A DNA stretch of 63,682 nt, counting the filler. It is 4 parts of 4 records of this genome, joined end to end, with 100 filler letters (N's around TTAATTAATTAA, not from the genome) between each part and the next. Parts side by side here need not be neighbours in the genome. Positions count along the whole stretch, not along the records: positions 28,993 to 56,894 come from SRR2962707_1741; 3 more parts are not named here. One strand, written 5' to 3'. Both the position numbers and the translations under genes were made by a program. Below, in pieces: positions 1 through 63,682 of the stretch (position 1 is the first letter of the stretch; every line of letters starts with the position of its first letter). The notes beneath the pieces are model-generated. The model saw nothing but the letters and a program-made list of their open reading frames with translations. It had not been told where the DNA came from and searched no databases.

Positions 1-85
1 TTTTCGAAATAATAATTCGTTTTTATCAAGAAAAGCCATCGGCTAAAACATCCTGGTGCCATGCACCGCCGACAGAGGAACACCC

Positions 86-1312
86 ATGACCACAGCGACA
101 GGCCCCCTTGCGGGCATCCGAATTCTTGATCTGACCCGTATTCTGGCAGGACCGACCTGCACACAGCTGCTGGGCGATCTCGGCGCCGACATCATCAAGG
201 TCGAGAAGCCGGTCGACGGTGACGACACCCGCGGTTGGGGGCCGCCGTATCTGAAGGACAAGGACGGCAACGACACCCGCGAAAGCGCCTATTACATGGC
301 ATCGAACCGCAACAAGCGCTCGGTCACCATCGACATCGCCAAACCGGAAGGGGTGGCGCTGATCAAGGATCTGCTCAAGCACTGCGATGCGCTGTGTCAT
401 AACTTCAAGGTCGGCGGGCTGGATAAATACGGCCTTGGATACGACGACATCCATGCCGAATTTCCCGACAAGGTCTATCTGCATATCTCCGGGTTCGGGC
501 GCACCGGGCCGTATGCCAAGCGTGCGGGATACGACATGCTGGCACAGGGGATGGGCGGTATCATGAGCCTGACCGGTCCGGTCGACGGCGATCCGCACAA
601 GGTCGGCGTCGGCATTTCCGACGTGATGTGTGGCATGTATGCGACGACGGCGCTGTTGGCGGCGCTCCGGCATCGTGACAAGACGGGGCAGGGGCAGCTG
701 ATCGATCTGGCGCTGCTCGACACGACCGTTGCATGGCTGATCAACGAGGGCGTCAATTATCTGACCCACGGAAAGGAAAACGTCCGCCGCGCCAATGCCC
801 ATTCCAACATCGTTCCCTACGATGTGTTTCCGACGGCGGACGGCTATGTCATCCTCGCTATCGGCAATGATGCCCAGTACAAGCGGTTCTGCGAGTTTGC
901 CGGCAAACCTGAAATGGCGACGGACGAGCGTTTTTTGAGCAACGACCTGCGGGTGCGGAACCGCGATGCGATCACCCCGCTGATGCGCCAGACGACGGTC
1001 ATGAAAACGACCGCCGAATGGGTCGAGGGACTGGCCCCGCTGGGGGTGCCGTCGGCACCGGTGAACACCGTGCCGCAGGCCTTTGAAGACCCGCAGATAA
1101 ATCACCGCGGCATGCGCATTGAAATGGACCACCCGATTGCCGAAGACGGCAAATGCCGTCTGATCGGCAACCCGATCAAATATTCGGAAACGCCGGTGTC
1201 ATATCGCCGTCCGCCGCCGATGACTGGAGAGCATACCGACGAAGTTCTGGAAGAATTGCTCGGGCTTGATCCGGCGCAATGCGAAAAATTGAGAGAAGAC
1301 GGCATTTTATAG
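86..1312 (+). CDS. CoA-transferase family III (CaiB/BaiF)
   Basis: Motifs LDLTRILAGP, GADIIKVE, NRNKRS, GYDMLAQ (catalytic Asp); ATG at 86 after GAGGA; 13 nt from the next gene. Confidence 0.92.
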   Translation: MTTATGPLAGIRILDLTRILAGPTCTQLLGDLGADIIKVEKPVDGDDTRGWGPPYLKDKDGNDTRESAYYMASNRNKRSVTIDIAKPEGVALIKDLLKHCDALCHNFKVGGLDKYGLGYDDIHAEFPDKVYLHISGFGRTGPYAKRAGYDMLAQGMGGIMSLTGPVDGDPHKVGVGISDVMCGMYATTALLAALRHRDKTGQGQLIDLALLDTTVAWLINEGVNYLTHGKENVRRANAHSNIVPYDVFPTADGYVILAIGNDAQYKRFCEFAGKPEMATDERFLSNDLRVRNRDAITPLMRQTTVMKTTAEWVEGLAPLGVPSAPVNTVPQAFEDPQINHRGMRIEMDHPIAEDGKCRLIGNPIKYSETPVSYRRPPPMTGEHTDEVLEELLGLDPAQCEKLREDGIL

Positions 1313-1325
1313 AAGGAACCGATCC

Positions 1326-2543
1326 ATGTTTCAGCTGACCGACGAGCATCTTGAATTGCAGGCCGCCGCCCGGAAACTGGCGACGGAGGTCATTGCCCCC
1401 CGCGCTGCCGATGTCGATAAGGCCGAGGAATACCCCTGGCACAATATCGAGGAACTGACCAAGGCGGGCTTCATGGGGATGACCATCCCGACGGCCTGGG
1501 GCGGGCGGGGACTGACATTCCTGCACGCGGCGCTTGTCGTCGAGGAAATGGCCAAGGTCTGTGGTGTGACCGGGCGGATTGTCGTCGAGGCAAACATGGG
1601 TGCGGTCAGCGCGATCATGCGGTACGGCTCGGACGCGCAGAAGAAGCTGGCGGCGGAACTGGTGCTTGGCGGCGACAAGCCCGCGATCTGCATCACCGAG
1701 CCCGAAGCCGGATCGGCGGCCACCGACATGACCACGACCGCGGTCAAAAAGGACGGCGGATACGTGATCAACGGCCTCAAGCACTGGATTACCGGCGGCG
1801 GTGTGTCGAAGCTGCATCTGATCTTTGCGCGCGTGATCGAAAACGGAAACGATCTCGGCATCGGCGGTTTCATCGCCGTGCGTGATGAGGCCGAAGGGCT
1901 GCGCGTCGGCAAGCGTGAGCCGACCATGGGCCTGCGCGGCATCCCGGAGTGCGAGATGATCTTTGAAGACCTGTTCATCCCCGAAGAAATGGCGCTGATC
2001 CCGCCCGAAGGAATCAAACGCGGCTTTGCCGGTCTGATGAATGCCTACAATTCACAGCGCGTCGGTGCTGGCACCGTGGCGCTCGGGATTGCCGAAGGCG
2101 CATATGAAAATGCCCTCGCGTATGCGGGTGAGCGCGAGCAGTTCGGACGCCCGATCGCCGAATTCCAGGGGCTGCAGTGGATGCTGGCCGACATGTCGGT
2201 AGGCATCGCGGCGGCACAGGCGCTGATTTACAAGGCGGCGGCTTCCGCCGAGACGAATGAAGGCGGGTTCCCCGACATGCTGATGGCGGCGCAGGCGAAG
2301 ATTATTGCTTCCGAAACCGCGATCAAGGTGACGTCCGATGCGCTGCAGGTCTTCGGGGCGGCGGGGTATTCCCGGAACCGGCCGATGGAACGGATGTACC
2401 GCGATGCGCGGATGTTCACCATCGGCGGCGGCACAGCGCAGGTGCTGCGCAATCTGGTCGCCGGCAAGATTTTGAACCGCAAGCTGCCGCAGACCCGTGA
2501 CGGGTATCTGAAGCTCGCCGAGCAGGCCCGCGCGGCGGAATGA
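1326..2543 (+). CDS. acdA: Acyl-CoA dehydrogenase family, 3-sulfinopropionyl-CoA desulfinase type
   Basis: ACAD motifs (ITEPEAGS, KHWIT, REQFGRPIAEFQGLQW); GRIVV, YNSQRVG, FTIGGGTAQ and terminal KLPQTRDGYLK match my recollection of AcdA; the usual IYEGT catalytic Glu is absent. Confidence 0.8.
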   Translation: MFQLTDEHLELQAAARKLATEVIAPRAADVDKAEEYPWHNIEELTKAGFMGMTIPTAWGGRGLTFLHAALVVEEMAKVCGVTGRIVVEANMGAVSAIMRYGSDAQKKLAAELVLGGDKPAICITEPEAGSAATDMTTTAVKKDGGYVINGLKHWITGGGVSKLHLIFARVIENGNDLGIGGFIAVRDEAEGLRVGKREPTMGLRGIPECEMIFEDLFIPEEMALIPPEGIKRGFAGLMNAYNSQRVGAGTVALGIAEGAYENALAYAGEREQFGRPIAEFQGLQWMLADMSVGIAAAQALIYKAAASAETNEGGFPDMLMAAQAKIIASETAIKVTSDALQVFGAAGYSRNRPMERMYRDARMFTIGGGTAQVLRNLVAGKILNRKLPQTRDGYLKLAEQARAAE

Positions 2544-2549
2544 CGAAAC

Positions 2550-2655
2550 GCCACGTCCTGCGAGACAGCCCTGCGGGCATCCTCAGGAAGAGGCGTTAAA
2601 TTAATTTCCTCATGATGCTGAGGAGGACGCAGCGCGACCGTCTTGAAGCATGAGG
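2550..2655. repeat. Intergenic palindromic REP/RIME-like element
   Basis: Inverted arms (tcctgcgagac...cctcagga and cctcatgatgctgaggagg...gtcttgaagcatgagg) resembling alphaproteobacterial intergenic palindromic repeats. Confidence 0.55.
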
Positions 2656-2680
2656 AAGACAACTGACAGGAAAGTATTGC

Positions 2681-4297
2681 ATGACCACCACATCGGACAT
2701 CATCGGCAAACGGCTTTACGATGCGGGCTGCCGCCATGCCTTCGGTATTCCCGGCGGTGAAGTGCTGTCCCTGATGGACGGGCTGGGAAAGGCGGGGATC
2801 GCGTTTCATCTGGTGAAGCATGAAAATGCCGGCGGCTTCATGGCCGAAGGCACCTATCATGCCACCGGTGCCCCCGGCATTCTGGTCGCCACCGTCGGCC
2901 CCGGTGTCGTCAATGCCGTCAACGTCGTCGCCAATGCCTGGCAGGATCAGGTGCCGATGATTTTCCTGACCGGGTGTGTCGATGCCGCCGAAGCGGAAAC
3001 CTATACCCACCAGGTATTCGACCATACGAAGGTGATTGCGCCGATCTGCAAGGCGTCGATGGTGGCCGCCGAGGGGGCTGTCGATGTGATGATCGACAAG
3101 GCTGTCGCCATTGCCATGCAGGACCCGCCGGGGCCGGTGCATCTGGATGTGCCGATCAATATCGCCGGCAAGGAAGCGAAGGTGACCGGCTATCCGGGCC
3201 GCGCACCGATGTCGAAAACGGCCCCCGCGCCGGGGCCGGATCTTGACCGGGCGCGTGACGCCATCGCCAATGCCCAGCGGCCGCTGATGATCGCCGGGGT
3301 TGAGGTGCTGCACCACAATGCCGCCGGGGTGATCGATGAAGCCGTGCACCGGCTGAACATGCCGATCCTGACGTCATATAAAGCAAAAGGCGTGGTCAGC
3401 GAGGATGATCCGCTGTGTCTGGGCGGCCACGGACTGTCACCGAAATCCTACAAAGCGCTGAAACCGATGCTCGACGATGCCGACGTCATCGTGCTGGCCG
3501 GGTATGACCCCATTGAAATGCGTATCGACTGGCGTAATGCCTGGCCGACGGGAATCGACGGCAAAACCGTGATCGAGGTCTCGGCGCAGCCGAACACCCA
3601 TTACGTGCATCAGGCCGATCTGAGTTTTGTCTGCGATGTCGGCGAGGGGATCCGTACCCTGACCGCCGGGATCAACGGCAAGGAGACATGGGCCGGGGAC
3701 GGCATCGCCAAAATGCAGGCGATCCTGAAGGACGCCTTTCCACGCGATGAAGCCTGGGGGCCGGCCGCGGTCATCGACAGTGCCCGCAAGGCATTTCCCA
3801 AGAACGGCTTCGCCGCCGTCGATACCGGGGCGCACCGCATTCTGCTCAGCCAGCAATGGGACTGTTATCAGCCGCGCACCCTGACCCAGTCGACGGGGCT
3901 GTGCACGATGGGCTGTGCGCTGCCGCTGGCCATGGGCCACAAGATAGCCAATCCGGAAACGCCGGTGATCGCCTTCACCGGTGACGGCGGCATGGAAATG
4001 ATTATGGGGGAACTGGCGACCCTGCGCGATATGCGTCTGCCGGTGGTCATCGTCGTTTTCGTCGACCAAAGCCTGTCCCTGATCGAACTGAAACAGCGCG
4101 CCAATACCCAGGACAATCTGGGCGTCGATTTCGGCGGCACGGACTTTGCCGCGCTGGCCAATGTGATGGGCGGGATCGGGGTGACGGCAGCGGACCGCAA
4201 CACCCTGGAAAAGGCGATAGCGGACGGGCTTGAGGCCGATACCTTTACCCTGATTGCCTGCCCTATCGGGCGTAAGGCTTATGACGGGCGGTTCTGA
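2681..4297 (+). CDS. Thiamine-diphosphate-dependent enzyme (acetolactate synthase-like)
   Basis: FGIPGG, HENAGGFMA, GPGVVN and the GDGG ThDP-binding motif; substrate unknown. Confidence 0.88.
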   Translation: MTTTSDIIGKRLYDAGCRHAFGIPGGEVLSLMDGLGKAGIAFHLVKHENAGGFMAEGTYHATGAPGILVATVGPGVVNAVNVVANAWQDQVPMIFLTGCVDAAEAETYTHQVFDHTKVIAPICKASMVAAEGAVDVMIDKAVAIAMQDPPGPVHLDVPINIAGKEAKVTGYPGRAPMSKTAPAPGPDLDRARDAIANAQRPLMIAGVEVLHHNAAGVIDEAVHRLNMPILTSYKAKGVVSEDDPLCLGGHGLSPKSYKALKPMLDDADVIVLAGYDPIEMRIDWRNAWPTGIDGKTVIEVSAQPNTHYVHQADLSFVCDVGEGIRTLTAGINGKETWAGDGIAKMQAILKDAFPRDEAWGPAAVIDSARKAFPKNGFAAVDTGAHRILLSQQWDCYQPRTLTQSTGLCTMGCALPLAMGHKIANPETPVIAFTGDGGMEMIMGELATLRDMRLPVVIVVFVDQSLSLIELKQRANTQDNLGVDFGGTDFAALANVMGGIGVTAADRNTLEKAIADGLEADTFTLIACPIGRKAYDGRF

Positions 4298-4386
4298 TCG
4301 GCCTTCACATTTGCGTGCGCAATATGGAAAAGGCTGGAAGTCTTTTCTATAGATGATTACTTCGGTAGCAGCATCGGAGGGCATGC

Positions 4387-4785
4387 ATGTCGGACAAAGT
4401 CGTTAAATCGGAACAGGAATGGATGGACCAGCTCGGCTTCGAGGCCTTCAAGGTCCTCCGCATGAAGTCGACGGAACGCGCCGGGACCAGCCCGCTCAAT
4501 CGTGAAAAGCGCGACGGGATGTTCGTCTGCGCCGGGTGCGGTGAGCCGCTGTTCACGTCCACCAGCAAGTTCGAATCCGGCACCGGCTGGCCCAGCTTCT
4601 ATGAGCCGGTCAGCGATGACGCGATCGGCGAGGAAATCGACAAGGGTTTCTTCATGACCCGGACCGAGGTTCACTGCGCCAAGTGCGACGGCCACCTGGG
4701 CCACGTGTTTCCGGACGGCCCGCAACCGACCGGCCTCAGATACTGTATCAACGGTGTTTCGCTGAAATTCAAACCTGCGGATTAA
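4387..4785 (+). CDS. msrB: Peptide-methionine (R)-S-oxide reductase
   Basis: CxxC pairs, KFESGTGWPSF, GHLGHVF.DGP, RYCING. Confidence 0.97.
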   Translation: MSDKVVKSEQEWMDQLGFEAFKVLRMKSTERAGTSPLNREKRDGMFVCAGCGEPLFTSTSKFESGTGWPSFYEPVSDDAIGEEIDKGFFMTRTEVHCAKCDGHLGHVFPDGPQPTGLRYCINGVSLKFKPAD

Positions 4786-4904
4786 AGCAACAGGGCCTCC
4801 CTGAGGTTCCATCGTCGTCCCAGATTTGATTTGGGAACCATGATCTTTCTATGGGCTCTGAGTTGAATTCAGGGCGACGTGCATTGAAAAAATCCACGGG
4901 TATT

Positions 4905-5510
4905 TTAGGTCATCGCCATCGGCACGAACCCCGGCAGCCCCTGTATGCGGGCGATCCATGCTTCGACGGCGGGATAATCCGCGAGATTGAAGCCGCCTTC
5001 ATCAGCGACATGGGTATAGGCGAAAAGCGCGATGTCGGCGATGCTGGGCGCCCCGGCGACGAACCAGTCGTTGGTGCCAAGATGATCATTCATCAGATTA
5101 AGCGCCGCGATGCCGTTCGCACGTTTGCCTGGCAACTGCACTTTCTGCACCTCATCAAGACCGGGCAGGTGTGTCCAGAAGCGCAGCGTGGCGATGTTCG
5201 GTTCGTGTGAGTACTGCTCGAAGAACATCCATTGCAGCACCTGTGCGTGATGCAGCCGGTCGGCCGGCAGATACGGGGTGTCTGTGGCCAGGTAATGCAG
5301 GATGGCATTTGATTCCGGGAGCGCCGTGCCGTCTTCAAGAATCAGCACCGGGATTCGTCCGTTCGGATTGACGCGCAGGAATTCTGGCGTGCGTGTTTGC
5401 GATTTCAAAATGTCATAGGCGACATATTCATAAGGTGTATCCAGCAGCGCCAGCAGCAGCCGCGCCTTGTACCCGTTCCCGGAAATCGGATCATCCAGCA
5501 GTTTCAGCAT
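4905..5510 (-). CDS. Glutathione S-transferase
   Basis: SGNGYK, NPNGRIPVL, ESNAIL, SIADIAL. Confidence 0.93.
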   Translation of the reverse strand: MLKLLDDPISGNGYKARLLLALLDTPYEYVAYDILKSQTRTPEFLRVNPNGRIPVLILEDGTALPESNAILHYLATDTPYLPADRLHHAQVLQWMFFEQYSHEPNIATLRFWTHLPGLDEVQKVQLPGKRANGIAALNLMNDHLGTNDWFVAGAPSIADIALFAYTHVADEGGFNLADYPAVEAWIARIQGLPGFVPMAMT

Positions 5511-5558
5511 CAACTTCTCCTTGTGCTCGGGCGGACATTGCCAATATCAGTAATGCCA

Positions 5559-5594
5559 GTGATTTTGACTGTGACTTTGACCGTGACCTTGATA
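5559..5594. repeat. Six tandem degenerate hexamers (KTGAYH)
   Basis: gtgatt ttgact gtgact ttgacc gtgacc ttgata in the divergent GST/SDR spacer. Confidence 0.6.
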
Positions 5595-5663
5595 GGACGG
5601 ATTTCAATGCCGCTCAAAGCACGTTTAATAATGCAATGACGACAAAAACTAATGGAGGGGAAT

Positions 5664-6419
5664 ATGGCGAACACATCAAAGATTGCGATCGTAACCGGGG
5701 CCGGGTCGGGAATCGGCCGGGCCAGCACCGTGGCGCTGGTTGCGGACGGGTGGACGGTGGCGCTGGCCGGGCGGCGTGCTGACGCGCTCGCGGAAACCGT
5801 CTCGATGTGTGACGCCCCGGATCGGGCGCTGGCGGTGCCGACGGACGTTACCGACCCTGATGCCGTCGCCGCGCTGTTCCAGAAAGTCGTCGATACCTAT
5901 GGGCGGCTCGACCTTCTGTTCAACAATGCCGGCGCCAATGCGCCCGGAATCCTGCTGGAAGACCTCAGCTTCGAGCAGTGGAAGACCGTGGTCGACGTCA
6001 ACCTGACCGGTTCCTTCCTGTGTCTGCAGGCGGCGTTCCGCGTGATGAAGGATCAGAACCCGCAGGGTGGTCGGATCATCAACAACGGCTCGATTTCCGC
6101 GCATGCGCCCAGACCGGATTCGATCCCCTACACAGCGACCAAGCACGCCGTTTCCGGATTGACGAAAACCGCGTCGCTGGACGGGCGGAAATACAACATC
6201 GCCGTCGGTCAGCTCGATATCGGCAATGCCCAGTCGGACATGGCCAACCGCATGGCCAAGGGCGTCAAGCAGGCGAACGGCGAGATCAAACCCGAGCCGA
6301 TGATGGATGTCACCGATGTCGGCAAAGCCATCGTGCATATGGCAAGCTATCCGCCTGAAACGAACATCTTCACGATGACGGTGATGGCGACACAAATGCC
6401 GTTCACGGGACGCGGCTGA
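5664..6419 (+). CDS. Short-chain dehydrogenase/reductase
   Basis: [20 protein letters not shown] at 5664 after GGAGGGG. Confidence 0.93.
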
Positions 6420-6629
6420 CGGAGGCGGAAGTATTCAGGGCATCGTTAGTCTGTATTCATGAGAACGGCAGAATAATATGCCCTTGGGAGGCAGCTTTTC
6501 GAAATATGCGTCAATCTGTCCAGAAAAGTTAAATTGTTACGTTCTCTTGCCAGATTGAATAACACTGATACAATCCGTCGACGAAGATGCCATGTCAGCG
6601 ATTATGGCTGCATGGCAGAAGCGAAATGA

Positions 6630-6677
6630 AGTGAACCCAAGTTCACTCACTATTAAGTACAGTGAACAAAAGTTCAC
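6630..6677. promoter_or_regulatory. Two palindromic boxes GTGAAC-N4-GTTCAC, 31 bp apart
   Basis: gtgaacccaagttcac at 6631-6646 and gtgaacaaaagttcac at 6662-6677, just upstream of the RBS of the binding-protein gene. Confidence 0.6.
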
Positions 6678-6708
6678 GTTGCACAAGCAGTCTGGGAGGA
6701 CTCACACA

Positions 6709-7041
6709 ATGAAGGCACGTCTGACGACGGCGGTATTGGCTTCGGCTTTTGCCTTGGGTGTTACGCTGGCTTCGCCGGCCAGCGCCAAGGTCGAGGGAGA
6801 TACGATCATCCTCGGTTCCGCCATTTCATTCACAGGTAAGTATTCGACCAACGGGATTCATGCCAAGAACGGCTATGAACTCGGGGTCAAAAAAGTCAAC
6901 GAGATGGGCGGCGTCACCGTCAACGGCAAGAAGTACAAGCTTAAAGTCGAGTACTATGACGATGAATCCACGCCCCTGCGTACCGCACAGCTTCTCGAGC
7001 GTCTGATCAGTCAGGACGGCGTGAAGTACTTCCTCGGCCCG
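6709..7041 (+). CDS. LivK-type ABC substrate-binding protein (partial, contig end)
   Basis: Signal peptide, SFTGKYS, VNEMGGV, YDDES; GGGAGGA RBS; truncated by the N spacer. Confidence 0.88.
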
Positions 7042-7141
7042 NNNNNNNNNNNNNNNNNNNNNNNNNNNNNNNNNNNNNNNNNNNNTTAATTAATTAANNN
7101 NNNNNNNNNNNNNNNNNNNNNNNNNNNNNNNNNNNNNNNNN
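7042..7141. other. Artificial contig spacer (Ns plus TTAATTAATTAA)
   Basis: 100-nt N run with central all-frame stop linker. Confidence 0.99.
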
Positions 7142-7206
7142 CGTCAAAAATCGTTCCCGACGATTTTTTGTGGCCCGCCATCCATGGCAGCCACCTTGCG
7201 GGCCAA

Positions 7207-7274
7207 TTCGCTGGCAAGCCAGCTTCCCACACAGGGGCCGCGAAGCCGCTGTGGGAAGCGAGTTCACTCGCGAA
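7207..7274. repeat. Inverted REP doublet (REPIN/BIME-like)
   Basis: ttcgctggcaagccagcttcccaca (7207-7231) facing tgtgggaagcgagttcactcgcgaa (7250-7274); GTGG-type REP with internal palindromes. Confidence 0.7.
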
Positions 7275-7367
7275 CAGCGAGCATCCCCGGTATCAAACCA
7301 CGATTGGCAAGCCCCGGATTACCTGCCAACATCCCTGCCTTGAACGGCTCAATCCCCGGAGGTTGTC

Positions 7368-7865
7368 ATGTGGTTAACGCACTACTCGACACTGGCCCGC
7401 TACAACCAGTGGCAAAACCGGCAACACTACCAACTCTGTGCCAAACTGGACGACACCCAGCGCAAGGCGGACCGGGGCCTGTTCTTCCACTCCATTCACG
7501 GCACGCTCAACCATCTGCTGCTCACCGACCGGCTGTGGCTGGGCCGGTTCCTTGACCGCCCTTTTCAGGTCCGGAGCCTGGATCAGCAGTTGTATGAGGA
7601 TTTCGATCAATTATGGCGGGAGCGGGACAGTACCGATCAGGCCATTCTGGACTATATCGCCGGACTCGAGGAAAGCCGTCTGGACGGTGAGCTCAGCTAC
7701 GTCTCGGCTTCCACCGGCCAATCCCGAAGCTATCCATTGCGGCTTTGCCTGACGCATTTTTTCAATCACCAGACCCACCATCGCGGCCAGCTCACCACCG
7801 CCTATGGCCAACTGGGCCATGATGTGGGTATCACCGATCTGATCTTCATGCCCAGGTCTCCATAA
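7368..7865 (+). CDS. DinB family protein
   Basis: YNQWQN, FFHSIHGTLNHL, HFFNHQTHHRGQ. Confidence 0.93.
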   Translation: MWLTHYSTLARYNQWQNRQHYQLCAKLDDTQRKADRGLFFHSIHGTLNHLLLTDRLWLGRFLDRPFQVRSLDQQLYEDFDQLWRERDSTDQAILDYIAGLEESRLDGELSYVSASTGQSRSYPLRLCLTHFFNHQTHHRGQLTTAYGQLGHDVGITDLIFMPRSP

Positions 7866-7873
7866 CCGGGCTT

Positions 7874-9550
7874 TCAGTCCCGTTCCAACTCCTCGGTTTG
7901 AAGGCTGCTCAACTGTGCGCAAACCAACTCCGCGGCGTAATCCGCCGCATCCTGGTATGGGCGCAGCACCTGCCCAACGCCAGCTTCCTCCAGAACCTGG
8001 CCGTCCCGTTCGTGATGTACGGTCACCGCCAGACGTCCACCGTAGCCCCGCTCCGTCAACGCCAGCCCCAAGCCACGATTCAAACCCAAGTCCGGTACGG
8101 TGCTGATCACCCACTGTATCGAGTCTAGCGGCAGATGTTCGATGAATTCGTGGCTCTCAATATCGCCGTAAGCAACATTCAGTCCTTGCCGCTGGTACTC
8201 CCTCACCACCTCCGGATCAAAGTCGAGACCCAACACGGCGACACCCGCATCGCGAAGCCGGTGCACCAGACGCCCCCCATAGCGCCCCAAACCAAACACC
8301 AGTACTTGGGTGTTCCCGATGGACGCTCCGGCCTCCTCCGCTTCACGGTAGGGATTGCGGCGCTCAAAGTGGGTCAACCAGGGCGATAACCACTCATAGA
8401 GTTTGTGGGAGTACAGAATCATATAGGTGGAGATAGTGATAGTGACAATCCCCACCAGGGTGATCAGGCCGAGGGCGTTATCATTGATATGGCCAAGAGT
8501 AATGCCCATGGCCATGAAGATGATGGAAAATTCACTGATCTGCGCCACGGTCAAACCAGCCAGGAAGCCGGTACGCCGGCGATACCCCATGGCCCCCATG
8601 ATCACGATTACTACCAGTGGGTTACCGATTAATACGAACAACGAGAACACCAGGGCCGCGGATAACTCTTCTCCCAGGGCCGCGAATTGCAACTGCGATC
8701 CGAGGTGCACGAAAAAAAACAGCAACAGAAAATCCCGGACGCTGGTTAGTCGTGCGCTTACCGCTTCACGGTAGGGTGTGGAGGCCAGGGAAAATCCTGC
8801 CAGAAACGCTCCCACTTCCTTGCTGAAGCCCACATAATCCCCCAATGCCGCCGCCGAGGTACCCCAAGCGATACAAAACAGCAGCATCAACTCCGGCGAC
8901 TTCGCCAGCAAATGCATCAAGGACGGCAGCAAGTAGCGCATGGCCAGCACCACCAACAGAGCCGCCGTCAGCAACTTGCCAATAATCGACAGTAACAGCA
9001 GCCCGGTGCTCTCCACATCCAGCCCCTTGGAGACACTGAGACTACCCACCACCATCATCGCCAGTACCACGGCGATATCCTGGACAATCAAAAAGCCCAT
9101 GGCGATACGACCGTGCAGAGAGTCGATCTCTTTTTTATCCGACAACAACTTGACGATAATAATGGTGCTGGAGAACGTCAGCGCCACCGCTACGTAAAGT
9201 GCTTTGATGCTGTCAAAGCCCAGCATCAACCCGATCACATAGCCAAGAACAATAGTGAAGGTTAGCTGGCCAAGACCGGTGGCCAGCGCCACCGGCCCCA
9301 GGTTGCGCACCAGGTGCATGTCCAGCTTCAGCCCGACCACGAACAGCAAAATAGTGACACCTATTTCCGCCAGCAACGAAACCTGCTGCTCCATCCCGAT
9401 CAGATCGAGCCCGGCCGGCCCCACCAGAATTCCCACGAGGATGAAACCGACCAGCAAGGGCTGTTTCAAGCGCACCGCCAGTACTCCCACCAAAGTGGAG
9501 ATGAACAGCAAGGCGGCGAATTCGTAGTATTGATGTTCCATGGTCATCAT
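7874..9550 (-). CDS. CPA2/Kef-type cation:proton antiporter with C-terminal TrkA-N domain
   Basis: Many TM helices, FSSTIII, QISEFS, GLGRYG; start placed at the ATGA overlap with the AraC stop rather than 10009. Confidence 0.9.
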   Translation of the reverse strand: MMTMEHQYYEFAALLFISTLVGVLAVRLKQPLLVGFILVGILVGPAGLDLIGMEQQVSLLAEIGVTILLFVVGLKLDMHLVRNLGPVALATGLGQLTFTIVLGYVIGLMLGFDSIKALYVAVALTFSSTIIIVKLLSDKKEIDSLHGRIAMGFLIVQDIAVVLAMMVVGSLSVSKGLDVESTGLLLLSIIGKLLTAALLVVLAMRYLLPSLMHLLAKSPELMLLFCIAWGTSAAALGDYVGFSKEVGAFLAGFSLASTPYREAVSARLTSVRDFLLLFFFVHLGSQLQFAALGEELSAALVFSLFVLIGNPLVVIVIMGAMGYRRRTGFLAGLTVAQISEFSIIFMAMGITLGHINDNALGLITLVGIVTITISTYMILYSHKLYEWLSPWLTHFERRNPYREAEEAGASIGNTQVLVFGLGRYGGRLVHRLRDAGVAVLGLDFDPEVVREYQRQGLNVAYGDIESHEFIEHLPLDSIQWVISTVPDLGLNRGLGLALTERGYGGRLAVTVHHERDGQVLEEAGVGQVLRPYQDAADYAAELVCAQLSSLQTEELERD

Positions 9551-10584
9551 TCCCAGGAAATAGGGTTCGAGGTCGCCACCCATTCGCGGCGCCAGCGCTT
9601 GGGGCCGACCCCAGCCCATTGACGAAACGCCCGGGTAAAGGCGCTGTGCTCGGAGTAACCGAGCAGTGCCGCCACTTCCGTCAATTCCAGGCGGCCATCC
9701 GCCAGGTATTCCCGGGCCAGTTGGTAGCGGACTCGCTGTAACACCGCCTGGAACGTCTCCCCCTGTTCCGCCAAACGGCGTTGCATGGTACGCGCACTGA
9801 CATGATAGCGCTCCGCCAGTGCTTCCAGCGTCGGCCGCCCTTCGCGCATCAAACGCACCAGATGGGCGTCGTAGGGCGACCCCGCGCGCGGCTGACGTTC
9901 CAGTAACGACTGCGCCTGCCGGTCGAGGATATCCACCAGGCCCGGGTCCGGCGCGCCCAGCGGCAGCGCCAGATAGGTCAGCGGTATCCGCAATACCGTC
10001 CGCGCGCAATCGAAACGCACCTCGGCACCGAAAAACGCCCGATAAGGCGCCAGATCCGCTGGTTCTGGATTGACGAAATGCACCGCTTCCACCGGCAAAT
10101 CCCGGCCCACCAGGTTGCGAATGAACTGCACCACCGCCGCCACGCCGGTTTCATCCACCAGCGCGCCCGGGCGGCCGCGTTCCACTCCCCAACGCACTTC
10201 CAGACTGTCGCCCACGGTGGCCACCCGGGCCGGATTCACGTCATAAACCAGCCGGTGATATCGCTCCAGCCGTGCCAGCGCTTCGCCCAGTGTGCCGCAG
10301 TGGGACACCACATAGCCAAGCACATCGAAATGCCGGGCGGTGATGGTACGCGCCACCGCCAACCCCAGGGCCGGCTCATCCAGGTGCTGGCTGGCAATCT
10401 CAAGACTGTGCCGCCAGAACGCCAGCGGCACTTTCTCCAACCCATCCTCGGCCAGCACCGTCGGCGCGCCCAGCAGGGTCTCGGCCTCCACCCCCTGGCT
10501 TTCCAGGTAATCGTAAAGCAACCGCACATAGGCGGCGGCCACATAATTATCGGCGGAAGTCGTCATTGTAGTATCGTTGATCAT
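9547..10584 (-). CDS. AraC family regulator (OruR-like)
   Basis: C-terminal SARTMQRRL and LLGYSEHSAFTRAFRQW double HTH. Confidence 0.93.
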   Translation of the reverse strand: MINDTTMTTSADNYVAAAYVRLLYDYLESQGVEAETLLGAPTVLAEDGLEKVPLAFWRHSLEIASQHLDEPALGLAVARTITARHFDVLGYVVSHCGTLGEALARLERYHRLVYDVNPARVATVGDSLEVRWGVERGRPGALVDETGVAAVVQFIRNLVGRDLPVEAVHFVNPEPADLAPYRAFFGAEVRFDCARTVLRIPLTYLALPLGAPDPGLVDILDRQAQSLLERQPRAGSPYDAHLVRLMREGRPTLEALAERYHVSARTMQRRLAEQGETFQAVLQRVRYQLAREYLADGRLELTEVAALLGYSEHSAFTRAFRQWAGVGPKRWRREWVATSNPISWE

Positions 10585-12146
10585 GGTAGCGGTGCCTGTT
10601 GCTCGGGATCATCGAGCAGAGCACGGAGATGTACCGTGGCCCGCCACCATTGTTCCAGAAAGCGGCGGGACAAACTCAAGTCCTGCAAGGCCAGATCCAA
10701 CGTATAGCGTGTCAGCGCGCCGTCCATGGCGCGTTGCATCAAAGCGTCCTTGACCTGCTCGTAGGCGAAACGCAACGGCTCCGTGGGATCCCCCCCGCGC
10801 CGCAGTTGCTGGTGCATTTGCTCGAACCAGGCCGCCAGTACCGCCATGGCGACCTCATGATCCGGCTGCCGGATCATTTGGCGGCCATGCTCGTTCATCC
10901 CGGCCAGAGCATCTTCCATGTTGGAAAGGTTCAACTGGATCCGCCAGCCGATACGAAAGCCATTCACCTGTTCCTCGGTGAGCTGTTGCCGACCGGCCAT
11001 GGCCAGAAAATCACCCAATCCCGCCAGCAGCTGGCGCCGCTCGGCGATGCCCTTGAGACGCTCGTCATGAGGCCGCGGCAAGCCACCGAGCGCATCCGGA
11101 TAGCGCGCAAGGATCCGTTCGATCTCCCTGGCCAGCGCCGTCCTTGCCGCGTCCGGCAAATCCGCCACGTTACGATCCAGGAACTGCAACTGCGCCGTGG
11201 CCCGTTGACGTTCCTTGAAGCGCGTCAGCAAAAAACGCGTCAGCACCGGCTCCAATGGCCACATCAGCACTATGCCCAAGGCATTGAACGCGGTATGAAA
11301 CAGAGCCAGCTGCCCCGGCGGCGCCAGCCCCCAACCACTGGCGACAGCCACGACCAGATCGACGCCGGGCCCCAGTAACGCCAACGCGACCAGCGCGGTC
11401 AGCAGATTGAACAACACATGGGCCACCGCCAAACGCCGGGCCTGAACGGTGGCACCGAGGGTGGACAGCAACGCCGTGGACGTGGTGCCCACGTTGGCGC
11501 CGATCACCAGCGCCGCGGCACCGCCGAAATCGATCACGCCACCGGCCAGGGCGGTGAGCACCACCGCCAGGGCGGCACTGGAAGACTGCATCAAGGTGGT
11601 CAGCAGCACGCCTATTCCCACCATCAGCACCAACGGCTGGCCCGCCATGCCCAGCGACAGCCGCTCTCCCATCTGGCCAAAGCCGGAGGACAGCACCTGG
11701 ATACCCATGAACAGCAAGCCGAATCCCGCCAAGGCCATGCCAAGGCTGCGGTAACGGTCAAAAGGGGCGAACACGCGCAGCAGCGCACCCACCCCGATGA
11801 TGGGCAAGGCGAACAGGTCGATCTTGAAGCTGAAGCCGATCATCGCCACCAGCCACGCCGTCAAAGTGGTTCCCAGATTACTACCGAAAATCACCCAAAC
11901 CGCCCGCTCGAAGCGCAACAATCCGGTATTGACGAACCCCAGGGCCGCCACGGTGACAGCGCTTGAGGATTGCACCATGACGGTCAACAAAGTGCCCGAC
12001 ACCAGGCCGCGCCACCGGCTCGAGGTCCAGGAGGACAGCAGCCGCTCCAGGGAGGGTCCGGCGGCGACCCGCAAGCCTTCGGTGATCAACCACATGCCCA
12101 GCAAGAACAGTCCCAGACCGCCCAGGCTGGCGCTTATGTACCCCAT
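10581..12146 (-). CDS. Na+/Pi cotransporter family protein
   Basis: Repeated QSSS and G(S/A)N(L/V)GTT motifs. Confidence 0.92.
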   Translation of the reverse strand: MGYISASLGGLGLFLLGMWLITEGLRVAAGPSLERLLSSWTSSRWRGLVSGTLLTVMVQSSSAVTVAALGFVNTGLLRFERAVWVIFGSNLGTTLTAWLVAMIGFSFKIDLFALPIIGVGALLRVFAPFDRYRSLGMALAGFGLLFMGIQVLSSGFGQMGERLSLGMAGQPLVLMVGIGVLLTTLMQSSSAALAVVLTALAGGVIDFGGAAALVIGANVGTTSTALLSTLGATVQARRLAVAHVLFNLLTALVALALLGPGVDLVVAVASGWGLAPPGQLALFHTAFNALGIVLMWPLEPVLTRFLLTRFKERQRATAQLQFLDRNVADLPDAARTALAREIERILARYPDALGGLPRPHDERLKGIAERRQLLAGLGDFLAMAGRQQLTEEQVNGFRIGWRIQLNLSNMEDALAGMNEHGRQMIRQPDHEVAMAVLAAWFEQMHQQLRRGGDPTEPLRFAYEQVKDALMQRAMDGALTRYTLDLALQDLSLSRRFLEQWWRATVHLRALLDDPEQQAPLP

Positions 12147-12320
12147 GTGCCTTCTCTCTGACCGTGTTTCGCGCCCTTGTCGTCATTTGTCAAAAAAGAG
12201 TCCGGCTGCGTCAAGCGTTTTCTGCACCATCGGGGAACAATCTTGAGGTCCGTCAATCTTCCCGGACCGTCCCGCCGCCCACCATGGCGGTGGTGGCGAC
12301 CGTTTTTTCGCGAGGTCCCC

Positions 12321-13191
<871 letters not shown>

Positions 13192-13214
<23 letters not shown>

Positions 13215-14526
13215 GCAAAAGCAGCGACAAGGCAGGGATCATCACCAGGATGCCGATACGAATCACATCCGCGTACAGGAACGGGACAATACCCCGGCTC
13301 ACCGTGCCCAAAGACGTATTGGCACTGTACTTCTGCACGATAAACAGGTTCATTCCCATGGGTGGCGTGATCAGACCGATCTCCACCACCATCAGAGCGA
13401 GGATACCGAACCAGATCGACTTTTCGGTATAGGTGAGATCGAAGAATTCCAGGTTGACCACGATCGGATAAAAGATCGGCACGGTGAGCAGAATCATGGA
13501 CAGGGAGTCCATCACGCAACCCAACAGCAGGTAGATGGCCAGAATCGAGAGCAGTACCACGAAAGGCGCCAACCCACTGTCGGCAACCCAGGACGCCAGT
13601 TCCGCCGGCATCTGACTGAGCGCCAGGCCGCTGTTGAGCAGATCGGCGCCGACCACCACCAGGTAGATCATGGCGGTGGCCTCGGCGGTGCCGATCAGGC
13701 TTTGGTACAACCCTTTCCAGCGCAAGCCACCGCGTACTACCGCGAACACGCCACAGGCGGCGGCGCCAATGGACGCCGCTTCGGTGAGATTGGCCCAGCC
13801 TCCATAGATACCGAAGATCACCACGATGAAGATCAACAGCACCGGAGACACCTCCAGCAACGCCCGCCACCGTTGAGGCCAGCCGGCCTTGTCCACCCTC
13901 GGCACCGACGCCATGGTACGTACCGCCACCAGGCGGATCACCACCAGGTAACCGAACATGGCCACCAGACCGGGGATCACCGCCGCCATGAACAGTTTGG
14001 CGATGGACTCCTCGGTGAGCACGGCATAGATGATCAACGGCACCGACGGCGGAATCAGAATCCCCAGGGTGCCGGCCGCTGCCACCGTACCGGCGGCCAG
14101 TTTGGGCGGATAGTGATGTTTCTCCAGCTCCGGCAACGCCACCTGACTCATGGTGGCGGCGGTGGCCAGGGACGAGCCGCAAATAGCACCGAAACCGGCA
14201 CAGGCACCGGCGGCGGACATCGCCAGACCGCCACGCCAATGACCGATGAAAGCCGCCGCCGCTTTGAACAGGGCGCGCGACAGACCACCGTGAATGGCGA
14301 ACTGCCCCATCAACACGAACAGCGGAATCACCGCCAGGTCGTAATTGGAAAAGCGGGCGTAAACCAGATTGTTGATGGTGAACAGCAGCGCCGTGGTGTC
14401 ACCGTGATTGACGATCAGATAGCAAACTACGCCGCCCAGCAGCATGCCCACGCCCACGTGCACGCGCAGCGCCAGAATCAGCAGTACGCCGCCGAGCACC
14501 CAGAGTCCGATTTCCATACCGCTCAT
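13192..14526 (-). CDS. dctM: TRAP transporter large permease
   Basis: GSSLATAAT, GTLGILIPPS, GLITPPMG. Confidence 0.93.
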
Positions 14527-15014
14527 GACAGCTCCTGCAGCGGTTTGCCGGTCAGCGACCGCGCCGCCTGATACAAGGCACAGGCGCACAGCAGCGCCAG
14601 ACCGGGCAGCATCAGCATCTGCGGAATCCACAGCGGCACCGCCAGCATGGTGGAGGTGGATCCGTATTCGTGGCTGTCCAGGGTCAGCAGGCCGGTGCGC
14701 CAGATCAGCAACGCCGCCACCAGCGCCAGTAGCAGATGACTGAGCGACAACAACATCCGGTTCACTCCCGCCGGTAGCAGCCCGGCAATCAGATCCACGC
14801 GGATGTGGTTATCGCGCAGCTCGCACAGCGGCATGAACGAGGCCACCGCCACGGCGATCGCCATTTCCAGAATTTCGATGTCACCGGGAATCGGCGCGGA
14901 CCACAACTTGCGCCCCAGCAGAGAAACCAGCGACATGGCGATCACCGACAACACCACGGCACCGCCAAGCACGGCGACCACGATGCTGAGACGGCGCAAT
15001 ACCGTTTCAACCAT
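14523..15014 (-). CDS. dctQ: TRAP transporter small permease
   Basis: Four TM segments, HIRVD; lies between dctP and dctM. Confidence 0.9.
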   Translation of the reverse strand: MVETVLRRLSIVVAVLGGAVVLSVIAMSLVSLLGRKLWSAPIPGDIEILEMAIAVAVASFMPLCELRDNHIRVDLIAGLLPAGVNRMLLSLSHLLLALVAALLIWRTGLLTLDSHEYGSTSTMLAVPLWIPQMLMLPGLALLCACALYQAARSLTGKPLQELS

Positions 15015-15077
15015 GGGAAACCTCGGCCTTTATCAGAGTTGAAGGGCGGAGTTGAAAGGCGGCATTAATGAGCGGCG

Positions 15078-16130
15078 TTAGCGGGCGGCGTGTTCACGCA
15101 CGATCTCCCGCAGCCCCTGATACAGCGCCTGGCGGTCGATACCGCCCTTATCGGAGGCCACCCACTCATCGGTGACCCTCTGCGAGGCCTCACGCATGGA
15201 CTGATAGGTAGCGTCATCCAGCGTCACGATCTCGTGGTCCGGATCGGCGGACAGCTGCTCCACCACCTGATCGATGGTCACATCCCAGGCTTCCCCGAAA
15301 CGGCGGGACAGGGCCTCTCCGCTAAGCCGGTCGACGATCACGCGCAGATCGTCGGGCAGATCCTGATAGCGCTTTTTGTTCATCAGCACCGCCAATGTGG
15401 TCACCGTCGGCGTGGCCTGATCCGGCGCGGTCCGCATGTGGTAATGGGTGGTTTCATCCAGTTTGGTCGGCGGCACCACTTCCCACACCGCCAGGGCTCC
15501 GTCGATGACGCCCTTGGCCAGCGTGTCGGCGATTTGTGCCGGCGGCATGCTCACCGGGGTCGCGCCCAGAGAAGTGAGCATCTCCGAAGCCAGCCGGGTG
15601 GACGCCCGTACCCGCAGCCCTTTCATGTCGTCCAGGGAGGCCACTTTGCGGCGCGCGGTGTGCAAAGTACCACCGCCGTCACTCTGAATGGCCAGCACGT
15701 GGTAATCACGGAAATCATCCTTGGCATAGCGTTGATAAAATTCCCACGCCACTTCACTGCCATCAACCCCACCGGAGGGCATCACGAACGGCAGCTCCAG
15801 CGCCTCGCTACGCGGAAAACGGCCAGCGGCGTAACCGAGACCGGTCCAGACAATATCCACCACGCCATTGCGCGCCATGTCGGCCAGCTGCGCGGGAGTA
15901 CCGCCCAATTGCATGGACGGATAAATCTGACATTCGATGCGGTCACCGGACTGCTCCGCCAGATCGGCGCACCAGGGCTCCAGTACGTTTTTCTGTGCAT
16001 TCGCCACCGCCGGCAGGAAATGCATGATACGTAAAGTGACTTTTTCCTTTTCCTGCTCCGCCGACTGGGTCTGGGCGCTCAAGGACAGCCATACGATCGC
16101 CAGAAGGGCCATGATTTTTTTGGAATTCAT
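15078..16130 (-). CDS. dctP: TRAP transporter substrate-binding protein
   Basis: Signal peptide, YPSMQLGG, ELPF, DMKGLRVR. Confidence 0.92.
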   Translation of the reverse strand: MNSKKIMALLAIVWLSLSAQTQSAEQEKEKVTLRIMHFLPAVANAQKNVLEPWCADLAEQSGDRIECQIYPSMQLGGTPAQLADMARNGVVDIVWTGLGYAAGRFPRSEALELPFVMPSGGVDGSEVAWEFYQRYAKDDFRDYHVLAIQSDGGGTLHTARRKVASLDDMKGLRVRASTRLASEMLTSLGATPVSMPPAQIADTLAKGVIDGALAVWEVVPPTKLDETTHYHMRTAPDQATPTVTTLAVLMNKKRYQDLPDDLRVIVDRLSGEALSRRFGEAWDVTIDQVVEQLSADPDHEIVTLDDATYQSMREASQRVTDEWVASDKGGIDRQALYQGLREIVREHAAR

Positions 16131-16215
16131 ACACACCTCTCGGGTTGATACCCTGATTGTTATTCATCGAAATCCATCCTTGCCATCGATTCCTTTCACT
16201 GGCCGGCCCGGATTC

Positions 16216-16231
16216 CATTAATGTATTAATG
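16216..16231. promoter_or_regulatory. Putative HpaR operator CATTAATGTATTAATG
   Basis: Differs by one base from the palindrome upstream of hpaG (19358-19373). Confidence 0.65.
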
Positions 16232-16478
16232 AATTTCTAACACCTTGCCCTGGTCAGGTCAACGAAGGATTGGGAAAAACCGCTCCTACCTATCTTCCGT
16301 CATCTTCCGTATCTGTCTTTCCCCCACGAAAAGTGCAATTTTTCCTGCGGAAATCACCTGGGTTCGCTTTCGTGGCTCGGCCAAGATGCGGAACGTCATA
16401 CGCCGATAACAACAATCGCGGCGGGCCGGTTTGATGTTCACAGACCTCCGGCCGGCCCGGAAAACAGGAGAAGTAACA

Positions 16479-18416
16479 GTGCAGTTCCACCATCACGGCT
16501 ATGTATCCGAAGACCCGAGAATCGAAGAAGCGTCCGGCACCGGGGTCAACCGCCCCGACACTTTGCCGGACCAGGTCGACGTGCTGATTGTCGGCAGCGG
16601 ACCGGCGGGAATGATCGCCGCCGCCCAGCTGGCGAAGTTTCCGAATATCACCACCCGTATCGTCGAACGCCGCCCCGGGCGCCTGCGGCTGGGCCAGGCC
16701 GATGGTATCCAGGCGCGCAGTGTGGAAACCTTCCAGGCGTTCGGCTTCGCCGAACGGATCACCGCCGAGGCCTACCGGATCACCGAGATGGCGTTCTGGA
16801 CACCGGACCCGGACAACCCCTCCCACATTGTCCGCTCCTCGGTGGCTCCCGATGACGCCAGCGGCGAAATCAGCGAGTTCCCTCATCTCATCGTCAACCA
16901 GGCTCGGGTGCTGGATTATTTCGCCGAGTTCGCCCGTAACGCCCCCGCCCGCCTGACTCCGGACTATGGGCTGGAATTCCAGGATTTACGCATCGATCAT
17001 GGCGAGGACTATCCGGTGACGGTGACGTTGCGCCATGTCTGCGGCGATCAGGAAGGTCTGGAACGTACCGTGAAAGCCAGGTACGTGATCGGTTGCGATG
17101 GGGCTCATAGCCGCGTGCGCGAAGCGATCGGCCGCAAGCACATCGGCAAGGTCGCCAATCACGCCTGGGGCGTCATGGATGTTCTCGCCACCACCGATTT
17201 TCCGGACATCCGCACCAAGTGCGCGATCCAGTCCGCCTCCGGTGGCAGTATTCTGCACATTCCCCGCGAGGGCGGTCACCTGTTTCGCATGTACGTCGAT
17301 CTTGGCGAAGTGGCCGGGGATGACAACCGCCGCATACGCCAAACCACGCTGGAAACCACCATCGCCAAGGCCAACCAAATCCTCCACCCCTACACCCTGG
17401 AAGTTAAGGATTGCGCCTGGTACACCGTCTACGAAGTGGGCCACCGGGTAACCGACAAGTTCGATGACGTGCCCCCCGAGGCTACCGGCACCCGCGCGCC
17501 ACGCGTTTTCATCACCGGCGATGCCTGCCATACCCACAGCGCCAAGGCCGGCCAGGGTATGAATGTGTCCATGCAGGATGGTTGGAACATCGCCTGGAAA
17601 CTGGGCCACGTGCTCTCCGGCATCGCTCCGGAATCGCTGCTGGAAACCTATTCCAGTGAGCGTCAGGTGGTGGCTCAGAACCTGATTGATTTTGATCGCG
17701 AATGGTCGAGCCTGATGGCCAAACCGGCCGAGGAATTCAGCAACCCGCAAGAGCTGAAGGAGTTCTATGTAAAAACCGCCGAATTCCCGGCGGGCTTCAT
17801 GACCGAATATCAACCGTCGATGATCACCGGCGGCAAGGCACACCAACATCTGGCCACCGGCTTCCCGGTCGGCAAGCGGTTCAAATCCGCCCCCGCCATG
17901 CGGGTGTGCGATGGCAATGACGTTCACCTGGGGCACCATGCCACCGCCGATGGCCGCTGGCGGATCTATGTCTTCGCCGATCAATCGGCTCCCGCCGGGC
18001 ACTCCCCGTTGACCAACTGGGCCGACTGGATGCTCAACAGCCCCCGTTCCCCGGTGGTGAAATACACTCCGGAAGAAACCGATCTCGACAGTCTCTTCGA
18101 TATAAAGGTGATCTATCGGCGGCCCCATGGCGAGGTGGAGTTCGGCCCAATGATTCCGGCGTTGTTCATGCCAAAGGTCGGCCCGTTCCAATTGACGGAC
18201 TACGAAAAGGTTTACGCCGTCGACCCGGAGCACGACATCTTCGAGGCCCGGGGTATCGATCCAAAAGGCGCGGTGGTGGTGGTGCGGCCGGATCAGTACG
18301 TTTCACTGGTGACCGCTCTGGACGCCACCGATGAACTGGCCGCCTTCTTCGATGGAGCCATGCTGGGGCAGCGCCGATGCCCCCGGACTCAGGGCGCCCG
18401 CTTGTCGGCGCGGTAG
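16479..18416 (+). CDS. Single-component FAD monooxygenase, phenol 2-monooxygenase / MobA family
   Basis: GTG start after AGGAG giving MQFHHHGY; GSGPAG, GCDGAHS, GDACHTHS.KAGQGMN, C-terminal VVRPDQYV. Confidence 0.9.
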   Translation: MQFHHHGYVSEDPRIEEASGTGVNRPDTLPDQVDVLIVGSGPAGMIAAAQLAKFPNITTRIVERRPGRLRLGQADGIQARSVETFQAFGFAERITAEAYRITEMAFWTPDPDNPSHIVRSSVAPDDASGEISEFPHLIVNQARVLDYFAEFARNAPARLTPDYGLEFQDLRIDHGEDYPVTVTLRHVCGDQEGLERTVKARYVIGCDGAHSRVREAIGRKHIGKVANHAWGVMDVLATTDFPDIRTKCAIQSASGGSILHIPREGGHLFRMYVDLGEVAGDDNRRIRQTTLETTIAKANQILHPYTLEVKDCAWYTVYEVGHRVTDKFDDVPPEATGTRAPRVFITGDACHTHSAKAGQGMNVSMQDGWNIAWKLGHVLSGIAPESLLETYSSERQVVAQNLIDFDREWSSLMAKPAEEFSNPQELKEFYVKTAEFPAGFMTEYQPSMITGGKAHQHLATGFPVGKRFKSAPAMRVCDGNDVHLGHHATADGRWRIYVFADQSAPAGHSPLTNWADWMLNSPRSPVVKYTPEETDLDSLFDIKVIYRRPHGEVEFGPMIPALFMPKVGPFQLTDYEKVYAVDPEHDIFEARGIDPKGAVVVVRPDQYVSLVTALDATDELAAFFDGAMLGQRRCPRTQGARLSAR

Positions 18417-19288
18417 CGCCCCGGTGTCATGCCCGCTTCGCGGGTGAAAAAGCGTGAGAAATAAGCGGGGTCATTAAAGCCCAGCTGGTAGCCGATCTCG
18501 TTGATCGACGCGGTGGTGAAGATCAGCAACCGGCGGGCCTCCTGCATCAGTCGGTCGAACACCAACCGCTTGCTGGATTTGCCGGCGGTGCGCCGGCAAA
18601 TCTCGTTGAGCCGGTTCTCGGTAACACCCAGTTCGTCGGCATAGCGGGTCAGGGTCCAGTGATGCGGGTAATGATCCTCGATCAGCATCTGAAAACGCTG
18701 AAACAGGGAGAGGTCCTCATGACGTACCGGCTGCGGCGTCACGCGGTTGCGTGCCAGCCGGAACAGATCGATGAAGATCAACTGCGCCAGGGCCCGCACC
18801 GCCTGAAACTGCCCTGGCCGCGGCCGTTGAATTTCCGCGCGCAGCTGATCAAACAGACGGTCGAGTCCCGCCATCGCCGGTGCCTGTGCCGCCGGCAGTT
18901 GGGAAGCCGCCACACACAGCGCGGCGATATCACTGACGTCGCCCAGGTCACCGCTTTCCTCCAGCAGCGACCACACCAATTGCTGCTGCACCGTGAGCAC
19001 GTGACCGTCGGCGTCCGCATCAGTGACGAAGGCGTGGGTCACCGTGGGAGGCGTGAGGAAGAACAGGGGAGCCCGCTGATGGTACTGATGCTCATCCAGG
19101 TACACCCGCACCATGCCGGACTTGACGTAATGTACCTGGAAGAAGCGCACATGGCGGTGCGCCGGCATGTTGCGTCCGAAGAAGTCCGCCATGCGGCCGA
19201 GCGCGTCGTAGTGCACTTCGGCGTCGGCGTAGCGCTTGTCGTACACCTGACCGATGTTGATGTTGGGTATGGGGTCGGTTGTTGTCAT
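18389..19288 (-). CDS. hpaA: 4-hydroxyphenylacetate catabolism activator (AraC family)
   Basis: IPNINIGQVYD.RY, FFGRNMPAHRH, LGFNDPAYFSRFF; hpa context. Confidence 0.9.
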   Translation of the reverse strand: MTTTDPIPNINIGQVYDKRYADAEVHYDALGRMADFFGRNMPAHRHVRFFQVHYVKSGMVRVYLDEHQYHQRAPLFFLTPPTVTHAFVTDADADGHVLTVQQQLVWSLLEESGDLGDVSDIAALCVAASQLPAAQAPAMAGLDRLFDQLRAEIQRPRPGQFQAVRALAQLIFIDLFRLARNRVTPQPVRHEDLSLFQRFQMLIEDHYPHHWTLTRYADELGVTENRLNEICRRTAGKSSKRLVFDRLMQEARRLLIFTTASINEIGYQLGFNDPAYFSRFFTREAGMTPGRYRADKRAP

Positions 19289-19357
19289 GGTCCTGCCCGC
19301 CGCCTGATACCGGCATCATTCACCGCTTTAGCGGATCCGGCAACGTCTTCTTGATTT

Positions 19358-19392
19358 CATTAATATATTAATGTAAACATTAACCTATTAAC
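19358..19392. promoter_or_regulatory. Putative HpaR operator (perfect palindrome CATTAATATATTAATG plus a degenerate second box)
   Basis: Palindrome at 19358-19373, cattaacctattaac at 19378-19392, directly upstream of hpaG; hpaR present in the cluster. Confidence 0.7.
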
Positions 19393-19408
19393 AAAACAAG
19401 GAGCCTTC

Positions 19409-20185
19409 ATGCGGCACGCTAAAGTGGAATATCAAGGGCGCGTCCGGACGGTCACGATCGGTCCGGACGACCTCCCCATAAGCGACGACGGCGCGGTTCT
19501 TGACGTCACCGCGCTGCGCTGGCTCCCGGCCAGTGGTGGCACTATGTTCGGTGTGGCCTTGAACTATCGGAGTCTGCTGGAGGCCCGGCTACCGGAGTTT
19601 CACCAGCCGCCCTACCAGAAGCCACCGGAGAAGCCGGTGTTGTTCATCAAGACCTCGAACACGCGCAATGCGCACCAGGGCACCGTGGCACGGCCTCAGG
19701 GGGAGCGATTGCAACCGGGTCCCGCCCTGGGCGTGGTGATCGGCCGCCGCGCCAGTCGTGTCAGTGAGCAGGACGCCCTCGATTATGTTCGCGGCTACAC
19801 CGTGGTCAACGAGTTCAGCCTGCCGGAAGACAGCTACTACCGGCCGGCGATCAAAGCCAAGTGCCGGGACGGTTTCTGCGCATTGGGCCCCTGGTGGGTA
19901 GACCGCGACGATATCGCCAACCCCCATGACCTCACGCTGACCCTGACGGTTAACGGGGTCGAAAAACAGCGCGGCAGTACCGCCGATCTGATTCGGCCCA
20001 TTCCCCGCCTGATCGCCGAGTTGAGCGAATTCATGACCTTGAACGAAGGCGACGTGCTGATCACTGGAACACCGCCAGGCCGGGTGGATGTCAGCGAAGG
20101 GGATCAGGTGGACACCACCATCGAGAGCATCGGCACCCTCCGCAACCTTATCGTCACCGACCACGGCGGGGAGGCGAAACAATGA
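19409..20185 (+). CDS. hpaG: HPC pathway isomerase/decarboxylase, N-terminal subunit (FAH family)
   Basis: GVALNY, PVLFIK, YRPAIKAKCRDGF, TGTP. Confidence 0.9.
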   Translation: MRHAKVEYQGRVRTVTIGPDDLPISDDGAVLDVTALRWLPASGGTMFGVALNYRSLLEARLPEFHQPPYQKPPEKPVLFIKTSNTRNAHQGTVARPQGERLQPGPALGVVIGRRASRVSEQDALDYVRGYTVVNEFSLPEDSYYRPAIKAKCRDGFCALGPWWVDRDDIANPHDLTLTLTVNGVEKQRGSTADLIRPIPRLIAELSEFMTLNEGDVLITGTPPGRVDVSEGDQVDTTIESIGTLRNLIVTDHGGEAKQ

Positions 20186-20952
20186 AAAGTGCACGCATTC
20201 AATACCACGGCGACACGCTGGCGGTGGCCGTGAATGACGACGGCCATCCGCTGCTCGCGGACGGTACGATACTGGACCCGGAACAGGTCACCTGGCTGCC
20301 GCCCGCCACCGGCACCATGTTCGCCCTGGGACTCAACTACGCCGACCACGCCGCTGAACTGTCCTTCAAGGCAGCACCCAAGGAACCGCTGGTGTTCGTC
20401 AAGGCCGCCAATGCCTACACCGGTCACAACGGCCGCAGCTGGCGCCCGGACAACGTCGAGTACATGCATTACGAGTGCGAGCTGGTGGCGGTCATCGGCA
20501 AGACCGCGCGTAATGTGCCGCGCGCCGACGCCCTCGACTTTGTGGCCGGCTACACCCTGTGTAACGACTACGCCATTCGCGATTACCTGGAAAACTACTA
20601 CCGCCCCAATTTGCGGGTGAAAAATCGCGACAGCACCACCCCGGTGGGCCCGTGGATCGTCGACCGTGACGATGTGCCCGACCCCAATGACCTGCGCCTG
20701 CGCACCTACATCAATGGTGAGCTGCGCCAGGAAGGTACCACCGCCGACATGATTTTCGATGTCGCTTTCCTGATCGAGTATCTGTCCGGCTTCATGACCC
20801 TGTCTCCCGGCGACATGATCGCTACCGGCACCCCCAAGGGCATGGCCGACGTCCAGCCCGGTGATGTGGTGGACGTGGAGATAGAAGGGATCGGCAGGCT
20901 GCGCAACCACATGGTCAGCGAGAGCGACTTTTTCAGGAATACCGAGGAGTAA
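20182..20952 (+). CDS. hpaG: HPC pathway isomerase/decarboxylase, C-terminal subunit (FAH family)
   Basis: LGLNYADH, MHYECEL, NDYAIRDYLENYYRPNLRVK. Confidence 0.92.
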   Translation: MKSARIQYHGDTLAVAVNDDGHPLLADGTILDPEQVTWLPPATGTMFALGLNYADHAAELSFKAAPKEPLVFVKAANAYTGHNGRSWRPDNVEYMHYECELVAVIGKTARNVPRADALDFVAGYTLCNDYAIRDYLENYYRPNLRVKNRDSTTPVGPWIVDRDDVPDPNDLRLRTYINGELRQEGTTADMIFDVAFLIEYLSGFMTLSPGDMIATGTPKGMADVQPGDVVDVEIEGIGRLRNHMVSESDFFRNTEE

Positions 20953-20955
20953 CCC

Positions 20956-22416
20956 GTGATCAAGCATTGGATTAACGGCCAGCAGGTGGCCAGCGACGAG
21001 ACCTTCGACAACATCAACCCCGCCACCGGCGAAGTGATCGGCCAGGTGGCCAGCGGTACCGAAAAGGAAGTCCATCAGGCGGTGGCCGCCGCCAAGGCCG
21101 CTTTTCCAGGCTGGGCCGCCACACCCGCGAAGGAACGGGCGCGGTTGATGCGCCGGCTCGGGGAGCTGATCGATGAGAACGTACCGAAACTGGCGGAGCT
21201 GGAAACGCTGGATACCGGTCTGCCGATCCATCAGACCAAAAACGTGCTGATTCCACGCGCGTCGCATAACTTCAACTTTTTCGCCGAGGTGTGCACCCGC
21301 ATGAACGGGCACAGTTATCCGGTGGACGACCAGATGCTCAATTACACCCTGTACCAGCCGGTCGGGGTCTGCGCACTGGTATCGCCCTGGAATGTGCCGT
21401 TCATGACCGCCACCTGGAAGACCGCTCCCTGCCTGGCACTGGGCAACACCGCCGTGCTCAAGATGTCGGAACTCTCGCCGCTCACCGCCAACGAACTGGG
21501 CCGGCTGGCCAAGGAAGCGGGCCTGCCCGACGGCGTGTTCAACGTGATCCAGGGTTACGGCGCCACCGCCGGTGACGCCCTGGTACGCCACCCGGACGTC
21601 CGCGCGGTGTCGTTCACCGGCGGCACCACCACCGGCCGCAAGATCATGCAGAACGGCGGCATGAAGAAATACTCCATGGAGCTGGGCGGCAAGTCGCCAG
21701 TGCTGGTATTCGAGGACGCGGACCTGGATCGGGCCCTGGACGCGGCGTTGTTCACCATTTTCTCCTTGAACGGCGAGCGCTGCACCGCCGGCAGCCGTAT
21801 TTTCATTCAGGAAAGTGTTTACGACGAGTTCGTGAAGACCTTCGCCGAGCGCGCCAAACGCCTGAAAGTGGGCGACCCCACCGATCCGGAAACCCAGGTG
21901 GGCTCGATGATCACTCGTCAGCATTACGAGAAGGTCACCGGCTATATTCGTCTGGGTATCGAGGAAGGCGCCAAATTAGTGGCCGGCGGTCTGGAGCGTC
22001 CGGCCGGGCTGCCGGAACGGGTCGCCAACGGTCAGTTCATTCAACCCACCGTGTTCGCCGACGTGGATAATCGCATGCGCATTTGCCAGGAAGAGATCTT
22101 TGGCCCGGTGGTGTGTCTGGGTAAATTCAAGGACGAACGCGAAGCGCTGGAACTGGCCAACGACGTGGAATACGGTCTGGCCTCCTATGTCTGGACCCGG
22201 GACGTCGGCAAGGCTCACCGGGTGGCCCGTGGCATCGAGGCCGGCATGGTGTTCATCAACAGCCAGAACGTGCGCGATCTGCGTCAACCGTTTGGCGGCG
22301 TCAAACAGTCCGGTACCGGCCGCGAAGGTGGTGAATACAGTTTCGAGGCCTTCACCGAAGTCAAAAACGTCTGCCTTTCCATGGGCAGTCACCACATTCC
22401 CCGCTGGGGCGTGTGA
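20956..22416 (+). CDS. hpaE: 5-carboxymethyl-2-hydroxymuconate semialdehyde dehydrogenase
   Basis: SMELGGKSP, NGERCTAGSR, NSQNVRDLRQPFGG, HHIPRWG. Confidence 0.96.
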   Translation: MIKHWINGQQVASDETFDNINPATGEVIGQVASGTEKEVHQAVAAAKAAFPGWAATPAKERARLMRRLGELIDENVPKLAELETLDTGLPIHQTKNVLIPRASHNFNFFAEVCTRMNGHSYPVDDQMLNYTLYQPVGVCALVSPWNVPFMTATWKTAPCLALGNTAVLKMSELSPLTANELGRLAKEAGLPDGVFNVIQGYGATAGDALVRHPDVRAVSFTGGTTTGRKIMQNGGMKKYSMELGGKSPVLVFEDADLDRALDAALFTIFSLNGERCTAGSRIFIQESVYDEFVKTFAERAKRLKVGDPTDPETQVGSMITRQHYEKVTGYIRLGIEEGAKLVAGGLERPAGLPERVANGQFIQPTVFADVDNRMRICQEEIFGPVVCLGKFKDEREALELANDVEYGLASYVWTRDVGKAHRVARGIEAGMVFINSQNVRDLRQPFGGVKQSGTGREGGEYSFEAFTEVKNVCLSMGSHHIPRWGV

Positions 22417-22470
22417 ACGCCAGCTTAAGATTCAAGGGCGGAGCGCCAATCTCGGATAAGGAGAAAAATC

Positions 22471-23334
22471 ATGGGCGAAGTCGTTCTCGCCGCTAAAATC
22501 ACCCACGTGCCCTCCATGTACCTGTCGGAGTTGCCGGGCAAACATCAAGGCTGCCGGCAGGCGGCCATCGACGGCCACAAGGAAATCGGCCGCCGTGCCC
22601 GTGAGCTCGGCGCCGATACCGCCGTGGTGTTCGACGTGCACTGGCTGGTCAACAGCGGCTTTCACATCAACTGCGGTGAAAGGTTTGAAGGCATCTACAC
22701 CAGCAACGAGCTGCCGCACTTCATCAAGGACATGCGCTACCGTTATGGCGGTAACCCCGCGCTGGGAGAAAACATAGCCGCCGAGGCCAACGCCGCCGGC
22801 GTGCGCACCCTGGCTCACAACATCCCCAGTCTGGAACTGGAGTACGGCACCCTGGTGCCCATGCGCTACATGCACATGGACGTGCCCGAGGAACAGCATC
22901 TGAGTGTCATTTCCATAGCCGCCTGGAACGCCTGGCACCGGCTGGAGGACAGTTTCACCTTCGGCGCCGCCGTACGCCGCGCCATCGAGGCCAGCGATCA
23001 CAAAGTTCTGGTACTGGCTTCGGGATCGCTTTCCCACCGTTTTTCCGACGATCGTGAAGCGGAGAACAACCTGCACAAATGGACCCGCGAGTTCGATCGC
23101 CAGGTGGACATGAGGGTGGTGGACCTGTGGCGCCAGGGCCGCTTCGGGGAGTTCTGCGCCATGCTGCCGGACTATGCCGAGCACTGCTATGGCGAAGGCG
23201 GCATGCATGACACCGCCATGTTGCTGGGCCTGCTCGGCGGCGCCGAATACGACAAGCCGGTGGAGATTCTTACCGAACCGTTCGGCAGTTCCGGCACCGG
23301 CCAGATCAACGCGGTGTTCCCCCTGCCCTGGTAA
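22471..23334 (+). CDS. hpaD: 3,4-dihydroxyphenylacetate 2,3-dioxygenase
   Basis: LAAKITHVPSMYLSELPG, HWLVN, SGSLSH. Confidence 0.96.
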   Translation: MGEVVLAAKITHVPSMYLSELPGKHQGCRQAAIDGHKEIGRRARELGADTAVVFDVHWLVNSGFHINCGERFEGIYTSNELPHFIKDMRYRYGGNPALGENIAAEANAAGVRTLAHNIPSLELEYGTLVPMRYMHMDVPEEQHLSVISIAAWNAWHRLEDSFTFGAAVRRAIEASDHKVLVLASGSLSHRFSDDREAENNLHKWTREFDRQVDMRVVDLWRQGRFGEFCAMLPDYAEHCYGEGGMHDTAMLLGLLGGAEYDKPVEILTEPFGSSGTGQINAVFPLPW

Positions 23335-23376
23335 CCGCGCGCACTGACACGGACGTACTCAAACGGAGTAAGAGCC

Positions 23377-23766
23377 ATGCCCCATTTCATTGCTGAATAC
23401 AGCGGCAACCTCGAACCCGAAGTGGATTTCGACGGTCTGTTCGCCAACGTCCACGAGGCTCTCGGTAACAGTGGCGTGTTTCCACTCGGCGGCATCCGCA
23501 GCCGCGCCATTCGTCACGACACCTGGCGCATCGCCGACGGCCAACACGATTATGCTTTCGTACACATGACGCTCAAGGTCGGCAGCGGCCGCGATCTGGC
23601 GACACGTCGGCGGGTGGCGGAAACACTGTTCGAGGTCATCAAGGCCCACTTCGCCCCGTTACAGGAAAAGCGACTGCTGGCGGTGTCCTTCGAGATGACC
23701 GAGTTGAACCCGGATCTGAACTTCAAACACAACAACATCCACGCCTTTCTCAAAGGGGAGAGTTGA
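23377..23766 (+). CDS. hpaF: 5-carboxymethyl-2-hydroxymuconate delta-isomerase
   Basis: N-terminal catalytic Pro (MPHFIAEY), [10 protein letters not shown]. Confidence 0.95.
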
Positions 23767-24569
23767 TGCTCGACGAGGCTTTCATTCGCCAGGCCGCGCG
23801 GCGGCTCGACGACGCCGAACAGCGGCGTACCCAGATCCGGCAGCTGTCACTGGAACAACCGGACATCACCATCGAGGACGCTTATGCCATCCAACGCGCC
23901 TGGGTGGAAAAAAAAATCGCCGACGGCCGCAAGCTGATCGGTCATAAAATAGGCCTCACCTCCCGCGCCATGCAGGTTTCATCCAACATTGACGAACCGG
24001 ACTACGGCGCCTTGCTGGATGACATGCTATTCAATGAGGGCAGTGACATTCCCTTCGACCGTTTCATCGTGCCGCGCCTGGAAGTGGAACTGGCCTTCAT
24101 GCTCGGCAAGCCGCTGCAAGGACCGGATTGCACCCTCTTCGATGTCTACGATGCCACCGAGTATGTAATTCCGGCGTTGGAAATCATCGACGCCCGCATT
24201 CAGCAGGTGGATGCGGAAAGCGGCGTGACCCGCAAGGTTTTCGACACTATTTCCGACAATGCCGCCAACGCCGGCGTGGTCATGGGCGGCCGCGCCATCC
24301 GGCCCATGGACATGGATCTCAGACGTGTCTCGGCGGTGCTTTACCGCAACGGCGTGATCGAGGAGTCCGGCGTCGCGGCGGCGGTGCTCAATCATCCGGC
24401 CAAGGGCGTGGCCTGGCTCGCCAATCGGCTGGCCCCCTACGGTATCGGCCTGGAACCGGGCCAGTTGATCCTCGGTGGCTCCTTCACTCGCCCGGTGGCG
24501 GTGCGCCCCGGCGACACCTTTCATGTGGACTACGGTGATCTCGGCGCCATCGCCTGCCGTTTTGTTTAA
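23766..24569 (+). CDS. hpaH: 2-oxo-hept-4-ene-1,7-dioate hydratase
   Basis: [27 protein letters not shown]. Confidence 0.96.
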
Positions 24570-24581
24570 CGGAGAAATCTC

Positions 24582-25382
24582 ATGGACATGCCGGTGAACA
24601 CATTCAAACGGGCCCTGCTGCAAGGCGTACCGCAAATCGGGCTGTGGTTGGGGCTGGCCCATCCCTATAGCGCCGAGCTGGCGGCCAATGCCGGTTTTGA
24701 CTGGCTGTTACTTGACGGTGAGCACGCGCCCAATGATCTGCGCAGCCTGCTGTCCCAATTGCAGGCTATTGCCCCGTACCGCTCGCAACCGGTGGTGCGC
24801 CCCCCCGTGGGCGACACTGCTCTGATCAAGCAGTATCTGGATCTGGGCGCACAGACGCTGCTGGTGCCAATGGTGGAGACGGCGGACCAGGCGCGTCAGT
24901 TGGTTCGCGACATGCGCTATCCCCCTGAGGGCGTACGCGGTGTCGGCAGCGCTCTGGCCCGGGCATCACGCTGGAACAGCGTGCCCGGCTACCTGGACAA
25001 GGCCAATGACGAAATGTGTCTGCTGGTGCAGATAGAGTCCCAGGCCGGCCTGGATAATCTGGACGCCATCGCCGCGGTGGATGGCGTCGATGGTGTCTTC
25101 ATTGGCCCGGCGGACCTGAGTGCGGCTCTGGGCCATCGCGGCAACCCTGGCCATCCGCAAGTGCAAAACGCCATCGAGGATGCCATTCGCCGCATCCTGG
25201 CCGCGGGCAAGGCCCCCGGCATACTTTATGCCGATATCGATAAAGCCCGCCATTTTCTTGACCTGGGTTGTCTGTTCGTGGCCGTCGGCGTGGACACCAG
25301 CCTGTTGATGGGGGCTCTGAAAAACCTGGCCGGTCAGTTTAAACCGGATGACGACAACCCTACCCCATCTTCAGTGTATTGA
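24582..25382 (+). CDS. hpaI: 4-hydroxy-2-oxoheptanedioate aldolase
   Basis: [29 protein letters not shown]. Confidence 0.96.
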
Positions 25383-25419
25383 CGCTCTCCCCATCATCAT
25401 TAAAACAAGAGGAAAAATC

Positions 25420-26373
25420 ATGTTTCGTTTGCGCTCAACGCTGATCGCGACGCTGCTACTCACAGCCGCTCTGCTTCCGTTCACCGCCACCGCCGCACCG
25501 GCGGAGCAGCAGCAGGTTCGTTTGATACTGCTGGGAACCAAGGGCGGCCCCTCCCTGCTTTCCGATCAACGACTGCCTCAGTCCACCGCGCTGATGGTCG
25601 GAGATGATCTGTACTTACTCGATGCAGGTTACGGCGCCAGCCTGCGTCTGGTTCAGGCCGGCATTCCTCTGGCCCGCCTCAAAGGTGTGTTCATCACTCA
25701 TCTGCACAGCGATCACGTACTGGATTATCCATCGGTATTGATGAACGGCTGGGCCAGCGGTCTGAAGCAGCCGGTGCGGGTGTTCGGCCCTCCCGGCACC
25801 CAATCGATGACCGATAACACCTGGAAGACTTTCCAGGTGGATATCGGCCTTCGCATTGACGACGAAGGGAAGCCCGATCCACGCGAACTGGTCACCGTGA
25901 AGGAAATCGATGAGGGCATGGTTTATCGGGATGAACACCTCAAGGTTTCCGCCCTGCGCGTGCCGCACCCGCCGTTCAAGGACGGTCAGGCCTTCGCCTA
26001 CAAGTTCGAGACTGGCGGCAAGACTATCGTTCTCTCCGGAGACCTGAACTACTTTCCGCCGTTGGCGCGGTTCGCCAAAGACGCCGACGTGCTGATCAAC
26101 GAGGAGGTCCACGTGGAAGCAGTGGAGCGCCTGGCTAAACGTATCGGCAACGGCTCCACCTTGGCCAAGGCCATCATCTCCCACCATGTTACCGCCGAAA
26201 ACGTGGGCCGTATCGCCAACGAGGCTGGCGTGAAAAAACTGGTGCTGAGCCATTTCGTTCCCGCCGATGATCCTCTGGTCACCGACGACGTCTGGCGTAA
26301 GGCGGTGGGAGATCAATATAAAGGCCCCATCGTGGTGGGCCGAGATGGAATGGAAATCAACCTGAATGACTGA
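25420..26373 (+). CDS. Exported metallo-beta-lactamase-fold hydrolase (RNase Z / AtsA-like)
   Basis: Signal peptide, LLGTKGGP, THLHSDH, SGD, LVLSHFVP. Confidence 0.88.
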   Translation: MFRLRSTLIATLLLTAALLPFTATAAPAEQQQVRLILLGTKGGPSLLSDQRLPQSTALMVGDDLYLLDAGYGASLRLVQAGIPLARLKGVFITHLHSDHVLDYPSVLMNGWASGLKQPVRVFGPPGTQSMTDNTWKTFQVDIGLRIDDEGKPDPRELVTVKEIDEGMVYRDEHLKVSALRVPHPPFKDGQAFAYKFETGGKTIVLSGDLNYFPPLARFAKDADVLINEEVHVEAVERLAKRIGNGSTLAKAIISHHVTAENVGRIANEAGVKKLVLSHFVPADDPLVTDDVWRKAVGDQYKGPIVVGRDGMEINLND

Positions 26374-27838
26374 CACCACTGCCTCCTCAATCGCTCTCGG
26401 AAATAGCGCGCTGTTACGGCAGGACGCCTATATCGACGGCAAATGGATCAGCGCCATGCAACGCTTTTCAGTCACCGACCCGGCCACTGGCGCCGAGGTG
26501 ACACAAGTGGCGGATCTTGCCGCGGAGGCCACCAGCATGGCCGTGGACGCCGCCCATCGGGCATTGCCGGCCTGGCGTGATCGCAGCAGTGGCGAACGCG
26601 CCGAATTGCTGAAGGAATGGTTCCACCTTGTCATGGCGAACCGTCAGGATCTCGCCCGCCTGCTGAGTCTGGAGCAAGGCAAGCCACTGACGGAAAGCCT
26701 CGGCGAAATCGACTATGGTGCCCGCTTCCTCGAATGGTTCGCCGAGGAAGCCAAGCGGGTGTATGGCGACATCATTCCCCACGATCGCACCGGACGGCGC
26801 TTGGTGGTGCTTAAGCAACCCGTGGGCGTGGCGGCGGCGATCACCCCGTGGAATTTTCCCCACGCCATGGTCACTCGCAAGGCGGCGCCGGCGCTGGCCG
26901 CCGGTTGCACTCTGGTGCTCAAACCGGATCCGCAAACACCGCTGTCGGCGCTGGCGTTGGCGGCACTGGCGGAACAGGCCGGCATACCCGCCGGTGTATT
27001 CAATGTGGTGACCGGACGTGATGCCGCCGCCATAGGCACGGTGCTCACCGGTGATGCGCGGGTCCGCAAGTTGTCGTTCACAGGCTCCACTCCCGTGGGC
27101 AAGCTACTGATGGCGCAAAGCGCCCAGCACATGCAGAAAGTCAGCCTGGAACTGGGCGGCAACGCACCGTTCATCATTTTTGACGACGCCGATCTGGACG
27201 CCGCCGTGGAAGGCGCCCTGGCCTCCAAGTTTCGCAACAGTGGCCAGACTTGTGTATGCACCAACCGCTTTCTGGTCCACCATCGCATCTACGACGCGTT
27301 CTGCCAGCGCTTCAGCACATCGGTGGCGGCGCTGCGAGTCGGCCCGGCCTTCGAGGAAGGCGTGCAACAGGGCCCTCTCATCAATGAAGACGCCTTGCGT
27401 AAAGTAGAGACGCACCTGGCCGACGCCATTGGCAAAGGGGCCCGGGTCCTCAGCGGCGGACAACGCCATGCGCTGGGCGGCGCCTTTTTCCAGCCCACGG
27501 TGCTGGCCGACGCGACACCGGACATGTTGCTGTTTCAGGAAGAGACTTTCGGACCGCTGGCACCGGTGTTCCGGTTTCATGACGAAGACGAAGCGCTGGC
27601 CCTGGCCAATGATACCCCGTTTGGACTGGCCGCCTACGTCTACACCCGGGATCTGGGACGCGCCTGGCGTGTCGGTGAAGCGCTGGAATATGGCATGGTC
27701 GGCGTTAATGAAGGTATTATTTCCAACGAGCGGGCACCCTTTGGCGGCATCAAGGAATCAGGTCAGGGCCGCGAAGGCTCCCGTTACGGAATAGAGGATT
27801 ATCTGGAAGTAAAATACATGTGTCTGGGCATCGGTTGA
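26366..27838 (+). CDS. gabD: NAD(P)-dependent succinate-semialdehyde dehydrogenase
   Basis: SLELGGNAP, KFRNSGQTCVC, APFGGIKESG. Confidence 0.92.
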   Translation: MTDTTASSIALGNSALLRQDAYIDGKWISAMQRFSVTDPATGAEVTQVADLAAEATSMAVDAAHRALPAWRDRSSGERAELLKEWFHLVMANRQDLARLLSLEQGKPLTESLGEIDYGARFLEWFAEEAKRVYGDIIPHDRTGRRLVVLKQPVGVAAAITPWNFPHAMVTRKAAPALAAGCTLVLKPDPQTPLSALALAALAEQAGIPAGVFNVVTGRDAAAIGTVLTGDARVRKLSFTGSTPVGKLLMAQSAQHMQKVSLELGGNAPFIIFDDADLDAAVEGALASKFRNSGQTCVCTNRFLVHHRIYDAFCQRFSTSVAALRVGPAFEEGVQQGPLINEDALRKVETHLADAIGKGARVLSGGQRHALGGAFFQPTVLADATPDMLLFQEETFGPLAPVFRFHDEDEALALANDTPFGLAAYVYTRDLGRAWRVGEALEYGMVGVNEGIISNERAPFGGIKESGQGREGSRYGIEDYLEVKYMCLGIG

Positions 27839-27871
27839 TGCCCATTCCAACTGTAAGGACGCCGATCCCGC

Positions 27872-28300
27872 ATGCCCAAAGCCGCACCCTCCCTCACCCT
27901 GGCCCTGTTGCAGGGTCGCGAAGCCGTGATGGCGTACTTCCGCCCTTTGCTCAACAAACACAACTTGACCGAGCAGCAATGGCGAGTCATTCGTATTCTT
28001 AAACAAGCTCCTGACTTTACCCTGGAAAGTCGTGATCTGGCCGCCCTGGCCTGTATTCTCCGGCCCAGCCTTACCGGCGTGCTGGTACGTCTGGAAAAAG
28101 CCGGCCACGTTCGCCGCTGGAAACCGGAAACGGATCAACGGCGCCTGTGCGTCACCCTCACCGATCAGGGACATGAGGTATTCGCGCAAATGAGCAAAGG
28201 CATGAACCGGCAATATCAGAAGATCCAGCAGCGGCTCGGCGAAGACGACTATCAGACGTTGATGGATCTGCTGAGCCGGCTGCGGGACCTGCAGCCCTGA
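27872..28300 (+). CDS. hpaR: Homoprotocatechuate operon repressor (MarR family)
   Basis: SLTLALLQGREAVM, LTEQQWRVIR, ILRPSLTG. Confidence 0.94.
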   Translation: MPKAAPSLTLALLQGREAVMAYFRPLLNKHNLTEQQWRVIRILKQAPDFTLESRDLAALACILRPSLTGVLVRLEKAGHVRRWKPETDQRRLCVTLTDQGHEVFAQMSKGMNRQYQKIQQRLGEDDYQTLMDLLSRLRDLQP

Positions 28301-28324
28301 GCCCAGGAGCAGTCCTGAACCCGT

Positions 28325-28366
28325 AAATAAGCTGGCGGCCACCAGGGGCCGCCAGGTCCGTTATTT
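28325..28366. terminator. Putative bidirectional terminator hairpin
   Basis: ctggcggcc/ggccgccag stem flanked by aaataa and ttattt, between convergent genes. Confidence 0.55.
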
Positions 28367-28892
28367 AGGCCGGCGCATGCGGCAACCCGTGGCCGGCATG
28401 GTTACCGCCTCCGGTTCGATGCGATCCAGTTTGGCGAAATTGAAGTCCGTGCCTTCGGCGCCATAGGGCATGTCGTCCTTCAGCACAGAAACGAACAACG
28501 GCGTTTGCAGCTGATGGTCCTCGCCACGCATGGTGACGGTGCCGTAGGACGTCTCCAGTGACAGTCCTTCCAGCGCCCGGGCCACGTCCACCGGATCATT
28601 GCTGCCAGCCTTGTCCGCCGCTTTTTGCAGCATTTCCAGCATTACCGTGATACGCGGATAAAACAGGAAGTAATCCCATTTCTTGTCTTCATACATCTGC
28701 TTCTGACGCTCACCGATAGCGTCATCGTCGGTATCACCGTAATAGCCATAAATCTCATAAATACGATCCACACCCTGCTCGCCCAACTGGCTGACCACCC
28801 CCGGGCTGCCGCCATAGTAAGTAAGGAACGGCACATTCAAACCAAACTCCGCCGCCGCCTTGACCAGCAAGGTGATGTCCTGCCCCCAGTTG
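28361..28892 (-). CDS. Branched-chain amino acid type ABC substrate-binding protein (partial, 5' end missing)
   Basis: Frame open to contig end; MRGEDHQLQ, terminal CRMRRP. Confidence 0.8.
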
Positions 28893-28992
28893 NNNNNNNN
28901 NNNNNNNNNNNNNNNNNNNNNNNNNNNNNNNNNNNNTTAATTAATTAANNNNNNNNNNNNNNNNNNNNNNNNNNNNNNNNNNNNNNNNNNNN
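28893..28992. other. Artificial contig spacer
   Basis: N run with TTAATTAATTAA. Confidence 0.99.
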
Positions 28993-28993
28993 C

Positions 28994-29353
28994 CCTCAGG
29001 TTCTCTCGTTCATCACCCCGTTCCAGCTCAGGAAGCGTGGCGTCGAAACCAGGTTGGTGATCAGCGCGGCATCACCGAAAGCCATTGATGCCACGCTGAT
29101 CCGAAGCATTGCCAAGGCGCATCAATACTATGAGGCGATCAAGCAGGGTCAAACTTTCGAGGACATTGCAGACAGAGGGAGCCTCTCGAAGCGCAGTATC
29201 CTGCAAGTGATCGATCTGGCGTTCCTCGCCCCCGATCTTGTCAGGAAGATTGCGCAGGGTGATCAGCCTATTGGTCTGACCGCAAAATGGCTCGGGCTCA
29301 ATCCAATGCCATCTGACTGGCAGGCCCAGCGGCGCATTGCGGCTACTCTCTGA
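28994..29353 (+). CDS. C-terminal part of a large serine recombinase (partial)
   Basis: Frame open from contig start: PFQLRKRGVETRLV, LIRSIAKAH, LAFLAPDLV, G.QP..LT, DWQAQR, as in the C-termini of DUF2924-associated recombinases. Confidence 0.8.
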   Translation, partial: PQVLSFITPFQLRKRGVETRLVISAASPKAIDATLIRSIAKAHQYYEAIKQGQTFEDIADRGSLSKRSILQVIDLAFLAPDLVRKIAQGDQPIGLTAKWLGLNPMPSDWQAQRRIAATL

Positions 29354-29730
29354 AATCAAAATTCTTACAAACCGGTAGAAACGCGGGACCTCATTATCGA
29401 TGGCCAGCCGATGCGGTTTCTGCAAACTGTCAGCCCCGAAATGGCAAACAGAGACAAAGCAGGAATTGCCGCCTGATATAGGTCGCAAATGTCGTCTCAG
29501 TTGACCAAGCGCTCTGCTAACGTGCGGAAAGAACGCAACTATTTACGACAGAAATTGACAGTTCGGAAATGCGGAATGTGATTGGCTGTGCACTTTTTCT
29601 TTGGCGAACCAGTCTCAGGTGTCATGTGCCGAAACTGGAGAGTTTCCGCGGCGCAGGATCATGTCGGGTCGTTGAAATAGTCGACAATTCAATGGTTTAG
29701 AAATTTTGCGGGCAATCATTCTCGGCGTCG

Positions 29731-30123
29731 GTGCTCGACGAGCGATTATCTGACGCTCCGCAACTGGGAGAATCCGACGTGCCAGTCGAAGAAACAGCCG
29801 GCAGCACCTCACAGGTCTTCGCGAACCTGCTCAATGATAATCTGCCGGAGCGCTTCCAGCTGTCAGTCACCGGGATGATGTTTGAGACCATGCGCTATCA
29901 GCGGCTGACCAAGCGCGAACTGCTCAGGACAACACGCCTCGCCTGGGCCGCGATTGGCCAGCCCAAGCCCCGAGGCGCGATCCTGCCGCCCTGGAGCGAA
30001 GCCGGTCCGCGGGTTGAGCACATGATGCGTGTCCTCCAAGGCGTCCTTGGTCAGATGAGAGCCGGCACGCTCACCAGCGAACAAGACATCGCGGAGAGGT
30101 TGAGCCAGATGCTGCGGCGGTGA
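29731..30123 (+). CDS. Hypothetical protein
   Basis: 130-aa ORF with coding-like composition downstream of the recombinase; no recognised motif. Confidence 0.55.
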   Translation: MLDERLSDAPQLGESDVPVEETAGSTSQVFANLLNDNLPERFQLSVTGMMFETMRYQRLTKRELLRTTRLAWAAIGQPKPRGAILPPWSEAGPRVEHMMRVLQGVLGQMRAGTLTSEQDIAERLSQMLRR

Positions 30124-30368
30124 AAGTCTCCACAATTCTAATTTCCCGCACAGATGGGCGGACTTCAGGAGCACCAGGAAATTAAAGAATTGCGCACCGG
30201 GATGCGAGCTGTCTGCTACTAGTAGTCGAAATCCGCTTGTACCAGTAACATCAATGTATGGAATCGCGTCAGTCGGACAGTGCAATGGAAGAAATATAAC
30301 ATTTCACAATTTGGATTCTTCAGAGTTTAATATAACCTGAACGGTGTTGTTGTTTTGGGAGATAATTG

Positions 30369-33068
30369 ATGATCGCTTTTCTAGAAGCCGCAGCCCAAGT
30401 GTCCGAGCGTACCGGCTTGGAATCCCTCCCGCCTGAAATACTGAGTTTCACGCTGGAATATGAAAGCGTGCCAGATGTCGAAAATGAGCGGCGACGAATC
30501 GCCGCACTGCTCAAGGGCGGCGGTTTCGATCTCTTCGCCTATTCGGAGGAAGACGACCCCAATCTGCTGGTACTGCAGTTCCAGGGCGTCGAGCTGCGTC
30601 AATCGCCCGGCTTCCTTTTCGAGGTTGCCGATGAACTGGTCTCCGAGCTCGGCCTGCAATCGGCGGTTCCGGAGGTGGGGCCGACATGGGTCGAGGTTGA
30701 GACGATCGCGGACCAGCCCGAAGCTGTCGGCGACATCGTCTGGGCCAATTGCCGCTCCGATGCGGGTGCGCCGGCCGATCCCAACTGGGCGCGGAGGATG
30801 ATCCGTGCCGACAAGGCCAACGATGAATTGATGCAAACCGGCGAAGGCGTGCTTGTCGGCCAGCCGGATACCGGTGTTGCGGAACACATCGAACTCGACG
30901 AGGGACTCGACAAGACGCGCGGGTACAATTTCGTCGAAGACAAGAACGATCCGACCGACCCGCTTTCGACGAACATGTCGTCGCCGGGGCATGGCACGAG
31001 CACGTCGAGCTTGGTGATCAGCCGTAAGGGCCGCATCGTCACGGGCAGCGCGCCGGGTGCCACTCTCGTACCAATACGCTGCATCAATGGCGTGGTCATA
31101 GGAACCGGCGTCGCCGTTGCCAAGGCGATCGATCATGCGCGAAAGCAGAACTGCCGAATCGTGACGATGAGTCTCGGTGGCGGAATCCAGGGATTTGCAT
31201 TGAAGCGTGCGATCAGGCGGGCGGTTGACGCGGACATGATCGTTCTCGCCGCGGCCGGAAACTGCGTCGGTTTCGTGGTTTATCCCGCTTGGGACGAGAA
31301 TGTCATCGCGGTCGCCGGCATCGACGAGAACGAGAAACGCTGGAAGGGCTCGAGCCATGGGCGAAAGGTCGACATCTCAGCACCCGGCGAAAACGTTTAT
31401 GTCGCAAGGCGCAAACCAGGTTCCACGGATACGTCGGATGTCAACAAAGAAGGGCAGGGTACATCGTTTGCCGTCGCCTTGACTGCCGGCTGCGCGGCGC
31501 TTTGGATCGGAAAGTTCGGTTTCGACGAAGTGAAGACCGAAGCACGGCGCCAGCAGACCAATGTCCAAGAACTGTTCCGGGCCGCGGTGCGTGCGTCAGC
31601 CAGAACGCCCGCTGGCTGGAATACGAGCAATATGGGTGCCGGTATTGTTGATGCTTTCGCGTTGCTGTCCATGCCGTTTTCCAACATCCCGGCAGGTTCG
31701 TCGCCACTTTCAGGCGACCCGACCGAATCCGTGTTCGGGGAGATTGCTTTCGGCCGCTTCGAAGCAGAGGCGACTTTCCTCGCGAGCGATCGCCTTGTCA
31801 GGTTCGGACCAGGTTCGACGCTGCTGGAAACTACCGGTGTGCCCCGACCGTCTACGGGGCTTGTCGAACTGCTCGGGCGGAAGAATCCTGAGGCGTTGCG
31901 GGCACCGGGCATCATTACCAGTCCTGCGACACCTCCCGAGCCACCGGCAGACTTTGTCAATCGGATGGCCGCCACCAAAGGCGGAGCGATATTCGAATCC
32001 GCGGCAGGCACGAATGATATCCTCGATCGTGCAGAAGCAGTGCTCAATTACCGGAGCAGCATCTCACTGGAAGCCGGCGGCGGCGGATTGAGCAATGAAT
32101 TGCTTGGCGGAATTCAGCGCTCCCTGGATCAGATCATGCGTCCCGGCGCATCCTTGGAAATGCGCGACCCGCAGAGGGATATCTATCTGGAGGCCCTTGT
32201 CGAACTGGTCGGCCGCCCCGCTCTGCGCATCCAGAACGGGGACCTGCCCTTTGACATCAACAATCCGGCAATCAATGACTGGGCCGCGGACCTGATAGCG
32301 TCGCGCAATGATATCAGACATCTGACGGATGCGGTGGGCCGGGTCGACATCAATATGCCGGGCGGATGGCAGCATGTTGGAACCGGGTTCATGATCGGAC
32401 CCGGTCAGATCATGACCAATCGACACGTGCTCGACGTTATCGCCGAGCAGTTTCCCGTATCGCCGGGAAAATTCGAAATGAGACTGATCGCCGAAGCCTC
32501 GATCAATTTCGATGCGGAGGCGGTCGCCGATGGTGCGAGATTCAAGATCAAGAGCGTTATTTCATGCGGAAAGGACAGGATTGGCCGATATGTCGATCTC
32601 TCGAAGCTCGACATGGCAATCCTGGAAATCGAATCCGACAACGGCCTTCGCGGACACCCGCCAGCTGTAAGTCTCCAAACAGTCCCGACGTCCGATCCGG
32701 CCAATGAGAGGATTATTCTTGTCGGATATCCGGCCGAGCCCGGCCAAGCTGCGGCACCGGACGATATACAGGAAGCCCTTGAATACTGGGACCGGATCCG
32801 CGAACTGTATCGGCGGGATTTCAGTACGAAATACCTAAGTCCAGGCTTAATCAAGAAACGGCCGGGCGAAATGGACGGCGACAGCAGGCGGTGGGCCTTC
32901 AGTCATGATGCTACGACGATGGGAGGTAATTCCGGCTCAGCGGTCACCACGCTGGGCGAACAGATCACGCTTTGCGGATTGCATTTTGGCGGCAAGACAT
33001 TCTCGAGAAATCTGGCCCACGATATCAGCGCAATCGACCTGAGCCGCGATCTCGTATCCGAGTTGTAA
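30369..33068 (+). CDS. S8 subtilase fused to a C-terminal trypsin-like (V8-type) serine protease
   Basis: S8: QPDTG, GHGT, AAAGN, GTSFA; trypsin: TNRHV, DMAIL, GGNSGS, GLH; no signal peptide. Confidence 0.92.
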   Translation: MIAFLEAAAQVSERTGLESLPPEILSFTLEYESVPDVENERRRIAALLKGGGFDLFAYSEEDDPNLLVLQFQGVELRQSPGFLFEVADELVSELGLQSAVPEVGPTWVEVETIADQPEAVGDIVWANCRSDAGAPADPNWARRMIRADKANDELMQTGEGVLVGQPDTGVAEHIELDEGLDKTRGYNFVEDKNDPTDPLSTNMSSPGHGTSTSSLVISRKGRIVTGSAPGATLVPIRCINGVVIGTGVAVAKAIDHARKQNCRIVTMSLGGGIQGFALKRAIRRAVDADMIVLAAAGNCVGFVVYPAWDENVIAVAGIDENEKRWKGSSHGRKVDISAPGENVYVARRKPGSTDTSDVNKEGQGTSFAVALTAGCAALWIGKFGFDEVKTEARRQQTNVQELFRAAVRASARTPAGWNTSNMGAGIVDAFALLSMPFSNIPAGSSPLSGDPTESVFGEIAFGRFEAEATFLASDRLVRFGPGSTLLETTGVPRPSTGLVELLGRKNPEALRAPGIITSPATPPEPPADFVNRMAATKGGAIFESAAGTNDILDRAEAVLNYRSSISLEAGGGGLSNELLGGIQRSLDQIMRPGASLEMRDPQRDIYLEALVELVGRPALRIQNGDLPFDINNPAINDWAADLIASRNDIRHLTDAVGRVDINMPGGWQHVGTGFMIGPGQIMTNRHVLDVIAEQFPVSPGKFEMRLIAEASINFDAEAVADGARFKIKSVISCGKDRIGRYVDLSKLDMAILEIESDNGLRGHPPAVSLQTVPTSDPANERIILVGYPAEPGQAAAPDDIQEALEYWDRIRELYRRDFSTKYLSPGLIKKRPGEMDGDSRRWAFSHDATTMGGNSGSAVTTLGEQITLCGLHFGGKTFSRNLAHDISAIDLSRDLVSEL

Positions 33069-33101
33069 CGGCAAGGCGACTTCGACCATGGAGGAGCTTC
33101 C

Positions 33102-34745
33102 ATGCTCAACGATCTGATCAAACAAGTTATTGGAGCAGCCGAATACGATGACGTGGAGGCGCTGAACGAAGCCTGCACGGCCTTCGTCGAACAACTGCCG
33201 CTTGAATCCGGCTCGATCGAACCTGAGGCGGCGAGGGGTTTGCTCAAGGCCTTGCGTTCGCACCGACGCTTTGAACAGATGCGGCGTTTGGCCAATGCGT
33301 GTCTCATTGACGGTTGTGAAGACGCAAGGGTCATGCACTTTCTAGCCCAGAGCATGATTGAAGCGGGCGAGATCTTCCCCGCCATCCGGCTACTGGAAAA
33401 CACGATTGACGACCCGAAGATTGACCAGGGCGACTGGGGAGAACTGAAGGGCGCGCTCGGCCGCGCCTGGAAAGATCTTGCATTGCAGTCGCGCGAGCCT
33501 CGGCCCGATTTCGCGCGTAATGCTGTCCGGGAATCCTTCCTTAATTACCGTAGCGCGTGGCTGCGTTCGAAGTCTGATTTCACTTATCAGGGTGTGAACA
33601 TGGTCGCCGTCGCCCACTGGGACAATGGATTCGCGCTGAAGTCGGATGAGCGGGCTGAAGCCAAATCCGCCGCCGGTGAAATTGTCGAGATCATCACAAG
33701 CCGTCCCTGCCACGAACTCGAGAACTGGGACTACGCCACGGTGGGTGAAGCGCTGTTCGGTGTGGGAAACCTCACCGAAGCAGGTAAATGGTACGGAGCC
33801 TATGTGAAGCGCGAGGAGTCCGCCTTCGCGCTTGCCAGCTCGGTCCGCCAACTTCAGCAACTTTGGAAAGCCGACTGCGAGGATTGGGGCGAAAAGATAC
33901 TTGCTCCGATGATCGGCAGGCTCGGCATTGAAACCGGGGCAGGGTTTTCGGTTTCACCTGAAGCGCTTCAGAGACTAGCTTCCGTCCCAAAGATACGGCA
34001 CGAAGCCGTATTGGGAGATATCGGCGCGCATACCTACGACTGGCTCCAGGAAGGCATGGATGCGGCCCGATCAGTTGCAATGATACTTCTGAACGGCAAG
34101 CCGCATGGAACCGGGTTCGTGGTGAAGGGAAGTGACTTAGATGAGGGACTTGGCGATGAATTGCTGGTTGTCACGAACGCGCATGTGGTGAGCGACCCGC
34201 CGGAACGCGATGCTGCTTCTCCATCGCAGGCTACGGTAAAATTCGAACTCCATCGCCGAGAGGGCGCCAGCGGTATTAAGCACTCGGTGAAAAATATCGT
34301 TTGGCAGTCGCCTTCGGGCGAGCATGACGTTGCTGTGCTCCGCGTCGATCCGGTCGTGCCTGTCGCCGTTAAGCCGCTGACGTTATATGAACATCTGCCG
34401 GCAATGGCGGACGGAAAGAAGGAGCGAATATATATCATCGGCCATCCCGGCGGACGTGAAATCAGCTTCTCATTCCAGGACAACGAGTTGCTCGATTACG
34501 AGCGGGAAGTCTATGCTTCACGAAACAGCATCGCTCCTTGCCGGATCCACTATCGCACGCCGAGCGAACCGGGGAGTTCGGGCAGCCCGATGTTCGACGC
34601 GAACTGGCGCATCATAGGCATCCATCACGCCGGCGGACGATACGTGCAGATGCTGAACGGCAAGCGCGGCGTCTACGCGGCCAATGAGGGGATGTGGGTA
34701 GAAACCATGCGCCGCGCGCTTCGAAAACGTAGCAAAGGTGGCTGA
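33102..34745 (+). CDS. TPR-S / DUF4071 (MAP3K TRAF-binding-like) domain fused to trypsin-like serine protease
   Basis: GALGRAWKD, YQGVN, WDYATVGEA; protease TNAHV, DVAVL, PGSSGSP, GIHH; GGAGGA RBS. Confidence 0.85.
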   Translation: MLNDLIKQVIGAAEYDDVEALNEACTAFVEQLPLESGSIEPEAARGLLKALRSHRRFEQMRRLANACLIDGCEDARVMHFLAQSMIEAGEIFPAIRLLENTIDDPKIDQGDWGELKGALGRAWKDLALQSREPRPDFARNAVRESFLNYRSAWLRSKSDFTYQGVNMVAVAHWDNGFALKSDERAEAKSAAGEIVEIITSRPCHELENWDYATVGEALFGVGNLTEAGKWYGAYVKREESAFALASSVRQLQQLWKADCEDWGEKILAPMIGRLGIETGAGFSVSPEALQRLASVPKIRHEAVLGDIGAHTYDWLQEGMDAARSVAMILLNGKPHGTGFVVKGSDLDEGLGDELLVVTNAHVVSDPPERDAASPSQATVKFELHRREGASGIKHSVKNIVWQSPSGEHDVAVLRVDPVVPVAVKPLTLYEHLPAMADGKKERIYIIGHPGGREISFSFQDNELLDYEREVYASRNSIAPCRIHYRTPSEPGSSGSPMFDANWRIIGIHHAGGRYVQMLNGKRGVYAANEGMWVETMRRALRKRSKGG

Positions 34746-35057
34746 TCAAGCAATTGGCCTCATCCGGTGACAAGAAGCATAAGCAATTGGTTTTCTAGTT
34801 TGTATTGCCGCAGGACATCCTCGTTTGTCGAAGACATAGCCGTTCTTTTGTGATTCCCAGCACGCCAATTCGCGAGGTCGATGTGGCAAGGACCTTGCCA
34901 TCCTTGCCGTCCTTGCCGAGCGCAAGCATGCGATCTTTCGATTGAAACTGGGCTTGAGGACGGTCATGCTGGTCATCTCCGTGCCATTGTCGGAGACAAT
35001 CGTGCAAGCCCCGCCCGTGTATGAGGTTTCCTATGTTGTTTGTGAAAGTATGAAACA

Positions 35058-36755
35058 ATGCTGAAATGGCCTTCAGTTGTGTCTTTCGGGGTGTTCCTGT
35101 GCCTTTTCACATGGACGTCAACATGGGCGAACGAACTCATAGCGGGGATCTACGATTCCGAAAAACTTCTCGCCGCGATCGAAATGGAAAGACCATCATT
35201 CGTCCCGCCCTCGAATGTAACGGGTATCACGGTGCCGCATCATCTGGTTGCGGCCGACTTAATTGCGCGCGGGTTTTGGGCGGCGGCGTCCGGTGATTAT
35301 AAAAGGATCATCATCATCTCGCCCGATCATTTCCGGCTGGTTGAAAATGGGGCCGCCGTAATTGCCGGATCGGTTGAGACGGTGTTCGGGCGCTTGGAGC
35401 CAGATGCGGAGGCAATCACCCAAATTGTGTCGCGAACAGGACGTTCGATAAAAGTCATAAAACGGCGGGAGCTTGTGCGCGAACACGGTTTGCTCGGCCT
35501 GATGCCGTTTGCTGCGCATTTTTTTCCGGACGCAAAAATTGTCCCTATTATGATGGGTATTAACACGAGCCCGTTACAGTGGGCGGAAATGGCTGACGCG
35601 ATTCAGCCTATCCTTGACGAACATACGCTACTAGTGCAGTCGACGGACTTTTCGCACTACCTGACACTCGGGCAGGCGGTGTTGCATGATCAGGAGATGT
35701 TGAATGTTATCTCCGCGACCGAATTTGGCGCAATACCTGCTCTCGATCAACCGGGCCATCTCGATTCCAAGGCGGCTATGGCCATCCAGCTTGATCTGCA
35801 AGTCAAACGCCTTGGTCATTTTGTAACTGTGATCGCCAACCGTAATGTCGCCGATTATTCAGAGCATGCGACCGAAAGCACGACCAGTTACATTGTCGTC
35901 GTCTACACGAAAGATACTGAAAGCACGCGCGTAATGCGCTATGCGGATCAAGATGTAGTTTTTTTTGGCGGCGATGTCTTTCTCGGACGTTACTTAACAA
36001 GTTCTTTGGCCAAGCCCGAAACTGCTCGATTGATCGGAGAAGCTGTGCTCTCGATCACCGGCGGCGCGCCGCTTGTGGCTAATCTTGAAGGGGTGTTGAT
36101 CGCTGATGACGTGCCGGGGCTTCCGAATGTGCTACATCATATGCGCGCTGATCTGGCCGCGCCTGTGCTGGAAGCCATGGGGGTGAAGGCGTTGGGCCTT
36201 GCCAACAACCACAGCCTCGATCTCGGTGAATTGGGACTGGAAGCATCCATTGAAGTACTGCATGACATCGGGATCACACCAGTGGAGCATGGGACTTTTG
36301 CCGATATTGGCCCAGTGCGCGTGCTTGCGGTCAATCACATCAAGGGCAGGGGTAACGACATCAGCGGCGTATATGCAAGTAGTCCTCCTGATGATATCTG
36401 CTTTTCCCACGCCCGCCCGCCGATCGTCGTCCTCGCTCATTGGGGGACCGAGTACACCGAGATGTTCGACGGAAGGACTCGAATGCTCGCTGAGGCTTAT
36501 GGCCGGTGCGGTTTCGGCTTGATCGTGGGCGCGCATTCGCACCGGGCGGCGAAAGCGGTCGAGACGACCAACGGGAACCGCAGTCTCGCTATCTTTTCGC
36601 TCGGTAATCTCGTGTTTGACCAGTCTGGCGACCGAGCGACCGGCGCGCTTCTTGAGTTACGCGTTTTTCCACGAGGTACGTTCGCCGCACGTCTCTTGCC
36701 ACTTCCGAACCTTTACGACTTGGTAGTTGCGCCATCCGACAGGACAGCGGAGTAA
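35058..36755 (+). CDS. Exported Memo-like (AmmeMemoRadiSam B) plus CapA/PGA_cap metallophosphatase fusion
   Basis: Signal peptide; VPHH, SPDH, EHG, STDFSHY; GDVFLGR, NLEG, ANNHSLD, HWGTEY, GAHSH, SLGNLVFDQ. Confidence 0.88.
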   Translation: MLKWPSVVSFGVFLCLFTWTSTWANELIAGIYDSEKLLAAIEMERPSFVPPSNVTGITVPHHLVAADLIARGFWAAASGDYKRIIIISPDHFRLVENGAAVIAGSVETVFGRLEPDAEAITQIVSRTGRSIKVIKRRELVREHGLLGLMPFAAHFFPDAKIVPIMMGINTSPLQWAEMADAIQPILDEHTLLVQSTDFSHYLTLGQAVLHDQEMLNVISATEFGAIPALDQPGHLDSKAAMAIQLDLQVKRLGHFVTVIANRNVADYSEHATESTTSYIVVVYTKDTESTRVMRYADQDVVFFGGDVFLGRYLTSSLAKPETARLIGEAVLSITGGAPLVANLEGVLIADDVPGLPNVLHHMRADLAAPVLEAMGVKALGLANNHSLDLGELGLEASIEVLHDIGITPVEHGTFADIGPVRVLAVNHIKGRGNDISGVYASSPPDDICFSHARPPIVVLAHWGTEYTEMFDGRTRMLAEAYGRCGFGLIVGAHSHRAAKAVETTNGNRSLAIFSLGNLVFDQSGDRATGALLELRVFPRGTFAARLLPLPNLYDLVVAPSDRTAE

Positions 36756-36769
36756 TACTCCTGCCGGAG

Positions 36770-38650
36770 CTAACGCGTCGTATCCAGCACAAGGTCACCT
36801 GTTGTGTCGTCACGGACCAAGCTTTTCGGCTTGAAGTATTCAAGATCCACCGGTCGCGAGGCGATTCTGCGACCGTCATCCAAGATGAATACAAAACGAA
36901 AGCGGTGACGAGATGACTTGGCGGCTTTGAGCTCAATGCGCCAAGAAGCGTGCACACTGTTGTTCAATGTATCCTGGATCGGCAAGGCGATCTCGTAGTT
37001 GGAGCCTTTTAGACGCAGATCAAACGGCTTGGTTCGCCCGCTGTCGCGTTCGCCGCCCTCACCGCATTCGGCCTCGAAGCCAAGCAGCCCGACTATCAGA
37101 TCCGTGGCAAACCCAGCGATTTTCGTCTGAGTTGCTCCACTTTCACCCTGCCCGTAGATCTCAAGCGTGCCTTCCAATGGCAGTAAAATCCAGCCTGAAG
37201 GATCCAGTTTCACCTTATCTACCAATTTGCCGTATGCGCCTTGGGCCTTCATATCTGCCAAGCACTCCTCATTGCTGGATTTGCAGGACTGTCCGTCGCT
37301 TTTTAGATACTTTATATCTACGCCGGCATTGACCAGATCGGCTTCGAAATTAACTGTAATGCTGGTTTCCGACAGCGATCCAAGTTGAACTGACTGCGTG
37401 ATTTCGCCTCCATCAATACTGTAGTTCAGTTCGGATCCGCTAACTTGGCCCCAGCCAAAATCCTGAACCAACAATTCGGCATCAAATGAGGGTGCCCCGC
37501 AAGTTTGAAAGCTTGATGAGACTGGACTGATGATATGCACAGCAGGACTCAGGTCAGGTTGGCTTTTCTCTATGGCGATATAGGCTTCCTCAATTCCTAT
37601 AGCGCTCGGCGAATTGTTTTCAATCTCGACAAGGATTGGCACAGGAACGATTTGGCTACTTTGGCCGAGAAATCCTTCCTCGAGGTCAATGTTGTCATCA
37701 GGAAAGTCCTCGGGCTGTATAACGATGTTGGAATTGCCTCTCCAAACGTCGCGAATGCGTTCATTTGCCAGTTTCAATTCGAGCACCTCGCCATTGGAGC
37801 GCGCTGCGTAGTCGAGCACCCTGAAGTCGCCATAGTTTTTTCGGCGTGCCCAAGTGGAATCCGAAATGACATTAATTTTTATGTCGTCGGCTATGTCGAA
37901 ATCATCGGAGATGGGTATCAGTTGGAAGCGGCGGGCCGTTTCCGGCAAAATGTGGGCTGAGCCAGGTATTTTGTTACCGCTTGCCCAATTGGCGACGTAC
38001 GCCGAGCGGCCAGGTAGATAGACAGTACCTGTGCCCTCTCGTTTTCCGCCGGCAAAGCTGCCATCATAGACTGCGCCGCTGGCATCCACATAAAGTCCGT
38101 TGCCGTGCGGCATGCCAGAATCAAAATCGCCGGTGAATTGGTCTCCGTTCGGGAAATGAAGGCGGCCTTTCCCATGGGGCAGGCCATTATCCCATTGGCC
38201 TTCATACATTAGGCCTGAGATGTGTGTGAAACTACCCAAACCCTGCGGTTCACCAGCCGCCAAACGGCCATTATAGCTGGCTACGGTGGATGCCGGATCG
38301 GAGACTGCGCCGCCTCTAATGCGCCAAGTCAGAACGCCTTTGCCGCTGATCGTGCCAGAGGTAAGGCCCGAAGTGTCATCGGCTATCCAAGAGAGGTCGA
38401 GTTGTTCGGTGGAGAACGGATCGCGGATTTCAAAGATGAGCCGCTTCAGTTCACGATCTGCTCTGTCCCAGACAAGTTGAACCCATCGGCGCGCCGACCG
38501 TTCGCTGGCGGCGGAAAATACGGCTGCGTAGGAGAATGCAGCACGCCGCTCGATCTTTGGCAATGTGGCTTCCGCTTGTGCAGGCAAGGCTGCCGCGGCG
38601 CAAAGTGAGCACGACAGGGTAAAAATCAGTGGCCAGATTAACTTTCTCAT
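36770..38650 (-). CDS. Exported MORN-repeat protein with unknown C-terminal beta-rich domain
   Basis: Signal peptide; YEGQWDNGLPHGKG, FTGDFDSGMPHGNG, YDGSFAGGKREGTG; ATGA overlap with upstream gene. Confidence 0.85.
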   Translation of the reverse strand: MRKLIWPLIFTLSCSLCAAAALPAQAEATLPKIERRAAFSYAAVFSAASERSARRWVQLVWDRADRELKRLIFEIRDPFSTEQLDLSWIADDTSGLTSGTISGKGVLTWRIRGGAVSDPASTVASYNGRLAAGEPQGLGSFTHISGLMYEGQWDNGLPHGKGRLHFPNGDQFTGDFDSGMPHGNGLYVDASGAVYDGSFAGGKREGTGTVYLPGRSAYVANWASGNKIPGSAHILPETARRFQLIPISDDFDIADDIKINVISDSTWARRKNYGDFRVLDYAARSNGEVLELKLANERIRDVWRGNSNIVIQPEDFPDDNIDLEEGFLGQSSQIVPVPILVEIENNSPSAIGIEEAYIAIEKSQPDLSPAVHIISPVSSSFQTCGAPSFDAELLVQDFGWGQVSGSELNYSIDGGEITQSVQLGSLSETSITVNFEADLVNAGVDIKYLKSDGQSCKSSNEECLADMKAQGAYGKLVDKVKLDPSGWILLPLEGTLEIYGQGESGATQTKIAGFATDLIVGLLGFEAECGEGGERDSGRTKPFDLRLKGSNYEIALPIQDTLNNSVHASWRIELKAAKSSRHRFRFVFILDDGRRIASRPVDLEYFKPKSLVRDDTTGDLVLDTTR

Positions 38651-41600
38651 GGCTTGTTAACTCCCTCGGTTAAGTTTTCTATCGGCTCCATGCTGATGTT
38701 AGCCAAGGAAGCGGCAATTGTCCTGACGCTAGCCGGGAAAAACCGTACCTCGCCTTCTGTGCCTGAAATGGCCAAGGTCGTGTTTCCAACCCAAGTCATA
38801 TCGTAATAACGCATGGTTTGGCCGGTGTTCTTCGTCATCTCTGCGGTATAGACCTTATGATCGGGGCCATTGACGCCCCAACCGTACATGTCAAGTCGGC
38901 CGTCGGCGGTCATTAGGGCGAGAAGTGTGCCGTCGGGTGAAAAGGCGACACGTAACATCTCTTTTTGCGGTTGGAAGTTTTCAAGCGACATTACCTGCTG
39001 CAACGCCGTTCCAACAGCACCCGTGGAGTAGATCGGCACTAGTGAGCCGAGATTGTCCGCTGTAAGGATCCGATTGCCGTCGGAGCTGACCGCAACCGAG
39101 GCGGTGCCTGCCGGTCGTCCAGGTCGGTCTGGGCCTGCAACAATCACGCGGGCGAAAGCACCTGTCAGGGCATTCCATTCGAGGATCGATCCTTTGCCGT
39201 GAGAAACATAAAGCTTGCTGCCGTCAGGTGAGAACGCTGCGCCCCATGGCTTGCCGTGTTCTGCGCGCAATTCCGCCAGCGCTACATCGTCTGGAATAAT
39301 GCGCTCAGCCCGATCGAGCGTTCCTGCCGAGGAATCGAAGGTGTACCAGTCAAACCAGGTGTCGTTGTCGCCGATTACGACGATCGTGTTGCCGCTAGTA
39401 AGCACCTGCTTCTGGTTTCTGCCGACGGGTACGCTGGCAACGAGTTTCGAGCCGTCGAAGACAGACAGCAGATTATCAGCGTCGCCATCTGGTTCTTTTA
39501 GAAGCACCGCGAAGCTGTTGTCGGCAAGTGTCGCGCTGCTGACAGCAATATGTGTAGGAAGAACATTCGCGCCATCGGGAAGGATGAGCGGCTGAGCGGT
39601 TGTTTCGCCCGATGGCATCCACTCGACCAATTGGCCAGCGATAACCGAAAGTACCTTGCTCCCTTCTGGTGCGATGGCAGCGATGTCGTGAGCGCTGTTG
39701 AAAACAGGCACAACTGGCGCGTGTTTGCCAGTCACATCGTGGATGTGGATCGGAGTATTACCTTCCACATCTTCATCGCCGACGATAACAAGTTTTTCCC
39801 CTCCTGCCATTATAGCGACTAAGCGCGCAAGGGAGTGGGGTAAGTAAACGCGGATACGTGTACCAGTCATGCGACCGTGCGCCTGCTCAAGATAGGTTGC
39901 GCAGACGGCGTTATCAGCGCAATTGGCAACAATAAAACCAAGCGTTAGAAATTTCACGTCACCAAGGTTTATTGCGCCTATTGGAAGCTTCTCAAAGCCC
40001 GCCATTTTTTCCGCTAGCCTGTAAAGTCCTGCGCAGTCGCGACCGCCAGCGAGCACGAAGTGGTCTACAACGCGAAGATGGATTTGGTCGGCACTGCATT
40101 GCTGATCGGAAGGAAGGGGGACTGTGAAAGTCTGCGAAAATGTGCCGGCCTTCAGGTCCGATTCTGTGATAACCAGTTTGCCATTGTCGATAGTAAACCA
40201 TCGTGCGCGCGCGTCGTCGGTAAGCCCCCAATAATCGGGGCTCTCGAAATCTTCAATGACCTTGATGTGGTGCTGGCAGTCTAGGTCTCCGGCGCTAAAG
40301 TCGCAGGTGACACTCCGGATGCCGCCGTCAATGGGCACAGCCCAGGAAAGCCCGTTAGGAGAGGAGCGGATTTTCGAACGGCGAGTGTCGTTAATATCGA
40401 GTTTTATGGCGCGAAGCAGATTGTTGTCGACATCTATGAAATTAATCTGACCATCATAGTGGAGTACCGCGAGATTGTCTTCGTCTACGCGAGCAAGCCT
40501 TATGATGCGGTTTGATGAAGAATTGCCGCGGAGTGGTTTGATGCCTGTGTTCGACGATGTTATCTTACCTGTTTTGAGATTGATGGAATAGATATTGGCA
40601 TCATCCGAACCGGCAAAGATCTTGCCATTTTTGGCTACCAGATTTGACCGGATGTCTCCATCAAACTTAAGTGCCTTGCCAACTGAGCTCGGGTTGCGCA
40701 GCGCCGCATCGAGAATCAGGTCACGCGCAACAGGGCCGTAGGACGTATCGAGAATGGCGAGCGCGCTGCGGCTGGCGAAACCGTAATCGCCGCTCTCAAG
40801 CGCAATGCGAGCTTGTTCCATCGTCTCCGCGTTTCGGGCAGAGAGATTGCTTTCATTCCACAGATAGCCGAACGCGCCGGTGGCGATGGCGCCCAGCATG
40901 GCAGCAGTGGCAAGCGCCCGACGCACTCTCTTGGCGTTCCGTTTCTGGGCCGCCTCGGCGTCGCTTTTTCCCTTGCAGGCGCGGATGAAATCCACTTCAG
41001 ACACTGACAATTGCTTGTTGAAACGCTCGTCGTCGAGCAGTTTCAGCGCATCCTTCAGTGTGTCGCCCATCAGGCTAAGACGGTCGTCCGATCGAGCATT
41101 GGCGTCCCAGATGACAGCTTGCGCGCGCACGATATCGATACTTGCCAGAAGTGGCCGGTCTTCCTGCAGCCAGCCATTTAGCTCCGTCCAGCAGCGCAAA
41201 AACGCTTCATGGGCTGGCTCCACCGTCGCCTCGCCGCTGATCTGGTCGCGATCGGTCGCAAGCAGGCGCTCCTTGACTAGAAGGTCGATCATCGGGCGAG
41301 CTTCCCGCGGGATCTGATCGAGCGCAGCCACATTTCGTCGCGGCTCGCCGGTCACCGGATCTATTCCTGCGGTCCAGGGAATGAGGCCGCGCTTCAAAAT
41401 TGCGAGATTCGCCTCGCGCCTGTTTGGCAGGTTTGGATCATTTTTAGCAAATTCGAGGACGCGATTGACCGCTGACTCGATGCTGCCTTTAAGGCCGCCG
41501 ATCGCCTCATAGTCATCCACGGTGATTTCGCCAGCTTCGGCATAATCGTCGTAGAGGCGACGCAGCGTGTAGGCGAGGAGTGGCAGCGTGTCTTTGGCGC

Positions 41601-42873
41601 CGTCGCGATCCACTTCTTCCAGTAGTTGCGCTACGAGATCGGAAGAAAATTTCAGCATGGTTCCACATTGCGAGAAGCGCCGCGCCGGACCCTCTATGAT
41701 TTCCTTAAACGCGCCGCGCGGAATGCGGATGAGACTAAATGTAGTCAAATCCCGGCCATTAAACGCCTCGTCATGCTGTAGCCTTTCAAAATCCGCGGAC
41801 CGGATGGAGAAGATGAAGAAGACTCGTGAGCTGAAGCGCTCTGCTAATATTGCCAGGATGTCACGGACGCCCGATGTCCCGTGAGCAACATCCGAGAAAT
41901 AAAGCGTTTCAGCCTGGTCGATAGTGATCACCAGTTTCGGAGTGGCGCCCAAGCGTTTGTCCACCGCCTCGAGAAGGCGCCCAACATAGATGCCGATAGC
42001 AGAGGCGCGGTCGGCATCCAATGCCGCCTTGATCTCGCCCTTGGCGACGGGCTCGCCGGCTTCACTCAACGCATTGGCAAGTGCTGTCGCAAATGTTGCG
42101 CCGGTGCCAGTATTCTGATGGTCGGGGCGGACCGGCGGTAGCACGGCGAAACGGTCTGTCTCTCGCGCAAGGCGCGGCAAGAGGCCGGCTGCAATGAAGG
42201 AGGATTTGCCCGAACCGGACGCCCCGAGTACGACGAAATGTGGTGGCGAATCCTGTTCCGACAATTTCCGCATCTCGGCCAGCGCCTCGGCGATTTCCGC
42301 CGACCGGCCGAAAAAGGTTCCGGCATCTTTAGCATCGAGCGCCTGCAGTCCACGATAGGGTGCGCGTTCTGGATCGTGTTCCGGCGGCCAAGGAAAATAG
42401 TCCGGGTTTGCGTCGGTCAGTTGCAGGCCCTGGAACAGTCGCCTCAATCCCGAGGTTGCATATGAGATTGTGTCTCGGCGGTGACCCAGCGTTTCGATCT
42501 CGATGTTGCGGCGCGGGCCCGGCTCGAGAAGGTTGATGAGTTGGTATTCTGCGGTCAGCTCAGCCGGCAAGTCATTGATATCGATTTCGTCGATCAGCAG
42601 TGCGATAAGCGGCTTGCCGAGACTGATTGCGGCGATCAACTCGGTGCGTGACCAATCGGATTCCATCCAGTTTCGGGAGATGATGAAGATTACGACGCGG
42701 CAACTGCCGGTAGCAAGCTTAAGTGCCCTTTGCCATCGCTGGCCACCAACAATGCCGCGTTCCTCGTCGAAATCGAGAAAAATGTTGTTCCAATTATTTT
42801 CGATCAGCCAGTCACGGATCGCAATAGCGTGATCATTGTCTTTGCTGGAATGGCTGATGAATATTTCGCTCAT
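38647..42873 (-). CDS. TIR - STAND (nSTAND1-like) NTPase - TM - WD40/beta-propeller protein
   Basis: IFISHSS, WSRTE (TIR Glu); PYRGL, GASGSGKSS, IDQAE, LPLL, HEAFLRCW; hydrophobic ALATAAMLGAIATGAFGYLW; AFSPDG repeats. Confidence 0.9.
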   Translation of the reverse strand: MSEIFISHSSKDNDHAIAIRDWLIENNWNNIFLDFDEERGIVGGQRWQRALKLATGSCRVVIFIISRNWMESDWSRTELIAAISLGKPLIALLIDEIDINDLPAELTAEYQLINLLEPGPRRNIEIETLGHRRDTISYATSGLRRLFQGLQLTDANPDYFPWPPEHDPERAPYRGLQALDAKDAGTFFGRSAEIAEALAEMRKLSEQDSPPHFVVLGASGSGKSSFIAAGLLPRLARETDRFAVLPPVRPDHQNTGTGATFATALANALSEAGEPVAKGEIKAALDADRASAIGIYVGRLLEAVDKRLGATPKLVITIDQAETLYFSDVAHGTSGVRDILAILAERFSSRVFFIFSIRSADFERLQHDEAFNGRDLTTFSLIRIPRGAFKEIIEGPARRFSQCGTMLKFSSDLVAQLLEEVDRDGAKDTLPLLAYTLRRLYDDYAEAGEITVDDYEAIGGLKGSIESAVNRVLEFAKNDPNLPNRREANLAILKRGLIPWTAGIDPVTGEPRRNVAALDQIPREARPMIDLLVKERLLATDRDQISGEATVEPAHEAFLRCWTELNGWLQEDRPLLASIDIVRAQAVIWDANARSDDRLSLMGDTLKDALKLLDDERFNKQLSVSEVDFIRACKGKSDAEAAQKRNAKRVRRALATAAMLGAIATGAFGYLWNESNLSARNAETMEQARIALESGDYGFASRSALAILDTSYGPVARDLILDAALRNPSSVGKALKFDGDIRSNLVAKNGKIFAGSDDANIYSINLKTGKITSSNTGIKPLRGNSSSNRIIRLARVDEDNLAVLHYDGQINFIDVDNNLLRAIKLDINDTRRSKIRSSPNGLSWAVPIDGGIRSVTCDFSAGDLDCQHHIKVIEDFESPDYWGLTDDARARWFTIDNGKLVITESDLKAGTFSQTFTVPLPSDQQCSADQIHLRVVDHFVLAGGRDCAGLYRLAEKMAGFEKLPIGAINLGDVKFLTLGFIVANCADNAVCATYLEQAHGRMTGTRIRVYLPHSLARLVAIMAGGEKLVIVGDEDVEGNTPIHIHDVTGKHAPVVPVFNSAHDIAAIAPEGSKVLSVIAGQLVEWMPSGETTAQPLILPDGANVLPTHIAVSSATLADNSFAVLLKEPDGDADNLLSVFDGSKLVASVPVGRNQKQVLTSGNTIVVIGDNDTWFDWYTFDSSAGTLDRAERIIPDDVALAELRAEHGKPWGAAFSPDGSKLYVSHGKGSILEWNALTGAFARVIVAGPDRPGRPAGTASVAVSSDGNRILTADNLGSLVPIYSTGAVGTALQQVMSLENFQPQKEMLRVAFSPDGTLLALMTADGRLDMYGWGVNGPDHKVYTAEMTKNTGQTMRYYDMTWVGNTTLAISGTEGEVRFFPASVRTIAASLANISMEPIENLTEGVNKP

Positions 42874-42891
42874 AGTCGGTTAGCCACTTCT

Positions 42892-44220
42892 TCATTCAGC
42901 AAAAAGGCCGATCGTTTGGCGTTTGATGACCGGCTGAGTTTCTTCAAAACTTACATAGCCCCAGCGCCCCTGCACTTTGACTGGCGCGAAACCTTCACGG
43001 TAGCGAAAGCCGTCTTGGAAGACCGCGCCGGTTTTATCCCCAATAGTGCCGTTCTCAGTCACCTCGAGGAAGCCGAATTTGCCATTTTCGTACTTGTAGA
43101 GCGCGTAGCCTTCCCAGAAACCGTAGATGCGATCCAGCTCCTCGAGCGCTGACCCTGCGTAGACCTCCGACAGGTCCTTGCGTAGATACATCAAACTGTC
43201 CGCATTCTCTGATTGTCGATTGGCAGCGATAAGCTGATTATCCGATTCGCGTAGCCAAGTTAGTTCGTCGGAGATAGCCATTGCGCCGTCGCAGCGGCTG
43301 AGGCTTCGGACGAGGAGATCTCTGATGCCGCTTTCACCGAACCTCCCGTAATTTGCATATTTTTGAAGAATGCCGAAATCATAGAGAAAATAGCGACCGC
43401 CCGTATTCCGGCAGTAAATCGTTGTATCGCTGAGCCCCTTATGGCGGCCTATGATAGGGTTAGTCCATACTCTGTAAGATTTTGCTTCTTGGTATTCGTC
43501 AACGTCTCCATCAGAATCTACATAAATACCGATAAAATCTTCTAAGAGGCCAATCAACGATTCTTTACCAGCGCGGATAATAACAAAGGGGCCGATGGTC
43601 TCTAATTGGAGGTTATAAGCTCCTTTTTGTAAAAAAAATTCACCATTTTCTAATCTAAATTGCGCACTTTTGAAATTCAATTGATCAGAATTTATCAATA
43701 CTGGAGTTTTGAGCGATCCATCATTTTTAAAACCGTAAGCATCAAAGATATGCACACTGCTTTCGGGCCGGGTTGCAGCCGCGAAAATGCCGTCGCTGAC
43801 ATCCGAAACTGTCACGAATAATTGATTGTTGATACGGCGGCCAACTCGATCGATCAGGAGCCAATTTTGGCCTTGTCGCACCGCAGCATAGCCGCTGGAA
43901 AAAGGGCGTGCTTCCTCATAGCGTGCCTCGATTCGCAATTTGCCGCCTGTATCCACAAAGCCCCACTTGCCGTCGATTTCGACGGCAAAAAGGCCTTCAG
44001 TTCCTTTTTTGAGCTGGGCGAACCGCGGTTCGACTATCCAGGCACCATGTCGATCAATGAGGCCCCATTTGTCACGCAACATAACCGGGGCGGCGCCCTC
44101 ATTGAAATGTCCAGCACTTTCGAACCGCGCATCGATGACGAGCTCGACGGCTTGCGCTGGTGTGCACTGGAACATAAAACCAAGCGCTGAGAGGATTGAA
44201 AGAATAATCCTAACTTTCAT
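42892..44220 (-). CDS. Exported WG-repeat protein
   Basis: Signal peptide from ATG 44220 (GGAGG RBS); FNEG..PV....KWGLID, KWGFVD, KFGFL, RWGYV repeats. Confidence 0.87.
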   Translation of the reverse strand: MKVRIILSILSALGFMFQCTPAQAVELVIDARFESAGHFNEGAAPVMLRDKWGLIDRHGAWIVEPRFAQLKKGTEGLFAVEIDGKWGFVDTGGKLRIEARYEEARPFSSGYAAVRQGQNWLLIDRVGRRINNQLFVTVSDVSDGIFAAATRPESSVHIFDAYGFKNDGSLKTPVLINSDQLNFKSAQFRLENGEFFLQKGAYNLQLETIGPFVIIRAGKESLIGLLEDFIGIYVDSDGDVDEYQEAKSYRVWTNPIIGRHKGLSDTTIYCRNTGGRYFLYDFGILQKYANYGRFGESGIRDLLVRSLSRCDGAMAISDELTWLRESDNQLIAANRQSENADSLMYLRKDLSEVYAGSALEELDRIYGFWEGYALYKYENGKFGFLEVTENGTIGDKTGAVFQDGFRYREGFAPVKVQGRWGYVSFEETQPVIKRQTIGLFAE

Positions 44221-44496
44221 GCACGCCTCCACCATCCTTGTAAGAGAAAGATTATACATCAATAAGAATTGAAATAATATGTAGTTTCATGCTCGATCAT
44301 ATTAGGAGTAAATTGATTTCTTAAGTTTGCCGGGTGTTGACGTGTCCTGAGCCGCTTAAGCTGGTCGGGCAACGGAGAATTACCGGACCATTTGTCTTCC
44401 GGGACAATTCTGGGTTAGGGCCGTTGATCCCGGTAGTCGTCGCGGCGTCCTGCGAAAGTCGCGAGCGTAGATTATCGTTGACCTGAGCAACTGTCT

Positions 44497-45424
44497 TTAG
44501 GTTTGATAGCTGGTACCGATCTTCATCATTGCATTGATACGGACCAGCAATCGTCGAGCAACGGCGATGATTGCTGTTTTCGCAGCTTTTCCATCGTCGC
44601 GCATTTGGCCATAGATGGCTTTCCAATGTGGATCCCACCGAATGGCGACGAGCGCTGCCATATACATCGCGGCGGACACGTGGTCGGCCTCCATAGATTG
44701 CCCGCTTGCCCTTGTAGAGCCCCGACTCCCTGGCGTGAGGTGCCAAGCCAACGAGACTGGCAATCTGTCGCCGGTTGACTTGCCCAAGTTCCGGCATCGA
44801 AGCCATTAGATGACAGGCAGTTTGCGGCCCGACACCGGGGACCGATTGCAGTCGCTGGTTCTGCTCGTTCAGATCCTCGTGCGCGCCGATATGTGCGTTG
44901 ATCTGTTTGTGCAGCGCTTCTCGGCGCTTCGTCAGTGAACGGATCGAAGCTTTGATATCCTTGGTGATAAAAGCGTCATCGGCAACAGAGAGACGGTTTT
45001 GCTCAGCCGTGATCATATTCACAATGTCGTCCCGTCTGGCTTGAAGGTCGTGAAGACGCTGGCGGTGCAATTGGATCGGTGTGGCGCGTTCGGGGCGAAG
45101 CGCCTCTCCCATCGTGCATAGAATACGAGCGTCCAATCTGTCGGTCTTTGCCAGCAAACCAGCGGCACGGGCGAATTGACGAGCCCGCAACGGATTCACG
45201 CGCGCATAGGAAACACCACTGTCCTCAAGGCATGCGATCAGAACGCGTTCATATCGGCCTGTTGCCTCAAAAATTAGCATGACGTCGCCAGTCAGGCCTT
45301 GCGCCCATTTGGTCAAACGATCCCGTCGATTGGAAACACGGGTGAAGCGCTGATTGGAAGCGGTGAACACATCGATCCAGTCCTTGGCGACATCGACACC
45401 GATATAGGTCTTGGGTAAAGTCAT
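44497..45424 (-). pseudogene. IS110 DEDD recombinase/transposase with frameshift near 44668
   Basis: YIGVDVAKD, FEATG, KTDRLDA, SVPGVG, ESG; the conserved tail MYMAAL...AVARRLL is in a different frame (ORF 44497-44787). Confidence 0.88.
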
Positions 45425-45570
45425 GGAGCCTGTCCTTGTCATGCGGGATCGGTCTCCATAGAGCCGCCCCAAGCAACTGTTCAGGCTGAACACACGATGC
45501 AGACGAGCCCCAAGCTCAGGTACGGTGTCGCAAGCACCTAGACCCAATCGGGGTCTCGTCTGCACATACA
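45425..45570 (-). ncRNA. IS110 bridge RNA (target- and donor-binding loops)
   Basis: Stem 45498-45511/45550-45564 encloses guides matching the flanking target; second loop has ACAGTTGCT and GACAAG matching the end junction. Confidence 0.82.
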
Positions 45571-45707
45571 TTTATGTACGTATCAAAGAGACAAGATCCG
45601 AGTTCCCTCCAAATTGCGGAAGATTCTTGGGTTTTATCAATTCTTCTGCGTGCAAGGCGGACCACAGTGCCGTCGCTAGATGATGATCTTGCTCACCAGT
45701 CCAACGA

Positions 45708-46175
45708 CTATTTGAGTTCAGGAGCCAATCGGGCCCAAGGAACAACTTTTATTCCATTCTCGCCGATCCAACTGGGCGGATTTCCTGTGAAACTTGCGCC
45801 GGAATGTACAGCAACAACCTTTTTCCCCAATGCATTGCTCTTCTCAACCTCTCATTTTACCCAACGGCTTTGAGAAGTTGCATTGGAAAGGTAGACGACG
45901 GTCAATGACGAGCGATTGATGCGCTCGGTGATTTTTTGCCGAATGTATTTGGCGCGTTCGCTGTCATAGGGTGCTCGAACCGAGTGATCGTTGAATTCGA
46001 CATCGCTATTTTCGTTCTTTGCTTGGGCGCGAAGTAAATTCACTTCGTTCATGCCTTCAGTGGCGAAAATAATGAAAACATTCCGCTTGCCTCCTGCGAG
46101 TGCTTCTCGTGCCTTTTGTTCGAGTTAACTGATATCGCCGAGCTGATTCCAACCGCCTCAACCGCCGCCACCCAT
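45708..46175 (-). pseudogene. TIR domain protein (DUF1863/ThsB-like) with three in-frame stops
   Basis: One frame reads MGGGG*GGWNQLGDIS*...KRNVFI...RQKITERINRSSLTVVYLS..TSQSRWVK*EVEKS..LGKKVVAV; stops at 46158, 46125, 45852; GGAGG RBS. Confidence 0.82.
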
Positions 46176-47246
46176 CTATTCCTCCCCCAACTTAAATTTG
46201 TTGCACGCGATGTAACGCTCCCCGGTCAGAGAGAAACATTAAGCGAACTTGATGTGAAAGCGATCAACGGTCTTTACCTGCCACGGCCAGACGCGCAGCA
46301 GTAATGGCTCCCGTCGATCCTGTCAGATGGATGAGAACAGGTCTGAACAATGGCAAATAGCTGTCCATTATGCCGCGCCGCGTTGACGCCTCATGGTAAG
46401 AGCAGCGGTATGGTTGGCTTTGAAATTGTGTCGAGAGTAGAGATGACGCTCCTGGTTGAAATAGTTGAAGGCTGATGCGTGAACAGATCCGAAAGAACTT
46501 CAAACTCAAACGCGCCATGGCATTGAAAGAATGGCGCGACCTGTGCATGGCCTAACAGATTGTTATGCTTTGAAAATTGAACAGAGTTCGCATTCGGCTG
46601 ACAAGTCCCCCAAACCGCTCTGAACACCCTGACGTTCAACGTGTGCACTGCAGAAAAGTCAATCCAGTTAAGATAACTGGAAATTATCATTACCAAGTTT
46701 TGGGTACTCTATGAGAGGTTGTGCGGATTGGCAGTCCTCTCGCTATTCGGTAAAACTGTGCGCGATTTAGATCTATGGACTGATCAGTCCAAATAGGCAC
46801 AGCGTTCCGGACGTGCGTTATGCGATCCGCAGCAGCAAACACTTTCTCCGACTTCTGTGAATCGCTGATATGGGGCCGAGAGGCGACTGTCCGGTTCTGA
46901 GCCGGGATATTGGGATAGCTGTCGTTCGCGCAGGGACGGCTCTCGATCAGTCCTAGTCGTTCCGCGGTCTCAACGTGAACGTCTACTGCCAACGGAAACA
47001 GTTATCTACTATCAAGAAGGCGCGAGCCAGCAATGCGTTCAACCTTCAACCTTCACCGTTTGACGTCGCTTGCGGCGAGTCCAGAAACTTCAGTTTTTTC
47101 TGGGTAATGGCCTTCCAAATGGGAGCGCCAGCTGTAAGCTTGCGTACCCGACCAATGGTGAGGCCGCTAAACGCGCGAAACGTTGCGGGTGGGCGGCCAC
47201 AAATCTGGCGGGATTTTTAGGCCGGCAAGCGGTCTGAGGGGGGCGA

Positions 47247-50200
47247 ATGATCTCGGGATCGAGGAAGCTGCCGTCGCAGCATGTGACAATACGCGTGCCT
47301 TGGCACGACGGAGGCTGGAACGGCCGCGTGTGCACCTCCCCCTCGACAAACACCTCTTGCCTCGTCCTAAGCCGAATTGCTGCCGGAAAGCGCGACGACC
47401 AGGACGAGCAAGCTGGACAGCTCTTCGAGGAGCTTGCTACCTCTGTCATGCCGCCGTGCATTGACGAGCGGGTTAGCTTCATGGCCGACCACGACCTCGT
47501 CGTGAAGAAGCAGCATCCCTACAAGTCGTCGAGCCCCGAGAGCCATGGGCACTTTGGCGAGACCACGCTCAGGCTCGAAGCCTTTTCAGCGGCCTGCATT
47601 CCCTTCGGATGGATGCTGAAGTCCAACGTGGAAGGCGACGAGAAGTCAGGGGAGGTCGGGAAAGCGGCGGCACTGCGCCTGGGCTACGAGCCGGAACGCG
47701 AACCCGAACTCTCCTTCAAGACCGGCTGGGTCCAGGACAAGGCCAACCAGCTCGTCATGCTGGACACGTTCTTCGGCGCGCTGGAGCCCGGAACCTCCCT
47801 CTGCTTTTTCTACGCAAAAAAGACCCCGCTTTCCGAAAGCGCTAGCCGCGTGATCATCGGGGCGGCACGCGTGAAAGGAATCGGCCAGTATACCGAATAC
47901 GCCTACGACGCGCCGGGCGAACTGCAGGGTGTTCTATGGGAACGGTGCGTTCGGCATAGCCTGCGTCCCGGTGGCGCAGACGGGTTCCTGATGCCCTACT
48001 ACGAGGTGCTCGCCGCCGCGGATGCCGACGCTGGCATTGCGGTCGACGAGTGTGTCGCGTTCGCGCCAGACGATCAATTCGACGCGTTCTCGTACGGGTC
48101 CGAGCATCTTAGTCATGACGGCGCCATTGGGTCGCTGCTCGCCTGTGCCGGCGCGCTGAGGGCGTCGGCAAAAGTGATCGAGACGGACATATCGACCGCG
48201 CTCGCCTGGATCGACCGGGAGGTCGCCCGCCTTTGGACCGCGAGGGGAGTCCACCCCGGGCTCGGCAGCGCGCTGACTGCCTTCGGATTAGAGCATGGGG
48301 CGTTGCTCGCCCACGAAATCGCGAGGGTCGGAAGCAAGGAGGGGGAGATCTTCGACGCCTTCTCGTTCATTGACGGGTTCGCCGCCGCGTCGAAGTCGTT
48401 CCCGCAAGCGGAGACGTTCGGCTTCGGATCCACATACCGCGAGAAGTGGCGGGGGCTGGCCAAACCTCGCCGGCAGCTTCTCGACCTGATTGCCCGGTGC
48501 AGCCTCAATCCCGATCAGGCGATCAGGGCCTACCAGCCGAGCCAGCGCAACTACTCGGAAGAGACGACGGATGCCGAGATCCTGGCGAATCCCTACCTGC
48601 TGTTCGAGCGTGACGAAGCCGCGGCCGACCGCACAGCCTTTGGCATCATCGACCGAGGCGTCTTCCCGGCTGATGCGGTTCGCGCGAAGGTCCCACTGCC
48701 GCCGGGAACGGTTATGAGCGACGGCATCGACCGCCGCCGGGTGCGCGGGCTCGTGACCGAACTGCTTGAGCGGGCAGTACAGCTGGAAGGTCACACCCTG
48801 CTGCCGCGGAGCTGGATCGTGCGACGCGCGCTCGACTCTGCCCTGGAGCCGCGCTGCGCGGTCGACGAAGACGTCCTCGAGATGGCGGCCGCCCATCTCG
48901 CGCAGACCCTGGAGGAGGCTAAGACTTCGGGGGGCGAGCCCGCGCTGAAGTTGAGGCGGTACGGCTCGGCCCGCACAGCGATCACCAACGCCGTGCGCAA
49001 GCGAGTGTCGGGCAAGCGGCATGCTCTCGCCCACGACTGGCGCGCGCTCGTGAACGCCGCTTTACCCGAAATGGACGTCGGTCCTGACGCTGAGACCGAG
49101 GAGTTGGCCCGCCAAGAGAAGACGGCCGCGCTCGAACAGCTCGCGTCGGGACGCTTCTCGGTGCTGGTCGGGCCCGCAGGGTCAGGCAAGACCACGCTGC
49201 TCAAGGTCATCTGCGACCTCCCTGAGGTCGCGGCGGGTCGCGTCCTCCTGCTCGCCCCGACGGGCAAGGCGCGCGTCCGCCTGGAGGAGGCCACCGAGCG
49301 CCTGGGCGAGGGCATGACCATTGCCCAGTTCCTGCAGCGCCACGAGCGCTATGACGGGTCGAGCGGTCGTTACTTCCGTAATCCGGAGGCGCCCCGCGAG
49401 AAGGGCTATCGCTCCGTGGTGGTCGACGAGTGCTCGATGCTCACAGAAGACCAACTCGCGGCGCTCATTGATGCGATCGAGGGAGTCGACAGGCTGATCC
49501 TGGTCGGCGATCCCCGCCAGCTGCCGCCGATCGGCGCCGGCAGGCCCTTCGTCGACATCTGCCGGCATCTAGCGCCTGATGACGCCAAATCGAAGTTCCC
49601 CAAGATGGCTCCCGGATACGCCGAGCTAACGATCATCGGACGGCAGCGGGGTCACGACAGAGGCGATGTGCTGCTCGCCAGACAGTTCAGCGGTGAACCA
49701 CTTGATGCAGGCGCGGACGAGGTCTGGGATGCCCTCCAGCTAGGCACGCTGTCGCACGTCCGAACCGTCCGGTGGAGTCTGCCCAGTGATCTGGAACTCG
49801 TCCTCACGGAAGAACTGGTGCGAGGCCTGAAGCTGACGGACGGATCAGATCAGAACGGTTTCGAGCAAAGCATCGGTGGTAGCGAGTGGGAGGGCCACGT
49901 GCTGTTCTGGGCGCGTCGGTCCGGTGAGACCGAAGGCGGCGCGGCGGCGAGTTCGCACGACTGGCAGATCTTATCGCCAGTTCGTGCAGGTCTATCAGGC
50001 GTCGAGGCCATTAACCTGGCTGTGCAGCGCCGCTTCCGTAGCAAGGTGCGTGACAAGGCCTTATCCAGATACCCCAAGATTCCGAAGCCTGCCGGGCCGC
50101 AGGGCGTGCTCTGGGGCGACAAGGTCATCAATCTGCGCAACAACGGGCGCCGACGGACCTATCCGCACCAGGACCGACCTTATATCGCAAATGGCGACAT

Positions 50201-51005
50201 TGGTGTGGTCGTCGGGGGCTATAAAACAGCCAAGATGAAGTTCCGCCCAAAGGATCTCGAGGTCGAGTTCGCGAGCCAGCCGGGGATCAAATTCACCTAC
50301 TTTGCGGGCGAGTTCTCCGGCGAGGAGGGATCACCCGATCTCGAGCTCGCCTACGCGCTGACAGTGCACAAGACCCAAGGGAGCCAGTTCGGTCGATCGT
50401 ACCTGGTTCTTCCGCGCAACTGCCGCCCACTTTCGCGAGAGCTGCTCTACACCGCCATCACCCGGCACCGGGATGAACTCGTCATCCTTCACGAGGACGA
50501 ACCGGGGGCGCTACGCCGCTACGCGGATCCGTCGGCGTCCGAGATCGCGCGCCGGATGACCGACCTTTTCACTGATCCCGGCCCCGTCGAGGTCAAGACG
50601 AGCTCGGGGCCCCGCTTCCTCGACCAGCACCTCCTGCACCGCACTAGCAGGGGTGAGTTCGTCAGGTCGAAGTCCGAACTAGCGATCGCCGAGAAGCTGC
50701 ATGGGATGGGCATCGCCTACGTATATGAGCAGCCCGTGTTGCTAGGAGGCAAGACCCGATGGCCCGACTTCACGATTGCCGACGACGAGTCCGGCGTCAC
50801 TTACTACTGGGAGCACCTGGGAATGCTGTCGGACCCGCAATACGCGGCGCGATGGCAGACCAAGCGAGCCGCATACCTCGCGGCCGGAATCCGGCCGATT
50901 GAGGAGAATGTGGGTGGGGACGTGCTAATCGAGACACGCGAGCTTCCCGGCACCGGACTCGACATGAGTGAGGTGGAAAGGCTCGCGAAGCTGATGTCGT
51001 CCTAG
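47247..51005 (+). CDS. RecD-like SF1B helicase with large N-terminal region and C-terminal PD-(D/E)xK-like nuclease
   Basis: GPAGSGKTT, LAPTGKA, VDECSM, GDPRQLPPIG, TVHKTQGSQF, YTAITR; tail RSKSE..IA...YEQP...PDFTI...WEHLG. Confidence 0.9.
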   Translation: MISGSRKLPSQHVTIRVPWHDGGWNGRVCTSPSTNTSCLVLSRIAAGKRDDQDEQAGQLFEELATSVMPPCIDERVSFMADHDLVVKKQHPYKSSSPESHGHFGETTLRLEAFSAACIPFGWMLKSNVEGDEKSGEVGKAAALRLGYEPEREPELSFKTGWVQDKANQLVMLDTFFGALEPGTSLCFFYAKKTPLSESASRVIIGAARVKGIGQYTEYAYDAPGELQGVLWERCVRHSLRPGGADGFLMPYYEVLAAADADAGIAVDECVAFAPDDQFDAFSYGSEHLSHDGAIGSLLACAGALRASAKVIETDISTALAWIDREVARLWTARGVHPGLGSALTAFGLEHGALLAHEIARVGSKEGEIFDAFSFIDGFAAASKSFPQAETFGFGSTYREKWRGLAKPRRQLLDLIARCSLNPDQAIRAYQPSQRNYSEETTDAEILANPYLLFERDEAAADRTAFGIIDRGVFPADAVRAKVPLPPGTVMSDGIDRRRVRGLVTELLERAVQLEGHTLLPRSWIVRRALDSALEPRCAVDEDVLEMAAAHLAQTLEEAKTSGGEPALKLRRYGSARTAITNAVRKRVSGKRHALAHDWRALVNAALPEMDVGPDAETEELARQEKTAALEQLASGRFSVLVGPAGSGKTTLLKVICDLPEVAAGRVLLLAPTGKARVRLEEATERLGEGMTIAQFLQRHERYDGSSGRYFRNPEAPREKGYRSVVVDECSMLTEDQLAALIDAIEGVDRLILVGDPRQLPPIGAGRPFVDICRHLAPDDAKSKFPKMAPGYAELTIIGRQRGHDRGDVLLARQFSGEPLDAGADEVWDALQLGTLSHVRTVRWSLPSDLELVLTEELVRGLKLTDGSDQNGFEQSIGGSEWEGHVLFWARRSGETEGGAAASSHDWQILSPVRAGLSGVEAINLAVQRRFRSKVRDKALSRYPKIPKPAGPQGVLWGDKVINLRNNGRRRTYPHQDRPYIANGDIGVVVGGYKTAKMKFRPKDLEVEFASQPGIKFTYFAGEFSGEEGSPDLELAYALTVHKTQGSQFGRSYLVLPRNCRPLSRELLYTAITRHRDELVILHEDEPGALRRYADPSASEIARRMTDLFTDPGPVEVKTSSGPRFLDQHLLHRTSRGEFVRSKSELAIAEKLHGMGIAYVYEQPVLLGGKTRWPDFTIADDESGVTYYWEHLGMLSDPQYAARWQTKRAAYLAAGIRPIEENVGGDVLIETRELPGTGLDMSEVERLAKLMSS

Positions 51006-51011
51006 CAGGTT

Positions 51012-51049
51012 GCCGGTGGAACGGCCGCGCTGGCGGCCGTTCCACCGGC
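51012..51049. terminator. Perfect 17-bp inverted repeat after the helicase stop
   Basis: gccggtggaacggccgc-gctg-gcggccgttccaccggc; no U tract, so function uncertain. Confidence 0.5.
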
Positions 51050-51155
51050 GGACCTAGGTCGGCTCCTGACGGATGCGATCGTTCACCGCGATCGATGCGA
51101 ACGCCGGCTAAGTCGCAAACCCCGTCGTTCTTGCCAGTTGCCGATGTGAGTCCCG

Positions 51156-51216
51156 AATGTCCGCTTTTGGGAGAGGCAATGACAACAACAAGCGACCAGT
51201 TGGGGGCGCAAGGCGG
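51156..51216. repeat. Dispersed ~61-bp imperfect palindromic repeat, copy 1
   Basis: aatgtccgcttttgg...gggggcgcaaggcgg; similar copy at 54990-55051. Confidence 0.55.
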
Positions 51217-51489
51217 AAATGATTTGCGCTTCGGGGCCGTAAGCCGTCAGGCAGCTTTTGGTAACGAAGCGGAGAAGGGAGACTTTGGCCTTGTCAAGCT
51301 CGGCGTCACTTCCGGTCCAAAACCAACGTTTGGAGCGTTCATAGCAAGCGACCGCTATCGCCCTCATGCGGGACCTAAAAGTCACGGTGCTGGTTCGAGG
51401 AAAGCAGACATTCGTTCCCGATGCTAAGTAGGGCAGCCGCTAGAGTAGAGTTTATCGCAGATCGCAGCAGGGCGCGAACGCCCAACTAG

Positions 51490-52440
51490 ATGGTCGCGAC
51501 CATCTTTTTCGTAGTTTTGTACGATAGGACTTGGCGGCGCGCCGTTCCCGCGATTTGCGCGGCTATCTCCCAGCTGCGCCCCCCGGCAACACGAGGCACG
51601 CCGGACAATGCCGTAGGGAAGTACAAGGACGATGCTACACCTATCTATATCCTGTCCTATAGCGGCGTCGGCGTGCCTGCTGTAATCGGCACACGGTTCC
51701 AAGCTCTGGCAGCCGCTCTAGAGATCGCACCGGCGCAAGCGCGGGTGTTAGCCGCGACCTGGGCCAGCGCAGGGAACGCTGTCGGGCGTGCCGTCCCTGA
51801 ACCAGGCGATGACAAGACGTTGCTTCTGGCCGAAGCGGTCATGGGCTTCCATTTCGCCTTCGCGGCCGGCAACCGTCGCGATGCCTTGGTTCGGCTCCAT
51901 AGGACGGTGCTGCAAGTGCGGGGTGTAATCGCAAACGCAGGTGACTATACCACACATGTCACGGCCAGCGGCCCGGACGACGGGCGGTGGCGGCCTGAGA
52001 TCATCGCCATTGGTCGGACTCTTAAGGTTTTGCCCGGCGAGAGCCCCGAGGACTGGTTGAAGAGGGCCCGGAGCCTTCTCGGATCAAGCCTCATCGGAAC
52101 CTCGACCATCGGTCAGCGCCTGAAGTTCAACAACAAGCTTGTCCAGGTTCTTGCGGAAGTATCCGCTACTGCTTTACCGGCAAAAGCGATCCATGCGGTA
52201 AAGGGCCTGGAGTTTCCGGCCGTGTGCGTTGTGCTCACCGCCCAGACTGCGGGCGGTATCCTGGAGGTCTTGAGCGGCGGTGCATCGGACGCCGACACGG
52301 TAGAGGAAACCCGCAAAATATATGTCGCCGCTTCCCGCGCCGAACGACTTCTGGCCATCGCGGCGCCGAAGAGCCGCGTCGCGACTTTGAAGAAGTTACT
52401 GGATGTCGGCGGACATTCTGCGGAGATCATCGTGCTTTGA
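51490..52440 (+). pseudogene. 5'-truncated UvrD-like helicase (C-terminal half only)
   Basis: IHAVKGLEF and YVAASRA present; no Walker A/B. Confidence 0.75.
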
Positions 52441-53626
52441 ACACAACGCACCGAGTTTCGAAAAGATGGACCGACGCGGCGCTCGAATTACAGATTTGTT
52501 CGCTCGAGCAGACGATTGAGCAGTGGGCGGTCGAGCACGACCTGTGGTTCGACTGCAGCTTCACCAGCTACTCGGCTCACAATGGAGGGGAGCCTGGTGC
52601 TCCGGCTGTCGTCACGGTGATCTGCACGGGGTGCTGAGCGGCGAAGATGGCGAAGGATACGAACCCGCCTTCACGCGCCTCGTAGATGGCATCGGCTACG
52701 AGTACGAAAACATCGACGGGGTAACTATTCACTTTTGTCCGACGAACCCGGACCTCGCCGCTGCATTCGAGGACTACTTCCACTGGCAGTGGGTCTGCAG
52801 CCTGATTACCGACGACACAGCCGACATCTATCACGAGCTCTACGAGCAATTCGCGGCGCACCCGGACCGCTTGCAGCGTCTCCATTGGCGGGAGTTCGAG
52901 ATTTTGTTGTTTCGGCTGTTCCAAAATCAGGGTTTCGAAACGCTGCTGGGCCCTGGTCAGGGTGATGAGGGCGTCGATCTACGCCTTGTTCAGCGGTCGC
53001 CTTTGGGCGACGTTCTAACCTTCGTCCAAGCGAAGCGCTATCGAGCCGATCGCCCCGTGAAATTGCCCGAGGTACAGGCTCTCTACGGCGCCGCGCAGCT
53101 CGACCATGCCGACAATGCGTTGTTTGTCACGACCTCGGACTATGCGCCGGCACCGAAACGATGGGCGGCCCGGTCCGATGGATTTATCCAGCTGGCCGCC
53201 GCAGACGAGGTGGTGAAATGGTGCGCCGGTGCAAAGGCTGGCGTTATCTTAGATCGGGCATCATTGGTGGCTCGTGATCGGGTCGAGGGCTTGATCCATG
53301 CCGCAGCGCAGGGCGCGCGCGGGCTAGTTGTCCATGCATCGGGCGGTTGGAATATCACCGACAATTGGTTCGCGCTGGTGCTTAAGGAGACCAAGCACGC
53401 TGCTCTGCTTATGGGCGTGCCGGCCGTGGTGTTCGATCATGATGGTTATGGCCAAATTGGCCGGCACGTGCCGAAACTCGACCCGACCACCATCGATCTC
53501 TTTCGGTCGGAAAATGTCTGGCGCGCTACCCGTTCAAACGACAATGGGCGCATACGCTATTGGGACGGGCAGCATCTCTTCAGTGCCTGGAATGGCCAAC
53601 CTTGTAGCTTCAACCTCATGGACTGA
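52437..53626 (+). pseudogene. Mrr-like restriction endonuclease domain protein, frameshift near 52625
   Basis: WREFEILL, GDEGVDL, VQAKRY, FVTTS; N-terminus from TTG overlapping the upstream stop is in another frame. Confidence 0.75.
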
Positions 53627-53806
53627 CGCAGAGGTGGCTCTATCAAAGGGTCAGTCCGAATGCCGTTCGGAACGGAGATTCAAGGTCCACCGTTGGCGCA
53701 AATGGGCCGACGTGTTTGATAGCCCGGACGAGCACTTCCAGGACTACTGAGACCTGTTTAACGCTCGAAATTGGGCGCTTTGTCGCAATGCCGCAGGACG
53801 AGCCTA

Positions 53807-54890
53807 TTAACGCTCCAGCCCCATCAGCATGTTATCAAGCTTGTCGACAAGCGTGATCAGGTGGTCGCTGCCGGCATCTCGCGCCTTCAGCACGTTGCAT
53901 AGTTCCTCAACCGACAGGCTGAGAATGAGCTTGCCGCTTTCCCGCAATGCGCCGCGCATCGCCGCATTAGCGCCCGTGTTGGCGCCGTGCCGCGAGACGA
54001 TGATCGCAGCGCCCCGCATCGCGACAGGATAGAGATATTTCTCGGTGGTGTGGATCTCACGCTGGGTAATCTGCTTTTTGTAATTCTTGAACTCGAAAAC
54101 TATGTAACGCGCCCTGAAATCGGTGATTAGCGCCTGCCAGAAATCCTCCTTTGACGCAATGCGCGCCACTAGGTCAAAAATATTGTGCCCGGTATCTGAC
54201 CCATGCTGATCGTCGAACGCGACTAGCTCGTCTTTAAACAGCCAGCGGATCGCCGCCTCGCACGCATCTTCGAATGGCTTAGACACGGTCTTGCCGACCT
54301 TGTGGATGTCGGCGCAAAGCTGCGCGCCCGTCTGCGGCGACTCGAGGAGCGCTTCGTCTGGCACCTTCGGCGGAAGCGCATCGACCCCGCGCAACACCGC
54401 AATCAGCGTCGCCGCATCCACTGGCTGCGCGGTCGGTAGATCCTCGCCGCGAAACACGAGCGCGCTCCGGCTAATGTCCTCAAGTTCGAGCGCCAGACGA
54501 GGATGATGAGCAGCAAGCGCCGCGAGGATGTCGAAATCATAGATGCGAAGGCAGGGAAACCGCTGAAGCTGGTTGTGTGGGCGAGAGTCGGCTGTTGGTG
54601 GTCAGGATGCCGAAGGCTGCGCCACCTTTAAGCCGCGCGCGTTCGAGATGCTCGAGCGCCTGCACTATATTGCGTGAGGCGGGCGTCATCGAGCTGTAGA
54701 GCTTGACCTCGACGACTGCGAGGGCCGCGTCGCTATGCACCGTAAAATCGTAGCCCCGATCTCGTCCATCACGGCCCAGCTCGATCGTGAAGCCCTGATG
54801 CTCGAAGAGTGCTTGGATAAACCTCTCTAACTGAAATGCGAGCCGCGAAAGATTACGTTGGTCCACCAAAGTCCCTCTCCCCTCATACAA
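53807..54890 (-). pseudogene. Tandem restriction-endonuclease-fold protein, frameshift near 54560
   Basis: N part LERF...DRGYDF...VEVK; other frame continues LRIYDFDIL...FDLVARI...FEFKNY. Confidence 0.75.
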
Positions 54891-54989
54891 GTGCCCTAGT
54901 GATCATCGTACCAGCAAAGGTTCGCGAAAACACCGCCTGACTCGTCTCGCGCACTCCCACAGGTCTACGCGGTACAGATCCCCCTTTCC

Positions 54990-55051
54990 AATGGCCGCTT
55001 TTGGAGTTGTCGATGATCGGCCCGAACGTTGGGAATGGGGCCGCAAAGCGG
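54990..55051. repeat. Dispersed ~62-bp imperfect palindromic repeat, copy 2
   Basis: aatggccgcttttgg...ggggccgcaaagcgg. Confidence 0.55.
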
Positions 55052-55138
55052 TCACTATCAAAGAGATGACCATCGTCCGCCAATAGGCAAACCACGCACA
55101 TGAACTTGGTACTCACGAACCGCGCAAAGCCTTCTGGA

Positions 55139-55259
55139 CTTCCTTGGTGAAGGAAGCATTGGTAGCGTTGGGTTAGGTCGTGAACGACGACGGCTGCCCC
55201 TGCCCGCGACGCGGGCTTCCCTCAGTGCGGGGCCGGATAGTCCGGTCTCTGAAACTGAG
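55139..55259 (+). promoter_or_regulatory. Structured leader (four hairpins) upstream of the recombinase operon
   Basis: cttcctt/aaggaag, gtcgt/acgac, gcccgcg/cgcgggc, and ctcagt/actgag enclosing ggccgga/tccggtc. Confidence 0.5.
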
Positions 55260-55267
55260 TGGAGATT

Positions 55268-55627
55268 ATGATGAACACCCAAATGACGAAGAGTCACGCC
55301 GACCAGAATATGGGAGTGCGATCGGCTGTAACGAGTAAGCCTCGGCAGGTCAGGGGAGCATGCCGAACGGGCGCGAGCAAGTCGGGTGCGAAGAGCAAAC
55401 AAGACCAGTTGATCGGCTTGCTGTCGAAACCGAACGGTGCGCGCATCTCAGTGATCATCGAACGTCTGGGCTGGCAGGCGCATACGGTACGGGCGGCGGT
55501 GTCAGGCCTGCGCAAGCAAGGCTTTGAGATTGCCACCTCGAAGTCGGCGAAGACCAGCGAGATTGTCTACGCCATCAAAGCCCGGCCCGAAACGGAAGCC
55601 GCCGAGCCGGTTGAGGCGTCGTCATGA
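55268..55627 (+). CDS. DUF3489 family winged-helix protein
   Basis: SKQDQLIGLL..PNGA, LGWQAHTVRAAVSGL. Confidence 0.88.
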   Translation: MMNTQMTKSHADQNMGVRSAVTSKPRQVRGACRTGASKSGAKSKQDQLIGLLSKPNGARISVIIERLGWQAHTVRAAVSGLRKQGFEIATSKSAKTSEIVYAIKARPETEAAEPVEASS

Positions 55628-56073
55628 ACCGGGCGGTGGCTGACAAGCCAGTCGCTGGCGTGGTCGCCTTCGACTCCTTGAGCCGGGAAGCCTGCATCGA
55701 TCAGTGGAGGCGGACGATAGGTGGGCAACCCCTCAAATACGTCTCGGTGCAGTTCATGCGGAGAGCACTGGCCTATGAGGCGCAGGTCAAAGCCCATGGC
55801 GGCCATTCAGCGGCGGTTCGAAAGGCTCTCAAAGCGGCTTTGAAGCAGGATCAAAAGCCCGCAGGGAAGCTTGGGAGCCGGAAGCCGCCTTCGCAATCGG
55901 TCCTGCACCCGGGCACTCATCTGGTGCGGGAGTGGAATGGCCGCACCTATCAGGTGGAGGTGCTTGATGGAGGCTTCCAACTCGATGGCAAGCGGTACCG
56001 CTCACTCAGCGCCATTGCCCGCAAGATCACCGGGGCTCATTGGTCCGGCCCCCGGTTCTTCGGATTGGGGTAG
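55624..56073 (+). CDS. DUF2924 family protein
   Basis: PGTHLVREWNG, SLSAIARKITGAHWSGPRFFGL. Confidence 0.93.
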   Translation: MNRAVADKPVAGVVAFDSLSREACIDQWRRTIGGQPLKYVSVQFMRRALAYEAQVKAHGGHSAAVRKALKAALKQDQKPAGKLGSRKPPSQSVLHPGTHLVREWNGRTYQVEVLDGGFQLDGKRYRSLSAIARKITGAHWSGPRFFGLG

Positions 56074-56076
56074 GCC

Positions 56077-56894
56077 ATGAAAAAGATCCGCTGCGCCATC
56101 TATACAAGGAAGTCCTCCGAGGAGGGGCTGGACCAGGAGTTCAATTCGCTCCATGCCCAGCGTGAAGCCTGTGCCGCCTATATCGCCAGCCAGAAGCATG
56201 AAGGCTGGACACCGCTGCCCCAGCACTATGATGATGGTGGCATATCCGGTGGCACGCTGGAGAGGGCAGGGCTGAAGCGACTCCTGCAGGATATCGATGA
56301 GGGGCTGGTTGACCAGATCGTGGTCTACAAGATCGACCGGCTCACCCGGTCACTGGCGGACTTTGCCAAACTTGTCGACCGCTTGGATGCGGCGGACGCT
56401 TCGTTCGTGTCGGTAACGCAATCCTTCAATACAGCCACCAGCATGGGGCGGCTGACACTGAATGTGCTTCTGTCCTTTGCCCAATTCGAACGCGAGGTCA
56501 CGGCTGAACGTATCCGCGACAAGATTGCGGCATCGAAGAAGAAGGGGCTCTGGATGGGTGGGACGATCCCGTTGGGATACGAGCCGGATGGACGGTCCCT
56601 GAAGATTGTGCCGGAGGAAGCCGAGACCGTCAGGACGCTGTACGACCTCTATCTGAGGTACGGATCCATCAAGGCAGTCCTGGGGCATGCCGATCGATTG
56701 GGCCTGCGCAGCAAGGCCCGGGTGAAGAAGGCAGCGAAGACGCAAACCGGAAACGTCGAGCAGGCTAGCGTCAAAGGCGCAGCTGAGATCGATGAACGTC
56801 AGGTGGATGCTGTCACGAACCCGGACGCGATCACCGTTGATGGGCATCACCGGAATGGCGGCAATGTTCCGTTCGAACGGGCGGGCCTCCACTA
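56077..56894 (+). CDS. Large serine recombinase (partial, N-terminal)
   Basis: RCAIYTRKS (catalytic Ser), KIDRLTRS, FAQFERE, WMGG..PLGY. Confidence 0.95.
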
Positions 56895-56994
56895 NNNNNN
56901 NNNNNNNNNNNNNNNNNNNNNNNNNNNNNNNNNNNNNNTTAATTAATTAANNNNNNNNNNNNNNNNNNNNNNNNNNNNNNNNNNNNNNNNNNNN
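56895..56994. other. Artificial contig spacer
   Basis: N run with TTAATTAATTAA; abrupt drop in GC afterwards. Confidence 0.99.
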
Positions 56995-57061
56995 CAATAT
57001 ATAAAAACTAAATTACATCTTGCCCTTTAGGCTATGGTGTAAGCTTCCCTAAAATAGGAAT

Positions 57062-57310
57062 TTGCTTATCGTGATAGATGAGCAGATCATTAGTGCATTC
57101 GGTAAAGTTTTGAAGAAGCATCGAGAGGCAAGAGGGTTGTCTCAGGAGGCTTTGGCTCATGCCATCCAATCTCATGCCACTCATATTTCTCGATTAGAGA
57201 ATGGCCACAAACAACCAACTCTTACTACTCTCTTTAAACTTGCTCATCAGCTAGGGATGGAACCCGAGGAATTAATATCAGAACTGAAACTTCATAATAG
57301 AAGATCGTAA
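57062..57310 (+). CDS. XRE family HTH regulator
   Basis: FGKVL...R...GLSQEALA...ISRLENG..QPTL; start uncertain. Confidence 0.9.
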   Translation: MLIVIDEQIISAFGKVLKKHREARGLSQEALAHAIQSHATHISRLENGHKQPTLTTLFKLAHQLGMEPEELISELKLHNRRS

Positions 57311-57378
57311 CTTTTTAATTTCAAATCTTATAATTAGAGTAAGTTTTCTAATTTCTCCAGTCATAAATAACTATCATT

Positions 57379-58401
57379 ATGAGTTCGAAATACCACACTA
57401 GTGATGGATACAACTCTGTTCAGTACCTTGAAGATATTGCTGTAAAAGCAATCAAGAAAAGATTTAACCTCACTCAAAATCAAGGATTGGATATTCTTGC
57501 AAAATCGCTTCTGTTTGAAGATTATGATCACCTTTATCAAGAATGTAGAATTGAAGGTCCCGACTATGATGTCCTAAATGGATGTTTTTTTAGTGAATTC
57601 GTCCTTTCTGAGCAATTAGGTATATCTTCCAAAGAAGCATACAATCTAAAAAATGAGATTGATGATTATCATTTCTATGGGTCCGGAGTTTCTCATGGTA
57701 ATATTGAGGTCGCTAATTTGAATGTTGTCAATAAGTACTCATTAAAAGTTAGTTCAGGATATGAGTCTAGGATAATGTTCGGCTATCCGATTCAGTTCTA
57801 TTGTCGGAATTATGATCGATCATTTTTTCTTGAATGTGGAGATGAGTATTCAATAAATGCCCTGTGGTGTGACGATTTTAGTTTCATACATCCAAACTAT
57901 TTTATGTCTTCACAAAACATGATTATTTATGTTGAATCTATTCTTCAGTCTTTGTTATCCTATAATAATCTCATTATCAGCAATTCATTTGTTGAATTTT
58001 GGAGAAGTTACAATTCGAACCTATTCCAATTTGTAACAGACAATTTTGAAAACCACTCTACATGGTTTCTTGATGGAGATGATATAAAACCTTATGGTTT
58101 ACTCTTTCCATTGGGGGGTGAAAGTCTACGTAATAGGATAAATACTAAATTGGAAAATATTGCCAACATTCCAACTGAAGGTTCGTGTGAAAAAATAGAA
58201 CTAATAGATAAAGGGAGTATTTTCAAAGAGGCTAGGGCGAAACTTGGGATGACCAAGACTAGGTTAGCGGATTTATCTGATATAAGTGTTAGAACAATCT
58301 ATAATGTTGAAAACGAAGTATGCTCCCATAATTCATATACGATAAGAAAACTCGCTACGGTACTCCAATTGGACATTTCAAATAGGTTTCCTTCTACGTG
58401 A
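57379..58401 (+). CDS. Hypothetical protein with C-terminal XRE HTH
   Basis: ARAKLGMTKTRLA...ISVRTIYNVE at the C-terminus. Confidence 0.75.
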   Translation: MSSKYHTSDGYNSVQYLEDIAVKAIKKRFNLTQNQGLDILAKSLLFEDYDHLYQECRIEGPDYDVLNGCFFSEFVLSEQLGISSKEAYNLKNEIDDYHFYGSGVSHGNIEVANLNVVNKYSLKVSSGYESRIMFGYPIQFYCRNYDRSFFLECGDEYSINALWCDDFSFIHPNYFMSSQNMIIYVESILQSLLSYNNLIISNSFVEFWRSYNSNLFQFVTDNFENHSTWFLDGDDIKPYGLLFPLGGESLRNRINTKLENIANIPTEGSCEKIELIDKGSIFKEARAKLGMTKTRLADLSDISVRTIYNVENEVCSHNSYTIRKLATVLQLDISNRFPST

Positions 58402-58803
58402 TAGCCGAGCTAGAATCTTCTCATCAAGATCACTTTTTCTTTTAATTGATTTGGATTGATCATCCAATATTTCAATCATATCTAATAGTTGGACTCGGTA
58501 AGTCAATGGAAAATCAAATATCTTTTGATATGATTCTTCAAGTGCTAAATTGATTTCATCTGAGCTATCAATATCACCATAACACAACCACATCAAATCT
58601 ACTTCTAGGGCATTGGCTATCTTGATCAAGGTATTAAAGTGAATATTATCTCCGACTCCCTTTTCGTAATCGTACATTGCAACCTTACTGATACCTGCCG
58701 ACTCAGCGAATTGAGGAACTGTCAATTTCAAACGAGCTCTCGCCTCAGTAATTCTAAATCCAACCTCCTTTAGTATAAGCTCATCGTTAATCATGGTTAA
58801 CAA
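58378..58803 (-). CDS. XRE family repressor, divergent from the transposase
   Basis: RITEAR...FAESAGIS...YEKG...KIANALEV. Confidence 0.87.
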   Translation of the reverse strand: MLTMINDELILKEVGFRITEARARLKLTVPQFAESAGISKVAMYDYEKGVGDNIHFNTLIKIANALEVDLMWLCYGDIDSSDEINLALEESYQKIFDFPLTYRVQLLDMIEILDDQSKSIKRKSDLDEKILARLSRRRKPI

Positions 58804-58834
58804 AACTAGACCAAATACTTATCTATCGTTCGCT

Positions 58835-58927
58835 ATAGTTAACAATAGTTAACCATCGGCAATACTTTGCCGACCTTTTAAAAGCTAGTTAAAAGAGGTT
58901 TTAAGCTATTTACTTACCTAAGTAAAT
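58835..58927. promoter_or_regulatory. Candidate operators in the divergent repressor/transposase promoter
   Basis: atagttaac twice (58835, 58845); tcggcaa-tact-ttgccga (58856-58873); atttactta-cc-taagtaaat (58908-58927). Confidence 0.5.
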
Positions 58928-58936
58928 CTTATCATT

Positions 58937-60856
58937 ATGAACCCAACCCTAATCACTATTGATGGCAAGAATTATATAGCCTCAAATGAACTCGAAAAAC
59001 TAGGTTCTTCCTCTGAAGAAATTGAAAAAGGCATTCAGGATTACCTTAATGGAAACTCTGCCCAATGGAAATGCTTTTGGAAGAAGGACCAAAATGAGAC
59101 ATTCGTTGATTTGGTCTCGCTTCCTGATAGAATTAGAAAAAAACTGAAGTGCGATCTATCTGTAGATTTTAATGCAATTCAACCACTAAGTCCATTGAAT
59201 GGGATGCAGACCATTGATCTTCTAATCGCTTTGAAAGAAGGGTATAAGGATTTCCTTGTTCACTATAAAAATTTCAAAAAGGATAAGTGTGAGAAATACG
59301 CTAAGAAGCATTCAATCCTTCATAAATGCTGTGAGATGTATATATCAAACAAGGGGAAAAGAGGGACAATGCTTTGGTTATATAAGGCTCTAAGGAGCCT
59401 AAATGTTGAATATTATGAAGACCTTGATTCCTTTAGACGAAAGCTGCGCCAGATACTAAATTCTCGAAAGAGGTTCCCAGAATTGATCATTCACGGGTCC
59501 GAGGGAACTTCAAACTTATCAGTTAGAAAAGTAAATAAATGGCACAAGTTAAAGGCAATGGATCTTTTGTCACAAGGCTATTTGAAAAAGGAAATTCTAA
59601 CCATAATGAACAAGTCCTGTAATCCAGAGCAAAGAATTTCATATTCAAGTTTACTAAGATTGATTACCAAAAAAATGCAGAATCTAACGGCCGAGGATAG
59701 GTATGGATATAAGTTCTATAAGGAAAACCTTGAGCCGTACATTAGAAGACAAAAACCAAAATACAAGTTCCAGGTAGTTGAAGCTGATGGTACCAGATTT
59801 CAAATACCGTATTACGAAGAGGGAGCGGAATATCCCAAGTTTCTGATACTTTATGTCATTATTGATGTGTTTTCGTCAATGATCCTTGGATACAGCATTG
59901 GTATAAAAGAAAAAACCCAGCTCGTTCTTGATGCATTCCACATGATGCTTAAGGTCCATGGCTATATGCCAGCTTGCGTGATTGTAGATAAATCTTCTTC
60001 TCACCAATCGGATGAGTTTCAAGATTTTCGGGATTTAAGCAACCAGTATTTTGGGACCTTGTGGAGAGAACATTTACCTGACTATCCAAACGCAAAAGGA
60101 ACTGTCGAAAACTTCCACTTTAATCTAAATGTGCAAATTGTTCGAAATCATCCCGATTACCTTGGCCTAAGTGTGCAAGCAAAATCAAAAGATCATATTT
60201 TAAGAAGAGACAAGTATCAAGTTGTCACTAAAAATAAGAAAAAACTTCAATCTCAAGAACACCTGAAACATCTCATTTCATCTGTAATCAATAAGTGGAA
60301 TTGTACCATCACTAATGAGAAGTCTCCTGAACAAAAACACAATCAAGGTGAAATATCTGACGCAAAAGCAGTCAACGAAGAATTGATTGCGAGATTATGT
60401 TGGAACAAGAAAGATAAGAAAGTAAGGCGATCACGAATTACTCTTAACAATAGAGAATACGCAATTGAGAAAAATCTCAACCGTGCAAAATGGAATGGAT
60501 CCATTGTCGAGGTGTATTATCATTCAAATCATCCTGAACATGTGTTCTTATTTGATGGTGATGAGTTCATTGAAAAATGTTTATTGAAACGTCATTATTC
60601 AGAAAATGACCCTTCTAGGTTCAATCAAATAAAGAAAAACAAAGATTTTAGAAAGTATTGTAGAGATGCTGTCAAAGAGAATCAACAAGAACTCAATTCT
60701 ATTGAATCTTCCAATTCAATATTCCCTGCTATTGCATCTTCCAAAGAAGAAGCTAATGAAGCTTATGAAAGATTCTTATATGAGGAATTAGATCATCATG
60801 ATTCAAATTCTAGTGAGATATCCGAAGTAAACACCTTACCAACCCCTAAACTCTAA
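58937..60856 (+). CDS. TnsB/MuA-like DDE transposase
   Basis: EADGT (D), IIDVFS.MILG, IVDKS (D), AKGTVE (E); Mu-type C-terminal VEVYY...VFLF. Confidence 0.87.
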   Translation: MNPTLITIDGKNYIASNELEKLGSSSEEIEKGIQDYLNGNSAQWKCFWKKDQNETFVDLVSLPDRIRKKLKCDLSVDFNAIQPLSPLNGMQTIDLLIALKEGYKDFLVHYKNFKKDKCEKYAKKHSILHKCCEMYISNKGKRGTMLWLYKALRSLNVEYYEDLDSFRRKLRQILNSRKRFPELIIHGSEGTSNLSVRKVNKWHKLKAMDLLSQGYLKKEILTIMNKSCNPEQRISYSSLLRLITKKMQNLTAEDRYGYKFYKENLEPYIRRQKPKYKFQVVEADGTRFQIPYYEEGAEYPKFLILYVIIDVFSSMILGYSIGIKEKTQLVLDAFHMMLKVHGYMPACVIVDKSSSHQSDEFQDFRDLSNQYFGTLWREHLPDYPNAKGTVENFHFNLNVQIVRNHPDYLGLSVQAKSKDHILRRDKYQVVTKNKKKLQSQEHLKHLISSVINKWNCTITNEKSPEQKHNQGEISDAKAVNEELIARLCWNKKDKKVRRSRITLNNREYAIEKNLNRAKWNGSIVEVYYHSNHPEHVFLFDGDEFIEKCLLKRHYSENDPSRFNQIKKNKDFRKYCRDAVKENQQELNSIESSNSIFPAIASSKEEANEAYERFLYEELDHHDSNSSEISEVNTLPTPKL

Positions 60857-60861
60857 CTGCC

Positions 60862-61566
60862 ATGTTACCTCCTGACCTGAAACTCGATTATGAAGTTCTT
60901 CCTACCTCGAACTATCTATTAGTTGAAAAATGGATAAACTATACAATAAAGAAAAGATGTCTAAGTCTAATTACTGGACAAAATGGCTATGGTAAGTCAT
61001 CTGCAACTAGGGATATCACTATCAAAAATTCGGAAATAAAATATTTTCAGGTTGATGTTGGTGAACCACCAAAGATATTTTATGCAAAATTCCTTCATGA
61101 GCTTGCTGAAAATGAAAGACTTGACATCAACAAGTTGAAAACAAAATATATCCACTACTTAATTGAAAGAGCATCATATATAATCAATGATCGTATCGAT
61201 ATTAATCTAATTGTTATTGATGAGTTTGGGAATTTCAATCGCAAATACATCCCTTTTCTAAGACAAATTTGGGACAATATTCATTCTACTGCAGGGGTTG
61301 TTCTTGTGGGTCCACCGTCAATTGAGTTAGACTTAAATAGATGGCAAAATGAAAAGGTTTCTGGAATAAATGAGCTACTATCAAGGGTTGGAACCAATAG
61401 AATTCGCTTGGGAGAAACAACACATCGTGATGTGAAAATGATATGCAACAACAAAGGTATTTATGACTCCCCATTTATCTCCAATCTCTTTAGGACCACA
61501 AAAGATTTACGAATCACTAACGACATCCTCGGAAAGAAATTGGAAGGTATTGAATTGGTGGAATGA
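60862..61566 (+). CDS. TnsC/MuB-like AAA ATPase
   Basis: Walker A GQNGYGKS, Walker B IVIDE, VVLVG, LLSR; 5 nt after the transposase. Confidence 0.87.
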   Translation: MLPPDLKLDYEVLPTSNYLLVEKWINYTIKKRCLSLITGQNGYGKSSATRDITIKNSEIKYFQVDVGEPPKIFYAKFLHELAENERLDINKLKTKYIHYLIERASYIINDRIDINLIVIDEFGNFNRKYIPFLRQIWDNIHSTAGVVLVGPPSIELDLNRWQNEKVSGINELLSRVGTNRIRLGETTHRDVKMICNNKGIYDSPFISNLFRTTKDLRITNDILGKKLEGIELVE

Positions 61567-62450
61567 AGGAGATTTATTTAATCATCTGTCCAATTACCAA
61601 TTTGCCAATAGCACTTAGTAAATCTGAGTTTGGAGAATTCCCTTATAAAGTAATCAAGAATCCTAAATATCATAGGTGGAGGAAAGAGATCCGCTCACTA
61701 AATCTCAGGCCTCAATTCAAATTGATAGACCTTGTTGATGAGTCGGATCTTGATCTCTTCTATGAAATGTATCTCAATCTTTTCAATGGATGGAATATTG
61801 CATTATTAAACTTCTACAATGGCCCTAAATACAGGATTCCGAAAGTCATAGAAAATTCCAGTATTCAAGGTCTTCAAACCAAGAAGTTTTTATTCATGGA
61901 TCTACCAAGTATACCTTCAATTCTAGGGTCGATATCCTATCACTTTGTAAATAAAAAAATGTCACCCAAGGATAGAATTATTATGTATGAACTGGTACTT
62001 GCTTGCGCATTGAATTCATGCACCTCGGAAACCTGGTCTAAGATTCACAAAATATCCTTAGAACATGCCAAAGATTTAATTAATAAGATTATAAGCTCTG
62101 AGAAATCTGATTGTTCATATTTAATTCAAATCATTGAACATCTTGAAAGTTCAGTCTTTAGAAAAGAGCATCAAACCAAGCTATTTATAAGAATAAGTAA
62201 GATGTCACTTCCCCGCATTTTAAGCATGACAAATTATATCCTCGCCTACTTTCAACACCAAGTTATTTTTAACCAAAAAGTCTGGTCTAATGCATTTGAA
62301 CTAAGGATGTACCTTCTAAACAAAGCTGAATACAATCGAAAATATGAAGTGGTTGAATTATATCGAGAGTTAATGAAAAACAGATCCATTCAAATGAGCC
62401 CAAAAGAGTTCAATCAAATGACTTCTGAAATTCAAGAGGCTACCTCCTAA
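61563..62450 (+). CDS. Hypothetical protein, N-terminus resembling a degenerate GIY-YIG domain
   Basis: ATGA-coupled to the ATPase; IYLIICP.T...K..W...I..LNLRP...ID...E..Y...LLN. Confidence 0.65.
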   Translation: MKEIYLIICPITNLPIALSKSEFGEFPYKVIKNPKYHRWRKEIRSLNLRPQFKLIDLVDESDLDLFYEMYLNLFNGWNIALLNFYNGPKYRIPKVIENSSIQGLQTKKFLFMDLPSIPSILGSISYHFVNKKMSPKDRIIMYELVLACALNSCTSETWSKIHKISLEHAKDLINKIISSEKSDCSYLIQIIEHLESSVFRKEHQTKLFIRISKMSLPRILSMTNYILAYFQHQVIFNQKVWSNAFELRMYLLNKAEYNRKYEVVELYRELMKNRSIQMSPKEFNQMTSEIQEATS

Positions 62451-62469
62451 TCCATTTTATTGCAGAACA

Positions 62470-62564
62470 ATAGGTGACAATTCATTCGGATATCAAACTA
62501 AGATACAAGGCAAATCAATTGTTTTAAAAGCCCTTATAGGTGACAAATTAATTGGTGTTATACA
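62470..62564 (-). mobile_element. Putative transposon end (5'-TGT on minus strand) with two transposase-binding-like repeats
   Basis: ATAGGTGACAA at 62470-62480 and 62536-62546; terminus ...ggtgttatACA at 62564. Confidence 0.62.
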
Positions 62565-62592
62565 GGTGTTAGGGTGTTAGGGTGTTAGGGTG
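62565..62592. repeat. Tandem 8-mer repeat (GGGTGTTA), about 3.5 copies
   Basis: ggtgtta gggtgtta gggtgtta gggtg. Confidence 0.9.
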
Positions 62593-62595
62593 AGA

Positions 62596-62952
62596 TTAGT
62601 ATATATGAATTGCGATCGCGTCCATCGGGAGAGGTTTATATATCATTGAAAAAAATGGAAGGTTGATTGACTTGACTTGAAGTGAATCAACTTCCTTGAA
62701 TTCAATTTCGTATTCACCTGTCTCAAGGATGTCAATCGTGAATGCTCGCTTGGATCTTCTTCCATCTTTATATGATTGAATCGGCCAGAAAGATCGCTTC
62801 GCCTCCACTCTTGTACCAGTAGTTACATTTAAAAAGGAAATTGAAAACTGATTTATTTTCAAACCCCATCCTCCCACAATATCAATTTTATAATAGTTCT
62901 TTTTTAAGGTGAGCTTGTGCTCCTTTTCGTCAATATTGATGGCACTATTCAT
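62596..62952 (-). CDS. Hypothetical protein
   Basis: 118-aa ORF in AT-rich DNA, co-oriented with the SMI1/KNR4 gene. Confidence 0.65.
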   Translation of the reverse strand: MNSAINIDEKEHKLTLKKNYYKIDIVGGWGLKINQFSISFLNVTTGTRVEAKRSFWPIQSYKDGRRSKRAFTIDILETGEYEIEFKEVDSLQVKSINLPFFSMIYKPLPMDAIAIHIY

Positions 62953-62968
62953 TTCAATTTATGAAACG

Positions 62969-63598
62969 CTAATTAAAACTAAGTCTGTTTTTAATTAGAT
63001 CTAAGAAGCTATCTGCGAATTCTTCGTACTCTAACGAATCCTCGAAAACAAGTTCATGGTCAATCATGACCACTGGATAGTCTCTATTTGCACTATTTCT
63101 ATTTGAATCAAAACAGATTATTCCCCAATCTTGATGATCTGCAAAAGGAATAAAACCTTTCTCTATTAAACTTTCTTTGACCCAATCATAAGAATAGTAG
63201 GTCAAATAACTTTCTTTCCAATTATAAATGGGGTGTTGGAAAAATATCACTTCTTGGGGTTGTGGAGAATCAAGTTCATAAAAATGCTTGTACTTTAAAA
63301 AGCTTTTGAAACTGTCAGGAAATGGGATATTAGTTACCATTTCAATTTCACCTATCTCTTTATCCGTCACAGTACTAGGTATGGGTTTCCATGGTTTCCA
63401 GTCGTTAACTTGTTCAACTGTTGTATCAAGCATCTCCTGAGGCATATTGCTGACAGGTAATTTCATCATATCCAACTCCCTTAAAGATTTGAGGGCATCA
63501 TCAACAAATTGATAAATCAGCTCTTTATTCTCCATTCTATGGCCTATTTCGGTTTCATTACCAACTAACAGATAATCTAAGATAACGGATAATTCCAC
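62969..63598 (-). CDS. SMI1/KNR4 (SUKH) family immunity-type protein
   Basis: EIGEIE...FPDSFKSFL, FIPFA, ICFD, PVVMIDHE, ADSF.DLI; real start may be ATG 63535. Confidence 0.85.
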   Translation of the reverse strand: MELSVILDYLLVGNETEIGHRMENKELIYQFVDDALKSLRELDMMKLPVSNMPQEMLDTTVEQVNDWKPWKPIPSTVTDKEIGEIEMVTNIPFPDSFKSFLKYKHFYELDSPQPQEVIFFQHPIYNWKESYLTYYSYDWVKESLIEKGFIPFADHQDWGIICFDSNRNSANRDYPVVMIDHELVFEDSLEYEEFADSFLDLIKNRLSFN

Positions 63599-63682
63599 AT
63601 CTCTTCTCCAGTCAGCTGAGTCGATTTTTTGGGAGTCTTTTGTGGCTGCTGTTGCAGGTCTGTTGGTGGAAACACGCGACTG

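Follow-up and report, generated by a model that had tools for sequence, protein, structure and literature searches.

An IS110-group insertion sequence with a bridge RNA of IS621 logic in its left end, inserted in an IS3-family inverted repeat

The minus strand of a 63.7-kb stretch of DNA (63,682 nucleotides, analysed as a whole and called here the window) carries a recombinase gene broken by a frameshift, with a long leader upstream and a very short right end downstream (Table 1). According to published descriptions, elements of the IS110 group have a long left end (LE), a short right end (RE) and none but short subterminal repeats, and those of the IS1111 group carry the bridge or seek RNA in a long RE and have subterminal inverted repeats of 7–17 bp. 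We saw the layout of the IS110 group here: an LE of 169 nt, in which the RNA resides, and an RE of 11 nt, too short to accommodate an RNA. The model R1 matched the LE only; thus, membership in the IS1111 group was ruled out. (IS4321/IS5075, which Partridge and Hall reportedly described in 2003, are said to be of the IS1111 group; their RNA would lie in the RE, their subterminal repeats are long and their targets are repeats of the Tn21 family.) We are highly confident that the region is a copy of an IS110-group insertion sequence with a bridge RNA (also called seekRNA) of IS621 logic in its LE.

Table 1. Coordinates of the element, its RNA modules and its target in the window
Feature	Position	Strand	Remarks
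Whole IS110-group element	44486..45595	-	1110 bp including both copies of the CT core; from alignments with L001, L003 and L004
Left target (LT), CTCGGAT	45596..45602	-	
Core dinucleotide CT, left copy	45594..45595	-	Single CT in unoccupied sites
Left end (LE), 169 nt	45425..45593	-	Holds -10-like box and bridge RNA
-10-like box, CATAAA/ATAAAT	45570..45576	-	Putative, from consensus-level match only
Target-binding loop (TBL) module	45499..45563	-	Outer stem 45563-45550 / 45511-45499 with bulged A at 45554; inner hairpin 45538-45524
LTG, ATTGGGTCT	45540..45548	-	
RTG, ACCTGAG	45515..45521	-	Followed by handshake C at 45514
Donor-binding loop (DBL) module	45427..45487	-	Outer stem AGCCTG 45487-45482 / CAGGCT 45432-45427; inner hairpin 45470-45445
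LDG, ACAGTTGCT	45472..45480	-	
RDG, GACAAG	45435..45440	-	Followed by handshake G at 45434; overlaps Shine-Dalgarno-like AAGGA
Recombinase, first frame, 252 codons	44669..45424	-	DEDD domain and catalytic Ser motif
Site of 2-bp deletion (frameshift)	44666..44673	-	Relative to L001, L003, L004 and contigs of runs X1, X4 and X18
Recombinase, C-terminal part in other frame	44497..44668	-	Stop TAA 44499-44497
Right end (RE)	44486..44496	-	11 nt after the stop: AG, ACAGTTG = LD, core CT
Right target CAGGT(CA)	44479..44485	-	Tip of IS3-type inverted repeat
Relic of IS3-family terminal inverted repeat, 42 nt	45594..45635	-	83% alike to the right inverted repeat (IRR) of L056's IS3 element

The recombinase frame of the window was recognized by the Pfam families PF01548 (7e-17) and PF02371 (3e-13); the NCBIfam model NF033542, ‘IS110 family RNA-guided transposase’ (cut-off 140), gave 148.8 bits for the fragment in the window and 189.6 bits for the recombinase of another copy, L001. 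The motifs GVDVAKD, FEATG, KTDRLDAR and ESG all reside in the first frame, upstream of the frameshift. Alignment of the L001 recombinase with the IS621 chain 8wt6_A extended over the full length (E 2e-30), with all five catalytic residues (D/E/D/D/S) aligned and identical; the catalytic residues of IS621 are described as D11, E60, D102, D105 and S241 (PMC11208158), and the numbering of the PDB chain appears to be offset by +2.

The frameshift in the window copy is due to a deletion of 2 bp, which affects the last ~58 codons. Two extra bases were seen at this site in L001, L003 and L004 as well as in contigs of the three runs covering it (X1, X4 and X18), and the length of intact relatives is 1112 bp. 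As the deletion puts the recombinase out of frame, the window copy is probably non-autonomous; intact copies coding for 309 amino acids (L001–L003) reside in Hoeflea and Rhizobiaceae genomes. The initial annotation spoke of a compact (~1.1 kb) programmable recombinase orthologue. The small size of the element and the intact orthologues are in line with this description, but the window copy itself is frameshifted, and 309 amino acids and 1.11 kb fall within what has been published, at the small end (300–460 amino acids for IS110 recombinases, PMC11208160).

The boundaries of the element were established independently of the guides. Resemblance of the window to four other copies and to contigs from four public runs (four studies) ended at 45595/6 on one side and at 44478-83 on the other, and it was only between these limits that the contigs were like the window. 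In further copies with differing flanks the left junction (L001, L003, L004, L034) fell exactly at CT/TGTC and the right junction (L001–L004, L035–L038) exactly at GTTGCT/, where the slash marks the joint; in the window the two junctions read CTCGGAT-CT/TGTC (45602-45590, minus strand) and ACAGTTG-CT/CAGGT (44494-44481, minus strand). Unoccupied sites found elsewhere have the form ...CGGGT-CT-CAGGTCA with a single CT; when a site is occupied, CT is present at both ends. The pattern YYGGGTCTCAGGTCA had five perfect matches in five genomes (one match for the reversed control pattern), and two loci, L054 and L056, extend the left and right flanks of the window over one CT. These sites represent target homologues from other genomes; an empty allele at the window’s own locus was not found. 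The circle junction ACAGTTG-CT-TGTC and the target CTCGGAT-CT-CAGGT, as initially proposed, agree with the other copies, the contigs and the unoccupied sites alike.

Left targets of other copies were GCAGCGT, AACGGGT, CTCGGGT and GTTGGGT. The natural landing site has the form nYYGGGT-CT-CAGGTCA; these are the 14 bp at the outer end of the terminal inverted repeats in a group of IS3-family elements. The CA that follows the RTG-paired CAGGT was kept at every right junction examined, because the target is the tip of an IS3 repeat. Beside the 42-nt relic of such a repeat in the window there was no IS3 transposase gene. The flanks past the relic had no counterpart in the genomes G001–G004; among 300 genomes of the same family, with two candidates scored per genome, the flanks showed distant gene-level matches only. 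A search in plasmid DNA yielded just seven weak matches (9–11% coverage), and no repeats of at least 40 nt exist within the window.

All four guide strings were present in the leader at the coordinates originally assigned to them, in the order LTG, RTG, LDG, RDG, each pair of guides flanking an inner hairpin within an outer stem. LTG pairs with LT and core at eight of nine positions, as had been claimed (six Watson–Crick pairs, two wobbles and one mismatch); the match scores of RTG, LDG and RDG are 7/7, 9/9 and 6/6. The guides of the window copy are identical to those of intact copies. How often such matches arise by chance was assessed with 60,000 leaders generated by a first-order Markov model, equal to the real leader in length and composition. 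The LTG criterion was reached by 19% of the random leaders, thus the LTG match is weak when taken alone; the fractions for RTG, LDG and RDG were 2.3, 0.1 and 2.9%, respectively. Not one of the 60,000 leaders had all four matches, and the product of the marginal frequencies is ~1e-7.

In IS621 the 5′ guides carry top-strand sequence and the 3′ guides its reverse complement (PMC11208160, PMC11208158). The guide strands of the present element obey this rule. The loops also follow the logic of IS621: the target loop comes first, the 5′ side of a loop (8–9 nt) pairs with the bottom strand and the 3′ side (4–7 nt) with the top strand, the core being included in each.

Furthermore, considering 12 relatives with distinct guides, we saw that guides and flanks covary: none of 20,000 permutations attained the observed total. 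Mean scores of cognate combinations were 7.3/9 for LTG-LT and 6.6/7 for RTG-RT, against 4.8 and 3.9 for non-cognate ones, and the RTG match was 7/7 in 10 of the 12. Two loci, L017 and L020, are variants with core CC and have the corresponding CC/GG in LTG, RTG and RDG. There were also poor fits (RTG 3/7 in L009 and 4/7 in L004, a decayed copy; LTG 6/9 in L015). The final one or two bases of the relatives’ LDG mismatch the core, and RDG formed just four contiguous pairs in 8 of 18 scored rows; a discontiguous RDG pairing in the style of IS621, tried by eye, did not fit. The guide/flank table leaves aside L013, which lacks an RE, L016, whose leader is truncated where the contig ends, L018, in which an LE could not be recognised, and L010 and L014, both with cut flanks. 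In a 71% relative, L040, a shift by 1 nt was seen to improve the fit of LTG to the left flank.

The bases next to the 3′ guides have the pairing expected of handshake guides, which in IS621 pair with non-cognate rather than cognate DNA (PMC11208158). The C after RTG, invariant in 19 of 19 sequences, is complementary to donor G7, itself invariant, but not to T/C7 of the target; the G after RDG pairs with position 7 of the target (C in 11 of 12 relatives, a G.T wobble in the window’s element) and not with donor G7. Both bases conform to the published rule.

Wobbles between LTG and LT deserve a closer look, as the initial annotation took them for natural evidence of wobble tolerance. Across sites, LT positions 1–2 are mostly mismatched with LTG. 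A U.G wobble at position 3 was present at four of eight occupied sites; the G.T at position 6 was seen only at the decayed site of the window; it may have arisen by later mutation of the site and is weak evidence. Wobbles at the LTG-LT interface had been published already for IS621 (PMC11208158) and ISPpu10 (bioRxiv 10.64898/2026.03.19.712850).

A search with the model R1 gave a match of 147 bits in the LE, at 45422-45574. In the structure alignment A4 (27 sequences, 25 of them distinct) 89.3% of cells were paired, with the caveat that the alignment was fitted to the model and is hence biased towards it, and 33–48% when partners were slid; double changes occurred in 17 of 32 pairs. Compensatory changes were found in 8 of 13 pairs of the TBL outer stem (95.8% of cells paired) and in 7 of 10 pairs of the DBL inner stem. 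No covariation was seen in the DBL outer stem CCUG/CAGG, where two pairs are invariant, and the outermost two pairs of this stem showed no conservation. The predicted secondary structure is thus conserved with compensatory changes, the DBL outer stem being uninformative.

A promoter made of TTGCTT, a spacer of 16–17 bp and CATAAA/ATAAAT would be assembled only at the circle junction, where RE and LE meet; the -10-like box ends 6–7 nt ahead of the TBL stem. The junction -35 motif TTGC[TC][TC] was present in 17 of 17 elements, and a -10 motif with at least four of six matches at 16–17 bp in 14 of 17 (these are matches to consensus only). We found no minus-strand promoter in the integrated copy. 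The conserved spacing fits the -35 box suggested at the outset, but a junction promoter is a known feature, published for IS621 and ISPpu10 (bioRxiv 10.64898/2026.03.19.712850). Contigs from the four runs contained neither a circle junction nor an excision joint; contigs of two RNA libraries cover parts of the element, a kind of cover which is not readable as transcription.

No bridge-RNA family of Rfam matched the window. The sole Rfam match was to RF02234 (sX15) and lay antisense to the leader, in plus-strand orientation; with 34.3 bits it is below the threshold of 55 and does not make the region a member of the family. The model R1, in turn, matched over its full length on the Xanthomonas plasmid pXCV183, at 116391-116533, minus strand (40.9 bits, E 5e-10). 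On this plasmid the sRNA asX7 was mapped at 116528-116459; asX7 and sX15 were verified by Northern blot in 2011 (PMC3300014). The R1 match has the strand and place of asX7. It is followed by an IS110-like N-terminus (MNGIGIDV...), and an IS3-family transposase gene adjoins. In comparison with sX15, the relationship is distant and the Rfam model describes the opposite strand.

Among known systems, IS621 of E. coli (Durrant et al. 2024, PMC11208160; Hiraizumi et al. 2024, PMC11208158) is described with a homologous recombinase with conserved D/E/D/D/S, an RNA in the long LE, a target loop followed by a donor loop (5′ guides of 8–9 nt pairing with the bottom strand, 3′ guides of 6–7 nt with the top), a CT core, handshake bases, an outer stem with a bulged A, and guides preceded by a G and a GU linker, all of which resemble the present element. 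IS621 also has a promoter split over the RE-LE junction, of which the present element has a putative counterpart. The differences are a shorter protein (309 amino acids versus 328 residues in the PDB chain), an RE of just 11 nt, the frameshift of the window copy, a contiguous RDG of 6 nt in place of the discontiguous 9-for-7 pairing (PMC11208158), and the tip of an IS3-family inverted repeat as target, where IS621 uses REP sequences. ISPpu10 of Pseudomonas putida (bioRxiv 10.64898/2026.03.19.712850) has a U.G wobble at LTG-LT, tolerates distal LTG mismatches and has a hybrid junction promoter with -35 from RE and -10 from LE; its targets, however, are REP stem-loops, and the likeness noted here concerns these described features. 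ISEc21 (Siddiquee et al. 2024, PMC11187229), likewise of the IS110 type, has a non-coding RNA region upstream, a promoter created by circle formation and a natural target within IS3-family elements; it inserts in the transposase coding region, at codons around the second D of DDE, whereas the present element inserts in the terminal inverted repeat, 7 bp inward of its outer tip.

Could the window copy be active all the same? The frameshift might be an assembly or sequencing error, it might be bypassed, or an intact copy in the same genome might mobilise this one in trans; the guides and stems are identical to those of intact L001 and L003, the deletion sits in a CG-rich run, and action of bridge RNA and recombinase in trans has been published, in bioRxiv 10.64898/2026.03.19.712850 among others. 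We consider an active copy unlikely, since every one of the six copies and runs compared at the site has the two extra bases, the 63.7-kb window holds no second copy of the element, and at most 32% of sampled window words occurred in any sequencing run.

Two further explanations deny the RNA its guiding role. One would have the target chosen mainly by the protein, through the sequence or shape of the IS3 inverted repeat, the loop matches being a by-product of common descent; the constancy of CA past CAGGT would suit it, as would the contribution of structure to IS110 targeting reported for ISPpu10 (bioRxiv 10.64898/2026.03.19.712850). Yet LTG and RTG of the relatives change in step with quite different targets, with the RTG scores and the permutation result given above, and the CA is accounted for by the IS3 repeat tip being the target, which makes protein-led choice very improbable. 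The other takes the leader for no more than a structured 5′ UTR, or for the target of an antisense RNA controlling recombinase translation, and the guide matches for coincidence. One could cite in its favour that the DBL stem reaches with its 3′ strand right up to the start codon, that RDG overlaps AAGGA, that an sRNA antisense to a related leader is known in Xanthomonas (sX15) and that a promoter-like site exists on the plus strand at 45393-45421, albeit at chance frequency. Given how improbable the four matches are jointly, the covariation of guides with flanks and handshake positions that fit the published rule, this explanation is hardly credible.

We take the leader to encode a real bridge RNA: the strand rule, the boundaries and unoccupied sites, the covariation of guides with flanks and within stems, the homology of the recombinase and the handshake positions agree with the IS621 logic originally assigned to it. 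By analogy with IS621, the LE would encode an RNA with two internal loops, one for the target and, following it, one for the donor; in the latter, ACAGTTGC(T) and GACAAG would match the excised circle where its right and left ends are joined. A complex of recombinase and RNA would unite the circle junction with the target, with strand exchange at the CT core and with the C behind RTG and the G behind RDG as handshake guides. Transcription of the RNA, formation of the circle and catalysis would be expected to proceed as in that system.

The element is an ordinary, well-documented example of the known IS110 mechanism, with no new mechanism in it, and the element or its clade may already appear in the orthologue lists or under the ISfinder names of the papers cited. 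It documents a natural bridge-RNA system of the small end (a 309-aa recombinase, a 1.11-kb element, an 11-nt RE), and the intact orthologues L001–L003 are candidate compact recombinases. With several natural insertion sites, unoccupied targets and relatives at hand, the guide code could be read without experiments. The tip of an IS3-family repeat as target adds another instance of a mobile element homing into a mobile element.

One could speculate, and we do so tentatively, holding it possible though somewhat short of probable, that the clade with the donor ACAGTTG has specialised in parasitising other insertion sequences, with a bridge RNA adapted to the 14 bp at the outer end of IS3-family inverted repeats (at both ends, facing outward) and with the U.G at LTG position 3 as a standing feature, and that asX7/sX15 of pXCV183 are a bridge RNA and its antisense partner. 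If so, Rfam RF02234 would represent the reverse strand of a bridge RNA; thanks to the wobble at LTG position 3, repeat variants with C and with T would be accepted by a single guide; and each insertion, as it splits the repeat of an IS3 copy 7 bp from the tip, should put that copy out of action.

A scan of genome contigs for the recombinase yielded 29 loci, among them those of two Hoeflea MAGs (L001, 98% aa; L002, 97% aa), a complete Rhizobiaceae chromosome (L003, 94%) and Hoeflea (L004, 84%). Element boundaries were assessed independently of the guides, by alignment of copies situated in differing flanks. Identity begins precisely at CT-TGTCTC and stops at ...ACAGTTGCT, after which come CAGGTCA and differing flanks; further partial copies in the genomes of those relatives have identical ends. 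Contigs from four public sequencing runs of four studies were similar to the window only within 44478-44483 to 45595-45596 and unrelated outside. The IS110 element has minus-strand junctions CTCGGAT-CT-TGTC (left) and ACAGTTG-CT-CAGGT (right).

The window ORF was assigned to the IS110 family by Pfam and NCBIfam, and the intact 309-aa protein of L001 aligned over its full length with IS621 chain 8wt6_A (E 2e-30), with five catalytic residues kept. Two base pairs near 44667-44672 that L001, L003, L004 and contigs of runs X1, X4 and X18 carry are missing from the window copy, so that its last ∼58 codons are in a different frame; the catalytic Ser motif is upstream of the frame break. This copy is unlikely to be autonomous. 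All four of its guides are identical to those of intact copies and, in our reading of the alignment, the differences between its leader (the left end, LE, upstream of the ORF) and that of L001 fall outside the guides.

The four guide strings claimed in the initial annotation, two in the target loop (LTG, RTG) and two in the donor loop (LDG, RDG), were all found at their stated positions by direct reading of the sequence, and their assignment, said to follow the IS621 logic, agrees exactly with the published strand rule. According to the available text of PMC11208160 and PMC11208158, the IS621 target loop precedes the donor loop; the 5′ guides pair with the bottom strand, and so read as top-strand LT or LD (left target or donor side) plus core, while the 3′ guides pair with the top strand, being the reverse complement of core plus RT or RD.

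Guides of the predicted bridge RNA and coding neighbours of the IS110 element (window coordinates)
Feature	Coordinates	Strand	Remark
LTG ATTGGGTCT	45548-45540	minus	direct read
RTG ACCTGAG	45521-45515	minus	direct read
LDG ACAGTTGCT	45480-45472	minus	direct read
RDG GACAAG	45435-45440, read downward	minus	direct read
TIR + nSTAND1 NTPase	38647-42873		1408 aa
MORN-repeat protein	within 36770-44262 / 47247-53626		
WG-repeat protein	within 36770-44262 / 47247-53626		
SF1 helicase (AAA_30/UvrD_C_2)	within 36770-44262 / 47247-53626		1252 aa
Mrr-type restriction endonuclease	within 36770-44262 / 47247-53626		

The neighbours in these two intervals resemble a defence island; G+C content at 43.2-46.8 kb (46-51% outside the IS) is below that of the surroundings.

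Chance levels were estimated from 60,000 first-order Markov leaders matched in length and composition. An LTG matching at 8 or more of 9 positions, with wobbles counted, turned up in 19% of them, so the LTG match is weak alone; the RTG 7-mer was reached by 2.3%, the LDG 9-mer by 0.1% and the RDG 6-mer by 2.9%. The four guides jointly occurred in none of the 60,000 (product of marginals ∼1e-7).

Leaders of 19 elements aligned well. For 12 relatives with distinct guides, loop strings were compared with their own and one another's flanks. Cognate scores were 6, 9, 8, 8, 7, 8, 7, 7, 6, 8, 7, 7 (of 9) for LTG-LT and 7, 6, 7, 7, 7, 3, 7, 7, 7, 7, 7, 7 (of 7) for RTG-RT, versus means of 4.8 and 3.9 over 132 non-cognate pairs each. 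Summed, the cognate scores came to 167; permutations averaged 109.4 (sd 7.3), and 0 of 20,000 attained that sum. In the elements with a CC core (L017, L020-L023), the LTG has CC, and both the RTG and the RDG have GG. No fit was seen between the RTG of L009 and its own flank (3/7); in L004, a decayed copy, the RTG is altered (4/7), and the LTG of L015 fits poorly (6/9). Since the donor heptamer ACAGTTG is kept across the clade, being present in both loop and right end (RE) at 22 of 24 loci, the LDG match reflects conservation, not covariation. In relatives the final one or two LDG bases mismatch the core (7-8/9), in agreement with the 8-nt LDG of IS621 in the available text of PMC11208158; contiguous RDG pairing was limited to 4 pairs in 8 of 18 scored rows.

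Loci L020-L023 are four copies within one MAG, where core CC replaces CT and the guide core positions are altered in step; the IS621 structure paper, in its available text, describes the second core T as almost invariant (PMC11208158). In L040 (genome G110), a relative at 71% nt identity, the LTG is TTTGGGTCC and the left flank ...CATGGATCC-TTGTCTC (junction near 1470); its guide fits better with the junction set one base leftward, and its RT, CGGGT, is one position off the RTG-predicted CAGGT.

All 19 aligned leaders have C immediately after the RTG, a base able to pair with the invariant donor G7 though not with the cognate target. The RDG is followed by G (at least 90% conserved), for which target position 7 offers C in 11 of 12 relatives and T, giving a G.T wobble, in the window IS; with the cognate donor G this base forms no pair. 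These handshake positions conform to the IS621 rule as given in the available part of PMC11208158. Regarding the claimed natural wobble tolerance, eight left junctions were tallied by eye, five from copy alignments and three derived from loose ends of run contigs; LT positions 3-7 gave 31 Watson-Crick pairs, 7 wobble-compatible changes and 2 other mismatches, at sites that are non-independent and with every wobble-compatible change a transition. Position 3 is C (U.G) at 4 of the 8 sites. The position-6 G.T was seen at no site but that of the window, where the flank is a decayed relic, and it may therefore have arisen by later mutation. Wobbles at this interface are already published: the available texts describe G53.T for IS621 (PMC11208158) and U.G with distal mismatch tolerance for ISPpu10 (bioRxiv 10.64898/2026.03.19.712850).

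The leader folds at -76.4 kcal/mol (z -4.3), well under shuffled controls; in the free-energy minimum the two target guides are mutually paired, an arrangement absent from the comparative model. A covariance model of the proposed structure (model R1) matched the window once, at 147 bits, and the loci 26 times. In the structure alignment, which was fitted to the model and so leans toward the proposed structure, 89.3% of cells were paired versus 33-48% with slid partners, and two-sided changes were seen in 17 of 32 pairs. Covarying pairs lie in the outer target-loop stem (8/13) and the inner donor hairpin (7/10); the outer donor stem CCUG/CAGG showed no covariation in this alignment, and its two outermost pairs are unconserved.

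The circle junction would take TTGC[TC][TC], present in 17 of 17 two-ended elements, from the right end. A -10-like hexamer (CATAAA/ATAAAT in the window, CATAAT in L001) lies 16-17 bp from it, with at least 4/6 matches in 14 of 17 elements, and ends 6-7 nt ahead of the first stem. In the integrated copy, no minus-strand promoter emerged from a consensus scan. From the consensus match we infer that the junction would assemble a promoter, a split RE-LE arrangement like that described for IS621 and, in the available text of bioRxiv 10.64898/2026.03.19.712850, for ISPpu10. On the plus strand, 45393-45421 holds a promoter-like TCGACA-17-TAAAGT (9/12) directed antisense into the leader; such sites are at chance frequency here (1 found, 0.8 expected).

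The search for empty alleles yielded unoccupied targets in other genomes, not the window locus's own empty allele. Unoccupied targets read ...GGAGGGAAGTCGGGT-CT-CAGGTCA... (L054 and L056), ...CTCGGGT-CA-CAGGTCAAC... (L052) and ...CTCGGGT-CT-GAGATCAAC... (L039); L054 and L056 extend the window left flank (∼42 nt, 83% alike) and right flank across the single CT. A target-pattern search of five genomes gave 5 perfect and 8 one-mismatch sites versus 1 for the reversed control. The L056 and L052 targets form the final 14 bp of an element with a gene for an rve/rve_3 integrase-core protein and with inverted ends TGACCTGAGACCC... and ...GGGTCTCAGGTCA; from the protein's Pfam domains, and from the likeness of the element's ends to typical IS3 ends, we take it to be of the IS3 family. 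Both IS3-type ends bear an outward-facing target site (G049 C3 332378-392, 333584-598). Judged from these sequences, the IS110 element lands in the outermost 14 bp of IS3-family terminal inverted repeats.

The IS110 element of L003 lies within an IS3 copy (71-81% related), in its left inverted repeat, and that of L004 ∼100 nt past the C-terminus of a diverged IS3 OrfB; the L001 site, GCAGCGT, is unlike the IS3 repeat. Of the IS3 repeat region, no more than a 42-nt relic survives in the window (45635-45594), with the right target part at 44479-44485; no IS3 transposase was found adjoining the relic. Some 10 kb away, at 34953-35003 (minus), a 17-residue match to the IS3 OrfB core (88% identity; tblastn E 8e-5, window alone) may mark another IS3 fragment. 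An RNA-library contig of run X18, from a close relative, departs from the IS110 sequence at 44801 into ACTGACCTGAGACCCAAC..., an IS3-type inverted-repeat tip, so that in this sample an IS3-like element seems to lie inside or against an IS110 copy.

The Rfam family RF02234 (sX15) matched the window at 45432-45574, plus strand, antisense to the leader, with 34 bits, below threshold. Model R1 matched the minus strand of Xanthomonas plasmid pXCV183 with 40.9 bits (NC_007507.1 116391-116533, L057 892-1034); this match is followed by an IS110-like N-terminus, with an IS3-family transposase gene adjoining. The available text of PMC3300014 describes asX7 as a Northern-verified sRNA at 116528-116459 on pXCV183, opposite sX15. 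The match shares place and strand with asX7, whose 5′ end is 5 nt inside it. Given this coincidence beside an IS3-family gene, sX15/asX7 is probably a bridge RNA locus with its antisense transcript, sX15 being the antisense partner.

On sequence evidence, with all testable defining features found, the element belongs to the IS110 group and has a predicted bridge (seek) RNA. It is smaller than IS621 (309 aa, 11-nt right end), and differs from it in its contiguous RDG pairing and its target. Literature searches, which covered papers without their supplementary lists, showed neither this element nor its IS3-repeat-tip target. IS4321/IS5075 reportedly insert in Tn21 repeats, and homing into other mobile elements is already known: ISEc21, in the available text of PMC11187229, inserts in IS3-family transposase genes.
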